From Nitrososphaeria archaeon (GTDB taxonomy: Archaea > Thermoproteota > Nitrososphaeria > Geothermarchaeales > JDFR-13), in NCBI GenBank assembly GCA_027078545.1, contig JALWXN010000004.1, positions 608,001-672,000 of the forward strand: a stretch of 64,000 bases of DNA, written 5' to 3'. Below the pieces are notes generated by a model. The model ran no database searches and was not told the DNA's origin. It saw only the letters and a program-made list of their open reading frames with translations. The translations under genes were made by a program, and so were the position numbers. This document shows positions 1 to 64,000 of the stretch, piece by piece. Position 1 is the stretch's first letter. Each line of letters begins with the position of its first letter.

Positions 1-490
1 AAATAGGCTCAAGGGTGGGGTCGACGGCCTAACCATAGGCGTTTTGGGAGACCTGAAGTATGGGAGGGCGGCGGCCTCCTTCATACTGGGACTCACCCTC
101 TACAAGCCGGGGAGGATAGTCCTGATAAGCCCTGAGGAGCTCCGCCTCAAGAGTGAGGTTCGGGACTACCTAGACTCTAGAGGTGTCGAGTATTTAGAGA
201 CGAGTAGCTTGAGGGACGTGGTGCCGGAGCTGGATGTACTGTATGTGACCAGGATTCAGAAGGAGCGTTTCCCAGACCCCCTCGAGTATGAGAGGGTTCG
301 GGGCAGCTACCGGGTAGACCTCGAGGCGTTGAGTGGGGCTAAGGAGGATCTAATTATTCTCCACCCCCTCCCCAGGGTCGATGAGATAGCTGTCGAGGTC
401 GATGACACCCCCTATGCGAAGTATTTCCTCCAGGCTAGGTATGGGGTCTATATCCGTATGGCTCTGCTCAAGCTCGTCATGGGTGTATAG
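1..490 (+). CDS. pyrB: Aspartate carbamoyltransferase catalytic subunit (5'-truncated by window edge)
   Basis: Frame open from base 2 ([22 protein letters not shown]); motifs [21 protein letters not shown]; directly followed by pyrI. Confidence 0.96.
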
Positions 491-492
491 AG

Positions 493-972
493 ATGGATGT
501 GGAGAATGGTATCCTGGTTAGGAAGATTAGGATGGGTACCGTGATAGACCATATACCACCTGGGAGGGCATTCATCGTCCTCCGCCTACTAGGCCTCCAC
601 CAGGAGCCTAGGAATAGGCTGGCCGTGATCGTGAACACGGATAGTAGGAAGCTGGGTAGGAAGGACATAATCAAGGTTGAGGGGATTCATATTAGGGGTG
701 AGACCCTAAACAAGATAGCTCTCGTAGCCCCCGAAGCCACGGTCAACTATGTAGAGGGGTATAGGGTAGTGGAGAAGTTTAAGGTCCGCCTACCCGATGA
801 GGTCGTAGGCGTCGTTAGGTGCTCAAACCCTAGATGCATATCCAACAGCCCAAGGGAGCATATCACGCCTAGGCTAGAGGTTGTTAGGCCATCCCCACTT
901 AGGCTTAGATGCATATACTGTGAGCGATACACTGATTATGAAGACGTGATCAAACATTTCTTTGAGACATGA
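493..972 (+). CDS. pyrI: Aspartate carbamoyltransferase regulatory subunit
   Basis: GTVIDHI, KLGRKDIIKVE, Zn ligands CSNPRC...CIYCE. Confidence 0.96.
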   Translation: MDVENGILVRKIRMGTVIDHIPPGRAFIVLRLLGLHQEPRNRLAVIVNTDSRKLGRKDIIKVEGIHIRGETLNKIALVAPEATVNYVEGYRVVEKFKVRLPDEVVGVVRCSNPRCISNSPREHITPRLEVVRPSPLRLRCIYCERYTDYEDVIKHFFET

Positions 973-2207
973 TCATATACGGCAAGGCATTCATAGAGGG
1001 TGGCGTCGTAGAGGCGTATATCAAGGTTGAGGACGGGGTCATAACCGGGATATCGAAGACCCTGGGACATGGTGAGAAGGTTGACCACGACTATATGAGG
1101 TGTGGACACCTAATACTCCCCGGCTTCATAGACATCCATACCCATATGAGGGACTTTGAGGAGAGTTATAAGGAGGACTTCTCAACCGGGACGATGGCTG
1201 CTGCGGCCGGCGGCGTCACGGTAGTGTTCGACATGCCCAACACGAGGCCTAGGAACAATACCCTAGCGGCTCTGGAGTGGAGGGATGACGTAGCGAATTC
1301 CAAGGCGTATGTCGACTATGGCATCATATACGGCGTCCCGAGGGATCTGGACGACCTGTTCGGCTATGAGGAGAGGGCTGTAGCCATGAAGGTATATCCA
1401 GACGACTTCGCAGAGAATAGCCTAGACCATATGAGCGACGTACTTATCTACAACTATGCCAAGGGTATCCCCACGATATTCCATGCGGAGGAGCCTAGGG
1501 GATATAGGGAGGGCAGGAAAGACCTATCGCTTGAGGTGGATTGGACGAGGTATGTAGCGGAATACACTAGCCAGATAGGTGTACAGACCCATATAACCCA
1601 TGTAACGTGTTGTAGCGTGGTTGATGAGGTCAGGGAGCTTAATCCTAGGGCGACTATAGACGTGACTCCCCATCACATAATGCTTAGTAGTGAGGATCTC
1701 CCACCGCCATATGGGAATGTGAGGCCTCCCCTCAGGAGCCGGGAATGTGTTGAGTGCCTCCTGAGAGACCTTGTATACGGCAGGGTAGACATGGTGGCTA
1801 CTGATCATGCCCCCCATACATGGGAGGAGAAGATGGATGGGGCGAATGGGTTCCCGGGGCTGGAGACCGCCTTCCCAATACTATCCACCCTACGGTATAG
1901 GGGCTTCATATCAGTCAGCGATATCGTGAGGCTCTACTCCTATAGACCTGCGGAGAGGTTCGGTCTTATAGATAGGTATGGAGCGATCAGGGAGGGTAGG
2001 TATGGGAGCCTAGTCGTGGTGGATCTAAACAGGGAGTATCGTATCGACCCATCCAAGTTCTTCTCAAAGGCTAGGCATAGCCCCTTCAAGGATATGGAGG
2101 TTAGGGGGGCAGTTGTAGCCACATTCGTGAGGGGTGAGCCTGTATACCTAGACGGCGAGATAGTGGGTGTGAAGGGGTATGGAGAGAATGTTAGGAGGCT
2201 GCTGTAA
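969..2207 (+). CDS. pyrC: Dihydroorotase
   Basis: PGFIDIHTHMR, AAAAGGVT..DMPNT, PPLR, ATDHAPH; pyr operon context. Confidence 0.93.
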   Translation: MIIYGKAFIEGGVVEAYIKVEDGVITGISKTLGHGEKVDHDYMRCGHLILPGFIDIHTHMRDFEESYKEDFSTGTMAAAAGGVTVVFDMPNTRPRNNTLAALEWRDDVANSKAYVDYGIIYGVPRDLDDLFGYEERAVAMKVYPDDFAENSLDHMSDVLIYNYAKGIPTIFHAEEPRGYREGRKDLSLEVDWTRYVAEYTSQIGVQTHITHVTCCSVVDEVRELNPRATIDVTPHHIMLSSEDLPPPYGNVRPPLRSRECVECLLRDLVYGRVDMVATDHAPHTWEEKMDGANGFPGLETAFPILSTLRYRGFISVSDIVRLYSYRPAERFGLIDRYGAIREGRYGSLVVVDLNREYRIDPSKFFSKARHSPFKDMEVRGAVVATFVRGEPVYLDGEIVGVKGYGENVRRLL

Positions 2208-2943
2208 AGATAGTCTTTACCAAGAGGCCGTCGTGACTAGGGTCGACCGGAGGGGGGATGTGGCCAACCTATACCTAGACATATCCCTAGAAACCATTCC
2301 TGGCCAGTTCGTGATGGTCTGGCTACCCGGGCTGGAGGAGGTGCCCATGGCCCCATCCGACGATGACCCCCTCAGGATCACGGTTAAGGCTGTGGGGAGG
2401 ACCACTAGGAGGCTGGTTGGGATGGAGGCTGGGGATAGGCTCTATATCCGGGGGCCCTATGGGAGGGGATTCACACTGAGGAGTGGTAGGCCCCTATTGG
2501 TTGGAGGGGGTGTAGGTGCTGCCCCCCTCATACTGCTTGCTAAGAAGCTTGCAGAGATGGGTGTTGAGGGTGTATATGTCGAGGGGCAGCCAACAGGGGA
2601 TATGGAGCTCTTCATAGGGGAGGCTCTAGAGCTGGGGTGGGAAGCCATACTCTACACAGAGGATGGGTCGATGGGTCATAAGGGGTTCCCCACACAGTAT
2701 GTAGAGGAGAACCTAGGGGGCTTCACAGGTATATATGCCTGTGGCCCAGAGCCGATGAATAGGGCGGTTCTCAGGCTGTGTAGAGATGGTATTCCCTGTG
2801 AAGTCTCTATGGAGAGGGTAGTCAAGTGTGGAGTGGGTGTCTGCGGCTCATGCGTGATAGAGGGGACTGGGCTCCTAGTCTGTCTAGACGGCCCCGTGTT
2901 TAGGGCTGATGAGCTGATTAGGAGGGGGTATCCAGGTGGCTAG
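2179..2943 (+). CDS. pyrK: Dihydroorotate dehydrogenase electron transfer subunit
   Basis: PGQFVMVW, RGPYGRGF, GGGVGAAP, ACGPEPM, 2Fe-2S CGVGVCGSC..C; exact start uncertain. Confidence 0.92.
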   Translation: MERMLGGCCKDSLYQEAVVTRVDRRGDVANLYLDISLETIPGQFVMVWLPGLEEVPMAPSDDDPLRITVKAVGRTTRRLVGMEAGDRLYIRGPYGRGFTLRSGRPLLVGGGVGAAPLILLAKKLAEMGVEGVYVEGQPTGDMELFIGEALELGWEAILYTEDGSMGHKGFPTQYVEENLGGFTGIYACGPEPMNRAVLRLCRDGIPCEVSMERVVKCGVGVCGSCVIEGTGLLVCLDGPVFRADELIRRGYPGG

Positions 2944-3841
2944 GGATCTATCCACGAGGCTGGGTAGTCTATCGCTGAGGAACCCGTTGGTACTTGCCTC
3001 TGGCTTCATAGGTAGTGATGAGAGCCTATTGAGAAGAGCCTGGGAAGCAGGTTTTGGAGCTGTGACCACGAAGAGCCTGACCCCGAGGCCCCGTAAGGGC
3101 TACGACCCACCTATAGTCGTGGATCTCGGCTATGGCTATTTGAACGCGGTCGGCCTGGCAAACCCTGGGATAGAGTATCTTCCCAGGCTATTATCACTAC
3201 TCCCGGAGGACGCCGTGGTCATACTCAGTATTGCGGGGGCTACTCCGGATGACTTCCGCCGCTGTGCAGAGATCGGTGTAGAGAATAATGTCGACGCTGT
3301 AGAGCTGAACCTCAGCTGCCCCCATGTGAAGGGGATGGGGATGGATATCGTTGAGGATGTGGGCTACTCCCTAGAGATCATCGAGGAGGTGGTCTCCCTA
3401 GGTAGGCCTGTATATGTCAAGCTGGGCCTCACCGACACGTACCTGGAGCTTGTGGCTAGGAGCCTGGACAAGGGGGTGGAGGGCTTCACAGTCATGAATA
3501 CTGTGAGGGGGTTGGCCATAGATATCGAGAGTGGATGGCCCATACTAAGCAATGTATATGGCGGGCTAAGCGGCCCCGCGATACACCCAATAGCCCTCAG
3601 GATGGTCCACGAGATCTACGGCGAGTATAGAGTCCCGATCATCGGGACTGGCGGTGTGACGAGCTGGCGCGAGGCGGTAGCGATGCTCTACGCCGGGGCA
3701 TCCGCAGTGGGTATAGGCTCATACCTCTTCAACCGGAAAGTGGAGGCTATAGGGGATATCCTCAAGGGTATCGAGCATCATATGGAGAGGAAGGGCTTCA
3801 AAGACATCGCCTCAATGGTGGGGTATAGCCACCATAGATAG
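2936..3841 (+). CDS. pyrD: Dihydroorotate dehydrogenase family 1B catalytic subunit
   Basis: NPLVLASG, NAVGLANPG, ELNLSCPH, GGLSGPAIHP. Confidence 0.95.
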   Translation: MARDLSTRLGSLSLRNPLVLASGFIGSDESLLRRAWEAGFGAVTTKSLTPRPRKGYDPPIVVDLGYGYLNAVGLANPGIEYLPRLLSLLPEDAVVILSIAGATPDDFRRCAEIGVENNVDAVELNLSCPHVKGMGMDIVEDVGYSLEIIEEVVSLGRPVYVKLGLTDTYLELVARSLDKGVEGFTVMNTVRGLAIDIESGWPILSNVYGGLSGPAIHPIALRMVHEIYGEYRVPIIGTGGVTSWREAVAMLYAGASAVGIGSYLFNRKVEAIGDILKGIEHHMERKGFKDIASMVGYSHHR

Positions 3842-3865
3842 AGAGGTGGTGTATGTCTAGGAGTG

Positions 3866-3896
3866 ATATTTAAATACTTCTAATACATTTAAATAT
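3866..3896 (+). promoter_or_regulatory. vapBC promoter/operator: perfect 10-bp inverted repeat ATATTTAAAT-N11-ATTTAAATAT containing a TATA box
   Basis: TTTAAA lies ~30 nt before the antitoxin ATG (3903); inverted repeat is typical of TA autorepression. Confidence 0.65.
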
Positions 3897-3902
3897 TTCG
3901 CA

Positions 3903-4136
3903 ATGAGTAGGACTCGGGTCGTGACTGTGAGTATTGATGAGGAGCTCTATGAGAGGCTTAAGGAGTATGCTAGGAGGAGATATGGGGGTGGAAAGGGCTC
4001 TATAAAGAAGGCTCTGGAGGAGTTTATCAGGAGTGGGCTTGAGGGCTCTACTGACGACCTTCTTAGGAGGCTTGAGAGGGGCTATAGGCTGGGAGGCCCA
4101 CTTTCTAGGGACGAGATCTATGGTGAGAGGTCTTGA
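3903..4136 (+). CDS. Ribbon-helix-helix antitoxin (VapB-like)
   Basis: 77 aa; VVTVSIDEELYERLKEYA RHH pattern; C-terminal LSRDEIY; overlaps PIN gene. Confidence 0.85.
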   Translation: MSRTRVVTVSIDEELYERLKEYARRRYGGGKGSIKKALEEFIRSGLEGSTDDLLRRLERGYRLGGPLSRDEIYGERS

Positions 4137-4543
4137 TAGGGATAGATACGAACATACTCTTCTACTCCCTGGATAATAGTGATGTGGAGAAGCATAGGGT
4201 GGCGGTTAGGATAGTTAGGGATATTCTTGAGCATCCGGGTAGGTACTCAGTATCCCTACAGGTCTTGGGTGAGCTTGCATATACCCTGCATAGGAAGGCT
4301 GGGGGAGAGGCTTTGGAGACGGGTCTAGAGCTGATCGACCGTATCCTACGGATCCCAGTCTCTAAGCCGGTCTATGGGGAGGTTGAGATCCGCCTATCCC
4401 TTAGGCACCGTAGGTTCTGGGACGCCCTCCTAGCCTACACCTACCTCAACGCTGGGTGTACAAAGGTCTATACAGAGAATATCGGGGATATGCCCAGGAT
4501 AGGTGGGCTTGAGTACGTTGATCCATTCAAGGAGGGGGTCTAG
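4133..4543 (+). CDS. vapC: PIN-domain toxin (VapC)
   Basis: IGIDTNIL, VLGEL, FWDALL, YTEN acidic PIN residues. Confidence 0.88.
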   Translation: MIGIDTNILFYSLDNSDVEKHRVAVRIVRDILEHPGRYSVSLQVLGELAYTLHRKAGGEALETGLELIDRILRIPVSKPVYGEVEIRLSLRHRRFWDALLAYTYLNAGCTKVYTENIGDMPRIGGLEYVDPFKEGV

Positions 4544-5397
4544 AGGAGCCTAGAGATTATCAATCCTGTGTAGAGAAGGGCTAATGTCGGACTTGATATC
4601 TTAAAGCTCCTCCACGCAGTCTCCTCATCCAGCCTCCTATAGATGATGTAGGATGCGTAGACCAATAGGGCCGTCGATACATATGCAGTTACTTGGTATG
4701 GATAGGCGGTTATGTACATCGTTGACACTACTATTGCCGCTGCTGTGAGTAGGTAGAACAGTATTATCATCCTCTTTGTATACACGGGATCCTTTACCGA
4801 TGGTAGCATGGGGAGGCCCACCCTGCTGTACTCCTCTCTAACCCTGTAGGCCAGGCTCCAGAAGTGGCCGGGTGTCCAGAGGAATACTATGAGGGCTAGT
4901 ATTATCGGCTCGATGGATAGTGGCTTCCCAGCGGCTAGCCAGCCTGTTATAGTGGGCATAGAGCCTGCCCAGCCACCTATCACGGTGTTCCATATCGTCC
5001 TCTTCTTGAGGATGACGGTGTATATCACCACGTAGTAGAGCCCACCTATCAGGGCTGCGAGGGCGGCCCATGGGTTGAAGATCCATAGGAAGAGCCCTGT
5101 CCCGAGTATTAGCCATGTAATCCCGAGGATTATCGCCTGTCCAGGCATGATGGCCCCTTGTGGTATTGGTCTAAGGCTCGTCCTCCTCATGAGCCTGTCT
5201 ATGTCCCTATCGATATAGCTGTTCAGGGCGTTGGATCCGAAGACGGTCAGCACGCCTGCTATGAGGAAGAGGGCTATATATAGTGGGTCGAGGGTCTCAG
5301 CCGCATAGATATAGGTGGCTATAGCTGTGTAGACGAGTAGCCAGGTTATCCTCGGCTTACCCAGCCGTATAATATCTGCTAGTGTCGGCATCCCCAC
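4540..5397 (-). CDS. ctaB: Protoheme IX farnesyltransferase (heme O synthase)
   Basis: KPRI, DRDIDRLMRRTSLRPIP, LKKRT..NTVIGG, WTPGHFWSLA. Confidence 0.95.
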   Translation of the reverse strand: MGMPTLADIIRLGKPRITWLLVYTAIATYIYAAETLDPLYIALFLIAGVLTVFGSNALNSYIDRDIDRLMRRTSLRPIPQGAIMPGQAIILGITWLILGTGLFLWIFNPWAALAALIGGLYYVVIYTVILKKRTIWNTVIGGWAGSMPTITGWLAAGKPLSIEPIILALIVFLWTPGHFWSLAYRVREEYSRVGLPMLPSVKDPVYTKRMIILFYLLTAAAIVVSTMYITAYPYQVTAYVSTALLVYASYIIYRRLDEETAWRSFKISSPTLALLYTGLIISRLL

Positions 5398-5407
5398 TCC
5401 CCATAGA

Positions 5408-5866
5408 CTACCTCCTCATTGATAGTGTGGCCAGCACGACCGAGGCGGCGAAGGTGGCCGATGCAACGGCCAGGTGTGTAGCTGATAGGAAGGGGTCTAG
5501 ATGGGTGGCCACTACGTACATCCCTATGGTTATCTGTATGAGGAGGAGTGTGTCCACTGCTATCAGTGCCAGCAGTAGTGGCTTGTCATGCCTATATCTG
5601 GCTAGAATGTAAATAGTGGCTCCAAGGGCGACCCAGCCGGTTAGGAAGGCTATTATCCTGTGGAAATACTCTAGGAATACCCTCATATCTGTGAAGAGGT
5701 CTGGAGGGATTAGGTATCCATTACAGAGTGGCCAGTCGGGGCCACAGCCCATACCCGCTCCATATGCTCTTACATAGCCTCCCCAGGCTATGGCTAGGAA
5801 TATCATCCCTGCATATGTGAGGGTAAGTATCTTTAGGGTTCTGGTTCCCCCACTCATCCTCATCAA
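5408..5866 (-). CDS. ctaA: Heme A synthase, half-size (4-TM) COX15/CtaA type
   Basis: GMGCGPDWPLCNG, EYFHR, QITIG, ATHL; adjacent to ctaB. Confidence 0.9.
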   Translation of the reverse strand: MMRMSGGTRTLKILTLTYAGMIFLAIAWGGYVRAYGAGMGCGPDWPLCNGYLIPPDLFTDMRVFLEYFHRIIAFLTGWVALGATIYILARYRHDKPLLLALIAVDTLLLIQITIGMYVVATHLDPFLSATHLAVASATFAASVVLATLSMRR

Positions 5867-5984
5867 CTATAACACTGTGATAAGTCTTATAAGGAATGGT
5901 ATGGTTTGGTATTTCCCCGGCTATACATTAGGACTCTCTATTAACTCTTAGTCAGAGCCTATTATTATGGTGTTGGTGGTCTTG

Positions 5985-6515
5985 ATGTCTCTTTATACGG
6001 GAAAGGGTGATAGGGGGGAGACCTTCTGCTTCATATTCGGGAGGTACATACCTAAGGATCACCCAGCCATAGAGTTCCTAGGTACCCTCGACGAGGCCAA
6101 CTCGATACTTGGGGTCGCCCTAACACACATACCTAGCGAGGGCTTCGATGACCTCCGGGGGGACATAGTTAGGCTCCAGAGGCTACTATTCAGAATCGGG
6201 TTCACAGTATCTGGGAAGCCATCCGTATCGGAGAGCGACCTTAGTTGGGCGGAGGAGAGGACTGACCACTACTACTCTAAATACCCCCTTAAACACTTCA
6301 TCCTCCCAGGTGGCCCCGGGGGAGCCGCATATCTCCACCTTGCGAGGACTGTTCTCCGGAGGTGTGAGAGGAGGTTTATAACCATGGCTAGGGAGGTGGA
6401 GCTTGAACATAGGGATCTACTCATGAAGATACTTAACAGGCTCAGCGACCTGGTCTTCGCCATGGCCCTCTACCTGGCTGGGGAGCTGGGCTACGAGAAT
6501 CCAAGGGCCGTCTAG
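5985..6515 (+). CDS. PduO-type ATP:cob(I)alamin adenosyltransferase
   Basis: YTGKGDRGET, GTLDEANS, FILPGG, ARTVLRRCER, LNRLSD; start at 5985 preferred over 5967. Confidence 0.92.
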   Translation: MSLYTGKGDRGETFCFIFGRYIPKDHPAIEFLGTLDEANSILGVALTHIPSEGFDDLRGDIVRLQRLLFRIGFTVSGKPSVSESDLSWAEERTDHYYSKYPLKHFILPGGPGGAAYLHLARTVLRRCERRFITMAREVELEHRDLLMKILNRLSDLVFAMALYLAGELGYENPRAV

Positions 6516-6535
6516 GCCGTTAGAGCTGGGTAGCG

Positions 6536-8047
6536 ATGGCGTTGGAATCAATTGATAGGGGGATAAAGGTCCCGCTTATATTCAACCTGGTGTTCTCTGT
6601 CTCACTCGTTTTACTCACATTTATCCACCTGGTTATAGTTGCTAGGACTCTGCCGGGGGCGGATCTACTGGTATATGGCGGTGTGTCCACCCTCTACAAT
6701 ATACTGGCTCTCCTAACGACTAGGCATCTACAGTGGGGGGCTAGGAGCTATGTAAGGGAGGGCCCTAGACTCATCGGTGAATATAGGGGGCTCACCACGG
6801 TGTCAATCCTCGCCTTTATATCTATCCCACTCCCTGTGGTGCATCTTTTCATAAGGCCTCTAGACCCTATGTGGATAGCCGCCCTGGTCCTAGACTCCCT
6901 AGCCACTACATACTTCTACAGCTTCATACAGATCCTAAACATAGTCGCCCCCAGGTACTACTCACTGGTATTCTCCTCGAACTACCTCTTCAGAGTGGCC
7001 TATATCGCCTCGATCCTCTACCTGGGTGGGAGGCTCACGGCTATTGACGCAGTCCTAGCGGACGCTGTTGGTATGGGGCTCTCCACGCTCATGATGATAC
7101 TCCTCGTAGGCGGGGCTATACCCTTTAGTCTCCTAGTACCGTCGAGACCGGGTATAGAGTCTCTATGGAAGAATCTCCGCCTCGCGGTCGCCCAGTTCAT
7201 CCTGCTCCCTAGGTCTAACCAGCCTAGTATCCAGTACTTCATAGCCTTCTTCCTACGTATCGGGGAGGCCCTTGTAAACAGTCTATGGATAGTCTTCAAG
7301 ATACTTGCCTGGGGGAGGAGCTTCTTCAGGGGGTTCTTCGCAGTCATATATTCACGCCAGTTCTATGGTGGTGTTGATAAGAGGGTGTTCACCGAGTACA
7401 TCGACTTCATACTCTACATCTTGACACCCATCCTCACATCCTCCCTATACCTACACAGGCCTATACTCAGCATCTTCAGGCCTGAGTATATCGAGTATTC
7501 ATACCTCGTCCCACTAGCCGTCCTACTACTCATCCTAGAGGTGGTTAGGATCTCACTAATCAGGCTTGCATTCGGCGGGGACAGGATAGATATAGACGAG
7601 TTTGAGGGCGTGCCCAAAGGACTCTTCTACAGGGTATCCAGCCTCGAGCTCCGCTTCTTCCTACTCTTCATCACCCCCGCCATCGCCGGGTCGTACCTCC
7701 TCCTGGTCATGGGGATGCCTATACTGATACCACTCCTACTCCTAGGCCTCCTACTTGTCCAGCTGGTTCTGGAGGTAGTGCTGATCTATAGGTTCCTCTC
7801 TCCAAGGCTTGGGATAGCCTACTCCTCTGTTAACCCCGTCCTATTCCTACTGGTGTCCCTAGCTATGCTCCCGCTCTACCTCTACCTGGGTACTGGTGAG
7901 CTCCTCGTCAGGGATATATTTGTGGAGGGCCCCGTCCTACTGCTACACCTTATCCTGGGCTATGCCCTATACTTCCTACTAAGCCTCTCCATCCCCTGGG
8001 TTAGGAGGCATGTCAAGATACTTCTAAGCGGGGTGTTGGGTGGGTAG
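6536..8047 (+). CDS. Polytopic membrane protein, possibly MOP-superfamily flippase-like
   Basis: ~12-14 hydrophobic segments over 503 aa; no decisive motif. Confidence 0.5.
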   Translation: MALESIDRGIKVPLIFNLVFSVSLVLLTFIHLVIVARTLPGADLLVYGGVSTLYNILALLTTRHLQWGARSYVREGPRLIGEYRGLTTVSILAFISIPLPVVHLFIRPLDPMWIAALVLDSLATTYFYSFIQILNIVAPRYYSLVFSSNYLFRVAYIASILYLGGRLTAIDAVLADAVGMGLSTLMMILLVGGAIPFSLLVPSRPGIESLWKNLRLAVAQFILLPRSNQPSIQYFIAFFLRIGEALVNSLWIVFKILAWGRSFFRGFFAVIYSRQFYGGVDKRVFTEYIDFILYILTPILTSSLYLHRPILSIFRPEYIEYSYLVPLAVLLLILEVVRISLIRLAFGGDRIDIDEFEGVPKGLFYRVSSLELRFFLLFITPAIAGSYLLLVMGMPILIPLLLLGLLLVQLVLEVVLIYRFLSPRLGIAYSSVNPVLFLLVSLAMLPLYLYLGTGELLVRDIFVEGPVLLLHLILGYALYFLLSLSIPWVRRHVKILLSGVLGG

Positions 8048-8090
8048 TGTATAGACCTATTAAGTGGGGCCGCCCTATATTTTCCTGGCC

Positions 8091-8666
8091 ATGTCAGAGG
8101 CACAGCTGGGTGGTAAGGATCTAGGTCTGAACGAGATTAGTAGGAAGATATATGAGTTTATGTCCAACGTCCTAGGTGTCAGGGCCTACGACGTTATGGA
8201 GCCCCCAGTCACCATCACGCCGGAGAAGAGCGTGACAGAGGCAGCCAAGATCATGGATGAGAATGATAGTGGAGCGGTTATAGTGGTCGATGAGAAGAGG
8301 AGTGTGAAGGGTATACTCACCTATCGAGACATCGTGACCAGGGTCGTTGCCAGGGAGCTTGATCCCCAGAAGGTGAGGGTGGGGGACGTCATGACTGAGC
8401 GTGTATACATGGCCCGTGTAGATGCTCCCCTAGACTATATAGCGGGGCTGATGATCAAGGAGGGTGTGAGGCGTATACCCATCGTAAATAGGATGGGTAG
8501 GCTGGTCGGGATAGTTGAGGCGAAGGACCTCCTAGGCGTCTTCGGGCTGCAGAGGGACTTGATGGTCAGGGTTATCTCCCTCCTAGAAACTGAGCTGGCC
8601 AAGCATGCTGAGGAGGCTAAGGAGAGGAGGAAGCAGGAGGATGAGGAGGGGGCTATGTATGTCTAG
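8091..8666 (+). CDS. CBS-domain pair protein
   Basis: DVMEPPVTITPE..AAKIM, GILTYRDIV, VGDVMT, RRIPIV..GIV. Confidence 0.88.
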   Translation: MSEAQLGGKDLGLNEISRKIYEFMSNVLGVRAYDVMEPPVTITPEKSVTEAAKIMDENDSGAVIVVDEKRSVKGILTYRDIVTRVVARELDPQKVRVGDVMTERVYMARVDAPLDYIAGLMIKEGVRRIPIVNRMGRLVGIVEAKDLLGVFGLQRDLMVRVISLLETELAKHAEEAKERRKQEDEEGAMYV

Positions 8667-8669
8667 CCC

Positions 8670-9164
8670 CTAGCCATCCCTATCCAGCTCCTCAAGAGCC
8701 GCCTTAAGCTTGTCGTAGGTATCGTAGAGAGACTCTACAATCACCTTGGTGTCGGCCAGTATGGGCATGAAGTTGGTATCCCCTATCCACCTCGGGACTA
8801 TATGGATGTGGTAGTGCTCCTCAATACCCGCTCCTGCGGCCCTACCTATGTTCGCCCCTATGTTGAAGCCCTGTGGATACATAGTCTTCCTAAGTATTCT
8901 GAGTGATAGCTTTACCAGCTCCGCTATGTCCAGCTCCTCCTCTGCGTCGAGCTCCTCGGGGGTCGGGGTGTGTCGGTAGGGGACCACCATTAGGTGTCCA
9001 TTGTTATAGGGATATCTATTCATGATTATGTAGCTGTGGTGGCTCCTGTAGAGGACGAGGTTATCCCTATCGTTATCCTCCTCGGCCACTCTGCAGAATA
9101 GGCAGCGCTTCTCCCGGGGCTTCTTGATATACTCCATCCGCCACGGGGCCCATAGACGCTTCAA
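8670..9164 (-). CDS. HIT family (Fhit-like) dinucleoside polyphosphate hydrolase
   Basis: LWAPWRMEYI, CLFC, NRYPYNNGHLMV, HYHIHIVPRW. Confidence 0.93.
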   Translation of the reverse strand: MKRLWAPWRMEYIKKPREKRCLFCRVAEEDNDRDNLVLYRSHHSYIIMNRYPYNNGHLMVVPYRHTPTPEELDAEEELDIAELVKLSLRILRKTMYPQGFNIGANIGRAAGAGIEEHYHIHIVPRWIGDTNFMPILADTKVIVESLYDTYDKLKAALEELDRDG

Positions 9165-9236
9165 TACTGGGCACCTCCAGGGGCTAAATATTTACATGGA
9201 TCCCCCGTAATATTAACTGGTGGAAGGGGGGAGCAG

Positions 9237-9518
9237 ATGAACCTAGGCTTTACAGAGCTGATCCTGATACTCATAGCCCTACTCATACTCGTGGGGCCGG
9301 ACCAGCTCCCCCAGATGGCAAGGACACTGGGTAAGTACTACGCCGAGCTAAACAGGTATAGGAGGGAGCTCGAGGAGGAGTTTAGGAAGGGTTTGGAGGA
9401 GGTTGAGAAGCCTGTAAAGGACGTTGCAGAGGAGGTTAGGAGGACTACCCGTGAGGTTGTGGAGCCGCCTATGGAGAGGCGGGGGAGAGGGTCTAGCAAC
9501 GGGAAAGATGGGAGATGA
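9237..9518 (+). CDS. tatA: Tat translocase subunit TatA/TatB
   Basis: MNLGFTELILILIALLILVGPDQLP..ARTLGK; overlaps tatC. Confidence 0.88.
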   Translation: MNLGFTELILILIALLILVGPDQLPQMARTLGKYYAELNRYRRELEEEFRKGLEEVEKPVKDVAEEVRRTTREVVEPPMERRGRGSSNGKDGR

Positions 9519-10339
9519 CTACTGAGGAGGTTGGCAGGGAAGAGGAGGAGCTGACCTTCTGGGACCATCTATATGAGCTGCTCACCAGGCTGAGGAGGGT
9601 TGTAATAGCCTGGCTGGTCGCTATACTAGTCTTCCTCAGCGCCCCCGCATCCCTAGAGGACTTGATAGCGATGGTGGAGGGCGGCGTATATAGGCCTCTC
9701 ACCCTGACCGTGATGAAGTGGCTCGAGGCCTATATCAAGGAGGCCTCGGGAGTCAGGAACATTACGCTTATACCGGCGGAGATAACAACCCCCCTCGAGC
9801 TCTATGTGGAGGCGAGTATCCTCCTAGCCACTGCAGCCGTTGTCCCCTACTTCGCCTATGAGATGTATATGTTCCTGGAGCCAGCCCTATACCCCCATGA
9901 GAAGCGGTTCATAAAACGCTTTGTATTTGGCTTCAGCGCCGCCTTCCTCTTCGGCATCATCTATGGCTTCGTCGTGATAGCGCCCATCACGTTTAGGATC
10001 CTCCTCCTATTCGTAGAGCTCTTGGGGTGGGCCACGATCATCAATGCACGGACATTCTTCAACACGCTGGTCTTGACTGTCCTGGCCTCAGGCCTCATAT
10101 TCACCATACCTGTCTTCATGGTTATGGCCTTCCGATTCGGGGTTCTACATCCAGACATGGTCGCCAATATCAAGAGGTATATCTATGTAGGTGTCCTTAT
10201 ACTGGCCGCCATAATAACCGCCGACCCCACCCCCGTCTCCATGCTACTAATCTCTATACCCTTCATCCTCGTCTTCGAGCTCTCCATATGGATAGGTAGG
10301 TGGATGCTACGTAAGGAGGAGTCCGGCCAGGGGGAATAG
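9515..10339 (+). CDS. tatC: Tat translocase subunit TatC
   Basis: FWDHLYELLTRL, PALYPHEK, AAIITADP. Confidence 0.93.
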   Translation: MTTEEVGREEEELTFWDHLYELLTRLRRVVIAWLVAILVFLSAPASLEDLIAMVEGGVYRPLTLTVMKWLEAYIKEASGVRNITLIPAEITTPLELYVEASILLATAAVVPYFAYEMYMFLEPALYPHEKRFIKRFVFGFSAAFLFGIIYGFVVIAPITFRILLLFVELLGWATIINARTFFNTLVLTVLASGLIFTIPVFMVMAFRFGVLHPDMVANIKRYIYVGVLILAAIITADPTPVSMLLISIPFILVFELSIWIGRWMLRKEESGQGE

Positions 10340-11032
10340 AGGGGTATGGAGGAATAGCCGTATCGTCTCCCTCTTACCCAGGGATGATATCTGGTCAATA
10401 GGTATCACGTCCCTCCTTATCCAGCTGGCCGCTGTCTTGGCCAGTGGGTCAATGGCCACGACACCCGCTAATGGGTGATTTATGCTGAGTAGGATGTATG
10501 TAGCCAATGCCATGGCCAGTGGCAGTGTAGGTTCTACCCTCCCAACCCTTGCCTCGACGTAGAGGACGCTGGTCACGGTGTAGATGCTGTAGATACCCGC
10601 TGTATAGATGCTTAGAAGGGTCATACCGCCCACGTAGGACGCTGAGTGGAGCGTCAGGAGGGTGAGCATTAGGGTTCCACTGATCAGCACGATTGGATCC
10701 TTCCTCCCCCACGTCCTTACACCCATCATAGTTATGACGAGTAGAGGTGTGACCAAGCCCACTGAGTACAGCGTGTCTAGCCCACCCGTCCATGCGGTGT
10801 ATAGGAAAAGGAGTGTGTTCGAGGCTATGCTATATATCACCCATTTATCGAGGAGTCTACTGGCGTAGAACACACGGTCGACCGTGAATATTAGGTGGAG
10901 GTATATCGCCGAGGCGACTAGGACATTTGTTGGGTCGGGCCTAGTCGTGACGATTCCTAGGAGGAGGGATATCAGTATAAACCCGGCTATACTCGGCTCC
11001 CTAGGGGTGATGAAGGGGCCTAGACCCCTCAC
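10307..11032 (-). CDS. Integral membrane protein (YwiC-like)
   Basis: Many TM segments; N-terminal PREP and C-terminal LGKRE resemble YwiC-like motifs. Confidence 0.45.
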   Translation of the reverse strand: MRGLGPFITPREPSIAGFILISLLLGIVTTRPDPTNVLVASAIYLHLIFTVDRVFYASRLLDKWVIYSIASNTLLFLYTAWTGGLDTLYSVGLVTPLLVITMMGVRTWGRKDPIVLISGTLMLTLLTLHSASYVGGMTLLSIYTAGIYSIYTVTSVLYVEARVGRVEPTLPLAMALATYILLSINHPLAGVVAIDPLAKTAASWIRRDVIPIDQISSLGKRETIRLFLHTPLFPLAGLLLT

Positions 11033-11874
11033 CGCTGGCTCCTCCTACCCTTCCTCCCCTCCTTCTTCCTACCCGTCTCCTCGCCAGTCTCGACTGCTTC
11101 ACCCGTCTCTAGCTCACGTATCCTTGCCGAGATCAGGTTGAAGGCTATGGCTCCGACTAGGAACATGAGGCTTATCGAGAAGACTGCGTTGATGCTATAG
11201 TCTAGGAGCTCTATCTGTGGAGCCTCATATACAATCGAGTCCTTCGGCGAGTTCAGTATGAAGGGGATCTCCATGGAGCTCCCGTCGCCACCCCTCTTCA
11301 ACGCCTCTATCACAAAGGTGACCTCCCTACCGTCGTAGGGGAGCTCCGCCTCATAATATATCTGGGCATCACCCCCTCCATAGTCTCCATAGTCGTCCCT
11401 CAGGATGACGTATACCGTGCCCCCGATGTTCTGGACTGCTAGGTACATCCTCATGTTGAGCCTGCTGTCGAACGGCTCTACGGCGGAGTCTGACACGCTG
11501 TAGACCTCCTCGCCCCCGATGTAGAGGCTCAGGGTATTCGCTATACTATCCATATCCAACCCGTTATACACATGGGTCTCTGTATAGACGAGCTCCACCC
11601 CAAGCTCGGGGACTGCGAGTCTTAGCTCGCCATAGACCTCGTCCCCAAGCTGGCCCACAAGGTTTATGTCGAAGCTGATTACCCAGCTTCCCAGCCTATA
11701 ACCATCGGCAAATAGTTTGAGGTAGGCCTCGCCGGGGCCTGGTGAGGTCTCTATAATGAAGTCGGATATGGTTGTCCAGTCCCCCCTCTGCTCACCTATC
11801 TTGAAGACGTCTCCCATCGCTGGTGGGGGGAGGAGTAGGGTTATTGCTAGGAGTAGGTATAGTATCTTCTTCAT
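11029..11874 (-). CDS. Secreted, C-terminally membrane-anchored hypothetical protein
   Basis: Signal peptide MKKILYLLLAITLLL, acidic beta-rich body, C-terminal TM and charged/basic tail. Confidence 0.7.
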   Translation of the reverse strand: MKKILYLLLAITLLLPPPAMGDVFKIGEQRGDWTTISDFIIETSPGPGEAYLKLFADGYRLGSWVISFDINLVGQLGDEVYGELRLAVPELGVELVYTETHVYNGLDMDSIANTLSLYIGGEEVYSVSDSAVEPFDSRLNMRMYLAVQNIGGTVYVILRDDYGDYGGGDAQIYYEAELPYDGREVTFVIEALKRGGDGSSMEIPFILNSPKDSIVYEAPQIELLDYSINAVFSISLMFLVGAIAFNLISARIRELETGEAVETGEETGRKKEGRKGRRSQR

Positions 11875-11923
11875 ACACCATATAGGATTCGGTGGTAGGC
11901 TTATTAATCACGTGGTGGGCGGT

Positions 11924-12856
11924 GTGGCCTCGGTAGTAGTGGCTAGCTGGGACGTGGATGGACAGGCTTCTGCCTCCATGCTTATAAGATCGGGCTATGC
12001 GGACACGGTGTTCTTCCCCGACGTGGGTGTATACTGGCTCGAGGAGGAGTGGATAGAGAGGCTCTCCCACTACGACTATATCTACGTCGTGGATATGCAT
12101 CTGAGGCGTAGGGACATATCCAGGCTCACCAGCCATTCATACGTCTATATAATTGATGACTCGAAGCTCCACCCGAGCTATAGGGGGTTGAAGGCCACCT
12201 GTGTATGCCAGGAGGGGGTGAGCACAACCTATATCCTTATGGAGTACTTCGGGGTGGAGCCCGATATCGACGCGATACTAGGCATGTATCACGACATGGG
12301 TGACAGGGTTCTGAACAACGAGTACTGGGACATCTTCGCCAAGTACCTTGAGAATATGGACATGGGGCTCGACGATCTGAAGAGGCTCGTCAGGCTCCTA
12401 AACGTCCCGATGTATACCGGTGACCTTATGGGGCTATATAGGAATGTGGAGACCCTGATGAGGAGGCTCAGGGGCTTCGACGAGGAATCCGCGTCGGAGA
12501 TGCTTAGACGGGTGGACCGCTATATAGAGGGGCTAGCCACATACGCCAAGCCCGATGGCATAGTCGAGCTGGGGTATGAGGGGGAGATGTATGTAGTCGT
12601 CGACCTTGTGAAGAGCCTTGTTAGGAGGTTTGGCGGTAGGGATGTACTTGTCCATGACCACGGCTTCATAGGTGGCTACGTCTCCATAGGGGCTTACAGC
12701 GGGAGGAGGGATCTTAGACCCCTTATAAGGAGGCTCCTCAGGGAGGACCTCCCGACTGGTGGGGATAGGAGGTTCCTAGGCCTAGTGGTTGAGGAGGGGG
12801 TTGCTGGGCGATACATAGACATGGTGAGGAAATATATTATGGATGGGGATGGATAG
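11924..12856 (+). CDS. DHH-superfamily (RecJ-like) protein with degenerate motifs
   Basis: WDVDG (motif I), VVDM (II), IIDDS in place of DHH (III), STT (IV), C-terminal GGD; GTG start at 11924 after GGTGG inferred because the longer ORF overlaps the divergent gene. Confidence 0.65.
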   Translation: MASVVVASWDVDGQASASMLIRSGYADTVFFPDVGVYWLEEEWIERLSHYDYIYVVDMHLRRRDISRLTSHSYVYIIDDSKLHPSYRGLKATCVCQEGVSTTYILMEYFGVEPDIDAILGMYHDMGDRVLNNEYWDIFAKYLENMDMGLDDLKRLVRLLNVPMYTGDLMGLYRNVETLMRRLRGFDEESASEMLRRVDRYIEGLATYAKPDGIVELGYEGEMYVVVDLVKSLVRRFGGRDVLVHDHGFIGGYVSIGAYSGRRDLRPLIRRLLREDLPTGGDRRFLGLVVEEGVAGRYIDMVRKYIMDGDG

Positions 12857-13262
12857 GCCACTTGCACAGTACATACCGGGCTTCAAGGGCTATTCCAGTG
12901 GCGGGCTAGGCATGGTCAACAGGTGGCTGGCGGAGAGGCTATATGGACTATCGGCCTCCCCACTACTAAGGCTTGCCTCCCAGGATCCGGCGGCATCCTC
13001 CACCGCCACCATCATAGCCAGCCTCCTGAACAGGTTGGCTGAGGAGGTTGGATCGATGGATGGTAGCCCGGTTGATGAGGAGGAGCTTGAGAGGCTCGAC
13101 ACTAGGATAGCGAGGCTCCTCCTACACCTGGGTAGCCTGGTCGAGAGGGCTGGGCAGGCATCCTCCCCAGTCCTACTCAGGGAGTATCTCAAGATGGTCC
13201 TCGAGGGGGTTATAAGGATAAAGGAGTTGGTTGGTGAGAGGAGGCGCCTACTGACTGGCTAG
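12843..13262 (+). CDS. Hypothetical helical protein
   Basis: Overlaps upstream gene end; typical codon usage; IPGFKGY motif. Confidence 0.55.
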   Translation: MGMDRPLAQYIPGFKGYSSGGLGMVNRWLAERLYGLSASPLLRLASQDPAASSTATIIASLLNRLAEEVGSMDGSPVDEEELERLDTRIARLLLHLGSLVERAGQASSPVLLREYLKMVLEGVIRIKELVGERRRLLTG

Positions 13263-14312
13263 CTCAACGAGCTTCTCTACTATGGCCTGTCCCATCTCCC
13301 TGGTTCCTACAGGCTCCACGCCGTATACCCTTGCTATGTCGTAGGTCACCATCCTACCCTCCTCGATAACCTTGAAGACGGCCTCCTCGATCTTCTTGGC
13401 GGCCTCCATCTCGCCTAGGTGCTGGAGCATCATGACCCCAGCCAGTATCTGTGCCGTCGGGTTCACCTTGTTCTGCCCGGCATATTTGGGGGCGCTGCCG
13501 TGTATCGGCTCGAACATCGCATACTTATCCCCGATGTTCCCACTGGGTATGAGGCCTAGGCTACCCACGAGGCCAGCGGTCAGGTCGGATAGTATGTCCC
13601 CCACCAGATTGGGACAAACGAGTACGTCGTAGTTCTGGGGCTTCACCACGAGCTGGTAGGCCATGTTATCCACCATGTAGTCGTCGGCCTCAATATCGCT
13701 ATACTCCTTTGCCACCTCGTAGAAGACGTCCCTGAACAGTCCGTGGCTCTCCTTTAGGATGTTGGCCTTATGCACGGCTGAGACCCTCTTCCTCCCCATC
13801 CTCCGGGCGTATTCAAAGGCGAATCTAACGACCTTCTCACTCGTCTCACGGGTCACTATCCCTATCGACTCGGCGGCTATCCTCTCCCTATCCACAGTGT
13901 TTATCCTGTGCTCAATACCGGCGTAGAACTCCTCAGTACCTTCACGGATCACAACTAGATCCACGTCTGGGAACTTGGAGGAGAAGCGTGGAATAGCCTT
14001 CGCAGGCCTGACTATGGCGTATAGCTTAAACTCCTTCCTTATAGCCACGTTCACCGATCTATACCCGCTCCCGACGGGCGTCGTTATAGGCCCCTTGTAG
14101 AGGACGCCGGTCTCCCTAATACTCTCCAGTGTATCCTTGGGTAGTGGGTCTCCATACTTCTCATAGGCGGGTATACCAGCTTCACGCCTATCCCACTCTA
14201 TCTCGAAGCCGAATAGCTCCCCAGCCTTCTCCAGGACCATGAGGGCCGTCTCAACCAGCTCGGGCCCAGTCCCGTCTCCAGGTACTAAGGTAACCTTGTA
14301 GCGCCTCATCAC
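13248..14312 (-). CDS. icd: Isocitrate (or homoisocitrate) dehydrogenase, IDH/IPMDH family
   Basis: PGDGTGPE, KGPITTP..RSVNVAIR (isocitrate-type S-x-N-x3-R), VHKANI, FEPIHGSAP; divergent from citrate synthase. Confidence 0.85.
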   Translation of the reverse strand: MMRRYKVTLVPGDGTGPELVETALMVLEKAGELFGFEIEWDRREAGIPAYEKYGDPLPKDTLESIRETGVLYKGPITTPVGSGYRSVNVAIRKEFKLYAIVRPAKAIPRFSSKFPDVDLVVIREGTEEFYAGIEHRINTVDRERIAAESIGIVTRETSEKVVRFAFEYARRMGRKRVSAVHKANILKESHGLFRDVFYEVAKEYSDIEADDYMVDNMAYQLVVKPQNYDVLVCPNLVGDILSDLTAGLVGSLGLIPSGNIGDKYAMFEPIHGSAPKYAGQNKVNPTAQILAGVMMLQHLGEMEAAKKIEEAVFKVIEEGRMVTYDIARVYGVEPVGTREMGQAIVEKLVELASQ

Positions 14313-14413
14313 TGATCAATCCATTTAGATGTCTGCCTCAAGGCTTTAAAGAGGGGATTAGACGGATGGGTAAACGTTTATACCTGGATCCCTGATTCTA
14401 TTATTGGGTTTAG

Positions 14414-15559
14414 GTGATGTCCGAAGACGTCGTGATACATAAGGGGCTGGAGAACGTCTATGTAAAGGAGACGAGGATCTCCTACATCGACGGTGTCAAT
14501 GGTAAGGTCTACTACAGGGGCTACGACCTCGAGGAGCTGGTGGAGAAGTCGAGCTATGAGGAGGTATCCTACCTACTGATCTTCGGTAAGCTGCCCACGA
14601 AGAGGGAGCTCTACAACTGGATAGCCGATATCTCGAGTAACTATGAGCTGGAGGAGGGGATCGTCAAGATCCTAAGGGAGGTCCCGAAGAGGAACAGCCC
14701 GCTAGACATATTAAAGTATAGCCTACTCACGATAGGGCTGTGGGACGAGAAGATCAACAGTCTCGAGAGGCAGGATCTCTACGAGAAGATCGTCAAGATC
14801 CTTGGTAAGACCCCCTCGATACTGGCCAGCTGGTATAGGCTTAGACGTGGATATAAGCTTGTCGAGCCCGACCCCAACCTGGGGTATGCCGAGAACTTTA
14901 TATACATGGTGCGTGGCGAGCCTTCCACCAGGGACGCGGAGATCTTCGACGACATCCTGATACTACATGCTGAGCATGGGCTCAACGCCAGTGCCTTCGC
15001 TGGGATGGTCACCATATCGACGCTCTCAGACCTATACTCCGCCGTGACCTCCAGCATAAATACGTTGAAGGGCCCTCTCCATGGAGGAGCTGCTGGAGCC
15101 GCTTTGAAGATGTTTAGGGAGATTGGTAGCCCCGATAGGGTGGAGGAGTATTTCGAGGCTAAGCTGGCTAGGAAGGAGAGGATTATGGGGTTTGGCCACA
15201 GGGTGTATAAGACATATGACCCCAGGGCAAGGATACTTAAAAATATATTGCTGGGCCTCGACCTCCCGCCAGAGGTGGATCGCCTCTTCAGGATAGCCCT
15301 CAGGGTTGAGGAGGTGGGGATGGAGAGGCTCTGTAAGACGAAGAGGATATGCCCCAACATAGATCTCTTCTCAGGCCTGGTCTACCTATACCTGGGCCTG
15401 CCGGACGACTTCTCCCCAGCCATATTCGCCCTCTCGAGGCTGAGCGGCTGGATTGCCCATATACTGGAGTACCTCGAGGACCCCAGGCTTATCAGGCCAC
15501 GTGCAAAGTATGTCGGCGAGCTTGGGCTTAGATACATACCTATCGAGGAGAGGGGCTGA
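14414..15559 (+). CDS. gltA: Citrate synthase (archaeal dimeric; 2-methylcitrate activity not excluded)
   Basis: YYRGY, HAEHGLNAS, KGPLHGGA, MGFGHRVYKTYDPRA, PNID. Confidence 0.93.
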   Translation: MMSEDVVIHKGLENVYVKETRISYIDGVNGKVYYRGYDLEELVEKSSYEEVSYLLIFGKLPTKRELYNWIADISSNYELEEGIVKILREVPKRNSPLDILKYSLLTIGLWDEKINSLERQDLYEKIVKILGKTPSILASWYRLRRGYKLVEPDPNLGYAENFIYMVRGEPSTRDAEIFDDILILHAEHGLNASAFAGMVTISTLSDLYSAVTSSINTLKGPLHGGAAGAALKMFREIGSPDRVEEYFEAKLARKERIMGFGHRVYKTYDPRARILKNILLGLDLPPEVDRLFRIALRVEEVGMERLCKTKRICPNIDLFSGLVYLYLGLPDDFSPAIFALSRLSGWIAHILEYLEDPRLIRPRAKYVGELGLRYIPIEERG

Positions 15560-15636
15560 GCCGTGCCTATCCTATATACCCCATCCTTAAAACACAGGGA
15601 TAGCCATCATACTACTTGTCACGGGTGATATTTGCC

Positions 15637-16551
15637 ATGCATATAGCGGTGGTGGGGTCTGGGAAGGTTGGGAGCGCCCTGTCCTATACCCTGGCCTTCG
15701 AGCCATATGTAGACCTGCTATCAATAGTCGATGTTAACGAGCCCCTAGCCAGGATGACCGCTGAGGACGTCCTCCACGGTGTGTCGAGCCACGGACTCGA
15801 TGTGGAGGTAAGGGCATATCCAGACGCTTCTCAGGTGGAGGATGCTGATATAGTCGTTGTCTCGGCGGGCTTCCCCAGGAAGCCGGGGATGAGTAGGCGT
15901 GACCTAGCCGGTGAGAACGCCAAGATCATGAGGCAAATAGGGGAGGCGATGAGGGATAGGAACCCCGATGCATGGTACTTCGTCATAACCAACCCGGTGG
16001 ACGCGATGACTACGCTACTGGCGAAGGTGGTTGGCGACTATGACAGGGTGATCGGTACGGGGACGAACCTGGAGACATCTCGTTTCAGGATCATCCTCTC
16101 CAGGCTCCTCGGAGCCCCAGTCTCGAGTATAGAGGGCTATGTCGGTGGTGAGCATGGCGAGGAGGCTGTCCTACTGTGGAGCACTGTGAGGGTGGACGGG
16201 GCTAAGCCCGAGGAGGTGGATAGGGAGGAGGCTGAGAAGTATGTCAAGGGGATAAGCGTGGAGATAATTAGGGCCACCGGGGGGACGAGGTGGGGCCCGG
16301 CAGGCTCATTCATAGAGATCATTAGGGGCCTGGCACTCAACACAGGTAGGATACTGGCCTACTCTAGGCCTAGGCAGTTCGAGGGTATGGATGAGCCTGT
16401 ATATGTAACGGTACCAGCGAGGATAGGCCGTGGCTACAGGGGTGACATGTGGAACCTGTTGGAGGAGGGGGAGAGGCTGGGTATAGAGAGGGCGGCTAGG
16501 GCCATCGAGAAGACCTATAGGGAGTCCCTGGCTGCGGCGGGGCTGGTCTAG
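15637..16551 (+). CDS. Lactate/malate dehydrogenase family (LDH-like MalDH)
   Basis: GSGKVG, AGFPRKPGMSRRDL, TNPVD, GEHG; start after GGGTGA RBS. Confidence 0.92.
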   Translation: MHIAVVGSGKVGSALSYTLAFEPYVDLLSIVDVNEPLARMTAEDVLHGVSSHGLDVEVRAYPDASQVEDADIVVVSAGFPRKPGMSRRDLAGENAKIMRQIGEAMRDRNPDAWYFVITNPVDAMTTLLAKVVGDYDRVIGTGTNLETSRFRIILSRLLGAPVSSIEGYVGGEHGEEAVLLWSTVRVDGAKPEEVDREEAEKYVKGISVEIIRATGGTRWGPAGSFIEIIRGLALNTGRILAYSRPRQFEGMDEPVYVTVPARIGRGYRGDMWNLLEEGERLGIERAARAIEKTYRESLAAAGLV

Positions 16552-16552
16552 C

Positions 16553-17353
16553 TTGACCCCGCCGAGCCCCGAGAAGGTTCTGGGTGCACTCGAGGTCATC
16601 AAGGCATCTATACTCAGGCTTGAGAAGATCCTCTCCAAAATCCCGGAGGAGCTGGATCTAGGGGCTTTCCACTCTAACAAGGTGAGTGTAGAGGTTTTGG
16701 AGGACTGGTCCAGCCTCGGGGAGAGGCTGGGTCTAGATGGGGATATCCGTTACATGCCTATGCATGAGCTCCTGGAGATCGGGCTGGATAGTGGGGAGCC
16801 CCTATGTAGAGACCTCTCGAAGGAGGAGGTCGATGCCCTAGACACAGGTATCGTAGTGGCCGACTCCATAGCCCTTGAGACCGGGACGATGTTCCTCGTC
16901 CATCCATATAGGTATGTCCCCCTCTCGACACATAGTAGGAGGCTGGTCGTGGTTGCTGGTAGGGAGCGTATATTCAGAAGCTTTATAGACGCGTTCAGGG
17001 TGGCGAGGGAGGTCTGGAGACTAAGTATATGGGGGGCGAATATAGGGGCTATAAGCAGCCCGAGCCGTACAGGGGATATTGAGAAGAGGGTTGTATATGG
17101 TGCTCATGGGCCTAGGGAGGTATCCCTCTACATACTGGATAGGGAGCCATGGCCATACCGCCTCTTCCTGACGAGGTATGTGCCACATGTGCTCGGTACG
17201 ATGGACTGTGAATTGCTAAGGCTTCTCGACCCGTTCCTCCCCGAGGCCTATAGGGGGCCCTACTCAGAGATATATACCCGCCTCTTTAGAGAGTATGGGT
17301 ACAGTTTAGAATTGGTTGGAGAAGGGTTGAGATGGAGGTCCCTAGAAACCTGA
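16553..17353 (+). CDS. LUD-domain protein (LutC-like)
   Basis: IALETGT, ISSPSRTGDIEKRVVYGAHGPRE. Confidence 0.85.
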   Translation: MTPPSPEKVLGALEVIKASILRLEKILSKIPEELDLGAFHSNKVSVEVLEDWSSLGERLGLDGDIRYMPMHELLEIGLDSGEPLCRDLSKEEVDALDTGIVVADSIALETGTMFLVHPYRYVPLSTHSRRLVVVAGRERIFRSFIDAFRVAREVWRLSIWGANIGAISSPSRTGDIEKRVVYGAHGPREVSLYILDREPWPYRLFLTRYVPHVLGTMDCELLRLLDPFLPEAYRGPYSEIYTRLFREYGYSLELVGEGLRWRSLET

Positions 17354-18288
17354 CCCTCCTCAGGGACAACGTAGTAGAGACCATGCATATTTTCCGCCTC
17401 CCACTGGGGAGGTGCTCCTCATGGTGTGATGGGGAGCCTGGGGATACGATCCTATACACGGGCTGCCTCTACCAGACCATGGAGATAGTCCTGAGGAGGG
17501 GCCGCTTCCTCGACATGGTTACGAAGGATCCTGATAGGGACTTTATGGCTAGGCTGGCCAAGATATTCATGTCTCTAGGCCCGGTCTATAGGCTCTTCAT
17601 AGACCCGGGGGAGGGGAGGGTCTATAACCTGCCTAGGAAGGCCCTCAACATCCTTAGGAGGCTGGGCTACAAGGTAGGCTGCCTGAGGGAGGAGCCCTAC
17701 CCAGGTATGCTCCTCTACGAGTTCGGCTTCGACCGGGAGTTTAGGGAGTATGCTGCCAGGGTATATGAATACCTTAGGGATAGGGGGGTCAAGAGGCTGG
17801 TCACGATCGACCCCCACGTCTATGAGCTGATGAAGTATATCTACCCCGAGTATGTCCCGGGCTATGACCTCGAGGTGGTGAACTATATCGACCTTGTGCT
17901 TGAGGCCCTCCGGGATGGTAGGGCTAGGCTCAGGAACCCTGGGTACAGCGTTACCTACCACGACCCCTGCCACTACTCAAAGTCTAGGCATAGGAGGATC
18001 ATCGATGAGCCTAGGGAGATCATAAAGTCTTCAGGGGTGGAGCTCAGGGAGCCGCTGAGGACTAGACGCTTCTCGATGTGCTGCGGCGGACCGATAGAGA
18101 CCTACTATTCACGCCTCTCCCGGGAGATTGCTAAGAGGCGCCTCGCAGAGCTTAGGGAGGCTGGTGGGGATAAGATACTGGTCGCCTGCCCCATATGCCT
18201 GGTGAGCTTCGAGAGCGTCGGTGGCCGGGTAATGGACCTGATAGAGTTCCTGGATGAGAACCTGGTGGTAGGGGATGGTGTGGAGTAG
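17332..18288 (+). CDS. CCG-domain Fe-S oxidoreductase (LutA/GlpC-like)
   Basis: YTGC, TYHDPCHY, CCGG, ACPIC. Confidence 0.85.
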   Translation: MEVPRNLTLLRDNVVETMHIFRLPLGRCSSWCDGEPGDTILYTGCLYQTMEIVLRRGRFLDMVTKDPDRDFMARLAKIFMSLGPVYRLFIDPGEGRVYNLPRKALNILRRLGYKVGCLREEPYPGMLLYEFGFDREFREYAARVYEYLRDRGVKRLVTIDPHVYELMKYIYPEYVPGYDLEVVNYIDLVLEALRDGRARLRNPGYSVTYHDPCHYSKSRHRRIIDEPREIIKSSGVELREPLRTRRFSMCCGGPIETYYSRLSREIAKRRLAELREAGGDKILVACPICLVSFESVGGRVMDLIEFLDENLVVGDGVE

Positions 18289-19438
18289 ATATGTTAGGAA
18301 GCTGAACGAGACTATACTTGACCAGGAGTTCAGGACTGGTGTGGAGCGGGCTGTAGAGGCCTATGAGAAGGGGATATACAGGCTGCTCAGCGAACATCCC
18401 GAGTCCTACCGCTATGCAGAGGAAGTTAGGAGGATTAAGGAGGAGTCCCTGAGGAACATCGATACCCTGGTTAAGAGGCTGGAGAAGAGGTGTAGGGAGC
18501 GGGGGATAAACTTCTTCTACGCTGAGACTAGGGAGGCGGCTAGGAGATACATAGCCGGCGTCGTCGGGAGTGGGAAGACGATCGTAAAGAGTAAGAGTAT
18601 GGTCACTGAGGAGATGGATCTAAGGGCGGTCCTAGAGGAGAATGGGAACGAGGTCTGGGAGACAGATCTCGGCGAGTTCATAGTCCAGCTGGCTGGGGAC
18701 GAGCCTATGCATATCGTCACCCCCTCGATCCACTATAGTAGGCATAGGGTGGCCAAGCTCTTGAAGGAGAGGTTCGGCGTGGAGTTCGACCCCGACGATG
18801 TGGAGGGGATGGTTAGATATGCCACAGGCCTCTTAAGGGAGAAGTATTTCAAGGCTGATGTAGGCATCGTCGGTGCTAACTCCCTCTCTGTGGAGGAGCC
18901 CGCAGTCGTCCTCGTCCATAACGAGGGTAATATTAGGATGGTACTCAACACCCCTAGGACTTTGATAGTCGTGGCCGATATCGCCAAGCTGGTACCCACG
19001 ATGGAGGACGCGATAAAGGTGGGCCTGACAGCCTCTAGGTTCTCCAAATACCTCGTGACTGGCTACTACGACGTATTCACCTTTGCAAAGTCCCATGCCG
19101 AGTATGGGCCTAGGGAGATACACCTAGTCCTGGTCGATGGGGGGAGGAGTAGGCTCATTAAGGACCCCGAGGCATGGGAGGCCGCGCTATGCATCAAGTG
19201 TGGTGCCTGCATGTATGTATGTACCTCCTACCAGATCGTCGGTGGTAGGTTCGGGGGTAAGGCCTATCCCTCCGGTATAGGGGCGATAGTCTCGAGCTTC
19301 ACATTCGGGCTTGATGAGAGCCTGCCCGCTCTCTACACATGCCTCCTCGACGGGAGGTGCTACGAGATCTGCCCAATGGATATAGATATACCGGGCATCA
19401 TACGTAGGCTGCGGGCAAGGGCTATGGGGTCTCTATAA
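18275..19438 (+). CDS. lutB: Lactate utilisation protein B (LUD + 4Fe-4S)
   Basis: KSKSMVTEE, ETDLGEFIVQL, HNEGN, CIKCGACMYVC. Confidence 0.9.
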   Translation: MVWSRYVRKLNETILDQEFRTGVERAVEAYEKGIYRLLSEHPESYRYAEEVRRIKEESLRNIDTLVKRLEKRCRERGINFFYAETREAARRYIAGVVGSGKTIVKSKSMVTEEMDLRAVLEENGNEVWETDLGEFIVQLAGDEPMHIVTPSIHYSRHRVAKLLKERFGVEFDPDDVEGMVRYATGLLREKYFKADVGIVGANSLSVEEPAVVLVHNEGNIRMVLNTPRTLIVVADIAKLVPTMEDAIKVGLTASRFSKYLVTGYYDVFTFAKSHAEYGPREIHLVLVDGGRSRLIKDPEAWEAALCIKCGACMYVCTSYQIVGGRFGGKAYPSGIGAIVSSFTFGLDESLPALYTCLLDGRCYEICPMDIDIPGIIRRLRARAMGSL

Positions 19439-20144
19439 CCCTCCCGATCCTCTCGTAGATCGGTAGTGCGAGGGTCATCCCTATCAATACCTGCATGATG
19501 TTGAAGGGCATCTCGACATATGCTCCTGGCCCATATCCCAGTATCGTGTATTGGGCGGTGAAGTAGCCTATTACCATGACCATCCCGCCGACTAGTATAG
19601 CCGCTATCTCGACCGCCCTCTCAGGCTTCCTAAGGTATAGGTAGAGTCCCCAGCCCAGTAGGAGGAGGGATACCAGTGGCCATACTATGTATGAGAACTC
19701 GACCATGTATATGGAGCCGAGTAGGCTCAGCTCTGCTGATCCCACGTAGAACTGTACCCCTATGAGGGTGATCATGAGTGAGGAGCCGCCTACGAGGATC
19801 ATCCCGAGGGGCCGGGATATCCTTGTCCTACGCAGCCTCTGGACGAGTAGGCCCACTATGAAGCCCTCCAGCCCCTTAACCACGAGGGTTATGGGGGCGT
19901 AGTGGGTGTATCCCAGGTATATGTCTGCTAGTGCAGAGCCTATGCCACCGGCTATGGCGCCTACTATAGGCCCCCCGGTGAGTGCCGCTAGGTATACCCC
20001 GAACTCCCCAATGTTGAAGAACCCAGCCGTGGCCTGGATATAGACGGATATGACTACCGTCGATATGAATACCAGTGTCGTCATGAGGGCTGAGTAGGAT
20101 ATTAGGAATACCTCTGTAGCCTTGATCCCCCTGCTGAGGGCCAA
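19422..20144 (-). CDS. ECF transporter S component
   Basis: GFFNIGE, GGIGSALADI, APITLVVKGLEG, MVIGYF..NIMQ. Confidence 0.85.
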   Translation of the reverse strand: MALSRGIKATEVFLISYSALMTTLVFISTVVISVYIQATAGFFNIGEFGVYLAALTGGPIVGAIAGGIGSALADIYLGYTHYAPITLVVKGLEGFIVGLLVQRLRRTRISRPLGMILVGGSSLMITLIGVQFYVGSAELSLLGSIYMVEFSYIVWPLVSLLLLGWGLYLYLRKPERAVEIAAILVGGMVMVIGYFTAQYTILGYGPGAYVEMPFNIMQVLIGMTLALPIYERIGRVIETP

Positions 20145-20200
20145 CCGGTATCACCTAATACCCAGCTATTCAGGATTGGTGGGGATAAAGCGTTGTATAG

Positions 20201-20206
20201 TTTTAA
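20201..20206 (+). promoter_or_regulatory. Putative TATA box for the H/ACA sRNA
   Basis: TTTTAA ~26-31 nt upstream of the basal stem. Confidence 0.45.
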
Positions 20207-20231
20207 CGGCTGGGTGTATAAATATCTCTAT

Positions 20232-20305
20232 GGCCCCCGACTCACACTCCCAAGAGCCCCCAGACCATTGGGGTCGATGACTGGGAGCCGGTCTTGGGGG
20301 CCACA
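20232..20305 (+). ncRNA. Box H/ACA pseudouridylation guide sRNA (single hairpin); predicted target 23S rRNA U2593 (E. coli numbering)
   Basis: Basal stem GGCCCCCGA(20232-40)/UUGGGGGCC(20294-302); pocket CUCACA / CCGGUC; upper stem CUCCCA/UGGGAG; K-turn (AGAG ... C-GAU-GA); apical CCCCA/UGGGG; ACA at 20303-05, 15 nt from top of pocket; intergenic. Confidence 0.85.
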
Positions 20306-20360
20306 AGGAGACCTATAGTTCTCGAGGAATAGTAATGTAAAAATGGATGGGTTTCAGGGG

Positions 20361-21065
20361 CTATATGAAGAAGGTCTTGGTCTCCCCGGGCTTTAGGATA
20401 ACTACCTTGGTTGAAGTGGCTGCCTCGACCTTCTCCTTGAACTCGTTGGGATCAGCCTTGATAAGGTCGAAGGTGTTGTAGTGCATCGGTATAACCGCCT
20501 CGGGCTTGATCAGCTTTACAGCCTCTACAGCCTCCGGTATACCCATTGTGAAGTGGCTTCCTATGGGTAGGAGTGCAAGCCTGACCTTGTAGAGCCTCCC
20601 TATAAGCTCCATCCCGGGGAATACCCCCGTGTCCCCAGCGTGGTATACGGAGAAGTTGGGGAACCTTATCACGAAGCCTGTAGGCGCGCCTATACCCATT
20701 GAGGAGTGTGTAGCCTCGACCTGTGTAATTAGTGTCTCGACCCCGTTCTTCTCGAACCTCCATGTACCACCTATATTCATCCCTATAAACTCCTTGGCGC
20801 CGCACTGCTCAGCTATATGGCTGGCCAGCTCGTAGATAGCGACTATCTTTGCCCCTGGATTATTCTTAAGTATCTCGCAGGAGTCCCCCACATGGTCCTG
20901 ATGGGCATGGGTGACCAGGAGTAGGTCTACATCCTTGATGTCGCCGGCCTTTATCGGGGAAGCCACTAGGAATGGGTCTATGACTATCCTCACCACGTCG
21001 TCATAGTTGAGTAGGAACGCCGCGTGGCCCAGCCATGTCACGTCGAGCTTCGCCATAGGCATCAC
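20361..21065 (-). CDS. Metallo-beta-lactamase-fold hydrolase (UPF0173-like)
   Basis: TWLGHA, IDPF, THAHQDH, YHAGDT, IPMHYNTF. Confidence 0.92.
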   Translation of the reverse strand: MMPMAKLDVTWLGHAAFLLNYDDVVRIVIDPFLVASPIKAGDIKDVDLLLVTHAHQDHVGDSCEILKNNPGAKIVAIYELASHIAEQCGAKEFIGMNIGGTWRFEKNGVETLITQVEATHSSMGIGAPTGFVIRFPNFSVYHAGDTGVFPGMELIGRLYKVRLALLPIGSHFTMGIPEAVEAVKLIKPEAVIPMHYNTFDLIKADPNEFKEKVEAATSTKVVILKPGETKTFFI

Positions 21066-21162
21066 CGCATTGATAAATTAAGTCGCAACCCATAAATTTT
21101 TAATGGGTCTCGGGAATCCTCCGCTGCGCGGGGCCCTACTCATATGGTACGGGTGGTAAGCC

Positions 21163-21621
21163 TTGGCAGATGTGATCTATGAGAGGTCTGCAGGGGCCGT
21201 CGTCTTCTATATGGATGGCTCGGGTAGGAGGGAGTACCTCCTCCTACACTACCCCTCGGGCCACTGGGACTTCCCCAAGGGGATTATCGAGGAGGGTGAG
21301 GAGGAGCTTGAGACCGCGTATAGGGAGGTGGAGGAGGAGACGGGTATACCGAGGGATAAGCTCGTCTTGATGCCCGGATTCTGGGAGGAGATCAGCTACC
21401 GCTTCTACAGCCACGGCAAAGTCGTTAGGAAGACCGTCGTCTTCTTCCTGATGAGGAGCCTTACCAAGGAGGTGAGGATCTCCTGGGAGCATAAGGGCTA
21501 TGTATGGCTCGAGTATCCCTACGCCGTTGAGAAGGCCACCTATAAGACGGCTAAGAACCTCCTCAAGAAGGCGGAGCTCCATGTGAGGAGGCTGATCAGC
21601 GAGGGTAGGATAGCTATATAG
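21163..21621 (+). CDS. Nudix hydrolase, Ap4A tetraphosphatase-like
   Basis: SAGAVV, HWDFPKGIIEEGE..TAYREVEEETG, SWEH. Confidence 0.9.
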   Translation: MADVIYERSAGAVVFYMDGSGRREYLLLHYPSGHWDFPKGIIEEGEEELETAYREVEEETGIPRDKLVLMPGFWEEISYRFYSHGKVVRKTVVFFLMRSLTKEVRISWEHKGYVWLEYPYAVEKATYKTAKNLLKKAELHVRRLISEGRIAI

Positions 21622-21710
21622 ATCAACGCCTCAAAACCGTCTATACCTCGGGCCATCCATATATACCGGGTTTAAACACTGGTTATATCCCCCCACCCCC
21701 CTAATCATAT

Positions 21711-22715
21711 GTGGGTGTACCTGGGAGTATGGTGCTCGTCGACCGTTTCAACAGGCCGGTAATCGGTGCCAGGATAAGCGTCAACAGCAGCTATAGATGC
21801 AACTACTCCTGTATATTCTGCCATAAGGAGGGTATACATGAGGAGCCCCGCTACATGACGCCTGAGGAGATCGAGAGGGTAGTCAGGGTCCTGAGACGCT
21901 TCGGGGTGAGGTATATTAAGATCACTGGCGGGGAGCCTATGCTGAGGAAGGATATCGTGGAGATCGTGGCTAGGATAAAGTCCACCGGTGTAGAGGAGAT
22001 ATCGATGACCACCACTGGCTTCAGGCTGGAGACCCTGGCCTGGGACCTTAAGGAGGCTGGTCTGGACAGGGTGAATATAAGCTTCCACAGCCTTAAGAGG
22101 GATAGGTACCAGTTCATAACCAAGATGGACCGTAGGGACGCCACCTTCAAGGCGGTGGAGGCCGCCCTGGATGCTGGGCTCCTCCCGATAAAGCTGAACA
22201 TGGTTATCCTGAAGGGTGTGAATGAGGATGAGGTCTGGGACATGATCGACTATAGCTACTCCCTAGGGGGTGGGGAGACGAATATCGTCCAGTTTATAGA
22301 GCTCCTCAACGTAGACCCCGTATTCTTCAAGCAGTACTTCTACCCCCTCGATAAGATAGAGGAGATGATTGCTCCAAGGGTGGTTAAGAAGTATAGGAGG
22401 AGCCTCCACAACAGGATGGTCTACGTCCTCGACAATGGGGTGAAGGTCGAGTTCGTCAAGCCTATGTGGAACAACGCCTTCTGCATGGGTAACGATAGGA
22501 TAAGAATTACCTATGATGGTAAGTTCAAGCCCTGCTTGATGAGGAGTGATAACCACGTCGACTTCATATCCTACATCAGGAAGGGGTATAGCGACGAGTA
22601 TATCGTGAGGCAGTTCCTAGAGGCGGTTAGGAATAGGGAGCCCTTCTTCAAGACGGATAGGGTGGAGGGCTTCGAGATCGGGGAGCATATTGATAGGAGT
22701 GTATGCCCCATTTAA
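21711..22715 (+). CDS. moaA: GTP 3',8-cyclase
   Basis: DRFNRP, CNYSCIFC, TGGEP, RIRITYDGKFKPCL; start may be 21729. Confidence 0.93.
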   Translation: MGVPGSMVLVDRFNRPVIGARISVNSSYRCNYSCIFCHKEGIHEEPRYMTPEEIERVVRVLRRFGVRYIKITGGEPMLRKDIVEIVARIKSTGVEEISMTTTGFRLETLAWDLKEAGLDRVNISFHSLKRDRYQFITKMDRRDATFKAVEAALDAGLLPIKLNMVILKGVNEDEVWDMIDYSYSLGGGETNIVQFIELLNVDPVFFKQYFYPLDKIEEMIAPRVVKKYRRSLHNRMVYVLDNGVKVEFVKPMWNNAFCMGNDRIRITYDGKFKPCLMRSDNHVDFISYIRKGYSDEYIVRQFLEAVRNREPFFKTDRVEGFEIGEHIDRSVCPI

Positions 22716-22721
22716 TGCCTG

Positions 22722-23972
22722 ATGAGGCGGGAGCGTAGAGGCTTCAAGAGATTCGAGTATGTGGATAAGGCGCTCGCCAAGCTCCTCGAGATCGTTAGGC
22801 CTATCGGGGAGGTTGAGGAGATACCCGTCTCCCAATCAGTGGGTAGGGTCTCCTCTAGGAATGTTGAGTCGCCCCTCGATATACCGCCCTTCGATAGGAG
22901 CGCTATGGACGGCTACGCCGTCAGGAGTAGTGACGTCTCATCAGCATCGCAGAACAACCCTATAAGGCTCCGCGTCGTCGGCTACAGCACTACTGGGAGG
23001 GGATATGATGGGGAGGTGGGCCCTGGACAGGCGGTGAGGATCGATACTGGTGCACCGATGCCCAGCGGAGCCGATGCAGTCGTCATGATAGAGTATGTCG
23101 AGGAGGGAGACGGCTACATCGATGTATACAAATCCGTGAGTAGGTATGAGAACGTCTCCCTCAAGGGTGAGGATCTCAAGACAGGTGATGTCGTCGTCCC
23201 CCGTGGAAGGATCATCTATCCGCAGGACCTGCCGGCCCTATACTCACTGGGTATAGATACTCTCGAGGTCTATAGGAGGCCGGTCGTGGGTATCGTTGCC
23301 TTCGGCTCCGAGTTGACGGAGGATAGGCCTGGCCCAGGGATGATAAGGGAGTCTAACAGGCCTTTCCTAAAGGGTTTCCTCCGTGAGGAGCCGGTGGAGA
23401 TCCTTGACATGGGTATTAAGCCCGACGAGTATGGGGTGGTTAGGGAGACACTCCTGGAGATGGCCTCCCGGTGCGACCTCATCGTCTCTACTGGTGGGAC
23501 GTCGCTTGGTGGGGACGACATAGTATCTAGGGTAGTCGAGGATATCGGCGAGATACATGTACATGGCGTGGCTCTACAGCCTAGTAAGCCTGTCTTGATA
23601 GCTGAGGTATCTGGGAAGCCATATCTAGGCCTACCCGGCTACCCAGTAGCGGTGGCTATATCCTCAGAGGTCTTCCTCCGCCCAGCCGTTCAGAGACTCG
23701 CTGGTGTAAGGGGTGTCTACGTCCCCCGTGTAGTTAAGGGTGTTCTCAGGAGGCGTGTCCCCTCAAAGCCTGGGCTACGACACTATGTAAGGGTTAGGGT
23801 GTGGAGGGAGGGGGATGACTATCTGGTTGAGCCTATCTATGCATCGGGAGCCGGGGTTACCTCTAGCCTGGCCTTGGGGGATGGATACCTAGTCGTGCCG
23901 GAGGAGGTGGAGGGCTTCGAGAAGGGTAGTGAGGTGGAGGTAATACTCTATAGGAGTGTGGTGACGGGATGA
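22722..23972 (+). CDS. moeA: Molybdopterin molybdo/tungstotransferase MoeA1
   Basis: PPFDRSAMDGYAV, TGAPMP, TGGTS, GLPGYP. Confidence 0.93.
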   Translation: MRRERRGFKRFEYVDKALAKLLEIVRPIGEVEEIPVSQSVGRVSSRNVESPLDIPPFDRSAMDGYAVRSSDVSSASQNNPIRLRVVGYSTTGRGYDGEVGPGQAVRIDTGAPMPSGADAVVMIEYVEEGDGYIDVYKSVSRYENVSLKGEDLKTGDVVVPRGRIIYPQDLPALYSLGIDTLEVYRRPVVGIVAFGSELTEDRPGPGMIRESNRPFLKGFLREEPVEILDMGIKPDEYGVVRETLLEMASRCDLIVSTGGTSLGGDDIVSRVVEDIGEIHVHGVALQPSKPVLIAEVSGKPYLGLPGYPVAVAISSEVFLRPAVQRLAGVRGVYVPRVVKGVLRRRVPSKPGLRHYVRVRVWREGDDYLVEPIYASGAGVTSSLALGDGYLVVPEEVEGFEKGSEVEVILYRSVVTG

Positions 23973-25930
23973 GTGGGCATGTATTCAAGAGGCTTATCCA
24001 TCCGGATGAGGCTAGGCAGATACTCCTCGATAGGCTCAGCCAGATAGACAGGAAAGTTGAGACCAGTATATGGGGGGCTGTAGGTAGGGTCTTGGCTGAG
24101 GATGTGGAGGCCCCTATAGACCTGCCTCCCTTCACGAGGAGCCTGAGGGATGGCTACGCCGTCAGGAGTATTGACATTGCCAGTGCGAGGGAGAACAACC
24201 CAGTGAGGCTCAGACTAGTCGGGAGTATCGAGGCTGGTGGCTGGCCGGATAGGGAGGTGGGGCCTGGAGAGGCTGTTAGGATAGCTACAGGGGCACCTAT
24301 ACCTCCTGGGGCGGACACGGTGGTTATGGAGGAGTATACAGAGCTGGAGGATGGCTACGTCCTCGTCTTCCACTACTCTCCCCCTGGGGAGTGGATACAG
24401 AACGCTGGTAGCGACGTCTCGATGGGAGAGGGTGTTCTGGAGGAGGGCACCCTACTCACCCCTAGGGAGATAGGTATCCTCTCCGGCCTAGGAATCACCC
24501 ATGTCAAGGTATATGACGGCTTGAAGGTCGCCGTGATAAGTAGTGGTGACGAGGTCATACCTCCCGGGGAGGAGCTGGGTGATGGACAGATATACGATGT
24601 GAATGGCCATGCAATCTCCGCTGCGCTGGTTAGGGATGGGTGTGAGCCACGATTCATAGGGGTCGCCAGGGACACGCCTGAGTCTATGGCCAGCCTGCTT
24701 GAGGAGGGTCTGGAGACCGGTGATGTAGTCGTATTCTCAGGGGCTACTAGCGTAGGTGTGAAGGACGTTCTCAGAGACGTTATAGAGTCTATAGGTGACA
24801 GCGAGATACTCTTCAACGGGCTTAGGATCAAGCCTGGGAAGCCTACGCTGGCAGCCCTGATAAGGGGTAAGCTATTCATCGGTCTACCTGGGTTCCCAGT
24901 CTCCAGCCTAATGGTCTATCTACATGTATTCTCACCGGTTATAAGGTGGGTGAATAGGCTCCCGATAGACACGGTTAGACGGGTGTCCACCATAGTTGGT
25001 GCCGCTATAGACAGTGTGTTTGGCGTCGAGCATCTACACCCGGTGATCCTTAAGGATACGGGTAATGGCTATATGGCCTACCCCATACAGACGGATAGTG
25101 GGGCGATAGCCACGCTCAGACTGGCCGATGGCTATGTGGTGATCCCGGAGAACCAGAACTACCTCGAGACCGGTGACGGGGCGGAGGCCTGGCTCATAGG
25201 TGAGTCGAGACCCTCCCACATAATATCCTTCAGTAGCCACAGCATTGTCTACGACACGTTGATGAGGCGTCTCCATAGGGATAGGGGGGTTAGGAGTAAG
25301 AGGATCTACGTTGGCTCCACATCAGCCCTGAAGAATTGTGCCGAGGGCTTCTCAGACATGGGTGTTATACACCTCCTCGACGAGGAGGGTGTCTACAACA
25401 TCAGCTATGTAGAGAGGTATGGGGCGGATAGGGTCGTCCTACATAGGGGGTTCATGAGGAGGATAGGATTCGTAGTCGCCAAGGGGAATCCAAAGGGTAT
25501 AGGTGGTTGGAGAGACCTCCTTAGGGAGGATGTGAGGTTCATCAACAGGAGTGTCGGGAGCGGTATAAGGGTCTACATAGATATGGAGCTTGGTAGGCTG
25601 GCCCGTGAGATGGGTATCACGCTTGATGAGCTTAGGAGCCGTATATTCGGCTACTCGGTGGAGGCTAGGACCCATTCAGCCGTTGTGAGGGCTGTGGAGA
25701 AGGGTCTCTACGACGTCGGCGTGGCTAGTGAGGTGGCTATACAGGGTAGGGCTGTCGACTTCATACCCCTTAGATGGGAGTATGTAGATATTATCTTCAA
25801 CGCCGAGAGGTATGGGAAGGGTGAGTATGACGTCGTCCTCGACTGGCTGGGCTCCGAGGAGGCTAGGAGGATTATAGAGGGCTTCCCAGGCGTGAGGCTC
25901 GACAAGGACTATCTTGAGAGGCTTATTTAG
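23969..25930 (+). CDS. moeA: MoeA2 fused to C-terminal PBP (substrate-binding) domain
   Basis: DGYAV, IKPGKP, GLPGFP; C-terminal VGS..GVIHLLD, FINRSVGSG, THSAV. Confidence 0.92.
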   Translation: MSGHVFKRLIHPDEARQILLDRLSQIDRKVETSIWGAVGRVLAEDVEAPIDLPPFTRSLRDGYAVRSIDIASARENNPVRLRLVGSIEAGGWPDREVGPGEAVRIATGAPIPPGADTVVMEEYTELEDGYVLVFHYSPPGEWIQNAGSDVSMGEGVLEEGTLLTPREIGILSGLGITHVKVYDGLKVAVISSGDEVIPPGEELGDGQIYDVNGHAISAALVRDGCEPRFIGVARDTPESMASLLEEGLETGDVVVFSGATSVGVKDVLRDVIESIGDSEILFNGLRIKPGKPTLAALIRGKLFIGLPGFPVSSLMVYLHVFSPVIRWVNRLPIDTVRRVSTIVGAAIDSVFGVEHLHPVILKDTGNGYMAYPIQTDSGAIATLRLADGYVVIPENQNYLETGDGAEAWLIGESRPSHIISFSSHSIVYDTLMRRLHRDRGVRSKRIYVGSTSALKNCAEGFSDMGVIHLLDEEGVYNISYVERYGADRVVLHRGFMRRIGFVVAKGNPKGIGGWRDLLREDVRFINRSVGSGIRVYIDMELGRLAREMGITLDELRSRIFGYSVEARTHSAVVRAVEKGLYDVGVASEVAIQGRAVDFIPLRWEYVDIIFNAERYGKGEYDVVLDWLGSEEARRIIEGFPGVRLDKDYLERLI

Positions 25931-25956
25931 ACTCTCTCCACATTTGAATAGGTGGT

Positions 25957-26496
25957 ATGAGGCGGGCCCCACTGATCGTCATGGGTGTACTGGTAGGCTT
26001 CCTATTCCTCTCCTTCCTAACACTTATCCGCCAGCCCCCACCCAACCTATGGGACGACACGGTTATAGCCATGGCGGGTGAGACTGAGTTCACCCTCGAC
26101 AAGTATCTGAGGGATAAGAGGGCAATTATACTCGTTGTATTCAAGCCTGGTAACGACTCTGCGGAGTGGGTGGAGAATATTACTAAGCAGTTCATGAATA
26201 TGAAGCTCCTATCCGAGATTGAAGGTGTGGGTGTAGTCTTCCTTGGTGTCGATGGGGACTATGCATGGTATAGGGAGTTCCTAGTAACTACTCCCCACGT
26301 ATTCCAGAGGGGGATCCTATGGATATGGACTGATAAGCAGTCCTACTTCAACTATGTGCAGGACGAGGATGGTGTAACCATATACTTCTACAAGAGGACT
26401 GAGACAGGCTTCGAGGAGGTCCGCTCCTTCACCAATCCTGATAAGGAGGTTTTGAAGAGGCGTATAGCGAACTTCCTTAGGGAGGAGGTGCTCTAG
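25957..26496 (+). CDS. Membrane-anchored hypothetical protein, possible Cys-less thioredoxin-like fold
   Basis: N-terminal TM; GGTGG RBS; alternating beta/alpha pattern. Confidence 0.55.
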   Translation: MRRAPLIVMGVLVGFLFLSFLTLIRQPPPNLWDDTVIAMAGETEFTLDKYLRDKRAIILVVFKPGNDSAEWVENITKQFMNMKLLSEIEGVGVVFLGVDGDYAWYREFLVTTPHVFQRGILWIWTDKQSYFNYVQDEDGVTIYFYKRTETGFEEVRSFTNPDKEVLKRRIANFLREEVL

Positions 26497-27410
26497 GGCC
26501 TTATAACCGTTCCGTGGCCCTCCCTAATCGCTTCTCCAGCCTTCTCGAGACTTGTTATGACGGCTGTCCCACCCGTCTTCTCTACATACTCCAATGCGGC
26601 CTCGATCTTCGGCTTTATACTACCCTCCTCGAAGCTGTATAGCTTGAGAAACTCCCTCATCTCCTCGGGGCTCGTCTCGGTTATCGGCTCCATATCGGGC
26701 TCCCCATAGTTGAGGTAGACATACTCCTCCCCAGTCAGTATGATGAACTTCTCCACGCCTAGTGAGGTGGCCAGGAGGCTACTCGCCCTATCCTTGTCTA
26801 TAACGGCGTCGACTGGGCGGAGCCTCTCGCCCTCCCTGGCTACGGGTATACCCCCGCCTCCACAGGCGACTACTATGTAGCCCTCCTCATAGGCCGTTCT
26901 TATAAGGGGTATCTCGACTATCTCGAGGGGCTCTGGGCTTGGGACTACTCTCCGCCAACCCTTCGAGGTCTTCTTGAAGGTCCATCCCAGCTCCATGTAT
27001 TCAACCGCCTCCTCGAAGCTGTAGGCCGGGCCTATAGGCTTTGATGGGTTCTTGAAGGCTGGGTCCTTGGGGTCGACCACTACATGTGTGACTACTGGGT
27101 AGATCCTCTCCCTACCCTCGGAGACGTTGTATAGGGCCATGCTGAGTATATGGCCTATCAATGCCTGGGTCTCAGCCACCGCTGCATATAATGGGTATGG
27201 AGGCACCTCCCTTGCTGAGTAGTACCTCAGGAGTGTCACCCCTACCTGGGTACCGTTTCCATGAGTGACGACTAGGTGGTCCTCCTCTGATATGGCTCTA
27301 TATATCCTCTCCATGGCCCTCAACGCATTCCTATACTGGTTCTCATAGGTAGGCTCCTCATCAGGCTGTAGAAGGGCGTTGCCACCTAGTGCCACTAGGT
27401 ATCGCGCCAT
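26493..27410 (-). CDS. arcC: Carbamate kinase
   Basis: ALGGNAL, THGNG.QVG, DPAF.NP.KPIGP, RRVVPSP, GGGGIP, VIDKD. Confidence 0.94.
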   Translation of the reverse strand: MARYLVALGGNALLQPDEEPTYENQYRNALRAMERIYRAISEEDHLVVTHGNGTQVGVTLLRYYSAREVPPYPLYAAVAETQALIGHILSMALYNVSEGRERIYPVVTHVVVDPKDPAFKNPSKPIGPAYSFEEAVEYMELGWTFKKTSKGWRRVVPSPEPLEIVEIPLIRTAYEEGYIVVACGGGGIPVAREGERLRPVDAVIDKDRASSLLATSLGVEKFIILTGEEYVYLNYGEPDMEPITETSPEEMREFLKLYSFEEGSIKPKIEAALEYVEKTGGTAVITSLEKAGEAIREGHGTVIRP

Positions 27411-27420
27411 AGTGACCGCC

Positions 27421-28107
27421 TCAGGCTGGGGAGAAGTATTTTAGGATGAGCAGGACTATTAAACCTGCGCTTGGTGCTAGGACGTTGTCGTCTATCGGGC
27501 CGAACTCGAAGTGCTCCGCTATGCTGGCGGCCAGCGCCGATACTACCCCCTCTAGGCCTAGGTAGTAATATGCTATAGGTGCTGATACGAGGAACATGGC
27601 TAGGTTTCCCAGCCAGTGCTTCGTCCTCCTCTTGAAGAAGTAGTTCCTAACAATGCCTGTAGCCGCGTCTCCGAAGGCCATAAAGGATATTATGACCATG
27701 CCGTGTACCAGGTCTCCCCAGATCAGGTATGAGACTAGGAATAGTAGGCCCCACATTATGCAGAAGTTGACGTCGTACATATTGGTCTCTACCTGGAACC
27801 AGTAGAGTATCTGCTTCTTGAGGTATGGGATCAGCACCAGTATGGCTAGGGCGAGGCCCATGAGGAATGGTAGGAGTGGCCCGCTATAGATGTATGGGAC
27901 TAGGAGGGCCACCACGCCGCCGGCGAAGATATGGATTATCTTCCTGTTGTAGTAACGCATCCTCATGTCCCCTACACGGTCCTTATACTTCTCGTAGAGC
28001 TTCTTAGTCACGAAGGATGTGATGAAGAGGACGTAGATCAGGAGGCCGATGGAGATCAGGATCTCCTCCATCGTTATGCTTAGGATCTCCATATAAGGAC
28101 TATTCAT
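27421..28107 (-). CDS. Dolichol/phytol kinase-like CTP-dependent membrane kinase
   Basis: RKIIH, FGDAATG, K..LG, DDN. Confidence 0.82.
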   Translation of the reverse strand: MNSPYMEILSITMEEILISIGLLIYVLFITSFVTKKLYEKYKDRVGDMRMRYYNRKIIHIFAGGVVALLVPYIYSGPLLPFLMGLALAILVLIPYLKKQILYWFQVETNMYDVNFCIMWGLLFLVSYLIWGDLVHGMVIISFMAFGDAATGIVRNYFFKRRTKHWLGNLAMFLVSAPIAYYYLGLEGVVSALAASIAEHFEFGPIDDNVLAPSAGLIVLLILKYFSPA

Positions 28108-28155
28108 GGACTCCGAATTAAATGGCCCTTACTACTGACTAGGAATTGCTTAGGC

Positions 28156-29319
28156 TCATCCCTCCACTATTCCGAGGCGGCTCCTCCACCTAAGCAGGTT
28201 CTCTAGGAGGCCTAGGGAGTCTAGGTATCTACATGTTCTACAGACCTCTCCCGAGGTGGGCTCCCCACATATCCTGCAGGATCCTATACGGACCGTTCCT
28301 GGGCCGAGCTTCTCGATCAGCTCCTCAAGACTATTCATGATCTTGTATTTTATACCTGGCCTCCTCTCCTCCAGCTCATTGATATAGTTCCTTACATCGT
28401 TCCTCAGGGCCTCGGGGGCGTATACACATTCTATGAAACTTGGGTATAGCCCCATCAAGACTGAGTATAACGTGGTCTCCATCTCTAGGGATCTGTAGAA
28501 AGGCTTCACCCTGGGTACTAGGAGGGGGTGGTCTGCGCCGCTTGTCCTGGGTAGTAGGTGTAGGATCCTGTCGAGGCTGTTCGTCACTATGTTGAGGAGG
28601 TAGGTCTGAACCATGTCGTCGAGGTTGTGCCCCGTGGCTAGGACGTCTGCACCTATTATCCTAGCCCCCACATTCAGGAGGTATCTACGGAAGACGCCGC
28701 AGTAGGAGCATGGATACTTAGGTAGGCCCCTCTCCCTAGCTATCATGATTATCTCGTCGAGACCGTGTCCAAAGACCTCCTCATAGCTTATCACCCTATA
28801 TTTGACGCCAAGATCCTCGTTAATCCTCATGAAGTCCTCTATAGTCAGGTCTCTATACCCCTTTATCCCCTCGTCGATTACCAGGGCGGTCAACTCTATC
28901 CCGAGGAGATCCCTATACTTGTTCAGTAGGTAGAGGAGGGAGAGGGAGTCCTTACCGCCTGACACGGCCACTGCTACATGTTCACCTGGACGTATAAGTC
29001 TATGCTCCCTGATTGTCTCGAGGACCTTCTCCTCGAAATACTCTATGTAGTGCTCTCTACAGAGGCTGATGCCTAGATAGTTATAGACAGCCTCCTCCCC
29101 ACATACCTCGCACCCGGCCCCTCCAGACACAACGGGTAGTAGCCTGGCCTCATCACCCGGTCTGAGGACATAGTCCCAGGTGACCACCCTCCCATTGACG
29201 ACGGGTATATACTCCACGGTCCTCAGTCCAAGCTCCTTAACAGCCTCGCCCAGGCTCCTCCCTGGAGGGACATCCCTACTTATTCCCCTCCCCACCACCT
29301 CTATCCTAGCAAGCTCCAT
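28156..29319 (-). CDS. Fusion: ThiS/TtuB ubiquitin-like sulfur carrier (aa 1-67) + tRNA 2-thiouridine synthase TtuA/NcsA
   Basis: VVNG..LRPGDEARLLPVVSGG, then CEVC..LCREH, SGGKDS PP-loop, CSYC, GHNLDD, C-terminal CRIC..CRTC. Confidence 0.9.
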   Translation of the reverse strand: MELARIEVVGRGISRDVPPGRSLGEAVKELGLRTVEYIPVVNGRVVTWDYVLRPGDEARLLPVVSGGAGCEVCGEEAVYNYLGISLCREHYIEYFEEKVLETIREHRLIRPGEHVAVAVSGGKDSLSLLYLLNKYRDLLGIELTALVIDEGIKGYRDLTIEDFMRINEDLGVKYRVISYEEVFGHGLDEIIMIARERGLPKYPCSYCGVFRRYLLNVGARIIGADVLATGHNLDDMVQTYLLNIVTNSLDRILHLLPRTSGADHPLLVPRVKPFYRSLEMETTLYSVLMGLYPSFIECVYAPEALRNDVRNYINELEERRPGIKYKIMNSLEELIEKLGPGTVRIGSCRICGEPTSGEVCRTCRYLDSLGLLENLLRWRSRLGIVEG

Positions 29320-29327
29320 CCCAATAC

Positions 29328-29440
29328 CTCCGTGTACCCATGGGATTGATAAAGCCTTGTTATCAATAGGGTGTAAATGAAAGTGTTTACACCCGTCTAC
29401 ACGTGAAGTGTCCGTGTATATCCACTAGGGATACATGGAG
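29328..29440. repeat. Cluster of nested inverted repeats in the divergent ttuA/aldo-keto reductase intergenic region
   Basis: ATTGATAA-N7-TTATCAAT (29345-67); GGGTGTAAA-N8-TTTACACCC (29369-94); TACACG-N9-CGTGTA (29398-418); outer arms 29328-39 and 29428-40. Confidence 0.7.
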
Positions 29441-29479
29441 CCCTGCTTTATCGACTAGATTGGCTATACTATTCTCGGC

Positions 29480-30451
29480 ATGAGGCTGGGTAGGGACGGG
29501 CCTGAACTCTCGCCTATAGGGATAGGTGCGTGGCAGGCCGGATTCAGGAGCTGGGGCGGTGGATATACGAGGAGGGACGTGGTCGATGCATATAGATACG
29601 CATTTGAGAATGGTGTAAACTTCATCGATACCGCCGAGATCTATGGCATGGGCCTCTCAGAGGAGATTGTAGGGGAGGCTATAAAAGGGTATGACATAGT
29701 CGTGGCCACGAAGGTGGCTGGGTATAGGACATCTCCCCGTGACGTAGAGAAGGCTGCCTTGAGGAGTAGGTCGAGGCTCGGTGTAGACGTTATAGACCTC
29801 TACCAGATCCACTGGCCCCCAGCTGGGATAGGCTTCGGAGCAATATGTAGGGTGTTGAGGACCCTCGAGGACCTCGTTGATAGGGGCGTGATAAGATATA
29901 TCGGGGTGAGCAACTTCGACAGGCCCCTACTGGAGAAGGCGCTGTTATGCATGTCTAGGCATGAGATAGTCTCCAACCAGATCCAATATAGCCTCGTATA
30001 TAGGAGGGCTGAGAACGGCTTCAAGGGATTCATGGAGGAGAGGGGGATCCTCTTGATAGCCTATAGCCCTCTGGGGAAGGGTGTCCTAGCCGGTAAGACC
30101 AGTGTGGACAACCTGGCTAGGAGGCTAGACCCAGTGTTCAAGAAGGCTGCACGGGACGCTGAGCTCCAGAGGGTGTTGGCCAAGCTCTCGGAGAAGTATG
30201 GGGTCTCAAAGGCCGCCATATCTCTTAGGTGGCTGGTGGAGAAGGGCTCCCTACCCATACCCGGGGTGAAGAGGAGGGGGCATGTAGACGCGATTATCGA
30301 GGCTATGGGGATCACCCTCTCAAGGGATGACGTCGCCCTCCTTGACCTGGTTACGGAGAAATATCTTGACGGTGAGTATAGGAACCCGTTTCCACGCCTG
30401 GTGCCGAACATCCTTGTTAGGCTCGTGACCAGGATGACGGGTGGGGTATAG
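29480..30451 (+). CDS. Aldo/keto reductase
   Basis: IGIGAWQ, DTAEIYG, ATK, DLYQIHWP, IGVSNF, AYSPL. Confidence 0.95.
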   Translation: MRLGRDGPELSPIGIGAWQAGFRSWGGGYTRRDVVDAYRYAFENGVNFIDTAEIYGMGLSEEIVGEAIKGYDIVVATKVAGYRTSPRDVEKAALRSRSRLGVDVIDLYQIHWPPAGIGFGAICRVLRTLEDLVDRGVIRYIGVSNFDRPLLEKALLCMSRHEIVSNQIQYSLVYRRAENGFKGFMEERGILLIAYSPLGKGVLAGKTSVDNLARRLDPVFKKAARDAELQRVLAKLSEKYGVSKAAISLRWLVEKGSLPIPGVKRRGHVDAIIEAMGITLSRDDVALLDLVTEKYLDGEYRNPFPRLVPNILVRLVTRMTGGV

Positions 30452-30509
30452 AGCAGCTGTATAGTGGATTCCCTATAACTGGCCTCTGAACAATTGATTG
30501 GTGGTGGAT

Positions 30510-30920
30510 ATGAAGTATCTTGTAGACTTCACGGTGTATGGGAGGTATCTCGCCGGGCTGGACGGATATATGGAGGCCTTCGAGTTTATAAACAAGAATG
30601 TGCCGGACCTAGCCAGCCTAGACATTATCCATGCGGACACCATCGACTATGCATATAGGGTGATCAGTGATGAGGGTTTCGACGTCTCAGAGGTGTTTAT
30701 GAGGCTCTCCAACGTGGTTAGGAGCATGATAGACTCCACCATAACGAGGTTTATCGAGCATAACAGGTATGTGGAGGAGGCTATGCACCTAGCCTCGGAG
30801 CATGAGATAGAGCCTAGGAACATGCTATACCTAGCCGCCGCTAGGGGTGAGGGCCTCATACTAGTCACGATGGATAGGAGGCTAGGGATCTTCGATGACG
30901 TCCTCGTCCTCGAGTTCTGA
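30510..30920 (+). CDS. PIN-domain protein (degenerate, orphan)
   Basis: YLVD, YLAAA..LILVTMDRRL. Confidence 0.65.
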   Translation: MKYLVDFTVYGRYLAGLDGYMEAFEFINKNVPDLASLDIIHADTIDYAYRVISDEGFDVSEVFMRLSNVVRSMIDSTITRFIEHNRYVEEAMHLASEHEIEPRNMLYLAAARGEGLILVTMDRRLGIFDDVLVLEF

Positions 30921-31635
30921 CCCGATACTAAGGATAGGGGGCCTAATAAGGGCTAGGTTCAAGAGGCGGCTAAACAGGTTTGTAGGCCTGGTGGAGCTCG
31001 ATGGCCGGGAGGAAGAGGTTCATATAACAAATACTGGTAGGCTCCACGACATACTCGTCCCGGGTAGGGAGGTCCTACTAAGGGGTATAGGTGGTGGGAG
31101 GCTTAGGTACAGGCTTATAGCAGCCAGGGATGTCGAGGGTCTCTACAGCATACCCGATGTAAGGACCCAGTCTATGGTCTTTGAGAGGCTGCTGGAGCAG
31201 GGTAGGATACCATATCTAGCCGGGTGCAACCTCGTCTCTAGGAACCCCAGGGTAGGCGGGTCGATGCTCGACTACCTCCTGAGGTGTGGGGATAGGGAGG
31301 TCTTGATAGAGACTAAGAGCGCCGTACTAAGGATAGGTGAGGCTGCCTCATATCCAGACTGTCCCACTACCCGTGGCCAGAGGCATGTAAGGGAGCTGAT
31401 CAGACTAGTCTCTAGGGGGGAGGCTTCCTACATCATATTCATCTCCGCCCTGCCAAGGGTCAGGTGCTTCAAGCCGTATAGGGATGGAGACCCAGAGATA
31501 TATCGCCTCCTTGGGGAGGCTCTTAAGGCTGGTGTGGGTGTCAAGGCCATCTCGATCTACATGGATAGCCGTGGCTACGTATACCTAGAGAATCCCGATC
31601 TACCCCTATGTAGGGACTGGGTGGAGGAGCTCTAG
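30895..31635 (+). CDS. sfsA: SfsA family DNA/RNA nuclease
   Basis: RLNRF, HITNTGRL, ETKS, YPDCPTTRGQRH. Confidence 0.92.
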   Translation: MTSSSSSSDPILRIGGLIRARFKRRLNRFVGLVELDGREEEVHITNTGRLHDILVPGREVLLRGIGGGRLRYRLIAARDVEGLYSIPDVRTQSMVFERLLEQGRIPYLAGCNLVSRNPRVGGSMLDYLLRCGDREVLIETKSAVLRIGEAASYPDCPTTRGQRHVRELIRLVSRGEASYIIFISALPRVRCFKPYRDGDPEIYRLLGEALKAGVGVKAISIYMDSRGYVYLENPDLPLCRDWVEEL

Positions 31636-32523
31636 GTCTCTATATATCCTCATCAACGCCTCCCTCAACCCTGTCTCCGGCCTATATCCACAGATGTATA
31701 GCTCCCTAGCTATCTCTACACTGCCCCCATGGGTGAAGCTCCTTATAAAGCCTAGTAGGCCGTGTCTCGGGAGTATGTGGGGCGGTGGAGACCCGGCGAG
31801 GCGTATATGTAGGGCTTCACGCCCAGCTAGCCATGTGAAGTACCTGGTTATGAGTCCCGGGTCGCCCCTGTATAGGACCAGGCTATATGGCTCCCCACTC
31901 CCTATGCATTCGAGGGCTGTCTCCGCCGACCCCACTATCTCCCAGGCGGGTGTATAGCCCGTCTCGCTCTCCACCTCTATGGAGATACCCATTCTGGAGA
32001 GTAGGTATAGGTTCCTCCACTCGGGATGTGTGGGTAGCCTACCAACTATGAGTCCAGGCCTGGGGACGAGTATCTTGAGGCCTTGCCTGGCCAGCCTATT
32101 GGCGAGCCTCTCGCCTAGGGCCTTGCTTTCGCCATAAACGTTGCTGAGGGGGTCGGGGACATAGGCACTGATATGGATATAGAGCTTGTCGGGAAAATGT
32201 CTACCCAGTCCACGGAAGAGGATGTATGGTGTAACGGCGTTGGAGAGGTACATATGTCTGGGTGAACCTCTATTCACACCTATCGCATTGACTATTACAT
32301 CGGCGCTACCCGCGTTGGATAGGATCTCGCCGAAGCCGTCGGCGATGCTCTCCACTAGTACCTCTACTACCCCCAGACTTTGATAGAGCCTCCTTAGCCA
32401 GGGCCTCTTATAGGCGCTACTCCTCCTTGAGACTACTATGGCTTCCCAGCCCCTCTTCAATGCCTCTAGGACGAGGCTCCTACCTACGTAGCCATACCCA
32501 CCTATGACTAGGAGCCTCGTCAT
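31606..32523 (-). CDS. NAD(P)-dependent epimerase/dehydratase (extended SDR)
   Basis: GGYGYVG, YGESK, RPG. Confidence 0.8.
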   Translation of the reverse strand: MTRLLVIGGYGYVGRSLVLEALKRGWEAIVVSRRSSAYKRPWLRRLYQSLGVVEVLVESIADGFGEILSNAGSADVIVNAIGVNRGSPRHMYLSNAVTPYILFRGLGRHFPDKLYIHISAYVPDPLSNVYGESKALGERLANRLARQGLKILVPRPGLIVGRLPTHPEWRNLYLLSRMGISIEVESETGYTPAWEIVGSAETALECIGSGEPYSLVLYRGDPGLITRYFTWLAGREALHIRLAGSPPPHILPRHGLLGFIRSFTHGGSVEIARELYICGYRPETGLREALMRIYRDLELLHPVPT

Positions 32524-32531
32524 GACATTCC

Positions 32532-34043
32532 TTACTGGCCTAGGAACTTCTCCCTGAGGTGCTGGATATAGTACCTCGGGTTGATATCCTCGCCTGTAGC
32601 CATCCTGATGAGTGTAGCCGGGTCGTATGTCCCTCCGTACCTGTGGATCTTCTCCCTGAGGAACTCCCTAATCGTCTTGAAGTCCTTCTCAAGTATGTAG
32701 CTGGCTATGTCGCCCCTCTCCCTCTTGAAGGCCTCCAGTATCTGTGAAGCCAGTATGTTGCCCAGCGAGTATGTGGGGAAGTAGCCCATCATCCCGATGC
32801 TCCAGTGGATGTCCTGGAGTATGCCCTCTGAGTATCTCTTCGGCCTTATCCCTAGATACTTCTCCATCATATCGTTCCAAACCTGGGGGGCCTCACTCAC
32901 CTTCAGCCTCTCGTTTATAAGCATGTTCTCGATCTCCATTCTAATCACTATGTGGAAGTCGTAGGTCAGCTCATCCGCATCCACCCTTATCAATCCTGGC
33001 CTGACGATGTTGAAGTATTTGTAGAGGTCCTCGACGCTGTAGTCCTTGGTGAAGCCTAGGTACTCGTCAAGTATAGGCTTCACAACCTCGGTGAACTCCC
33101 TGCTCCTACCGACTATGTTCTCCCAGAACCTGCTCTGGCTCTCATGAACTCCTAGGCTGGCCCCTCCCTCTAGGGGGGTGTATCTCAGCTGGGGATCGAC
33201 CTGTAGATCGTAGAGGGCGTGTCCAAACTCGTGGAGGACTGAGTACATAGTCCTCCTGAAGTCGTTCCCCTCATACCTCGTTGTTATCCTAACATCGTCT
33301 AGGCCAGCCGCCATGGTGAATGGGTGTAGGGAGACGTCTAGCCTTGCCCTGTCCCATGGATATCCCACCATGCTTAGGACCTCCCTATTCACCTTCTCCA
33401 TCGCGTCCCTGTCGTACTCAACCTTCTCCAGCTCATGCTGGCTTGGATAAGTATCCCCGTTGTACACCTTGTCGAAGATCTTCTTAAGCTCCCCGGCCAC
33501 GTATGTGATGTTGCTCCTAGCCTTCTCATATGTGAGGCCCTCCTCGAAGAGGTCGAGTAGGGCGTCATACCTATTCCCGTCATAGCCTAGGTGCTCAGCT
33601 ACCTGTATGGAGAGGTTGACAACCTTCTCCAGCATGGGCCTGAAGATCTCGAAGTCGTCCTTTATCTTCGCGTCTGCCCACTTTACACGGGCCTCCTGTC
33701 TAGTCCTGGCGATCTCCCTTATCAGGTCGTCGGGTAGCTGGGTATATATCCTGACACCCCTCCTAAGGATCCTCACCACACCCTTCTCGAAATCGTTTAG
33801 AGACTCCAGCTTCTCCTCCGCCTTGTCTATGAGTCTGAGCATCTCAGGGTCGGTCATAAGCCTCTTCGAGAGGGTGCTGAGCTCTGATGAGGCTATGGCA
33901 CGGTCCTTATATCCCTGTTTAGGCATGTAGGTCTCGCTGTCCCACCCCATTATCGAGGAGGCGTGCCCCAACGCCCATATAACCCTATACCTCTCGAGGA
34001 TCTCCCTAATCGTCTCGTCCTGGAAGAGTCTGAGGGTCTCCAT
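32532..34043 (-). CDS. Thermostable carboxypeptidase, family M32
   Basis: HPF, ITTRY, HEFGH, HESQS, IRVDADE, QDIHW, GYFPTY. Confidence 0.96.
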   Translation of the reverse strand: METLRLFQDETIREILERYRVIWALGHASSIMGWDSETYMPKQGYKDRAIASSELSTLSKRLMTDPEMLRLIDKAEEKLESLNDFEKGVVRILRRGVRIYTQLPDDLIREIARTRQEARVKWADAKIKDDFEIFRPMLEKVVNLSIQVAEHLGYDGNRYDALLDLFEEGLTYEKARSNITYVAGELKKIFDKVYNGDTYPSQHELEKVEYDRDAMEKVNREVLSMVGYPWDRARLDVSLHPFTMAAGLDDVRITTRYEGNDFRRTMYSVLHEFGHALYDLQVDPQLRYTPLEGGASLGVHESQSRFWENIVGRSREFTEVVKPILDEYLGFTKDYSVEDLYKYFNIVRPGLIRVDADELTYDFHIVIRMEIENMLINERLKVSEAPQVWNDMMEKYLGIRPKRYSEGILQDIHWSIGMMGYFPTYSLGNILASQILEAFKRERGDIASYILEKDFKTIREFLREKIHRYGGTYDPATLIRMATGEDINPRYYIQHLREKFLGQ

Positions 34044-34098
34044 GGCTAAGCACTATAGGGTATAGGGGGGTATGGAGACATATAAATGGGGTCTTCTA

Positions 34099-35151
34099 TC
34101 AACGTGTAGAGAGTATCCCGTCCACCTCCTCCGCCAAGACCTCTACATGGTCCTCGAAGCCCTCCAGCAGGTATGTTGTGTCCTCCCTATAGGCATCGGG
34201 TTCACTCATGACCCGGGAGACGATATCCCCGATCCTCTCCGGCCTCGGGACGTATCTGATTGGGAGCCCCCTGCCCATGAGGTAGATGAGGACGTCGTCC
34301 CTGAAGTAGAAGGATATTGTTGGGACACCCATTATCCCCGCCTCTCTAGCCATCGTACCGCCTGAGGATACCACCATGTCGGCTGATGCTATGAGCCTGG
34401 GCGCCTCGACCGCCTCCCTGATAATGGTCACATTGTCTATCCCCCTCAGGATCGTCTCCTCCTCTCCGTAGCGTGGTATCACGGCTACATGGGCATACCT
34501 GGATATCCGCTCCACTATCTCCCTGACCGGGACCCTTGCTCCGTAGCTGTAGCTGGCCTTATGCTCCACACCGCGGAATATAATGAGCCTCTCAGGAGGC
34601 TCCTCGAAGAACTCCTTCCTGAGCCTCTCCCTATCCACATTGATATATTCCTTTGCCCACGTATACTCCTCCGTCCCCCTATAGACCCTTATACTGCATG
34701 GATCCGCTCCGTGCTCAACCCATTTACAGGGAGCTACAGCCTCGGGCGACACTAACCTGGTGGCTAGGGAGGCGGTCAGCTTCACCACTGGAATGTTGTG
34801 TGGAGTGTCGTTACTGTATAGGACTGGTATCCCGAGCTGGTAGGCCGTCCTTATCACAGCCACGTTCCCATGGCTCCATACCAGGTCTGGCCCGTAGTCC
34901 TGGAAGACCTCTAGGAGTCTGGATTCCTGGTCGAGGGTGGCCCGGTACTTAGACACTATGTCGGTGCCGTACCACCCCGTCACCACATGCCCTATCCCCA
35001 GCCTATCGAGGAGACCCGTCGTCTGGGTGGACTCCCTCGATACTACTAAGTATTCATGACCCCTATCCTCTAGGAGGGGTATCAGATACTTGATTATCAA
35101 GGCGTCCTTCGGCGTCGAGGCGTCGAGAACTATCCTAGCCAATAATACCAC
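34099..35151 (-). CDS. DUF354 GT-B-fold glycosyltransferase-like protein
   Basis: D..TPK, NDTPH, GGTMAREA..GVP. Confidence 0.8.
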   Translation of the reverse strand: MVLLARIVLDASTPKDALIIKYLIPLLEDRGHEYLVVSRESTQTTGLLDRLGIGHVVTGWYGTDIVSKYRATLDQESRLLEVFQDYGPDLVWSHGNVAVIRTAYQLGIPVLYSNDTPHNIPVVKLTASLATRLVSPEAVAPCKWVEHGADPCSIRVYRGTEEYTWAKEYINVDRERLRKEFFEEPPERLIIFRGVEHKASYSYGARVPVREIVERISRYAHVAVIPRYGEEETILRGIDNVTIIREAVEAPRLIASADMVVSSGGTMAREAGIMGVPTISFYFRDDVLIYLMGRGLPIRYVPRPERIGDIVSRVMSEPDAYREDTTYLLEGFEDHVEVLAEEVDGILSTR

Positions 35152-35213
35152 CTTCCCCCTATCCAGCCGTCTTAATATAATCTACATTGCTATGTAAATT
35201 GTTGGGGTTTAAA

Positions 35214-35546
35214 ATGGCGTCCCTCAGCACTGGCTATGTCATCGTCGGGGCCTACGCCAAGAAGCTCCGCAGGACACTCTTCGCCCAGCTCAAGGACTCT
35301 GTGAAGAATGGGGCTGTCTCTAACCAGGAGGTTGCCCGTGCAGCCGCTGAGATGAATCAGCTACTATACCATATCCTCGTGGAGGATCTCGGCCTTGACA
35401 AGGGAGACGTGGTAAGGGTTAGGGTGGAGTATGAGGTCGCCGATGGCCAGGTGAAGTGGAAGCTGGACACATTGTCTATCGAGGCCTTCCGCCGCCTACC
35501 CGATGAGCAGGTGAACGAGGCGGTTAAGAACAGGGTGGCTGCCTAG
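35214..35546 (+). CDS. ThermoDBP-family (DUF2258) single-stranded nucleic acid binding protein
   Basis: LSTGYVIVGAYAKKLRRTLFAQL, AAEMNQLLY, DKGDVVRV. Confidence 0.85.
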   Translation: MASLSTGYVIVGAYAKKLRRTLFAQLKDSVKNGAVSNQEVARAAAEMNQLLYHILVEDLGLDKGDVVRVRVEYEVADGQVKWKLDTLSIEAFRRLPDEQVNEAVKNRVAA

Positions 35547-35550
35547 CTAC

Positions 35551-35808
35551 CTAATCCCCTCCAATCTTTATCTCAACATCAAGTCCATACTCGATCTCCC
35601 TTATCTCCTTGATCCTGATTTTGAGGCCCTTCTCATTCAGTATTATCTCCAGGTCCTCCGCCCAGTCGTAGTAGCCGCAGGTCTCGCAGAATGGTCCTGT
35701 TATCCTAACCTCTAGGGTGTCCCCCTCAAGCCTCCTTATCTCGGCCCTAGCCTCGGCCCCTCTATACCTGTTATACTCCTCTATGGCCTCCCTAATCTCC
35801 CTCTTCAT
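35551..35808 (-). CDS. Small CxxC protein with NifU-C-like pattern
   Basis: EYNRYRG.EA, GPFCETCGYYDW.ED; overlaps VIT1 gene stop. Confidence 0.65.
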   Translation of the reverse strand: MKREIREAIEEYNRYRGAEARAEIRRLEGDTLEVRITGPFCETCGYYDWAEDLEIILNEKGLKIRIKEIREIEYGLDVEIKIGGD

Positions 35809-36680
35809 ACCTCTACATCGATGTTGAAGACAGCTCTTATTACCCAGCCTATTGTGAAGGTTATCGCAGCTACTCCGAGGGTCAGGCCAAGCATCTCTAT
35901 GTAGCTCCTCCCCCAGTCCGCCTCCCTAACCACAGAGGTGTAGAATGTCAGGGCCGCTATTATCAGGGCGGCGTTGAAGAGGCTTATGCTCAGCGCTATC
36001 AATGGGTTGGGTATCAAGAAGTAGGAGACTACTAGGGTTAGAACGGTCAGGATGTATGCGGAGCCTGTGTAGAAGGCTCCCTTCACGGCGTTTCTGTCCC
36101 CCTCGCTCTTCCTGCTCAGATATTCTGAGACGGCCATAGACATCGAGGCAGCTATACCTGTTATGAGTGCGGCGAACCCCACGAGCAGCGTGTTGTTAAG
36201 TGCTAGGCTCAGCCCGGCGAGGGCACCCGTGAGCTCTATAAGGGCGTCTGATAGGCCGAGTACTATCGAGCCTATAAACTCTATCCTCTCGTCTGACAAT
36301 AGGCTTAATAGCTTCTCCTCATGCTCGAACTCGTCCTGGAGGATCTCCTCAGCCACGCCTATCTTCTGGGCCAGCTGCTTATACCTCTCTTCCGACTTCT
36401 TCTCACCCTGCTCCATCAGCTTGATCGTGAAGACAAGTCCAAATATCCTATAGACGAGTTTATAGAGCCTTATCTTGCCCCAGTCCGGCTCAACATCTAT
36501 GCCGGTATACTCCCTCCATATGTTGTAGTGCTTCTTCTCATCCTCGGCTATCTCTAGGAGGATCTTCTTATTCTCCCCCTCCTCCTTCTCGGCTAGGAAT
36601 TTATAGATGTAATGCTCGGTTATCTCCTGCCTCTGAAACTCTATGAGATCCTTCTTCATCTCCTCTGTTATTACGCTCAT
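35805..36680 (-). CDS. Rubrerythrin-like + VIT1/CCC1 iron exporter (MbfA-like)
   Basis: EITE..Y, EDEKKH, DEFEHE; VLGLSDALIE, SMAVSEYLS. Confidence 0.88.
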   Translation of the reverse strand: MSVITEEMKKDLIEFQRQEITEHYIYKFLAEKEEGENKKILLEIAEDEKKHYNIWREYTGIDVEPDWGKIRLYKLVYRIFGLVFTIKLMEQGEKKSEERYKQLAQKIGVAEEILQDEFEHEEKLLSLLSDERIEFIGSIVLGLSDALIELTGALAGLSLALNNTLLVGFAALITGIAASMSMAVSEYLSRKSEGDRNAVKGAFYTGSAYILTVLTLVVSYFLIPNPLIALSISLFNAALIIAALTFYTSVVREADWGRSYIEMLGLTLGVAAITFTIGWVIRAVFNIDVEV

Positions 36681-36744
36681 TCCTATCCAATTATAGTGGG
36701 TGGATAGCCTCATATTTTAGTCAATAGGGGGTAATATCCTCCAC

Positions 36745-37509
36745 ATGAGCTACGAGACCATCGAGGTTATTGATAGGGACGGCGTTAGGTGGATAGTCTT
36801 CAACAGGCCTGAGAAGCTCAACGCCTTCAACACCAGGATGATGGACGAGATCATCAGGGCCACGACGGAGGGCGAGGCATGGGCATATGTCTATACCGGG
36901 CGGGGAAGATTCTTCTCAGCAGGTATAGACCTCTCAGAGGTCGCTTCGTCCAAGGATGCCGATGAGTCTGGAGCCGTGTTCGCCAAGCTGGGGGAGATGT
37001 TCAACACGATCTTCCAGCTCGACCAGCCGGTTATAGTCGCTCTTAACGGGGATGCATATGGCGGTGGAGCCGAGTTTATATGGCTTGGGGACGTGGTTAT
37101 AGCCCCTAGGGATGCCAAGATCGGCTGGGCCGAGGCTAAGTGGGGCCTTATACCGCCTCTCCTACCCCTACTGGGGAGTATATCGATGGGGATTGGGAGG
37201 GCCCAGTACATCGCCTACACCTCGGGAGTCGTTAAGGCTAAGGATCTCGAGCATTATGGAGTCATTTCGAAGCTGGTGGATAGCCCTGGGGATATTGAGG
37301 AGGAGGTCTCCAAGACGCTTGATGAGATAAGGGCTAACTCGCCCAGTGCCTTCAGGTCGCTCAAGAACTATTTCAGGATGATTAAGCTGGGCCCACTGGC
37401 TGCCTATGGCGTCTCTGAGCTGGAGAGGTTATCGAGGAGTGGCCGGGTTATAGAGGCGGCTAGGGAGTTCCTCAGGAGTAAGAGGCAGCCGAGCTATGAC
37501 TGGGGCTGA
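36745..37509 (+). CDS. Enoyl-CoA hydratase/isomerase family
   Basis: FNRPEKLNA, FSAGIDL, NGDAYGGGAE, E.KWGLIP. Confidence 0.9.
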   Translation: MSYETIEVIDRDGVRWIVFNRPEKLNAFNTRMMDEIIRATTEGEAWAYVYTGRGRFFSAGIDLSEVASSKDADESGAVFAKLGEMFNTIFQLDQPVIVALNGDAYGGGAEFIWLGDVVIAPRDAKIGWAEAKWGLIPPLLPLLGSISMGIGRAQYIAYTSGVVKAKDLEHYGVISKLVDSPGDIEEEVSKTLDEIRANSPSAFRSLKNYFRMIKLGPLAAYGVSELERLSRSGRVIEAAREFLRSKRQPSYDWG

Positions 37510-38042
37510 GTACACTTCACCAGGTATCTAAACCTGTCGAGCCTCCTATAGTCCGTCTCGGGGCATAGCCTCCCAACCTTTTTCTTAAGCTCCTCAGGCC
37601 TGTAGAAGTTTCCCGGGAAGCCTAGGAGCCTCTCGAATAGCCATATGAACCTCCCAATTATACTGCCCGGGTCAAACTCGAAGATGTAGATCCTCCCCCT
37701 AGAGACGGCGTGGGCGTTCTCCAACGCCTTATCTACGTCGCTGAAGTGGTGTAGGGCGTCATGCATAATCACGGCGTCGAAGCAGGCCTCTCGGAAGACC
37801 TTCTCCTCCGCCGGTGCTAAGACCCTATCTATAGTATCGGGTCCATAGCTCAGCAGCTTATAGTCGATGTCCTGGACGACATAGTAACAATCCTCGATGT
37901 AACGGCTAAGGTATCCAGGCCCCCCTCCAAGGTCTAGGATATCCCCCTCCTCGTATGAGAGGATCCTACCCGCCTCTCCATAGAAGAGGCTCTCCTTGGG
38001 AGGCTTCCTATAGGCGAGTCTCAATAAGTGCTGGCCGATCAT
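37494..38042 (-). CDS. Class I SAM-dependent methyltransferase
   Basis: LDLGGGPG, FDAV..DALHHF. Confidence 0.85.
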   Translation of the reverse strand: MIGQHLLRLAYRKPPKESLFYGEAGRILSYEEGDILDLGGGPGYLSRYIEDCYYVVQDIDYKLLSYGPDTIDRVLAPAEEKVFREACFDAVIMHDALHHFSDVDKALENAHAVSRGRIYIFEFDPGSIIGRFIWLFERLLGFPGNFYRPEELKKKVGRLCPETDYRRLDRFRYLVKCTQPQS

Positions 38043-38106
38043 CGGTATCTATATAGACTCCCCAGTATATAGGGGTGGAGCCATTTCTTAGACTGGTGGT
38101 CGGTGG

Positions 38107-38406
38107 ATGCCGAGGGTATCGGTACGCTATCTCGCAGCCGTCGCCGACTACACGGGTAGGAAGGAGGAGGAGTTCGAGCTGCCCGACGGGGCGACGGTTA
38201 AGGATCTACTAGACACTATCCGTGAGAAGTATCCCAGGGTTGCTGAGATCGAGAGGAGATTCCCCCTACTCATCCTTAGGAATGGTGTCAACGCCAAGCC
38301 CGAGGATAGATTGGTGGATGGGGATAGGGTAGCCCTACTACCACCGGTCTCGGGAGGGAGCCGGTTTAAACCACCCGCCGAGTATTCTTATGGGTGTGGG
38401 GATTAG
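38107..38406 (+). CDS. moaD: MoaD/ThiS (SAMP-like) sulfur carrier with 15-aa extension after Gly-Gly
   Basis: ATVKDLL, NG, DGDRVALLPPVSGG + SRFKPPAEYSYGCGD. Confidence 0.9.
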   Translation: MPRVSVRYLAAVADYTGRKEEEFELPDGATVKDLLDTIREKYPRVAEIERRFPLLILRNGVNAKPEDRLVDGDRVALLPPVSGGSRFKPPAEYSYGCGD

Positions 38407-38874
38407 ATGCCTGAGGGTAGGGTTATAGAGGGTGAGGTGGATCTAAACAGGGTTGTGGAGGAACTATCAGGGAAGGCTGGGGAGGGTATGGGTGCGATAG
38501 TGGTCTTCATAGGCTTCGTGAAGGGATCGGTAGATGGTAAACGTGTCGAGAGGCTCGACTATGAGGTCTATGAGCCCTATACCTCGCAGCACCTCCAGCG
38601 CATAGCGGAGGAAGAGATGGATGAGGGTGTTATGGACATCAGGATCTATCATAGGCATGGGAACCTGAGGCCTGGTGAGAAGACCCTCTACATCGTCGTG
38701 GCGGCTAGGGGTAGGAGGATAGCCTTCGAGAAGGCCCGTAGAGTATTGGAGAGGGTGAAGCATGAGCCCCCAATATTCAAGCTGGAGCATCGTGAGGACG
38801 GTGACTACTGGGTCTTCGGGGATGGTATGAGGCTTAGCAGGGAGGAGACCCTACCCGAGAAGCGTCTCGAGTAG
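38407..38874 (+). CDS. moaE: Molybdopterin synthase catalytic subunit
   Basis: GAIVVFIGFVK, LDYEVY, HRHG.L..GE, VKHEPPIFKLE. Confidence 0.92.
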   Translation: MPEGRVIEGEVDLNRVVEELSGKAGEGMGAIVVFIGFVKGSVDGKRVERLDYEVYEPYTSQHLQRIAEEEMDEGVMDIRIYHRHGNLRPGEKTLYIVVAARGRRIAFEKARRVLERVKHEPPIFKLEHREDGDYWVFGDGMRLSREETLPEKRLE

Positions 38875-39675
38875 CTCTGCAGACGCCTCCAGCGAGGCGT
38901 CGACCCATGATATTGGATAGATGTGTATACCTATCCTGTAGCCACCCATCCTAGCCGTCTCGATGACCCTCCCAAGAGACTCTGCCAGCCAGGCAAGGTA
39001 GTCAGACCTTCCGATCATAGAGGTGTCTATATGACCCGAGAGATACTTCTCGAGGCTCTCCAGGTGGGGGGCTACACCTACTAGGTATGTCCTGTCCCTA
39101 GGTGGAGATACATCCCTGAACAGCTTGATGAAGGGCTCAGGATCAGTCAATACCTGGGACTGGAAGAAGGTTAGGCCCAGCCCTGCCTTGAACCTTATCC
39201 TCTCCTCCTCCCCCTCCCTACCTGGTATGAATGCCCCCCCGAGCTGGAAGCTGTGGCTCTCCACCCTGTGCTCCTCACCATTGATCACGAGCCTCCCCTC
39301 CCCTATGCCCAACGCCATCTCCACGGCCTCCTCATACCCGATTCCACCCAGTTTCACATCCCCAGATAGGAGGAGGAGCCCCTCCACCCCGATCAATGCA
39401 TACTGGATCAGCTTACCAGCCAATGTATACCTGTTCTCTACTCCAAGTGGGACATGTATTATGACGGGTGTGGAGAGCTCCTCCTTGATGTATAGAGCTG
39501 TGTAGCCGGGATCGGCGGTAGGCCTTCCCAGGCTATGATAGGGTATGTTGATGGCGTCTATGTACCGTGTTAGGCCATAGCCTGTCAGGAGCTCGGATAT
39601 CCTCTCTAGCTGTTCATACCTCCTCACTAGTGGGGCCTCTATCGTTACGGGTGTCGATCCCTTGAAGATATCCAT
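38851..39675 (-). CDS. Methylenetetrahydrofolate reductase (MetF)-like flavoprotein, divergent
   Basis: TIE..., DAINIP, IIH, LLLSGD, K..LG..FFQSQ; divergent from metE genes. Confidence 0.65.
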   Translation of the reverse strand: MDIFKGSTPVTIEAPLVRRYEQLERISELLTGYGLTRYIDAINIPYHSLGRPTADPGYTALYIKEELSTPVIIHVPLGVENRYTLAGKLIQYALIGVEGLLLLSGDVKLGGIGYEEAVEMALGIGEGRLVINGEEHRVESHSFQLGGAFIPGREGEEERIRFKAGLGLTFFQSQVLTDPEPFIKLFRDVSPPRDRTYLVGVAPHLESLEKYLSGHIDTSMIGRSDYLAWLAESLGRVIETARMGGYRIGIHIYPISWVDASLEASAELLETLLG

Positions 39676-39740
39676 ACTAAGGGTATTAGGGATGCCCCCC
39701 AGTAATTAAGGCGTCTGCTTAATATGTCTGTAGCTGCTAC

Positions 39741-40631
39741 ATGGGTATGTGGTCTGAGATGCCAGAGGCCTTCCCAGTAGGGATCTTCCCCCGGTCGGAG
39801 AGGCTGATAAGGACGTGGAAGGCCTATGAACGGGGGGAGGTGGATGAGGAGGAGCTTAACAGGGTCTATATCGAGCATCTCCACGAGGTTTATAGGGCTA
39901 TGGTCTACACGGGTGTAAGCTATACCCATGACCCCCAGTCCAACTGGCACGACATCTTCAGGCCCTTCACCAAGATGCCTGGGATCGAGGCCGGCCCAGT
40001 TACGAGGTGGTATGAGAACAACACGTTCTACAGGATGCCCATCATCAAGGAGCCTAGGTTCAGCCCGGAGGTGATGGATGGATACCTGGGTAGGCAGGTT
40101 GAGAAGTTTGACCTGATAAGTCTCCCGGGGCCCTACACGATGGCTAGGCTATCTAGGCTGGAGACCAGGGCTGATGAGGTCTCGAAGCTTATCTATAAAG
40201 CTGTGAACTACGTCCTGGGGAAGGGGTATAGGAAGGTGTTTCTACATGAGCCCGAGACGGTGTATAGGGAGCTGGACACAAGGCTCATCGAGAAGCTATA
40301 CAAGCCCCTGAAGGGTCTCGACATAGTTATACATACCTACTTCGGAGACGTCTCCAAGATATGTAGGGCTCTAGACACACTCGGTATTGAGTACACGGCT
40401 GACCTGATGGAGACACCCCTCGAGAAGATCAGTGGGTGTGGATCACGTATCCTAGGCGCTGTGGATGGGGCCAACACGTTACTCGAGGATCCGGATGAAC
40501 TGGTCCAGAGGATTAGAAGCGTAGTTGGAGACGAGTTCACAGTGATCAATAACGTGGATCTCGACTTCCTCCCCTACAGCTACGCCCTTGAGAAGCTACG
40601 CGTACTCGGTAGGATAAGGGGTGGTGTATAA
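39741..40631 (+). CDS. Split MetE, N-terminal (non-catalytic, folate-binding-like) subunit
   Basis: GIFPR, WHDIFRP, TRWYENNTFYR.P, PGPYT, HEP; no Zn ligands. Confidence 0.8.
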   Translation: MGMWSEMPEAFPVGIFPRSERLIRTWKAYERGEVDEEELNRVYIEHLHEVYRAMVYTGVSYTHDPQSNWHDIFRPFTKMPGIEAGPVTRWYENNTFYRMPIIKEPRFSPEVMDGYLGRQVEKFDLISLPGPYTMARLSRLETRADEVSKLIYKAVNYVLGKGYRKVFLHEPETVYRELDTRLIEKLYKPLKGLDIVIHTYFGDVSKICRALDTLGIEYTADLMETPLEKISGCGSRILGAVDGANTLLEDPDELVQRIRSVVGDEFTVINNVDLDFLPYSYALEKLRVLGRIRGGV

Positions 40632-41671
40632 TGCTTATCACGCAGGAGATCGGTAGTATCCGTAAGCCGAGATACCTGGTCGATAAGTATAGGGAGTATC
40701 TATCGGGGGAGGCTAGCTACGAGTCCCTCCTGCCATATATACGGGGCGCCAGCCTAGACACCCTACGCATGCTCGAGGCCGCAGGCCTAGACTGGGTGTT
40801 CGATGGGGAGATGCATAGGTGGGAGATGTACTACCACCCCATAGTGAACATCGAGGGGATCGAGATAGCTGGTCAGGTCAGGGTATGGGACAACTACTAC
40901 TTCATAAAGGGGAGGGTCGTTGATAGGCCTAGGCTGAAGAGGGACTACCACTATGAGGAGGCTAAGTACATAGTTGGAAACGCCTCCAGGCCGGTAAAGT
41001 TCCCGGTTACGGGGCCCTATACACTGGCGGAGTGGAGCTTCAACGAGTACTACACGAGGGAGCTGGGGGGAATGGGTAGGGATGCCCGTTACGAGGCCAA
41101 GAGGAGGCTTGCGGTAGACCTCGCCAGGGAGGTGATCAACCCGATCCTGAAGAGGCTATCCAGACTGGGGCTTAGGAGGATACAGATAGACGAGCCCGCG
41201 GCGACTACCCATCCGGGGGAGATGGAGATAGTCGTCGAGGCCTTTAGAGAGGCGATTAGGGGGGTTGAGAAGGAGGTCTCCGTCCACATCTGCTACAGCG
41301 ACTATAGGATACTCCTCCCATACATGGATAGGTTCGGCGCTGTCCAGTTCACACTGGAGTTCGCCAACCGCGATAGTTGGGAGCTGGGCCTAGAGGATGA
41401 AAAGAGGATTGGGTATAGCCTACTGAAGGATCTTAGGGAGATGGGGTATGAACTGGAGCTGGGCCTAGGAGTCGTTGATGTCCATGTCGATAGGGTGGAG
41501 CCCCCGGAGCTGGTTAGGGATAGGATCCTCTACGCAGCCAGGTATATCGAGCCTGAGAGGCTATACATCAACCCCGACTGCGGCCTGAGGACGAGGAGTA
41601 GGGACATAGCATACTACAAGCTTAGGAACATGGTTCTCGGAACCCTCATGGCTAGGGAGAGGCTCCTCTAA
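40631..41671 (+). CDS. metE: Cobalamin-independent methionine synthase, catalytic (Zn) subunit
   Basis: IGS, DGE, TGPYT, QIDEP, HICY, LE, GVVDVH, NPDCGL; TAATG coupling to upstream gene. Confidence 0.92.
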   Translation: MLITQEIGSIRKPRYLVDKYREYLSGEASYESLLPYIRGASLDTLRMLEAAGLDWVFDGEMHRWEMYYHPIVNIEGIEIAGQVRVWDNYYFIKGRVVDRPRLKRDYHYEEAKYIVGNASRPVKFPVTGPYTLAEWSFNEYYTRELGGMGRDARYEAKRRLAVDLAREVINPILKRLSRLGLRRIQIDEPAATTHPGEMEIVVEAFREAIRGVEKEVSVHICYSDYRILLPYMDRFGAVQFTLEFANRDSWELGLEDEKRIGYSLLKDLREMGYELELGLGVVDVHVDRVEPPELVRDRILYAARYIEPERLYINPDCGLRTRSRDIAYYKLRNMVLGTLMARERLL

Positions 41672-41717
41672 AAACTTTATTTATAACCCATGACGTGAAA
41701 TAGCCCTCTAAACAGGT

Positions 41718-42383
41718 GTGACTATGGAGTGGGATGTCTCCCAGGCCCCAGCCTATAGCCTCCTGAAGGTCAGGCTTGGGAGTGGGGAGTCTATAACCGC
41801 CGAGCCCGGCGCGTTCATAGCTGGGTTCGGAGACTTCGAGGTTGAGACGAAGACTGGTGGGATACTCCAGGGACTTGCACGTACATTCCTAGGTGGTGAG
41901 TCGCTATTCCTAAACACGTTCAAGGCTAGGGGGGAGGCGGAGCTCTGGTTCGCTCCGGGCCTACCGGGAGACATAAGTTATCAGGAGGTCGATGGTAAGC
42001 TCATCGTCCAGGACTTCAGCTACCTGGCCCACCACGGCGATATAAAGGTCTCCGTCGAGTGGCGCGGCTTCAAGGGGCTGCTGGCCGAGGGCGAGCTGGT
42101 CTGGCTGAAGGTTGAGGGGCGTGGAGGGGTCTGGCTAAACGCATATGGTGGTATAGAGGTTGTCGAGCTGGGTCCGGGCGAGACTATGCAGCTGGACAAC
42201 TTCCACTTCGTGGCTATGGAGCCCTCGATAAGGTATAAGATAAGGAAGTTCGGCGGCTGGAAGAGCTTCTTCCTAGGCGGCGAGGGGATCGTGGCCGAGC
42301 TGATGGGGCCGGGTAAGGTCTATATACAGACCCGTGCACTCCCGCCCTTCATGAACTATATCAGGAAGTTCCTGAGGAGCTAG
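41718..42383 (+). CDS. AIM24/TIGR00266 family protein
   Basis: AEPGA, GGESLFLN.F, GGEG, GPGKVYIQTR. Confidence 0.9.
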   Translation: MTMEWDVSQAPAYSLLKVRLGSGESITAEPGAFIAGFGDFEVETKTGGILQGLARTFLGGESLFLNTFKARGEAELWFAPGLPGDISYQEVDGKLIVQDFSYLAHHGDIKVSVEWRGFKGLLAEGELVWLKVEGRGGVWLNAYGGIEVVELGPGETMQLDNFHFVAMEPSIRYKIRKFGGWKSFFLGGEGIVAELMGPGKVYIQTRALPPFMNYIRKFLRS

Positions 42384-42799
42384 CCGAACAGCCTCTGATA
42401 CTCCCTCATCATACAGCGGTTCCAGACAACTTTCACCCCTTTATCCCTGGCCTTCTCGGCCTCGGGGTGGTAGATACCCTCCTGTAGCCAGATAACCTTC
42501 ACACCCTTCTTCAACGCCTCCTCGACAACCTTGGGGACCTCCTCTGATGGTCTGAACACGTCTACCAGGTCAACCTCGCCGGGTATCTCTAGGAGGGATT
42601 TGTAGGCCTTGAGCCCTGCAATCTCGTCGGCCACGGGATTCACAGGTATTATCTCGTAGCCCTTCTCCCTGAGGAACATCGGGACGTAGTGGGCGGGCTT
42701 CTCAGGGTTCCTACTCATCCCCACGACGGCTATCCTCTTAACACTCCTATAGATCTCCCTGATCTCATCGTCGGTTAGGCCGTCTGGTGGGATCTCCAT
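42380..42799 (-). CDS. CoA-binding protein (YccU-like)
   Basis: IAVVGMS, PVNP, DVFRP, WLQEG, NRCM. Confidence 0.92.
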   Translation of the reverse strand: MEIPPDGLTDDEIREIYRSVKRIAVVGMSRNPEKPAHYVPMFLREKGYEIIPVNPVADEIAGLKAYKSLLEIPGEVDLVDVFRPSEEVPKVVEEALKKGVKVIWLQEGIYHPEAEKARDKGVKVVWNRCMMREYQRLFG

Positions 42800-42881
42800 G
42801 TAAGGCCTAATCGGCTCCCCACCCTATTTAGGGGGGTATATACAGGTATTTGCATATCGTGGGTATGCAATACTTTATAAC

Positions 42882-44078
42882 ATGGCTACACTCTCCAGGA
42901 ACATCCTCGAGATTAGGTATGCTATAAGGGATCTGGTGCCACTGGCCAAGAAGCTTGAGAGGGAGGGTAAGAGGATAATCTACCTAAACATAGGGGACCC
43001 CCTGAAGTATGACTTCGAGACGCCTCGCCATATAATCGAGGCCATGTATAAGGCCTCACTCGAGGGTCATAACTACTACTCCGACTCCCTAGGGATAGAG
43101 GAGCTTAGGGAGGCGATATCCGATAAGCTCAGGGAGCTATATGGTATCGACGTTCCGCCCAGCAGGGTTGTCGTCACTAGTGGTGTCGCAGAGGCTATAA
43201 ACTTTACTTTTAGGGCTCTACTAGACCCTGGGGATGAGGTCCTCGTCCCAGGCCCGGCCTACCCAGCATATATCTCCGCACCGATGATCTACCATGGAAA
43301 GGCGGTTGAGTATAGATGTCCACCCGAGTATGGCTATGCACCTGATCCCGACGACATTAGGAGGAAGATTACTGGGCGTACTAAGGCGATCCTGATAAAC
43401 ACGCCTAACAATCCGACTGGCTCGGTATATCCTGCCAAGACCCTTAGAGAGGTTCTCGATATAGCTGCTGAGCATGGCATCCCAGTCATATCCGACGAGA
43501 TATATGACAGGATCATCCTGGAGGGGGAGTATCACCACCCCTATAGATATGTTGGGGAGGACGTTCTCTACATCGGGCTGAACGGCTTCTCCAAGCAGTA
43601 CCTCATGACCGGCTGGAGACTAGGCTACCTATATGTCTCGGGCCCGGAGGGGGACGTCGATGCATTCATGGAGGCCATAGCTAAGCAGGCCCGTAACAGG
43701 CTCTGCCCCAGTACTCCGGCCCAGTACGGTGGAGTGGCTGCCCTCAGGGGTGGGGATGAGCATCTACACGATATGATTATGAGGCTGAGGAGGAGGATGG
43801 AGACCTTTGTCAAGATGGTGGGTGAGGTGCCCGGTATAGAGGCTGAGATGCCCCGTGCAACCTTCTACGTCTTCCCGAGGATAGACACCTCACTGCTTGG
43901 CGACGATAAGAGCTTCGTGGAGAGGCTATTGGTGGAGGAGGGGGTATATCTCGTCCATGGATCAGGGTTCGGCAGGTATGGTGAGGGCCACTTCAGGGCG
44001 GTGGTACTGGCTCCCGAGGAGCTCCTGGTGGAGGCGGTGGATAGGATATCACGCTTCGTCAGGAGACGCCTATCCTAG
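42882..44078 (+). CDS. Class I/II PLP aminotransferase (alanine aminotransferase-like)
   Basis: YAIRD, LNIGDP, NTPNNPTG, SDEIYD, SK.YLMTGWRLG. Confidence 0.9.
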   Translation: MATLSRNILEIRYAIRDLVPLAKKLEREGKRIIYLNIGDPLKYDFETPRHIIEAMYKASLEGHNYYSDSLGIEELREAISDKLRELYGIDVPPSRVVVTSGVAEAINFTFRALLDPGDEVLVPGPAYPAYISAPMIYHGKAVEYRCPPEYGYAPDPDDIRRKITGRTKAILINTPNNPTGSVYPAKTLREVLDIAAEHGIPVISDEIYDRIILEGEYHHPYRYVGEDVLYIGLNGFSKQYLMTGWRLGYLYVSGPEGDVDAFMEAIAKQARNRLCPSTPAQYGGVAALRGGDEHLHDMIMRLRRRMETFVKMVGEVPGIEAEMPRATFYVFPRIDTSLLGDDKSFVERLLVEEGVYLVHGSGFGRYGEGHFRAVVLAPEELLVEAVDRISRFVRRRLS

Positions 44079-45263
44079 GAATCCTGGTCTAAGCCTCGCC
44101 GCCACGCGGTACTCATTGTCTAGGATGAGGTATCCGAATACTATCCTGTCGAAGCCATCCACCGGTGTATAGATCGTTATAGACTCGTCCAGCGGGTCTA
44201 GGCTCCTCAGTAGGCCGAGGCCTACAAACCTCTCCCCACGGTAGAGGCCAAGTAGGAGTCCCCCAAGCCTTGATATGTCTATGTACCGGGGCCTAGCCCT
44301 TGTCTGGGGCATAACCTCGGGGATGACCTCCCTATCCCCCTTATAGGCTATGTATAGGGTCTCACCATCCCAATAAGCCCCGAATACCGTGTCCCTATAG
44401 GCCTTGTAGCACATCCTACCCAGCACAGTATTATGGATCTCCACATCGCCAAGCCCCCTCCTCACCTCCCTACCACCTGAGAGGAAACGGTCCAGGTATA
44501 TCCTCCTATAGCTCTGCCTCTCGGCAACCCTCTTCGGCTTTATCGCCTTGGGCCTCTCCATTACGGCTGGGCGATAATCGGCTAGGTCATCAACCAAGTG
44601 CCTCGCCTCTCCGGCCTCCTGTATAACGATTACCTTGTCCGGATCTATCGCCTCAGCCAAGCCTCTCTTAAGGGCTCTCGCCGCTCCACCCCTTATGTAT
44701 CCACAAGTGTTTATGATTAGGTCCTCCACCTCGGCCCTCCTCATAAGGCTTAGTACCCCGACCACGACCTGTAGGAGGTGGCCCGTAGGCGTTATATCCC
44801 CTATGAAGTATGCATCTGTAAGTCCGATATCCATGTAGCTGGTGTACTGCCTATCCATATGGGCATACCCGATCGTGCCCGGCGGCCCGATGTCCGACTG
44901 GCCGAGGTCAGTATCTATGATACCCGTCTCCACCCCCAGGCCGACTAGGTAGTTGGCTAGGAAGAGGGTGAGCCCACTCTTCCCAGTATCCACATCCCCT
45001 ATGATGAGGATCTTCTCCCCAGGCGAGGTCTTCCCTGCGAGAGCTCTCCACTCCCTTGGAATGGGGTCCTCATCCATAGATACTATGTAGAGTGCTCCCG
45101 AGACCTCGGCATATCCATCATGTATCGATACTGGGCTCTGCCTATTGGCTGGGACCTTGAAGCTGGTCTCCACCACCTCGGCACCGAAGACCTCTGCCCT
45201 GCCATACACCCTGATCTCGGCTGGGCCTCCAATAACGTAGTGCCCCGGCTCTAGCCTAGACAT
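44070..45263 (-). CDS. Clp1/Grc3-family polynucleotide 5'-OH kinase
   Basis: GDVDTGKS, DLGQSDIGPPG, INTCGY, R..YR clasp. Confidence 0.9.
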   Translation of the reverse strand: MSRLEPGHYVIGGPAEIRVYGRAEVFGAEVVETSFKVPANRQSPVSIHDGYAEVSGALYIVSMDEDPIPREWRALAGKTSPGEKILIIGDVDTGKSGLTLFLANYLVGLGVETGIIDTDLGQSDIGPPGTIGYAHMDRQYTSYMDIGLTDAYFIGDITPTGHLLQVVVGVLSLMRRAEVEDLIINTCGYIRGGAARALKRGLAEAIDPDKVIVIQEAGEARHLVDDLADYRPAVMERPKAIKPKRVAERQSYRRIYLDRFLSGGREVRRGLGDVEIHNTVLGRMCYKAYRDTVFGAYWDGETLYIAYKGDREVIPEVMPQTRARPRYIDISRLGGLLLGLYRGERFVGLGLLRSLDPLDESITIYTPVDGFDRIVFGYLILDNEYRVAARLRPGFLG

Positions 45264-45351
45264 CCATATCTACACCTTTTAAACGGCTCCATACCTGTTT
45301 AGGGACACTAATTAATTTCTCGATGAGGCAATATATGACCAGTGACCCGGG

Positions 45352-45840
45352 ATGGACAAGCTATACGCAGGCCGTGTGGCTAGGTGCCACCAATACGTTG
45401 AGGAGATGGTCTCCCACATAGCTGAGATGGTTGCCGAGAGGGTTGAGGACCCGATACTAAGGAGCGTCGCGAGGCTGATCAGCGTCGACTCTAGGAAGCA
45501 TAGCATGATACTCTCCGACATAGCCGACCTACTGGGTGTTGAGAAGTTCCCAACAAACGACTGTAGCCGCTACTCAGGCGCTGCCTACGGCTTCATGGGC
45601 TACCTAAGGGAGATGGCGGAGAAGGCCTCTAGGATAGGGAGTGACGAGGAGGGGCTGGAGATCCTGGAGTCTGTGACCGACGTATTGACCTCCATAGCCA
45701 TGGCCGACAGGACATTAATAACAGAGGGGCTTGAGGGCGGTGTGAAGAAGTACTTCATAACACTCCTTCTTAGCATGGATGACGACGACCTGAGGCATAT
45801 AACGCTGTTAAGAGAGTATCGAAATACTCGTGAGAGTTGA
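45352..45840 (+). CDS. Ferritin-like/rubrerythrin-like protein
   Basis: E..., DSRKH, DDLRH. Confidence 0.6.
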   Translation: MDKLYAGRVARCHQYVEEMVSHIAEMVAERVEDPILRSVARLISVDSRKHSMILSDIADLLGVEKFPTNDCSRYSGAAYGFMGYLREMAEKASRIGSDEEGLEILESVTDVLTSIAMADRTLITEGLEGGVKKYFITLLLSMDDDDLRHITLLREYRNTRES

Positions 45841-45946
45841 TATTAAATCCATATTTTTTCAATGTTTTTAAGTTTCAATTGTCTAAAAATGGAAAATTTG
45901 GTCTTATTAAAACTTTAAATATTGATTGCTAAGGAATCTTATTCAC

Positions 45947-48900
45947 ATGCTGAAACACTTTCTTGCTTTCCTTACAATCCTAATTCTGGGAATCAGCATA
46001 CTCCCTACCAGTAACGTTGCTGTAGAGGCTGCATGGGCAGGTAACGACCCCAGCATCAACTACGACTTCTACATCGAGCAGCTAGCGTCCCAGTTCATTG
46101 ACAGGCTTGAGGATGAGAGGCCTATCGACGAGGTTCTCTACAGGATCAAGAGGCCTATAGAAGTCATAGTCTTCCTGCGTGAGGGCTTCGACCTACCAAA
46201 GCTAGAAGGCCTCTTCCTCACCTTCAGGTACCTACCAGGTATAAGTGGAGTAGTAGTGGCGACTGGGACGATAAAGCCCGGCGCCGTAGAGGTACTGGAG
46301 AACAACAATGATGTTCTAGGTGTAATGATCGATGCTCCTCTAAGCGGTGACAGCTATGCTGAGGATGAGTTTCAGCTAAGGCTGAGCTTTGTCCTGGGCG
46401 AGATATCTATACAGGAGTACGTGGATAGGCTGGCTGAGCTGAAGAGGAAGAGGTATGAGGAGCTCTTGAGTGGCCAGTCTCAGGACTATCGGGGAGGGAT
46501 GATGGATCCAAGGCCCAACATGGTCTTTGTAGACGATATAGTGGGGATAAACCAGCTGGTTGGAGCCAACCCGTTGAAGAGCCGTTATAACGGTACAGGG
46601 GTGACGATAGGCATTGTGGACGAGTCGGTCGACTTCGGCTCCTTCGGCCTCTTCTCTTGGAAGGGTAAGATGGCTAGGGACCCGGCTACGGGGATAGTCA
46701 CATCCTTCAACCCGGAATATGAGAGGCTAGTCTTGACAAACGTCACGGCCGTGGCATACAGCTCTGGGGGAGATGTCTACTTAGACACCTTCGGAACAAA
46801 CCCAGCCGTCGTATTGTCTTATGGATGGGTTACATCATACCGAGACCTAACCGGCTGGCCATTCATGATCGACTTAAAAGTTACAGGAATAATGAACCCC
46901 GGCGACACTGCAAAGTTCGGAATGATATACGACATTTGGGGTGTAAATGTATGGGTCCCAGTAATAGTTATAGACTCAGACAATGACGGTAACTATGACA
47001 CCGCCTATGTTGATGCTTCATCAGAGTTTAAGCAGAGGTGGGGTATGTCCCCAGATTGGGACCTCTCTGACGAGGTGCCTCTCAGAGCTAATGACATGGC
47101 GGTAGCCATATATGACCATAATGGTGATGGATATCCAGAGCAGTCCTCAGGCTCGCTTGCTTGGGGCCTTGACTTCATGTGTTCCCTCCTAGCTACAGCT
47201 CCATCAAACCCTGATGCATGTGGAGTGCTGGAGCCTATCGATGATGACGGTGATTATGTTGTCCTCCTCTTTAATAGTAATAGGCTGGGCCATGGAACCC
47301 AGTTAGCTAGTGTAGCGGCAGCTGTAGACGACTTCACAGGTATGACTGTAAACAATGTGTTTGAGATAGATGTCATAGAGATCCCGGTCGCACCATACAC
47401 TTATAGCTCGGGGATAGCGCCAAACGCTAGCATACTCTCAACCAACGTGGAATATCCCTACAATAGGTATGTCGAGTCAATACTATGGACAGCTGGCTTC
47501 GACCTGGTTACACCGGCCTCAGACCTCTTCGTAGGCTACTACGGATACGTCTATGGAGAGTGGAGATACACGGGTAATCATAAGGCTGATGTAGTGATAA
47601 TAGCATGGGACTGGTGGCATAGGGAGCACTGGAGCCTTAACTGGTATGCATATGGACCCCGCTTCCTAACCCTCCTAATCGATGCCCTCTCAGTACCTGG
47701 CTACCTAGATCCGGCATACCCAGGGACCCTCTTTGTATTATCGGCTGGTAACCATGGGACTGGCCAGGGAAGCATCAACTTGCCCTCATTCTCAATGTTC
47801 GGCCTCACAGTAGGTGCCTCGACATCCTATGAATACGAGGCCTATGTAACCAGTGTCGAGGACGGTGGATACAACGATACCGTGGCTAGCTTCTCCAGTG
47901 CTGGTCCAACCTTTATGGGTAATGTTGAGCCAGAGATCTTGGGTGTAGGAGCCAATGCGATGGTGCCTACCGATGTAGAATATTCCGTGGCCTATACCTA
48001 CTACCAATTCTCGACCCTAAACGGGAGTGTCCTTGTAAGCTTCAGCGGTACCAGCATGGCGGCGGGCGTGGTGGCCGGTGTAGCGGCAATCGTTATCCAG
48101 GCTTACCGGGAGGTACACGGTGTTGACCCATCACCAGACGAGGTTAAGAGGATATTGATGAAGTCGGCCGACGACCTTGGGCTGCCAGTATCCCTACAGG
48201 GTGCGGGTAGGGTCAACGCGTATAAGGCTGTCATGGAGGTCCTCAACAGTAAGCCGGACATATACTCCCCCACCACTGGCCAAAGGTTTGCCCAGCGTGC
48301 CTTCCTACCATTCATGATCAGGGCTGGAGGAACACTTGGAGACAATTCCCACCTATACCTAGATGACCCCAACCAGCTCTTGGCTGCGGCCCAGAACTGG
48401 TATGAATACTCGCTCTTCGACTGGTTCGGACTGGGAGACAGCGTCGCGAGTTATCCCGCTCTAACCATCGATAATAGCCTTGGAGCGACAAGCGTGACGT
48501 ATAATCTCGATGTGGTGAGGGCTGAGCTCGTCCATGAGGAGACGATAACGGTGCCCTTCAACAGTCCGCCGGGCCTCTCCGTTGTTCAGACAATTACCCC
48601 ATGGTCGGGAGCCTATGACTTCATGATGATCTTCATAGACATGAACTACAGCATAATGGATGATAGTGATGATCCCTGGTCGACTGAATACCGTTTTCGT
48701 GTTAGAGTACTTGACTGGATCGATAATGGAGACTCGGTGCTCGACCCTTCAACAGACACCCTTTACAAGATAGATTGGGGCTCTAGCTACTACACCCCAT
48801 CCAACACCCAGGCCATCTACGTGCCGAAGCATATCATTGATAATCTCCAGGGCCAGCTGACGGTGGTTATATATGAGACCGGGAATGGCCATACCCACCC

Positions 48901-50263
48901 ACTGAGCGAGGAGGTTAATATCCATGTCAAGTACTGGAAACATCAGCAGCATCCATGGATAACGCCATCTACGCCATCAATAACCGTTCCAGCTGGAGGG
49001 GTTGGCACTGTAACCCTAGACATCAACGTACCTACCAACATAGCTCCCGACACTGAGCAGGGATACATAATCCTCGACGATCCAGCCACCCCAGAGGTCG
49101 ACTATAAGGTGCCCTTCAGCTTCATACTCTACATGAGGACTAGGGCCACCGCCGGGCTCGTAGATCCAGTGTTAGACGAGCCATATGGCGATAACTTCCT
49201 ACAGGTCAACTGGTTCTATGGACTGTTCTTCTTCGGCGACTATGTATCTGGTGATAGGCGTGCATGGTTCCTACAGTATCTCGGCGACCCTGAGCAGAGA
49301 ACCTTCGGTATCTATGCCTATACAGAGTGGAACAGCTACCTAGCGGATATAGACATGTTCAGCATCGATGCAGGGCTGAGGATAAACGACGGGAGTGCTG
49401 ACCATAACTGGGGCTATCAGCCAGAGAAGATCACGAGGCTAGGGCCTAGGAGCGAGATGGTCGCGATAGCTCCCTGGCCGATGGCCACAGCGCTCACTGG
49501 AGGTGCACCAGATACTATCTGGCTATACCAACACATATATGACGCCGAGGGCGTACAGTTCGCCAACCACTCTGTACGCTACGCCAAGCTACGCTGGGGC
49601 AACGGGACAACCTTCAACGAGACTGATATAACCGTGACACCGGTAACTGGTGGTGTGAACGTCACGATCCCAATATTCATAGAGACGGGTGTAAACCTCT
49701 CCAATATCCAGTTCTTCGGGTTCCAGGCTGATCCAGGCATCGCTGTAGCCGTCACGCCCAGCACCGCCTCGGCAATAGCATTCTCAAACAACAACATGGT
49801 GACCCTGAGCCTCTTCATACCGGACAATGTCCTCCGCCAGGTATCGAGCACTGGCGCCATGGAGTTCGACTTCAACTTCAGCGTCACGGCTGACTACCTC
49901 CCATACAGCACCCTCTTCATGATGCGGGTCAAGGTGCAGCCATTCCCACTACCCCTAAGGGCGATGGTGCAGACCGGTGACGGTATATACTGGCTCGACA
50001 TAGGCTCCTTCACCGGCTGGATATACAGGATCTGGTACTACGAATACGACCCCGGAGCAGAGGTCTTCGGGAGCGAGGTGGGCTACACACATAGATGGCC
50101 AGTAAGGGTTACAAGCGTATTCGCTAACAAAGACTTTGGGATAGTCAGGGCGGTTGTAGGGGTCAGGCTCAACGACGGTAACATGGGATGGTTCCCAATC
50201 ACGATCATCGTCTGGCGCAACACCGACGAGGTTTGGCTACTAGGAGCCAACATCCTGGTTTGA
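45947..50263 (+). CDS. Large secreted subtilisin-family (S8) protease, paralog 1
   Basis: Signal peptide; IVDES, HGTQ, SAGN, FSSAGP, SGTSMA, QGAGRVN; start 45947 downstream of TTTAAA. Confidence 0.88.
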   Translation: MLKHFLAFLTILILGISILPTSNVAVEAAWAGNDPSINYDFYIEQLASQFIDRLEDERPIDEVLYRIKRPIEVIVFLREGFDLPKLEGLFLTFRYLPGISGVVVATGTIKPGAVEVLENNNDVLGVMIDAPLSGDSYAEDEFQLRLSFVLGEISIQEYVDRLAELKRKRYEELLSGQSQDYRGGMMDPRPNMVFVDDIVGINQLVGANPLKSRYNGTGVTIGIVDESVDFGSFGLFSWKGKMARDPATGIVTSFNPEYERLVLTNVTAVAYSSGGDVYLDTFGTNPAVVLSYGWVTSYRDLTGWPFMIDLKVTGIMNPGDTAKFGMIYDIWGVNVWVPVIVIDSDNDGNYDTAYVDASSEFKQRWGMSPDWDLSDEVPLRANDMAVAIYDHNGDGYPEQSSGSLAWGLDFMCSLLATAPSNPDACGVLEPIDDDGDYVVLLFNSNRLGHGTQLASVAAAVDDFTGMTVNNVFEIDVIEIPVAPYTYSSGIAPNASILSTNVEYPYNRYVESILWTAGFDLVTPASDLFVGYYGYVYGEWRYTGNHKADVVIIAWDWWHREHWSLNWYAYGPRFLTLLIDALSVPGYLDPAYPGTLFVLSAGNHGTGQGSINLPSFSMFGLTVGASTSYEYEAYVTSVEDGGYNDTVASFSSAGPTFMGNVEPEILGVGANAMVPTDVEYSVAYTYYQFSTLNGSVLVSFSGTSMAAGVVAGVAAIVIQAYREVHGVDPSPDEVKRILMKSADDLGLPVSLQGAGRVNAYKAVMEVLNSKPDIYSPTTGQRFAQRAFLPFMIRAGGTLGDNSHLYLDDPNQLLAAAQNWYEYSLFDWFGLGDSVASYPALTIDNSLGATSVTYNLDVVRAELVHEETITVPFNSPPGLSVVQTITPWSGAYDFMMIFIDMNYSIMDDSDDPWSTEYRFRVRVLDWIDNGDSVLDPSTDTLYKIDWGSSYYTPSNTQAIYVPKHIIDNLQGQLTVVIYETGNGHTHPLSEEVNIHVKYWKHQQHPWITPSTPSITVPAGGVGTVTLDINVPTNIAPDTEQGYIILDDPATPEVDYKVPFSFILYMRTRATAGLVDPVLDEPYGDNFLQVNWFYGLFFFGDYVSGDRRAWFLQYLGDPEQRTFGIYAYTEWNSYLADIDMFSIDAGLRINDGSADHNWGYQPEKITRLGPRSEMVAIAPWPMATALTGGAPDTIWLYQHIYDAEGVQFANHSVRYAKLRWGNGTTFNETDITVTPVTGGVNVTIPIFIETGVNLSNIQFFGFQADPGIAVAVTPSTASAIAFSNNNMVTLSLFIPDNVLRQVSSTGAMEFDFNFSVTADYLPYSTLFMMRVKVQPFPLPLRAMVQTGDGIYWLDIGSFTGWIYRIWYYEYDPGAEVFGSEVGYTHRWPVRVTSVFANKDFGIVRAVVGVRLNDGNMGWFPITIIVWRNTDEVWLLGANILV

Positions 50264-50292
50264 ACCCCCTTCTTTTTAACTTTTCCCTTTTT
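50264..50292 (+). terminator. Pyrimidine/oligo-T archaeal terminator
   Basis: CCCCCTTCTTTTTAACTTTTCCCTTTTT directly after stop. Confidence 0.6.
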
Positions 50293-50496
50293 ACGCTCTT
50301 CACTAACACTGATCCTATCCATCCACTCCAACTCAGATCTCAATGTTAAGCATATCCCATGAGTGTTTTTTTTTTTGGGCTAACTAAAATCTTCATCTAG
50401 CCGTATAGTCCTGATTCGACACACTAGACCTCTGTATTAAAATAAAGGTATATATGACTATATCTTTATATAGCCCGTGTAACAGAATTAGATTAC

Positions 50497-53400
50497 ATGT
50501 TTAGACAGTTGTCATCCCTGCTAATCATCACAATCTTCCTGATAAGCCTCCTACCAGCCTATACAGTGCCTGCCCAGGGAGCCTGGGCAGAGAACGACCC
50601 CAACATCAACTTCGACTTCTACCTTGAGAACGTGGCTACAGAGTTTGTGGAGAGGCTCGAGGCAGAGAAACCGATCGACGACATACTCTACAACATTGAG
50701 AGGCCAGTCAGCGTCATAATGTTCCTCAAATCTGGCTACGACCCAGCAGAGATCGCGAAGTACTTCATGTCTATCAGGTTCCTACCAGACATCGGGCCAC
50801 TAGGCGTTGCCACAGGTATGATCAAGCCAGGTGCCGCGGAGGAGCTTGCCAAGCTTGACAGCGTGCTAGGAGTGATGCTCGACGTACCAGTAGACTTCCC
50901 CGGAGACTTCGACGACAAGTTCTTCGAGCTAAGGCTTAAGTTCGCCCTCGGCGAGATAAGCCCAGAGGAGTTCAGAGATGCACTAGCAGACCTGAAGCGC
51001 GAGATGCTACAGAAAAGGAGTGGCGACGGCCTGAAGACAAGGGACATCCTGCTACCAGCAGGTGTTGAGAGGGGTGACGCCCCCATCTCGCCAGACATGA
51101 TCTATGTCGGCGACATAGTAGGTATCAATGAGCTTGTCGGTGGGCAGCCCCTTAAGAAACAGTATAACGGGGCAGGTGTCACAATAGCTGTGGTGGATAC
51201 CGGTGTTGACTTCGGATCATTTGGGCTATTCTCATGGATCAACAAGGTTGCTAGAGATCCAGCCACAGGCGTTACATCCTCATTCAACGCTGATGCCGAC
51301 TCTATAGCCCTTACAAATGTAACAGTTGTGGCTTACCCATGTGGTGTAGATGTTTGTATCAACACTACCGGGTCTAACCCAGCAGTATATGTCTTTGGCA
51401 CGGTTTCCGACTTCCTTACTGAGAATGGCACGTTATTCTCCGTTGACATGATAGTGACTGGTATCTTAAACCCAGGAGACAAGGCTAAGTTCGGTATCCT
51501 ATTCCAGTGGCAGACTGGTTGGAACCTCTTCCCAGTACTCCTTGTAGATAGCGACAGCGACGGATTTTACGACACAGCCTATGTAGATGTCTCCTCAGAC
51601 TTCAACTTCTTCTGGGGATTTACGCCTGATTACGACTTCTCCGACGAGACTCCACTAACTCCAAACGGTGTCACAGTTGCCAACTATGACGACAACGGCG
51701 ACGGCTATCCTGAACACTCGACAAGCACCCTGGCATGGGGGCTCGACGTAACCTGTGCAATACCAGTGATTAATCCACTTAACCCAGATGGGTGTGGCCT
51801 ACTAGAGCCGATTGACGACCAAGGTGACTACGCAGTATTCGTCTATGACTGGCATGGACATGGTACACAGGTGGCAAATACAGCTGCTGGTGTAGACGAC
51901 TTCACGGGTATGCAGGTATACACCTCTTGGGGTCTATATCCATATGGGCCTGGCATAGCTCCAAATGCTAGCATAATGGGTATACCGATATTCGGCTTCG
52001 GCAGCATTATCGAAGGATGGTTCTGGGCAGCTGGTTTCGATCCAGTGCTCCCCTCATGGTGGTTCCCAGTAGCTGGCTATGGAACAGTTGCCGGTATATG
52101 GGTCTATACAGGTAATCATAAGGCGGACATAATTAGTAACAGCTGGGGCTTCATCACTAACGAGCATACCAGGCTAAACTGGTTCATCTATGGACCGTTC
52201 TTCATGAGCCTATTGGCAGACGCACTATCAGTTCCAGGCTTCCTAGACCCGGCTTACCCAGGGACTCTAATAACTATAGCTGCATCCAACGATGGCCAGG
52301 GACATGGAACAATCACAACTCCACAGGACAGCATGTTCGCCATGACGGTGGGTGCATCTACCGCCTACATGATATACAACTTCCTATTAGGCATTGGTGG
52401 AGGGCATAACGATACTGCGGCATTCTTCTCTAGCCGTGGACCAACCTACATGGGCAATGTTGAGCCAGAGATAATGGGTGTAGGAGCCTGGGGCATGACC
52501 CCAATACCTCTATGGTTAGCACAGTTCTTATCCTTCTTCCTTACACCGACTATAAACGGCTCGTTCCTCGACATCTTCGGAGGAACAAGTATGGCAACAC
52601 CAGTAGTATCTGGTGCCGCGGCTGTTGTGATACAGACATATGTAAATGTACATGGTATAAAGCCTAGTCCTGACCAGGTAAAGAGGATTTTGATGAGGAC
52701 TGCTGATGATACTGGGCTTCCAGTGTCTATACAGGGAGCTGGTAGGGTAGATGTCGAGGATGCGGTTAACGAGATACTAAACATGGGTCCAGATATCTAT
52801 GCACCTATGACTGGCCAGAAGTTCGCCCAGCGCCTCTTCGTACCAGTCCTGATAAGGTGGATGGGGCTACTGGGTGACGCCTCACCACTCTACATAGGTG
52901 ATCCGTGGACATTTGTATCAGCAGCCTCCAACTGGTATGAATACTCACTGTACGACTGGTTCGGCCTAGGAGACACCGTACTAGGCTACCAGGCACTGGT
53001 CGTGGATAATACTATGGGTGGATCAGCTATAACCTATAATGTCAATGTCGTTAGGGAGAGGCTGGTCTACGAGGAGTACATGAGCTTCCCAATAATCCTC
53101 GACGGTAGCACAAGCATAGTAGCCGAAATCCCATACACTCCATGGGCAGGGTCGTATGACTTCCTCATGGTCTTCGCGGACTTCAATTTCACAGTGTTCG
53201 ATGATGCCGACTCAGCCTTCTGGGACGAGACTAATATCCAGCTTCAGGCATGGGACTGGGTAGACGATGGTGACGGAATATTCGAGTTCTTCGGAGACAC
53301 CAACTATTTGATCGACTATGCACCCTTCTGGTCCAATACACAGGCAGTCTTCATACCGAAGAAGATCATCAATAATCTCAACGGACAGTTGCTCATAAGG

Positions 53401-54810
53401 ATTTTGGAGACCTGGGACTTCCACAGCCACCTATCAGTAGAAACCATTAATGTACGCTTCCAGTACTGGAGGCTAGATCCACATCCATGGATAACCCCCT
53501 CAACCCCCACAGTAACAGTTCCAGCTGGCGGTACAGCCAACGTCAACATCGATATTATGGTGCCCACTAACGTAGCGCCAGGTGTGGAGCAGGGATATGT
53601 CATCCTTGACGATCCCGGGACACCTGAGATCGATTATAAGGTGCCCTTCAGCTTCATACTATACAAGAGAACTAATGCCCTAGCGGGTCTAGTTGATCCG
53701 ATGCCTGTTGAGCCTTACGGCGAGAACTTCATACAGCCGAACTGGTTCCGTGGCTTCTCGGAGTACTCATTTACACTTGACATCTTCCGCTTCTCAGGTG
53801 ATAGGCGCGGATGGTACTTCACTTATCTCGGTGATCCGGAGCAGAGGACTTTCGGTATCTATGCATATGCCCAGTGGGACAGTCCATATGCAGACATTGA
53901 CATGTTCAGTGTAGACGCTGGGCTACTGATGAATGACAAGAGCGATCTCGTCGACACTGGGTATAAGCCTCTACACCAGACCAGGCTAGGCCCCAAGTCT
54001 GAGATGGTGGCTGTCTGGCCATGGCCACTGGCCACAGCCTTGTCTGGTGGCGCCCCAGACCTGATATGGATGTGGCAGAGGCTCTACGACGCTAACGGCT
54101 CCCAGTTCGTCAACAACTCTATACGCTACGCCAGGCTGTCTTGGGGCAATGGCACCCTGTTCAACAACACAGGCTTTAACGCCATTAACGTACCGGGCGG
54201 TGTACAGGTTCTGGTCCCAATAAACATAGAGACCGGTGTAAACCTCACAGCTGTACAGTTCTACAACTATGAGACGGATCCACAGATCTCCATCATGATA
54301 ACTCCAAGCGTTACGTCGGCAGCCGCGTTCGCCAACAACAATACAGTCACATTAGGAATATTCATACCACACAACGTGATGCAGCAGGTGTTCAACAACG
54401 GACCTATGGCTTTCGACTTCAACTTCACCGTGACGGCTGACTACCTACCATACGAGACGAAGTTCCTAATGAGGATTATTGTCGAGCCGTTCCCACTACC
54501 GCTGAAGGCCATGGCTCCATCAGGTGACAGCGTCTTCTGGCTAGACATTGGCAGGTTTAACGGCTGGATCTATAAGATATGGTACTACGACTTCGATCCA
54601 GACACGGAGACATTCGGCAGTGAGGTTGGCTTCGTCAAGAAGTGGCCGGTGAGGGTTGTCAGTGTCTTCGCTAGCCAGGAGTTCGGCATAGTGAAGGTCG
54701 TAGTGGGCATCAAGCACAACGACGGCACAATGGGCTGGTACCCGATGACCATCGTGGTCTGGCGCTACAGGGAGGATGTCTGGCTCCTCGGAGCCAATAT
54801 CCTGCCGTAG
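50497..54810 (+). CDS. Large secreted subtilisin-family (S8) protease, paralog 2
   Basis: Signal peptide; VVDTG, HGHGT, SNSWG, AASN, FSSRGP, GGTSMATP, QGAGRVD; colinear with paralog 1. Confidence 0.93.
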   Translation: MFRQLSSLLIITIFLISLLPAYTVPAQGAWAENDPNINFDFYLENVATEFVERLEAEKPIDDILYNIERPVSVIMFLKSGYDPAEIAKYFMSIRFLPDIGPLGVATGMIKPGAAEELAKLDSVLGVMLDVPVDFPGDFDDKFFELRLKFALGEISPEEFRDALADLKREMLQKRSGDGLKTRDILLPAGVERGDAPISPDMIYVGDIVGINELVGGQPLKKQYNGAGVTIAVVDTGVDFGSFGLFSWINKVARDPATGVTSSFNADADSIALTNVTVVAYPCGVDVCINTTGSNPAVYVFGTVSDFLTENGTLFSVDMIVTGILNPGDKAKFGILFQWQTGWNLFPVLLVDSDSDGFYDTAYVDVSSDFNFFWGFTPDYDFSDETPLTPNGVTVANYDDNGDGYPEHSTSTLAWGLDVTCAIPVINPLNPDGCGLLEPIDDQGDYAVFVYDWHGHGTQVANTAAGVDDFTGMQVYTSWGLYPYGPGIAPNASIMGIPIFGFGSIIEGWFWAAGFDPVLPSWWFPVAGYGTVAGIWVYTGNHKADIISNSWGFITNEHTRLNWFIYGPFFMSLLADALSVPGFLDPAYPGTLITIAASNDGQGHGTITTPQDSMFAMTVGASTAYMIYNFLLGIGGGHNDTAAFFSSRGPTYMGNVEPEIMGVGAWGMTPIPLWLAQFLSFFLTPTINGSFLDIFGGTSMATPVVSGAAAVVIQTYVNVHGIKPSPDQVKRILMRTADDTGLPVSIQGAGRVDVEDAVNEILNMGPDIYAPMTGQKFAQRLFVPVLIRWMGLLGDASPLYIGDPWTFVSAASNWYEYSLYDWFGLGDTVLGYQALVVDNTMGGSAITYNVNVVRERLVYEEYMSFPIILDGSTSIVAEIPYTPWAGSYDFLMVFADFNFTVFDDADSAFWDETNIQLQAWDWVDDGDGIFEFFGDTNYLIDYAPFWSNTQAVFIPKKIINNLNGQLLIRILETWDFHSHLSVETINVRFQYWRLDPHPWITPSTPTVTVPAGGTANVNIDIMVPTNVAPGVEQGYVILDDPGTPEIDYKVPFSFILYKRTNALAGLVDPMPVEPYGENFIQPNWFRGFSEYSFTLDIFRFSGDRRGWYFTYLGDPEQRTFGIYAYAQWDSPYADIDMFSVDAGLLMNDKSDLVDTGYKPLHQTRLGPKSEMVAVWPWPLATALSGGAPDLIWMWQRLYDANGSQFVNNSIRYARLSWGNGTLFNNTGFNAINVPGGVQVLVPINIETGVNLTAVQFYNYETDPQISIMITPSVTSAAAFANNNTVTLGIFIPHNVMQQVFNNGPMAFDFNFTVTADYLPYETKFLMRIIVEPFPLPLKAMAPSGDSVFWLDIGRFNGWIYKIWYYDFDPDTETFGSEVGFVKKWPVRVVSVFASQEFGIVKVVVGIKHNDGTMGWYPMTIVVWRYREDVWLLGANILP

Positions 54811-54960
54811 AGCTATCCCCCACCCTTTTTCCCCACTATTTATAACCCTCCTAACAGTTGAACCCTCTAGGAAAGGTTCCTAGGACCCATATACCATCCT
54901 ATATTTTCCCCGTCTCCACTATACACCTATATATCAAGTTTATACCAATGGTGTCCGGCT

Positions 54961-56442
54961 ATGGCGTTGGCACAGGAGGTTATGGAGAACTATGGTAGGC
55001 TCAAGCTATACATAGATGGAGAGTTCGTGGAGAGTGAGACCAGCCAGTATATAAAGGCCTTCAACCCGGCAAAGGACGAGGTCATAGCTGAGGTTCCAAA
55101 CACACTACCAGAGGAGGTTGATAGGGCGGTTGAGGCTGCTTATGAGGCCTATCTCAAGTGGAGGGAGACCCCCATACCCACGAGGGTGCAGTACCTCTTC
55201 AGGATCAAGGAGGTCTTGGAGAGGCATAAGGAGGAGATAGCCAGGATAATCGTCCAGAACCACGGGAAGACCCTAGACGAGGCTCGTGGAGAGATGAGGC
55301 GGGCGATCGAGAATGTCGAGACCGCTATAGGCGTTGCATACCTCCTCGAGAAGGGTGAATACCTAGAGAATATAGCCAAGGGGATAGATGAGTACCTTGT
55401 GAGGGAGCCCCTAGGCGTGGCAGCCATAATCTCCCCATTCAACTTCCCAGTCATGGTCCCCTTCTGGTTCATACCATATGCACTAGCTGTTGGAGACACT
55501 GTGGTGGTCAAGCCCAGCGAGATCACCCCAGTACCCTTCCACTGGGTCATAAAGCTCCTACATGAGGAGGCTAAGCTACCCCCAGGCCTGATAAACGTGG
55601 TCTACGGCCTGGGCAACGTGGGTGAGAACCTTATAAGCCATCAGAAGGTATTCGGCGTAGCCTTCGTAGGCTCTACACCAGTGGCCAGGGCTATATATAA
55701 GAGGGTTGGGGAGCTGGGTAAGAAGGCGATTCTACAGGCCGGAGCTAAGAACTTCGCAGTCGTTATGCCAGACGCAAACATGGATAGGACCATACCGAAC
55801 CTCATATCAAGCTTCTTCGGCAACACTGGGCAGAGATGTCTGGCAAACAGCGTCCTAGTCCCGGTGGGCGAGGCCTACGACAAGGTCCTCCCGAAGTTCC
55901 GTGAGATGGCTAGTAGGCTTAGGCTTGGCTACGGGCTGGACGAGGATGTTGATATGGGCCCCATGGCGACTAGGAAGGGTTTGGAGAGGGTCTTGAAATA
56001 CATAGACATAGGCCTCGAGGAGGGTGCGAAGCTGACCCTGGACGGCAGGGGTAAGAAGCCTGAGAAGTATCCAAATGGCTACTTCATAGGCGCGAACATA
56101 TTCGAGGAGGTCACGCCAGACATGACGATAGCCAGGGAGGAGATATTCGGGCCGGTAGCCTCGGTGATCAGGGCGGAGACACTGGACGAGGCTATAGAGA
56201 TGATCAACAATAGCCAGTATGGAAACGCCTCGAGCCTATTCACATCCAGCGGAGCCGTGGCGAGGAAGTTTAGGAGGGAGGTGAATGTGGGCAACTTAGG
56301 TATCAATGTGGGTGTAGCAGCCCCGATGGCCTTCTTCCCATTTGGAGGTAGGAAGGAGAGCTTCTTCGGAGTCGTCCATGGCCAGGTCGACAGTCTAGAC
56401 TTCTTCACCGATAAGAAGATCGTTATAGAGCGCTGGTGGTGA
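54961..56442 (+). CDS. mmsA: CoA-acylating (methyl)malonate-semialdehyde dehydrogenase
   Basis: PFNFP.MVP.W, FVGST, GAKN, GQRCLA, EEIFGP, GINVGV.AP. Confidence 0.92.
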   Translation: MALAQEVMENYGRLKLYIDGEFVESETSQYIKAFNPAKDEVIAEVPNTLPEEVDRAVEAAYEAYLKWRETPIPTRVQYLFRIKEVLERHKEEIARIIVQNHGKTLDEARGEMRRAIENVETAIGVAYLLEKGEYLENIAKGIDEYLVREPLGVAAIISPFNFPVMVPFWFIPYALAVGDTVVVKPSEITPVPFHWVIKLLHEEAKLPPGLINVVYGLGNVGENLISHQKVFGVAFVGSTPVARAIYKRVGELGKKAILQAGAKNFAVVMPDANMDRTIPNLISSFFGNTGQRCLANSVLVPVGEAYDKVLPKFREMASRLRLGYGLDEDVDMGPMATRKGLERVLKYIDIGLEEGAKLTLDGRGKKPEKYPNGYFIGANIFEEVTPDMTIAREEIFGPVASVIRAETLDEAIEMINNSQYGNASSLFTSSGAVARKFRREVNVGNLGINVGVAAPMAFFPFGGRKESFFGVVHGQVDSLDFFTDKKIVIERWW

Positions 56443-56768
56443 TGAAGCGCTATACACTGTCCAGCCTAATAACCAGGCTAGCCAGCTTCGAGGAGGCCCT
56501 AGCCGAGAAGATGGATGCCAAGGGATATGCAGAGGCGGCTGAGAAGGCTAGGAGACACGCCTCGGAGATCCGGGAGGTGAGGGACTTCATCATTGTGGAG
56601 ATGACCCTGGAGCCAATCGAGACCCTCGACCCGATGGAGTTCCTAGACGAGGTAGCCACCCCAGGGGACGTGGAGGGTCTCAGGAGACGGGTCTACACCA
56701 AGATAGCGGAGGATGTTGAGCCTGTTAGTGGGGAGCTGGCCGACCTCCTCAGAAGGCTATCCTCCTAA
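56442..56768 (+). CDS. Small helical (ferritin-like?) hypothetical protein
   Basis: TGATG coupling to mmsA; FEE, RRH, EMTLEPI. Confidence 0.6.
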   Translation: MKRYTLSSLITRLASFEEALAEKMDAKGYAEAAEKARRHASEIREVRDFIIVEMTLEPIETLDPMEFLDEVATPGDVEGLRRRVYTKIAEDVEPVSGELADLLRRLSS

Positions 56769-57730
56769 CCACTTTTTATCATCCTTGAGACCGTGTTGGC
56801 TACTACATAGCTCTCCCCCATCCACTCAACTATCCTAACATCCCCCAGCTCCTCAAGCTCCCTAATAGTCTCCATGCCGGGAAGCCCATTCTCCTCTAGA
56901 TACTCCACAGCCGCCCTCAGGGTTAGGGGGTAGAGGTTGACAACATATATCAGCTCCTCGATCGGGTCGTCACTCTTACGGTCGAGGAGCCGCTCCCCAG
57001 GCTGGTCTATGATGTAGACCCTGTTCGGCATGTAGCTACTCAGATCCCTATAGACCATTCTGAGGACGTTTATGTCTGGCGGCCTTACACCTCTGCCGGG
57101 CGGGAGGTATGGTGTGACCATGAAGTACTTGTTGGGATTAACGATCTTGACAACCCTGGCAAGCTCCATAGCCTCGTCTAGTGAGTCGTTATACCCGCCT
57201 ACGAAGACGGTCTCGAGATACATCTTCCTCCCATAATCCCTCCGGAACTCGATAAGCCTCTTAACAACCTTCTCGGGGTCGATATCCATATTAGGCTTGT
57301 TTAGGTCCTCCATGGTGTCTCTATAGACCGAGTCTAGCTTGAAAAGCACAATGTCAAAGTTTAGTAGTAGGTTGTAGACAGTATCGTCGAGGAGGCCTGC
57401 ACTATTAGTATAGATCGCCACGGGCTTCCCGAAGGACTTGAGGATCCTTATTAGCTGTGGGAGCTCGGGATATAGGGTGGGCTCCCCCATCGGGGAGACT
57501 AGGAAGGCGTTTATCCCCCTAACCCCCCTCTTAAGGACAAACCTCCCGATATCCCTGGACACCCTGCTAAACCTGTCCTGTGAGAGGGGGCATGTATCCG
57601 CCAGGGGCGTCCCGAATATACAGTATCTACATGAGAAGTTGCAGACAAACTTCTCGAAGGGGTCTACCATGTAGACCTTCCTTATCTTCTGGTCTATGAC
57701 GGGGCCACCTATAAACTTGTTTAGCATCAT
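56765..57730 (-). CDS. Radical SAM protein of unknown function
   Basis: CNFSCRYC, GEPTLYP, TNS, KLD, ETVFV.G.ND. Confidence 0.88.
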   Translation of the reverse strand: MMLNKFIGGPVIDQKIRKVYMVDPFEKFVCNFSCRYCIFGTPLADTCPLSQDRFSRVSRDIGRFVLKRGVRGINAFLVSPMGEPTLYPELPQLIRILKSFGKPVAIYTNSAGLLDDTVYNLLLNFDIVLFKLDSVYRDTMEDLNKPNMDIDPEKVVKRLIEFRRDYGRKMYLETVFVGGYNDSLDEAMELARVVKIVNPNKYFMVTPYLPPGRGVRPPDINVLRMVYRDLSSYMPNRVYIIDQPGERLLDRKSDDPIEELIYVVNLYPLTLRAAVEYLEENGLPGMETIRELEELGDVRIVEWMGESYVVANTVSRMIKSG

Positions 57731-57789
57731 ATATTTACAGTATTTAGATTTGATACGAATTCAATTGGGGGAATATACAGTATATATCC

Positions 57790-58407
57790 CTAGCGCGAGA
57801 CGTAGTCCGAGGATAGTAGGTAGTATCTATAGGGCTCCTCGAGATCCCTCGAGACTCCTATACGCCCACTCCTACCAACCTCTCCACTACCAGGCTCTAG
57901 GTAGTATAGTAGCTCCAGCTCCCCACCCCTGATGTATACAGGCATGTCGTCAAGCTCCCTCGTTATGCCTAGCGCCTTTGTGAGCCTACCCGGACCCGTG
58001 GTGAGGAGCCTCTTCCTACTAACTCCACGCCTCCTAAACATCTCCTCCACACCGATGAGGGGCTCGACCGACCTTATAAGCACGGCTCCAGGACCCCCAG
58101 CCGTGGTGACTATGTTTAGGAGCCAGTTGTTATGAACCATGTATATGAGGGTCCTGCCCGGCTCCCTATACATCGCCCTACCTATCGAGCCCTTCTTGGA
58201 GGCCCGTGACGCGGGGTCCTCGGGGCCGAAGTATGCCTCTACCTCCGTTATCATGCCCCCTAATACCCGGTTCCCCATGCGTCTGACTAGCAGGGCTCCT
58301 AGGAGCTCGGGGGCGACCCTGTCGGGCGGTCTTGAGTAGAACTCTTTGGGTATGGTTTCTCCGTACCGTGCCGTGAACCTCATACCTCCCTTTATATCTA
58401 TATCCAT
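57790..58407 (-). CDS. mpg: DNA-3-methyladenine glycosylase (MPG/AAG family)
   Basis: VAPELLG, ITEVEAY, AVLIRS.EP, GPGRLTKALGI, RIGVS; true start probably downstream. Confidence 0.92.
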   Translation of the reverse strand: MDIDIKGGMRFTARYGETIPKEFYSRPPDRVAPELLGALLVRRMGNRVLGGMITEVEAYFGPEDPASRASKKGSIGRAMYREPGRTLIYMVHNNWLLNIVTTAGGPGAVLIRSVEPLIGVEEMFRRRGVSRKRLLTTGPGRLTKALGITRELDDMPVYIRGGELELLYYLEPGSGEVGRSGRIGVSRDLEEPYRYYLLSSDYVSR

Positions 58408-58435
58408 AGGCTATTTACTATTCGGTGATCCTGTG

Positions 58436-58855
58436 ATGAGAATATCTCTGAAGGTTAGGGACATAATGGATGATAAGGTATACATGATCGATGAGGGCCG
58501 GAGCTGTAAGGAGGCCCTCGATGAGATGGTGGATAAGGGTGTTTGGAGCCTACTAGTCTCGAGGGACGGCCTACCAGTAGGCGTGGTTACGGAGAGGGAT
58601 ATAATCAAGAAGGTTATCAGGAAGGGCTTGAACCTGGAGGGTGTACAGGTGGGGAAGATAATGTCTAGCCCAATAATAACAGTCTCTCCCGACGACCCTG
58701 TGGCCAAGGCTATGGAGCTGATGGTGCAGAACGATATTAGGCGTGTCTACGTGGTCGAGGATGGTAAGATCATTGGTAGGGTGACGCAGACCGGTGCCTT
58801 CAAGAAGATCCTCGACATACTCCTACTACTCAGCGACCTATCCTGGTATCTATAG
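58436..58855 (+). CDS. CBS-domain pair protein
   Basis: VRDIM, GVVTERDII, IMSSPIITV, IRRVYV. Confidence 0.9.
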   Translation: MRISLKVRDIMDDKVYMIDEGRSCKEALDEMVDKGVWSLLVSRDGLPVGVVTERDIIKKVIRKGLNLEGVQVGKIMSSPIITVSPDDPVAKAMELMVQNDIRRVYVVEDGKIIGRVTQTGAFKKILDILLLLSDLSWYL

Positions 58856-58882
58856 ATAGGGCGGGTCAGGGTATAGGTAGAA

Positions 58883-60280
58883 ATGAGGGGTAAGAAGCTT
58901 GTCGTGGGGACTGTACCCCTAATAACCTTCCTAGGGGGCTACTCCATAGGGCTAGAGCTTGAGCAGGCCTTCGCCATATCCATAGCAGCCATGGTTATAT
59001 CCACGACGCTCCTGATGTGGAAATATAGGCTCTCAGCCAGCGTCGCCGGACTATCAATAGCCTTCCTTACAGGGATACTTCCCTTCAAACTCTTCCTAGA
59101 GTATAGCCATATGGACATCATACTCTTCCTCCTAGGCATGATGACCATCGTCGGATACCTGGAGGAGAACCACTACTTCGAATATCTTGTCTCGAAGATG
59201 ATCCCAGTCCTACATGGTAAGCCAAAGCTCTTCATAGTGGTTATGATGTTCACCGCAAGCTTCTTCGCAGCTGTGGTGGATGAGGTAACTGCTATACTCT
59301 TCATGAGCGTCATAATGCTGGAACTATCATCCATATACCAGCTAGACATTAGGCGTATGATACTACCGATAACCTTCGCCGTGATCATAGGCGGCTCAGC
59401 CACCGTGATGGGTAACCCAGTGGCCATACTAGTAGCCTTTAGGGGCGGACTAACGATGCAGGACTTCGCCTACTGGGCCACCCCAGTCACACTAGTCTCA
59501 CTGGTAATCCTATCCGGGATGGTGATGCTCCTCTTCAGGGACGAGATCAGGAAGTTGGAGGAGAATATGTCTAAGGTCAGGATCGAGGAGATTGTCGAGG
59601 CACTGGCGGAGGAGGTCCACGCCACTAGGAAGGCGACCATACTCTTCGTACTAGTGATCGGCTCTATAATCCTGCATAACCAGATAGCCACACTGATATC
59701 CAGCCTCGGAGTATACGTAACTCCAAAGGTTGTGCTCGTCTCAATAGCCCTGCTGGGCGCCAGCGTGATACTGGCAACCGAGGGGGAGGATGGGCTCACA
59801 GTCTTTCTCCACAGGGTTGATTGGCAGACCCTAGTCTTCCTACTATCATTCTTCAGCATAGTCGGCAGCCTAGACCATGTAGGTGTCCTACAGCTGATAA
59901 GCAACGCGATAGTGGAGGCCGCTGGTGGGAATGAGGGGATGATGTTCCTATACATAGCCGGGATAACAGGTGTACTAAGCCCCGTCATGGACAACGTACT
60001 CACAGTAGCTACCCTCAGCCCAATAGTCGAGGGCCTCGGCGAGATAGGTGTCAACACGGTGCCTATATGGTTCGGGATGCTATTCGCAGGTATATTCAGC
60101 GCCCTAGCCACCCCTATAGGCACATCTGCAAGCCTAGTCATGATGGGGCTCCTGGAGAGGCGCCGCGTCAAGCTCATAACCTTCGGGGAGTGGATAAGGG
60201 TGGGCCTACCAGCAGCAGTTATCATACTGGGCCTAGCTCTGACAGTGACATATATCAGGGCCTATGGAATGCCTCTCTAA
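58883..60280 (+). CDS. ArsB/NhaD/SLC13-superfamily permease
   Basis: LLGMM, VDEVT, GGSATVMGNP, MDNV, TPIGTSA. Confidence 0.87.
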   Translation: MRGKKLVVGTVPLITFLGGYSIGLELEQAFAISIAAMVISTTLLMWKYRLSASVAGLSIAFLTGILPFKLFLEYSHMDIILFLLGMMTIVGYLEENHYFEYLVSKMIPVLHGKPKLFIVVMMFTASFFAAVVDEVTAILFMSVIMLELSSIYQLDIRRMILPITFAVIIGGSATVMGNPVAILVAFRGGLTMQDFAYWATPVTLVSLVILSGMVMLLFRDEIRKLEENMSKVRIEEIVEALAEEVHATRKATILFVLVIGSIILHNQIATLISSLGVYVTPKVVLVSIALLGASVILATEGEDGLTVFLHRVDWQTLVFLLSFFSIVGSLDHVGVLQLISNAIVEAAGGNEGMMFLYIAGITGVLSPVMDNVLTVATLSPIVEGLGEIGVNTVPIWFGMLFAGIFSALATPIGTSASLVMMGLLERRRVKLITFGEWIRVGLPAAVIILGLALTVTYIRAYGMPL

Positions 60281-60326
60281 AGCCTCCCAACCTTTTTAAC
60301 CCCTAACCCAGAAACTACTTATCAAG

Positions 60327-60791
60327 ATGAGCGAGATGAGTGACTATAACGTGGCCACCGTCCTCGTCTATAAGCTCCTAAACGCTGTCTACAAGGCGGT
60401 GACCGAGGAGCTGGGTGAGGAGGCCTGGGACGTCCTATGGAAGAGCGGGAAATACCTGTTCAACGAGGTACGTGAGGAGATCGGGATAGAGGAGGGCATG
60501 GATCTTGAGGAGGCTATACGCAGGCTCTGCCAATACCTCAAGAGGATAGGTATGGTGGAGGAGGTCCGCTTCGAGTATAACAGGGACGAGGGTATACTGG
60601 AGACCACCGTGATATTCCCATTCTCAATTGCGAAGTATAAGAGGGAGGCCGCCGGCCCGATATACCTCTTCACCAGCCTACTATCCTCCGTCCTCGAGTA
60701 TCTAGGCTATGAGATGGAGAGGGAGGGTGAGCACTACATACTCGAGGGTAACAAACTCAGGGAGAGGTGGAGGATCTCCAAGGCAGAGTAG
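60327..60791 (+). CDS. Hypothetical protein, possible V4R/HNOB-like ligand-binding fold
   Basis: YKAVTEELGEEA..LWKSGK helix pattern. Confidence 0.5.
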   Translation: MSEMSDYNVATVLVYKLLNAVYKAVTEELGEEAWDVLWKSGKYLFNEVREEIGIEEGMDLEEAIRRLCQYLKRIGMVEEVRFEYNRDEGILETTVIFPFSIAKYKREAAGPIYLFTSLLSSVLEYLGYEMEREGEHYILEGNKLRERWRISKAE

Positions 60792-60848
60792 ATATATACT
60801 AGGCCGATATAGAGACCTGGCTCTAAACCGTGATACCCGGTGTAGCCC

Positions 60849-62009
60849 ATGGCGAAGGCGGTTATACTAGGCGGTGTAGGAGCGGTAGGTATAGAGGCTT
60901 CTAGAGACTTCATCGAGACCAGCGGCTTCGACGAGATAGTCATAGCTGACTACAACATAGAGAAGGCCCGTAGATTCATAGAGGAGTATGGCGATGATAG
61001 GTTGGCCGCCGTTAAGGTAGATGTGAATGATGAGGATGCCCTCCGCAGCGTGATCAGGGGTGCCGACATAGTCATCAACGCCCTCCCCTTCAAGTATGAC
61101 TATATAGTCACGAAGATCGCTGTGGAGGAGGGGGTCTCAGGCGTCGATGTAGCGACGGAGCAGGACCAGTTCGACCTTACGCCGAAGGCCGAGGAGACTG
61201 GTGCGCTCTTCGTCCCAGGCGTGGGAGCCACCCCTGGAACCACCAACCTCATGGCTGCAAAGGCTGCACAGCTCCTCGACAAGGTCGATACCATCGAGAT
61301 CTTCTGGGCAGCCTTCCGCTGCACCGCCCCCAGCCCAGGCCTGCTCCACGTCACGATATGGGAGTTCGACCCGAATCTTAAGGAGAGGGTGATCTACGAG
61401 GACGGTGTCTATAAGCAGGTTCCCCCATACTCAGGGGCCAAGTGGGTAGAGTTCTTCCCATTGATCGGTAGGAGGGAGACTGTCTATGTCCCACATAGCG
61501 AGACCTATACCCTACCCGAGTACCTGCCTCCTGAGAAGAAGCCTAGGAGGGTATATGTAAGGGGTACGTGGCCAGACGAGACGATGAACCTCTTGAAGGT
61601 CCTCCTATACTACGGCTTCTACGAGGACAAGCCTGTGGACTTCGACGGGGTCTATGTGAAGCCGATGAAGTTTATCTACCGCTTCATGTTGCAGAGCGAG
61701 AAGGCCCGTGAGACCGAGGTCTGGGGCTACGGCCTAAGGGTTGAAGCTACGGGAGAGAAGGATGGTAGGTCTGCCAAGGTCGTAGTCATGAATGAGCATC
61801 CAAGTGATGTGGAGGGATGGGAGGGTAGCAGGGCATACTTCAGGCCGATAGGGAATCCACTATCGATTGGGGCACAGATGATCCACCGCGGCGAGACACT
61901 GGTTGAGAAGGGTGTATACCCACCTGAGGCCGCCTTCGACCCCGACAAGTTCTTCCAGGAGCTGGCTAAGAGGGGGATCAAGATCTCCTGGGAGGTTGAG
62001 TATCTCTAG
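60849..62009 (+). CDS. Saccharopine dehydrogenase family (lysine 6-dehydrogenase-like)
   Basis: GGVGAVG, GVGATPG.TN, HSE..TL, GVYPPE. Confidence 0.85.
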   Translation: MAKAVILGGVGAVGIEASRDFIETSGFDEIVIADYNIEKARRFIEEYGDDRLAAVKVDVNDEDALRSVIRGADIVINALPFKYDYIVTKIAVEEGVSGVDVATEQDQFDLTPKAEETGALFVPGVGATPGTTNLMAAKAAQLLDKVDTIEIFWAAFRCTAPSPGLLHVTIWEFDPNLKERVIYEDGVYKQVPPYSGAKWVEFFPLIGRRETVYVPHSETYTLPEYLPPEKKPRRVYVRGTWPDETMNLLKVLLYYGFYEDKPVDFDGVYVKPMKFIYRFMLQSEKARETEVWGYGLRVEATGEKDGRSAKVVVMNEHPSDVEGWEGSRAYFRPIGNPLSIGAQMIHRGETLVEKGVYPPEAAFDPDKFFQELAKRGIKISWEVEYL

Positions 62010-62018
62010 CCCCCTCCC

Positions 62019-62420
62019 CTACATAATCTTTCTAGGCGGGTATATCTCAAGCCTCCTCTTGAGGCACCATCCCGCCAGCTCGACACCCCTCCTATACATC
62101 CCCGGATCGATGAGCATGACCTCGTGGGGGGCGTCACACCTTATATAGGTCTCCAGCTCCCCATTCCTAACCATCTCCTCAACAGTCTTCCTCCTGGGGA
62201 GTGCGAGGATATATGGATAATCCCCCAGCCCCATCCTTACATACTCCTCCGTAGCCTCCGCCACGGCGCGGCTAACCAACTCTCTATAGCCCAGCCTCCC
62301 CACGTATCTACACCAGAGCTCTATAACCAGCTGGTAATGATTCTCTATCGATATGCTGTATGCCTTCTCACCCCTCCCCACCGTGTTGATATAGATGATG
62401 TGGTACCTCGGCCTAGACAT
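62019..62420 (-). CDS. Hypothetical protein
   Basis: Fills the gap between neighbours; typical codon usage. Confidence 0.55.
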   Translation of the reverse strand: MSRPRYHIIYINTVGRGEKAYSISIENHYQLVIELWCRYVGRLGYRELVSRAVAEATEEYVRMGLGDYPYILALPRRKTVEEMVRNGELETYIRCDAPHEVMLIDPGMYRRGVELAGWCLKRRLEIYPPRKIM

Positions 62421-62467
62421 GTCTAAATATAGGTCTCCAGCCCGGGATAGTTAAGTTTGGATCCACT

Positions 62468-63826
62468 ATGAAGCGTCTCTATATTCTAGGCGCCCCCTGG
62501 TGTAGCCAGTGCCAGGAATTCTACTCGGGGCTCAGGGAGGAGCTTGGAGGAGAGGCTGTGGAGTACGTCGACCTAGACAGGTATCCACATCTACAGGAGA
62601 GGTTCGACGTGAGGGCATACCCTACACTAGTCCTTGTGGATGGTGGTAGGCCCCTAGCTACACATGTACCCGAGGATCTCGGCGATGCTAAGAGGTTCTA
62701 TAGGGCGGGGGGTGGCGAGAACTTTATGAGGCGATGTGTCTATCGACGGGTGGGCCCACCCAGCAGGGATGAGCTGAACATGGTGATCAGCTTTATAGAG
62801 AATGTCTATGACTGGGTGGAGGGTGGGCTGACCGGTGGATACAAGCTTGTCCCCTATAGGGAGATGGAGTTCCTGGTGAAGGCCTACCTAGACCTTGGGG
62901 TTAGGGGCTACCTAGAGATGGTTAGGCGGACCATAGACATCGTCCTCCAGAGCGGGATGATGGATTATAAGAGGTACCTAGTCTCCCACATGAGCCTCTC
63001 ACCAGACTGGGAGAGTCCTGACAAGACGTATCTCCTTGAGGAGCAGGCCAGGATGATCCGCCTCCTCATATGGCTTGGTAGGCTTACCGATGCCGAGGTA
63101 TATCTAGAGATTGCCAGGCGTATGGTCGACTCGGTATTCAGCCTCTTCCTAGACAGGGGTGTGAGGGCATATCTAGGATCGGAGCCTATACACATGGGGA
63201 GTGGTGGGATACACCCATATATAGAGGCGTTGGAGAGCCTCTCCGATATGGGGCTCGACCCTAGGCTGAGGCCTAGGATGCAGAGCCTGATCCCCCTAGT
63301 CCCAAGCCATGATAAGATACTGGGGGAGTACCCACTCATCACACAGGCCTACTACCTACACACTATTCTGAACATATACCGCTACACCCGTTGGAGGGAG
63401 GGGCTCAGGAGGGCTAGAGACCTGGTCAATAGGTGGGCCGGGTGGATACATAGCCTGCCAACCGTGGATACTGAGCGGAGCCTCCACCTACACCTCGATA
63501 AATGGGTCTGCCGACCCCCTAGGACCAACATCGTCTATGGCCTAGCCATGTATAGGGCCCGGATCTACGGATTGACGGGGGATGAGGCTCTGGGCGGGAT
63601 ACTCAGTAATAGGTGGGACGTGACTAGGAGGAATACGTATGACGCCGCGACGTGGGGGATCGGGGTAGCCACCCATCTATATGGCCTAGACCTGTTCAGG
63701 GTCTCAGGCTATAAGGCCCTCCCCTCCAAGGTTGGTGATCTGGTGAAGCCCTTCACCGAGATAGTCTATACCGATGGGGAGAGGAGGGTAGAATACGTCT
63801 CACGGGGGGTAAGCTTCGAGATATGA
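62468..63826 (+). CDS. Thioredoxin domain + helical toroid (YyaL/DUF255-like) protein
   Basis: APWCSQC, VDLDRYP.L, YPT; YD...GG..G.K, W..P.K. Confidence 0.7.
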   Translation: MKRLYILGAPWCSQCQEFYSGLREELGGEAVEYVDLDRYPHLQERFDVRAYPTLVLVDGGRPLATHVPEDLGDAKRFYRAGGGENFMRRCVYRRVGPPSRDELNMVISFIENVYDWVEGGLTGGYKLVPYREMEFLVKAYLDLGVRGYLEMVRRTIDIVLQSGMMDYKRYLVSHMSLSPDWESPDKTYLLEEQARMIRLLIWLGRLTDAEVYLEIARRMVDSVFSLFLDRGVRAYLGSEPIHMGSGGIHPYIEALESLSDMGLDPRLRPRMQSLIPLVPSHDKILGEYPLITQAYYLHTILNIYRYTRWREGLRRARDLVNRWAGWIHSLPTVDTERSLHLHLDKWVCRPPRTNIVYGLAMYRARIYGLTGDEALGGILSNRWDVTRRNTYDAATWGIGVATHLYGLDLFRVSGYKALPSKVGDLVKPFTEIVYTDGERRVEYVSRGVSFEI

Positions 63827-63884
63827 ATTGGTATAAACGGTTTATTCCCGGGGTTATAACCAGTCGGATTAGTATCATCTATAT

Positions 63885-64000
63885 ATGTCCTCGGAGGAGA
63901 GGGCAGAGATACTAGAGGTTCTTAGGAGCGCGACGGAGGCAACGGTATCTACTTATGGAGGGGAGGTTATACGTAGCAGGGCTATGCACTACGCGGTTGC
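63885..64000 (+). CDS. 5' end of probable pyridoxamine 5'-phosphate oxidase-like (split barrel) protein, truncated by window
   Basis: MSSEERAEILEVLRSATEATVSTYGGEVIRSRAMHYAV; ATVST..RSR.M pattern. Confidence 0.55.
   Translation, partial: MSSEERAEILEVLRSATEATVSTYGGEVIRSRAMHYAV

What the first reader, a model, noticed from the sequence alone, without database searches (positions are those of the whole stretch)
20232..20305. Box H/ACA guide RNA predicted to pseudouridylate 23S rRNA helix 93 (U2593) beside the peptidyl-transferase centre
Seen: a 74-nt intergenic GC-rich hairpin with every archaeal H/ACA element. It has a 9-bp basal stem, an internal loop CUCACA/CCGGUC, a 6-bp upper stem, an L7Ae-type K-turn (strand ..A-G-A-G.. 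opposite ..C-GAU-GA-C..), an apical stem-loop, and ACA immediately 3' of the stem, 15 nt from the pocket top (canonical 14-16). A TTTTAA box lies upstream. The guide strands CGGUCU (20289-94) and CUCAC (20241-45) are complementary to 5'-AGACCG-UN-GUGAG-3'. Known (recalled from memory): archaeal 23S carries ...UAGACCGUCG(U/C)GAGACAG... at E. coli 2586-2603. Inference: Cbf5-Nop10-L7Ae-Gar1 uses this RNA to convert U2593, which pairs with A2600 near A2602, to pseudouridine. Protein-centred annotation would miss it. I cannot tell whether this guide or site is already catalogued.
Basis: partly seen in the sequence, partly recalled or inferred. Interest (0 to 1): 0.85.

Follow-up and report, generated by a model that had tools for sequence, protein, structure and literature searches.

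The report
Pab91-type H/ACA pseudouridine guide RNA
This 74-base hairpin is very probably a real small guide RNA that directs one uridine-to-pseudouridine change beside the ribosome's catalytic centre, but it is the counterpart of a guide (Pab91) and a modified site already shown experimentally in Pyrococcus, so it is a solid new example of a known kind.

Summary
Window 20232-20305 (+) folds into the described hairpin: a 9-bp basal stem, a CUCACA/CCGGUC pocket, a 6-bp upper stem, a K-turn, and ACA 15 nt below the pocket top. The guide strands match this genome's own 23S rRNA exactly (AGACCG-UC-GUGAG). The target U2723 aligns with E. coli U2593.

It is not uncatalogued. Rfam's Pab91 model (RF02795) matches it end to end (34.5 bits, E 5e-5, below the gathering score of 71) with the same pocket letters. 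Pab91 guides Psi2685 in Pyrococcus abyssi 23S rRNA, which was shown by CMCT mapping and in vitro reconstitution. By spacing, that is the same nucleotide.

A covariance model built here finds orthologues in 9 of 13 genomes of the same family ("Candidatus Geothermarchaeota" MAGs). It also finds them in six further families of the phylum. In 25 sequences, 19 of 20 base pairs show compensatory changes. The guide strands, the K-turn GA motifs and ACA stay fixed.

Cbf5, Nop10, Gar1 and L7Ae genes are all present.

No expression or pseudouridine data could be obtained.

Verdict: a new member of a known kind, of modest interest. The scan has found other archaeal H/ACA guides on other DNA, but aimed at other sites.

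The parts
20202..20207 (+). TTTTAA, a TATA-like box at -30 to -25 from the first base of the hairpin
   Evidence: Read. A comparable (A/T)TTTAA-type box lies about 24-38 nt upstream of the orthologues in the same family. No transcription start was measured.
20232..20240 (+). Basal stem (H1), 5' strand GGCCCCCGA
   Evidence: Pairs with 20294-20302. In 25 orthologues, 7 of the 8 modelled pairs show compensatory changes and 99% of cells are paired.
20241..20246 (+). 5' strand of the pseudouridylation pocket. CUCAC (20241-45) is the 5' guide. A20246 stays unpaired next to H2.
   Evidence: Complementary to GUGAG at 23S positions 2725-2729. CUCAC is conserved in 24 of 25 orthologues. Pab91 has the same letters.
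20247..20252 (+). Upper stem (H2), 5' strand CUCCCA
   Evidence: Forms 6 bp with 20282-20287. All 6 pairs show compensatory changes in the orthologues. The length fits the 5-6 bp rule of PMC2377435.
20253..20256 (+). K-turn, non-bulged strand A-G-A-G. G20254 and A20255 are placed for the tandem sheared G.A pairs.
   Evidence: Read from the sequence. A GAG/GAA motif is kept at this place in the orthologues. L7Ae binding was not tested.
20256..20275 (+). Apical (canonical) stem of the K-turn with its loop
   Evidence: RNAfold pairs G20256-C20275 and 20258-62 with 20269-73. The sequence varies among orthologues with compensatory changes. Pab91 has a K-loop here instead.
20276..20281 (+). K-turn, bulged strand: 3-nt bulge GAU, then G20279-A20280, then C20281
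   Evidence: GAUGA is kept here in 14 of 25 orthologues and AAUGA in 5 more; 23 of 25 keep an UGA core.
20282..20287 (+). Upper stem (H2), 3' strand UGGGAG
20288..20294 (+). 3' strand of the pocket. C20288 is unpaired. CGGUCU (20289-94) is the 3' guide. U20294 can also close the basal stem.
   Evidence: Complementary to AGACCG at 23S positions 2717-2722. CGGUC/YGGUC is conserved in the orthologues and in Pab91.
20294..20302 (+). Basal stem (H1), 3' strand UUGGGGGCC
   Evidence: The G-U pairs form only on the + strand, and the reverse strand scores 19.9 against 98.8 bits.
20303..20305 (+). ACA box, directly 3' of the basal stem and 15 nt from the base of H2
   Evidence: Read. ACA is kept in 24 of 25 orthologues and is AAA in one. 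The distance fits the 14-15 nt rule.

Best explanation
Window 20232-20305 (+) encodes a single-hairpin archaeal box H/ACA guide sRNA. It is the functional counterpart, and probably the orthologue, of Pyrococcus Pab91.

Inferred mechanism, taken from the established archaeal H/ACA RNP:
- L7Ae binds the K-turn.
- Cbf5 binds the ACA box and basal stem through its PUA domain, together with Nop10 and Gar1.
- Nascent 23S rRNA pairs with both pocket strands: AGACCG with CGGUCU, and GUGAG with CUCAC.
- This leaves U2723-C2724 unpaired at the three-way junction.
- Cbf5 then isomerises U2723 (E. coli U2593, in the stem of helix 93 next to A2602) to pseudouridine, before helix 93 folds.

Shown here: the anatomy, the exact and unique target match, homology to Pab91, covariation across the phylum, and the presence of the protein genes.

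Inferred: transcription, RNP assembly and the modification itself.
For: - Structure and distances are canonical. H2 has 6 bp and ACA lies 15 nt from the pocket, within the limits set experimentally in P. abyssi.
- Rfam RF02795 (Pab91) matches over its whole length with identical pocket letters. E is 5e-5 in the local scan and 4.7e-5 for the whole genome.
- Pab91 guides Psi2685 in P. abyssi 23S rRNA, detected in vivo and reconstituted in vitro.
- P. abyssi 2672, 2685 and 2697 have the spacing of E. coli 2580, 2593 and 2605. Sites 2672 and 2697 are stated to be the RluC and RluB sites.
- Own 23S U2723 aligns with E. coli U2593.
- The 11-bp Watson-Crick site is unique in the assembly. It is rare for shuffled pockets, 7 of 2000.
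- Orthologues were found in 9 of 13 family genomes and in six other families of the phylum.
- In 25 sequences, 19 of 20 pairs have compensatory changes. 95.5% of cells are paired, against 44-55% when the partners are slid.
- The guide strands, GA motifs and ACA are conserved.
- All five genomes checked carry the target sequence once.
- Cbf5 (373 bits), Nop10 (74.5), Gar1 (32.1) and L7Ae (101.7) all score above their cut-offs.
Against: - There are no expression data.
- There is no pseudouridine mapping for this lineage.
- The Rfam score is below the family's gathering threshold (34.5 against 71 bits).
- One guide base on each side (A20246, C20288) stays unpaired next to H2. This does not weigh much, because Pab91 has the same arrangement.
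- The covariation alignment was fitted to the model, which favours the structure.
- Predicted H/ACA targets are not always used in vivo. In P. abyssi, 6 of 21 predicted sites were shown to be unmodified.
Confidence: 0.85

Rival explanations
1. It is a real H/ACA guide, but its main or additional substrate in the cell is another uridine, for example 23S U408 or a site in another RNA. U2723 would then be unmodified or only weakly modified.
For: - A weaker bipartite site exists at 23S U408: 4+5 bp with one G-U.
- Single H/ACA motifs can guide several sites, and many predicted sites fail. Examples are P. abyssi and S. islandicus sR435 with eight targets.
Against: - The U2723 site is the only one with 11 Watson-Crick pairs.
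- Both guide strands are conserved across the phylum together with this universally conserved target.
- The same pocket is experimentally active on this site in P. abyssi.
Confidence: 0.08
2. It is a conserved structured element with another role, such as a transcript-end or stability hairpin for the convergent MBL gene. Its resemblance to an H/ACA guide would be coincidental.
For: - The hairpin lies 55 nt beyond the stop codon of the MBL gene, which is on the opposite strand.
- It stays next to that gene within the genus.
Against: - The G-U pairs form only on the + strand, and the model scores 98.8 bits on that strand against 19.9 on the other.
- The unpaired pocket letters, the asymmetric K-turn and the 3' ACA are the most conserved parts. 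A plain hairpin does not explain that.
- In more distant relatives the RNA is not next to the MBL gene. In L043 it lies 1.35 kb away.
- Archaeal termination uses oligo-T tracts, not hairpins (general knowledge).
Confidence: 0.04
3. It is a chance GC-rich hairpin with no function.
For: A loose H/ACA descriptor finds about as many hits in shuffled or reversed sequence as in the real genome.
Against: - Orthologues occur in many genomes of several families, with compensatory changes in 19 of 20 pairs.
- It matches the Rfam Pab91 model.
- It has a unique, exact rRNA target.
Confidence: 0.01

Closest known systems
Pab91 / Pfu91 / Pho91 box H/ACA sRNA of Pyrococcus (Rfam RF02795; Muller et al. 2008, PMC2377435)
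   Same: - It is also a single H/ACA hairpin.
- It has the same pocket letters: CUCAC on the 5' side and CGGUC on the 3' side.
- It has the same unpaired base on each side next to H2.
- It has the same number of layers between the pocket and the G.A pairs.
- ACA directly follows the basal stem.
- The target nucleotide is the same: P. abyssi Psi2685, E. coli U2593, own U2723.
   Different: - The apex is a full K-turn with a 7-layer stem and a 6-nt loop. Pab91 has a compact K-loop, so the match carries 22 inserted bases against 4.
- The stems differ in sequence.
- The score is below Rfam's gathering threshold.
- The host is an uncultured member of Thermoproteota ("Candidatus Geothermarchaeota" by the names of its closest MAGs), not Thermococcales.
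- Common descent cannot be separated from convergence on the same conserved target.
Other classic single-hairpin archaeal H/ACA sRNAs (Pab21/Pf1, Pab160/Pf9, S. islandicus sR115 and sR435)
   Same: They share the architecture and the same four-protein RNP.
   Different: Their pockets and targets differ. None of the six S. islandicus guides is assigned to this site.
2'-O-methylation of 23S U2733 in Sulfolobus islandicus (PMC11077068)
   Same: By numbering offset (U2597 = E. coli 2457), U2733 is the same helix 93 nucleotide. That nucleotide would therefore be modified in another branch of the phylum as well. The mapping is my inference.
   Different: The chemistry (ribose methylation) and the machinery differ. 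S. islandicus does not count this site among its pseudouridines.
Bacterial stand-alone synthases for neighbouring sites (RluC Psi2580, RluF Psi2604, RluB Psi2605)
   Same: They also make pseudouridines clustered around helices 90-93 of the peptidyl-transferase centre (E. coli sites from general knowledge).
   Different: They are protein-only enzymes. E. coli has no pseudouridine at 2593 (general knowledge).

Membership tests
Archaeal box H/ACA guide sRNA | Basal helix H1 of at least 7 bp, followed directly by an ANA (usually ACA) box | tested here: met
   A 9-bp H1 (20232-40 with 20294-302) is followed by ACA at 20303-05. The criterion is from PMC2377435.
Archaeal box H/ACA guide sRNA | Internal loop whose two strands pair with a substrate on both sides of an unpaired 5'-UN-3' | tested here: met
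   6+5 Watson-Crick pairs flank U2723-C2724 of the genome's own 23S rRNA. The site is unique in the assembly.
Archaeal box H/ACA guide sRNA | Upper helix H2 of 5-6 bp, and 14-15 nt between the pocket and ACA | tested here: met
   H2 has 6 bp. The distance to ACA is 15 nt, or 14 if the A20246-C20288 layer is counted with H2.
Archaeal box H/ACA guide sRNA | K-turn or K-loop above H2 that binds L7Ae | tested here: inconclusive
   The sequence fits a K-turn: bulge GAU, then G20279-A20280 opposite A20255-G20254. The motif is conserved in the orthologues. The kink and L7Ae binding cannot be tested with these tools.
Archaeal box H/ACA guide sRNA | Host encodes Cbf5, Nop10, Gar1 and L7Ae | tested here: met
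   All four score above the curated cut-offs.
Archaeal box H/ACA guide sRNA | Expressed as a discrete small RNA | not testable with these tools
The only support is a conserved TATA-like box about 25-35 nt upstream.
Archaeal box H/ACA guide sRNA | Pseudouridine present at the predicted target | not testable with these tools
   No modification data exist for this lineage. The same site is modified in P. abyssi.
Rfam RF02795 (Pab91) | Score at or above the family's gathering threshold (71 bits) | tested here: not met
   The score is 34.5 bits with E 5e-5, over the full model length 1-57. The shortfall comes from the different stems and the 22-nt apical insertion.
Rfam RF02795 (Pab91) | Same guide strands and same rRNA target as Pab91 | tested here: met
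   The pocket letters are identical in the cmscan alignment. The target is equivalent by spacing and by alignment to E. coli. The P. abyssi 23S sequence itself was not available to me.

The most novel reading that the evidence does not exclude
This RNA belongs to an ancient guide family shared by Thermococcales and many lineages of Thermoproteota. Current Rfam thresholds miss it outside Pyrococcus and Thermococcus. The same helix 93 nucleotide (E. coli U2593) would be pseudouridylated where this guide is present, but 2'-O-methylated in Sulfolobus. That would be a lineage-specific switch of modification type at one nucleotide beside A2602.
Probability: 0.35. Interest if true: 0.45.

Novelty: new member of a known kind. 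Interest (0 to 1): 0.3.

Why it matters
- It adds an unannotated RNA gene to a genome known only from metagenomes.
- It shows that the Pab91-type guide for the helix 93 uridine is widespread in Thermoproteota, not a Thermococcales speciality.
- The 25-sequence alignment made here could widen the Rfam family, so that annotation pipelines find these genes.
- It predicts a specific, testable pseudouridine next to the peptidyl-transferase centre in lineages with no modification data.
- It does not reveal a new mechanism.

Tried and rejected
- **Rfam at gathering thresholds.** Nothing was found over the whole window. Only the permissive local scan showed Pab91.
- **BLAST of the 74 nt against 40 relatives.** Only the same-genus copy was found. 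Covariance models were needed.
- **Rfam Pab91 model over 60 relatives.** It picked up one orthologue from a second same-genus genome (L036). It also hit unrelated H/ACA hairpins with other pockets (L037, L039) and a probable false hit lacking ACA (L038).
It holds within the genus: the RNA lies directly after the MBL gene in L040 and L042. It loosens beyond the genus: 1.35 kb away in L043, and no hit on the short contig L041.
- **My own loose H/ACA descriptor.** It was not specific, with 7 real hits against 2-9 in controls, and I dropped it as evidence.
- **Targets for the two other H/ACA-like hairpins of the genome.** No clear single site was found.
- **Second 23S fragment on contig C3.** It is bacterial in type and irrelevant to the target call.

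Full report
**What is there**

Window 20232-20305 on the + strand reads GGCCCCCGA-CUCACA-CUCCCA-AGAG-(apical stem-loop)-C-GAU-GA-C-UGGGAG-CCGGUC-UUGGGGGCC-ACA.

RNAfold gives the described hairpin as both minimum-energy and centroid structure. The energy is -38.1 kcal/mol with z -2.9, and 1 of 200 dinucleotide shuffles folds as well.

The stretch is intergenic:
- The gene ending its upstream side at 20144 (- strand) is an ECF-type S component (PF07155, 90 bits).
- The gene whose stop lies at 20361 (- strand) is a metallo-beta-lactamase-fold protein.
- The short ORFs across the hairpin have no Pfam match.

This includes TTTTAA at 20202-07, which lies 25-30 nt before the first G.

**The target**

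The genome's 23S rRNA gene lies at G000:C4:112285-115359 (-), outside the window. AGACCGUCGUGAG occurs in it exactly once, at positions 2717-2729, in the context GGGUUUAGACCGUCGUGAGACAGGUCGG. That is also the only occurrence in the whole assembly.

CGGUCU (20289-94) pairs with AGACCG, and CUCAC (20241-45) pairs with GUGAG. This leaves U2723-C2724 unpaired. A20246 and C20288 stay unpaired beside the upper stem.

An alignment with the annotated rrlH of E. coli K-12 puts U2723 opposite U2593. It also puts 2710 opposite 2580 and 2735 opposite 2605.

A scan of 16S and 23S rRNA with the H/ACA pairing rule finds no other site with 11 Watson-Crick pairs. The next best is 23S U408, with 4+5 pairs including one G-U. 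Only 7 of 2000 shuffled pockets find an equally good site.

**What it is related to**

Rfam at gathering thresholds reports nothing in the window. A permissive scan of 20100-20420 matches RF02795, Pab91, over the model's full length. The score is 34.5 bits with E 5e-5, against a gathering score of 71.

In that alignment:
- Both pocket strands are identical in letters.
- One non-paired layer next to the upper stem is shared.
- ACA follows the basal stem in both.
- The only large difference is an apical insertion of 22 nt against 4 nt.

The match is also significant against the whole genome (E 4.7e-5).

Pab91 is one of the seven H/ACA sRNAs of Pyrococcus abyssi. It guides a single site, Psi2685 of 23S rRNA, which was detected in cellular rRNA and formed efficiently by reconstituted particles (PMC2377435).

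The same paper states that the sites guided by Pab35 (2549, 2672, 2697) are those made by RluE, RluC and RluB in E. coli. From general knowledge those are 2457, 2580 and 2605. The spacing 2672-2685-2697 equals 2580-2593-2605, so Psi2685 is the nucleotide predicted here. I could not fetch the P. abyssi 23S sequence to check this letter by letter.

**Conservation**

The closest named relatives of the flanking MBL gene are MAGs labelled Candidatus Geothermarchaeota, at 99%, 79% and 59% protein identity.

Synteny:
- The RNA sits directly after the MBL gene in the two closest of these MAGs (99% and 79%).
- It lies 1.35 kb away in the third.

Results from the two covariance models:

| Model | Built from | Genomes sampled | Matches |
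|---|---|---|---|
| R1 | 3 same-genus copies | 150 of the class | 9 of 13 in the family and 1 of 2 in family f10; none elsewhere, including 0 of 81 in family f6 |
| R2 | 12 matches | 150 of the phylum | f14 5/5, f24 5/5, f29 2/2, f33 1/1, f40 1/4; again none in f6, 0/19 |

These are samples, and many genomes are incomplete. The result is therefore "not found in those searched", not "absent".

In the 25-sequence alignment:
- 24 of 25 keep CUCAC, often extended to GUCUCAC.
- Nearly all keep (N)CGGUC, the GAUGA/AAUGA strand of the K-turn and ACA.
- The stems differ freely.
- 19 of 20 modelled pairs have changes on both sides.
- 95.5% of cells are standard pairs, against 44-55% when partners are slid by 1-3 columns. 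None of 500 shuffles reaches the observed values.

The alignment was fitted to the model, which inflates these figures somewhat. The sequences are also related to one another. Even so, the compensatory changes are plain to the eye.

Many G-U pairs, and the much lower score of the reverse strand (19.9 against 98.8 bits), fix the + strand as the functional one.

Five genomes that hold the guide, drawn from four families, each carry AGACCGTCGTGAGAC once.

A TTTAA-type box lies 24-38 nt upstream of the family's copies. This fits an archaeal promoter that starts transcription at or near the first base of the stem.

**Machinery**

The genome encodes all four RNP proteins above the curated cut-offs:

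| Protein | Family | Score | Cut-off |
|---|---|---|---|
| Cbf5 | TIGR00425 | 372.8 bits | 238 |
| Nop10 | PF04135 | 74.5 bits | 27.2 |
| Gar1 | PF04410 | 32.1 bits | 29.3 |
| L7Ae | PF01248 | 101.7 bits | 22.1 |

**How it most likely works**

By analogy with the archaeal H/ACA RNP, as established knowledge summarised in PMC2377435 and PMC3726423:
- L7Ae binds the K-turn.
- Cbf5, with Nop10 and Gar1, binds ACA, the basal stem and the pocket.
- The 3' guide-target helix stacks on the basal stem, and the 5' guide-target helix stacks on the upper stem.
- The unpaired U enters the Cbf5 active site.

In the mature ribosome U2593 pairs with A2600 in the stem of helix 93, one pair away from the bulged A2602 (E. 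coli secondary structure, general knowledge). The guide must therefore act on unfolded precursor rRNA.

The geometric rules measured in P. abyssi are an upper stem of 5-6 bp and 14-15 nt to ACA. Both are met, with 6 bp and 15 nt.

**Comparison and novelty**

This is the same kind of RNA, with the same pocket and the same target, as Pab91. It differs in three ways:
- It has a full K-turn with an apical stem instead of a K-loop.
- Its stems differ in sequence.
- Its host lineage is different.

It fails Rfam's gathering threshold. I therefore call it a Pab91-type guide, a functional counterpart and probable orthologue, rather than a formal family member.

S. islandicus, whose pseudouridines have been fully mapped, has only three in 23S rRNA and none at this site. 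Its U2733 is reported as 2'-O-methylated (PMC11077068). With the offset given by U2597 = E. coli 2457, U2733 is the same nucleotide. This is my inference, and it assumes no insertion between the two positions. If it is right, the nucleotide is a modification site in several archaeal lineages, with different chemistry.

No paper in the held library links Geothermarchaeota with H/ACA RNAs.

Earlier notes of this scan describe other archaeal H/ACA guides on other genomes, aimed at helix 69 or the 16S 790 loop. None describes this guide.

**Limits**

No pseudouridine data exist for the lineage.

A loose structural descriptor of my own was no better than chance and is not used as evidence.

**Verdict**

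The RNA is a new member of a known kind. My confidence that it is a working guide for this uridine is about 0.85.

Noticed in passing
outside the window: G000:C4:104081-104154 (+), locus L148:1501-1574: A second H/ACA-like hairpin in the same genome. It has an 8-bp basal stem, a GAUGA K-turn strand and a 3' ACA. It scores 22.5 bits (E 0.08) with model R2 and folds at -37.3 kcal/mol. No single convincing rRNA target was found.
   Followed up: partly
outside the window: G000:C7:1280-1356 (-), locus L039: An H/ACA-like hairpin ending in ACA, on a 1.45-kb contig of 64% G+C. It scores 24.1 bits with the Pab91 model. The contig's composition differs from the main chromosome (52%), so it may come from another organism.
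   Followed up: partly
outside the window: G000:C3 (2045 bases): This contig carries a 23S rRNA fragment of bacterial type, with helix 93 reading AGAACGUCGUGAG and 61% G+C. It has no megablast match to the genome's own 23S rRNA. It is probably a mis-binned contig.
   Followed up: partly
outside the window: G000:C4:112285-115359 (-) and C4:194063-195561 (+): The 23S and 16S rRNA genes are about 79 kb apart on opposite strands, so they are not in one operon.
   Followed up: no
L037:1501-1560 (-), genome G006, same family: A compact K-loop H/ACA hairpin with a different pocket (UUUCCCG / GCGGCCA). It is therefore a different guide, and its target was not sought.
   Followed up: no
window 20219-20226: A second AT-rich box, TATAAATA, lies only 7-14 nt before the hairpin. 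That is too close to serve as the hairpin's TATA box. It is conserved in the same-genus copy, and its role is unknown.
   Followed up: no
window 20361-21065 (-): Beyond four close archaeal MAGs, the nearest relatives of the MBL-fold protein in the genome collection are mostly bacterial (Flavobacteriaceae, Bacillota, at 36-41% identity). This hints at gene transfer.
   Followed up: no
literature: S. islandicus 23S U2733 (PMC11077068): This nucleotide is reported as 2'-O-methylated, with a raised CMC signal but a low stop ratio. By numbering offset it is the same helix 93 nucleotide as the target predicted here.
   Followed up: partly
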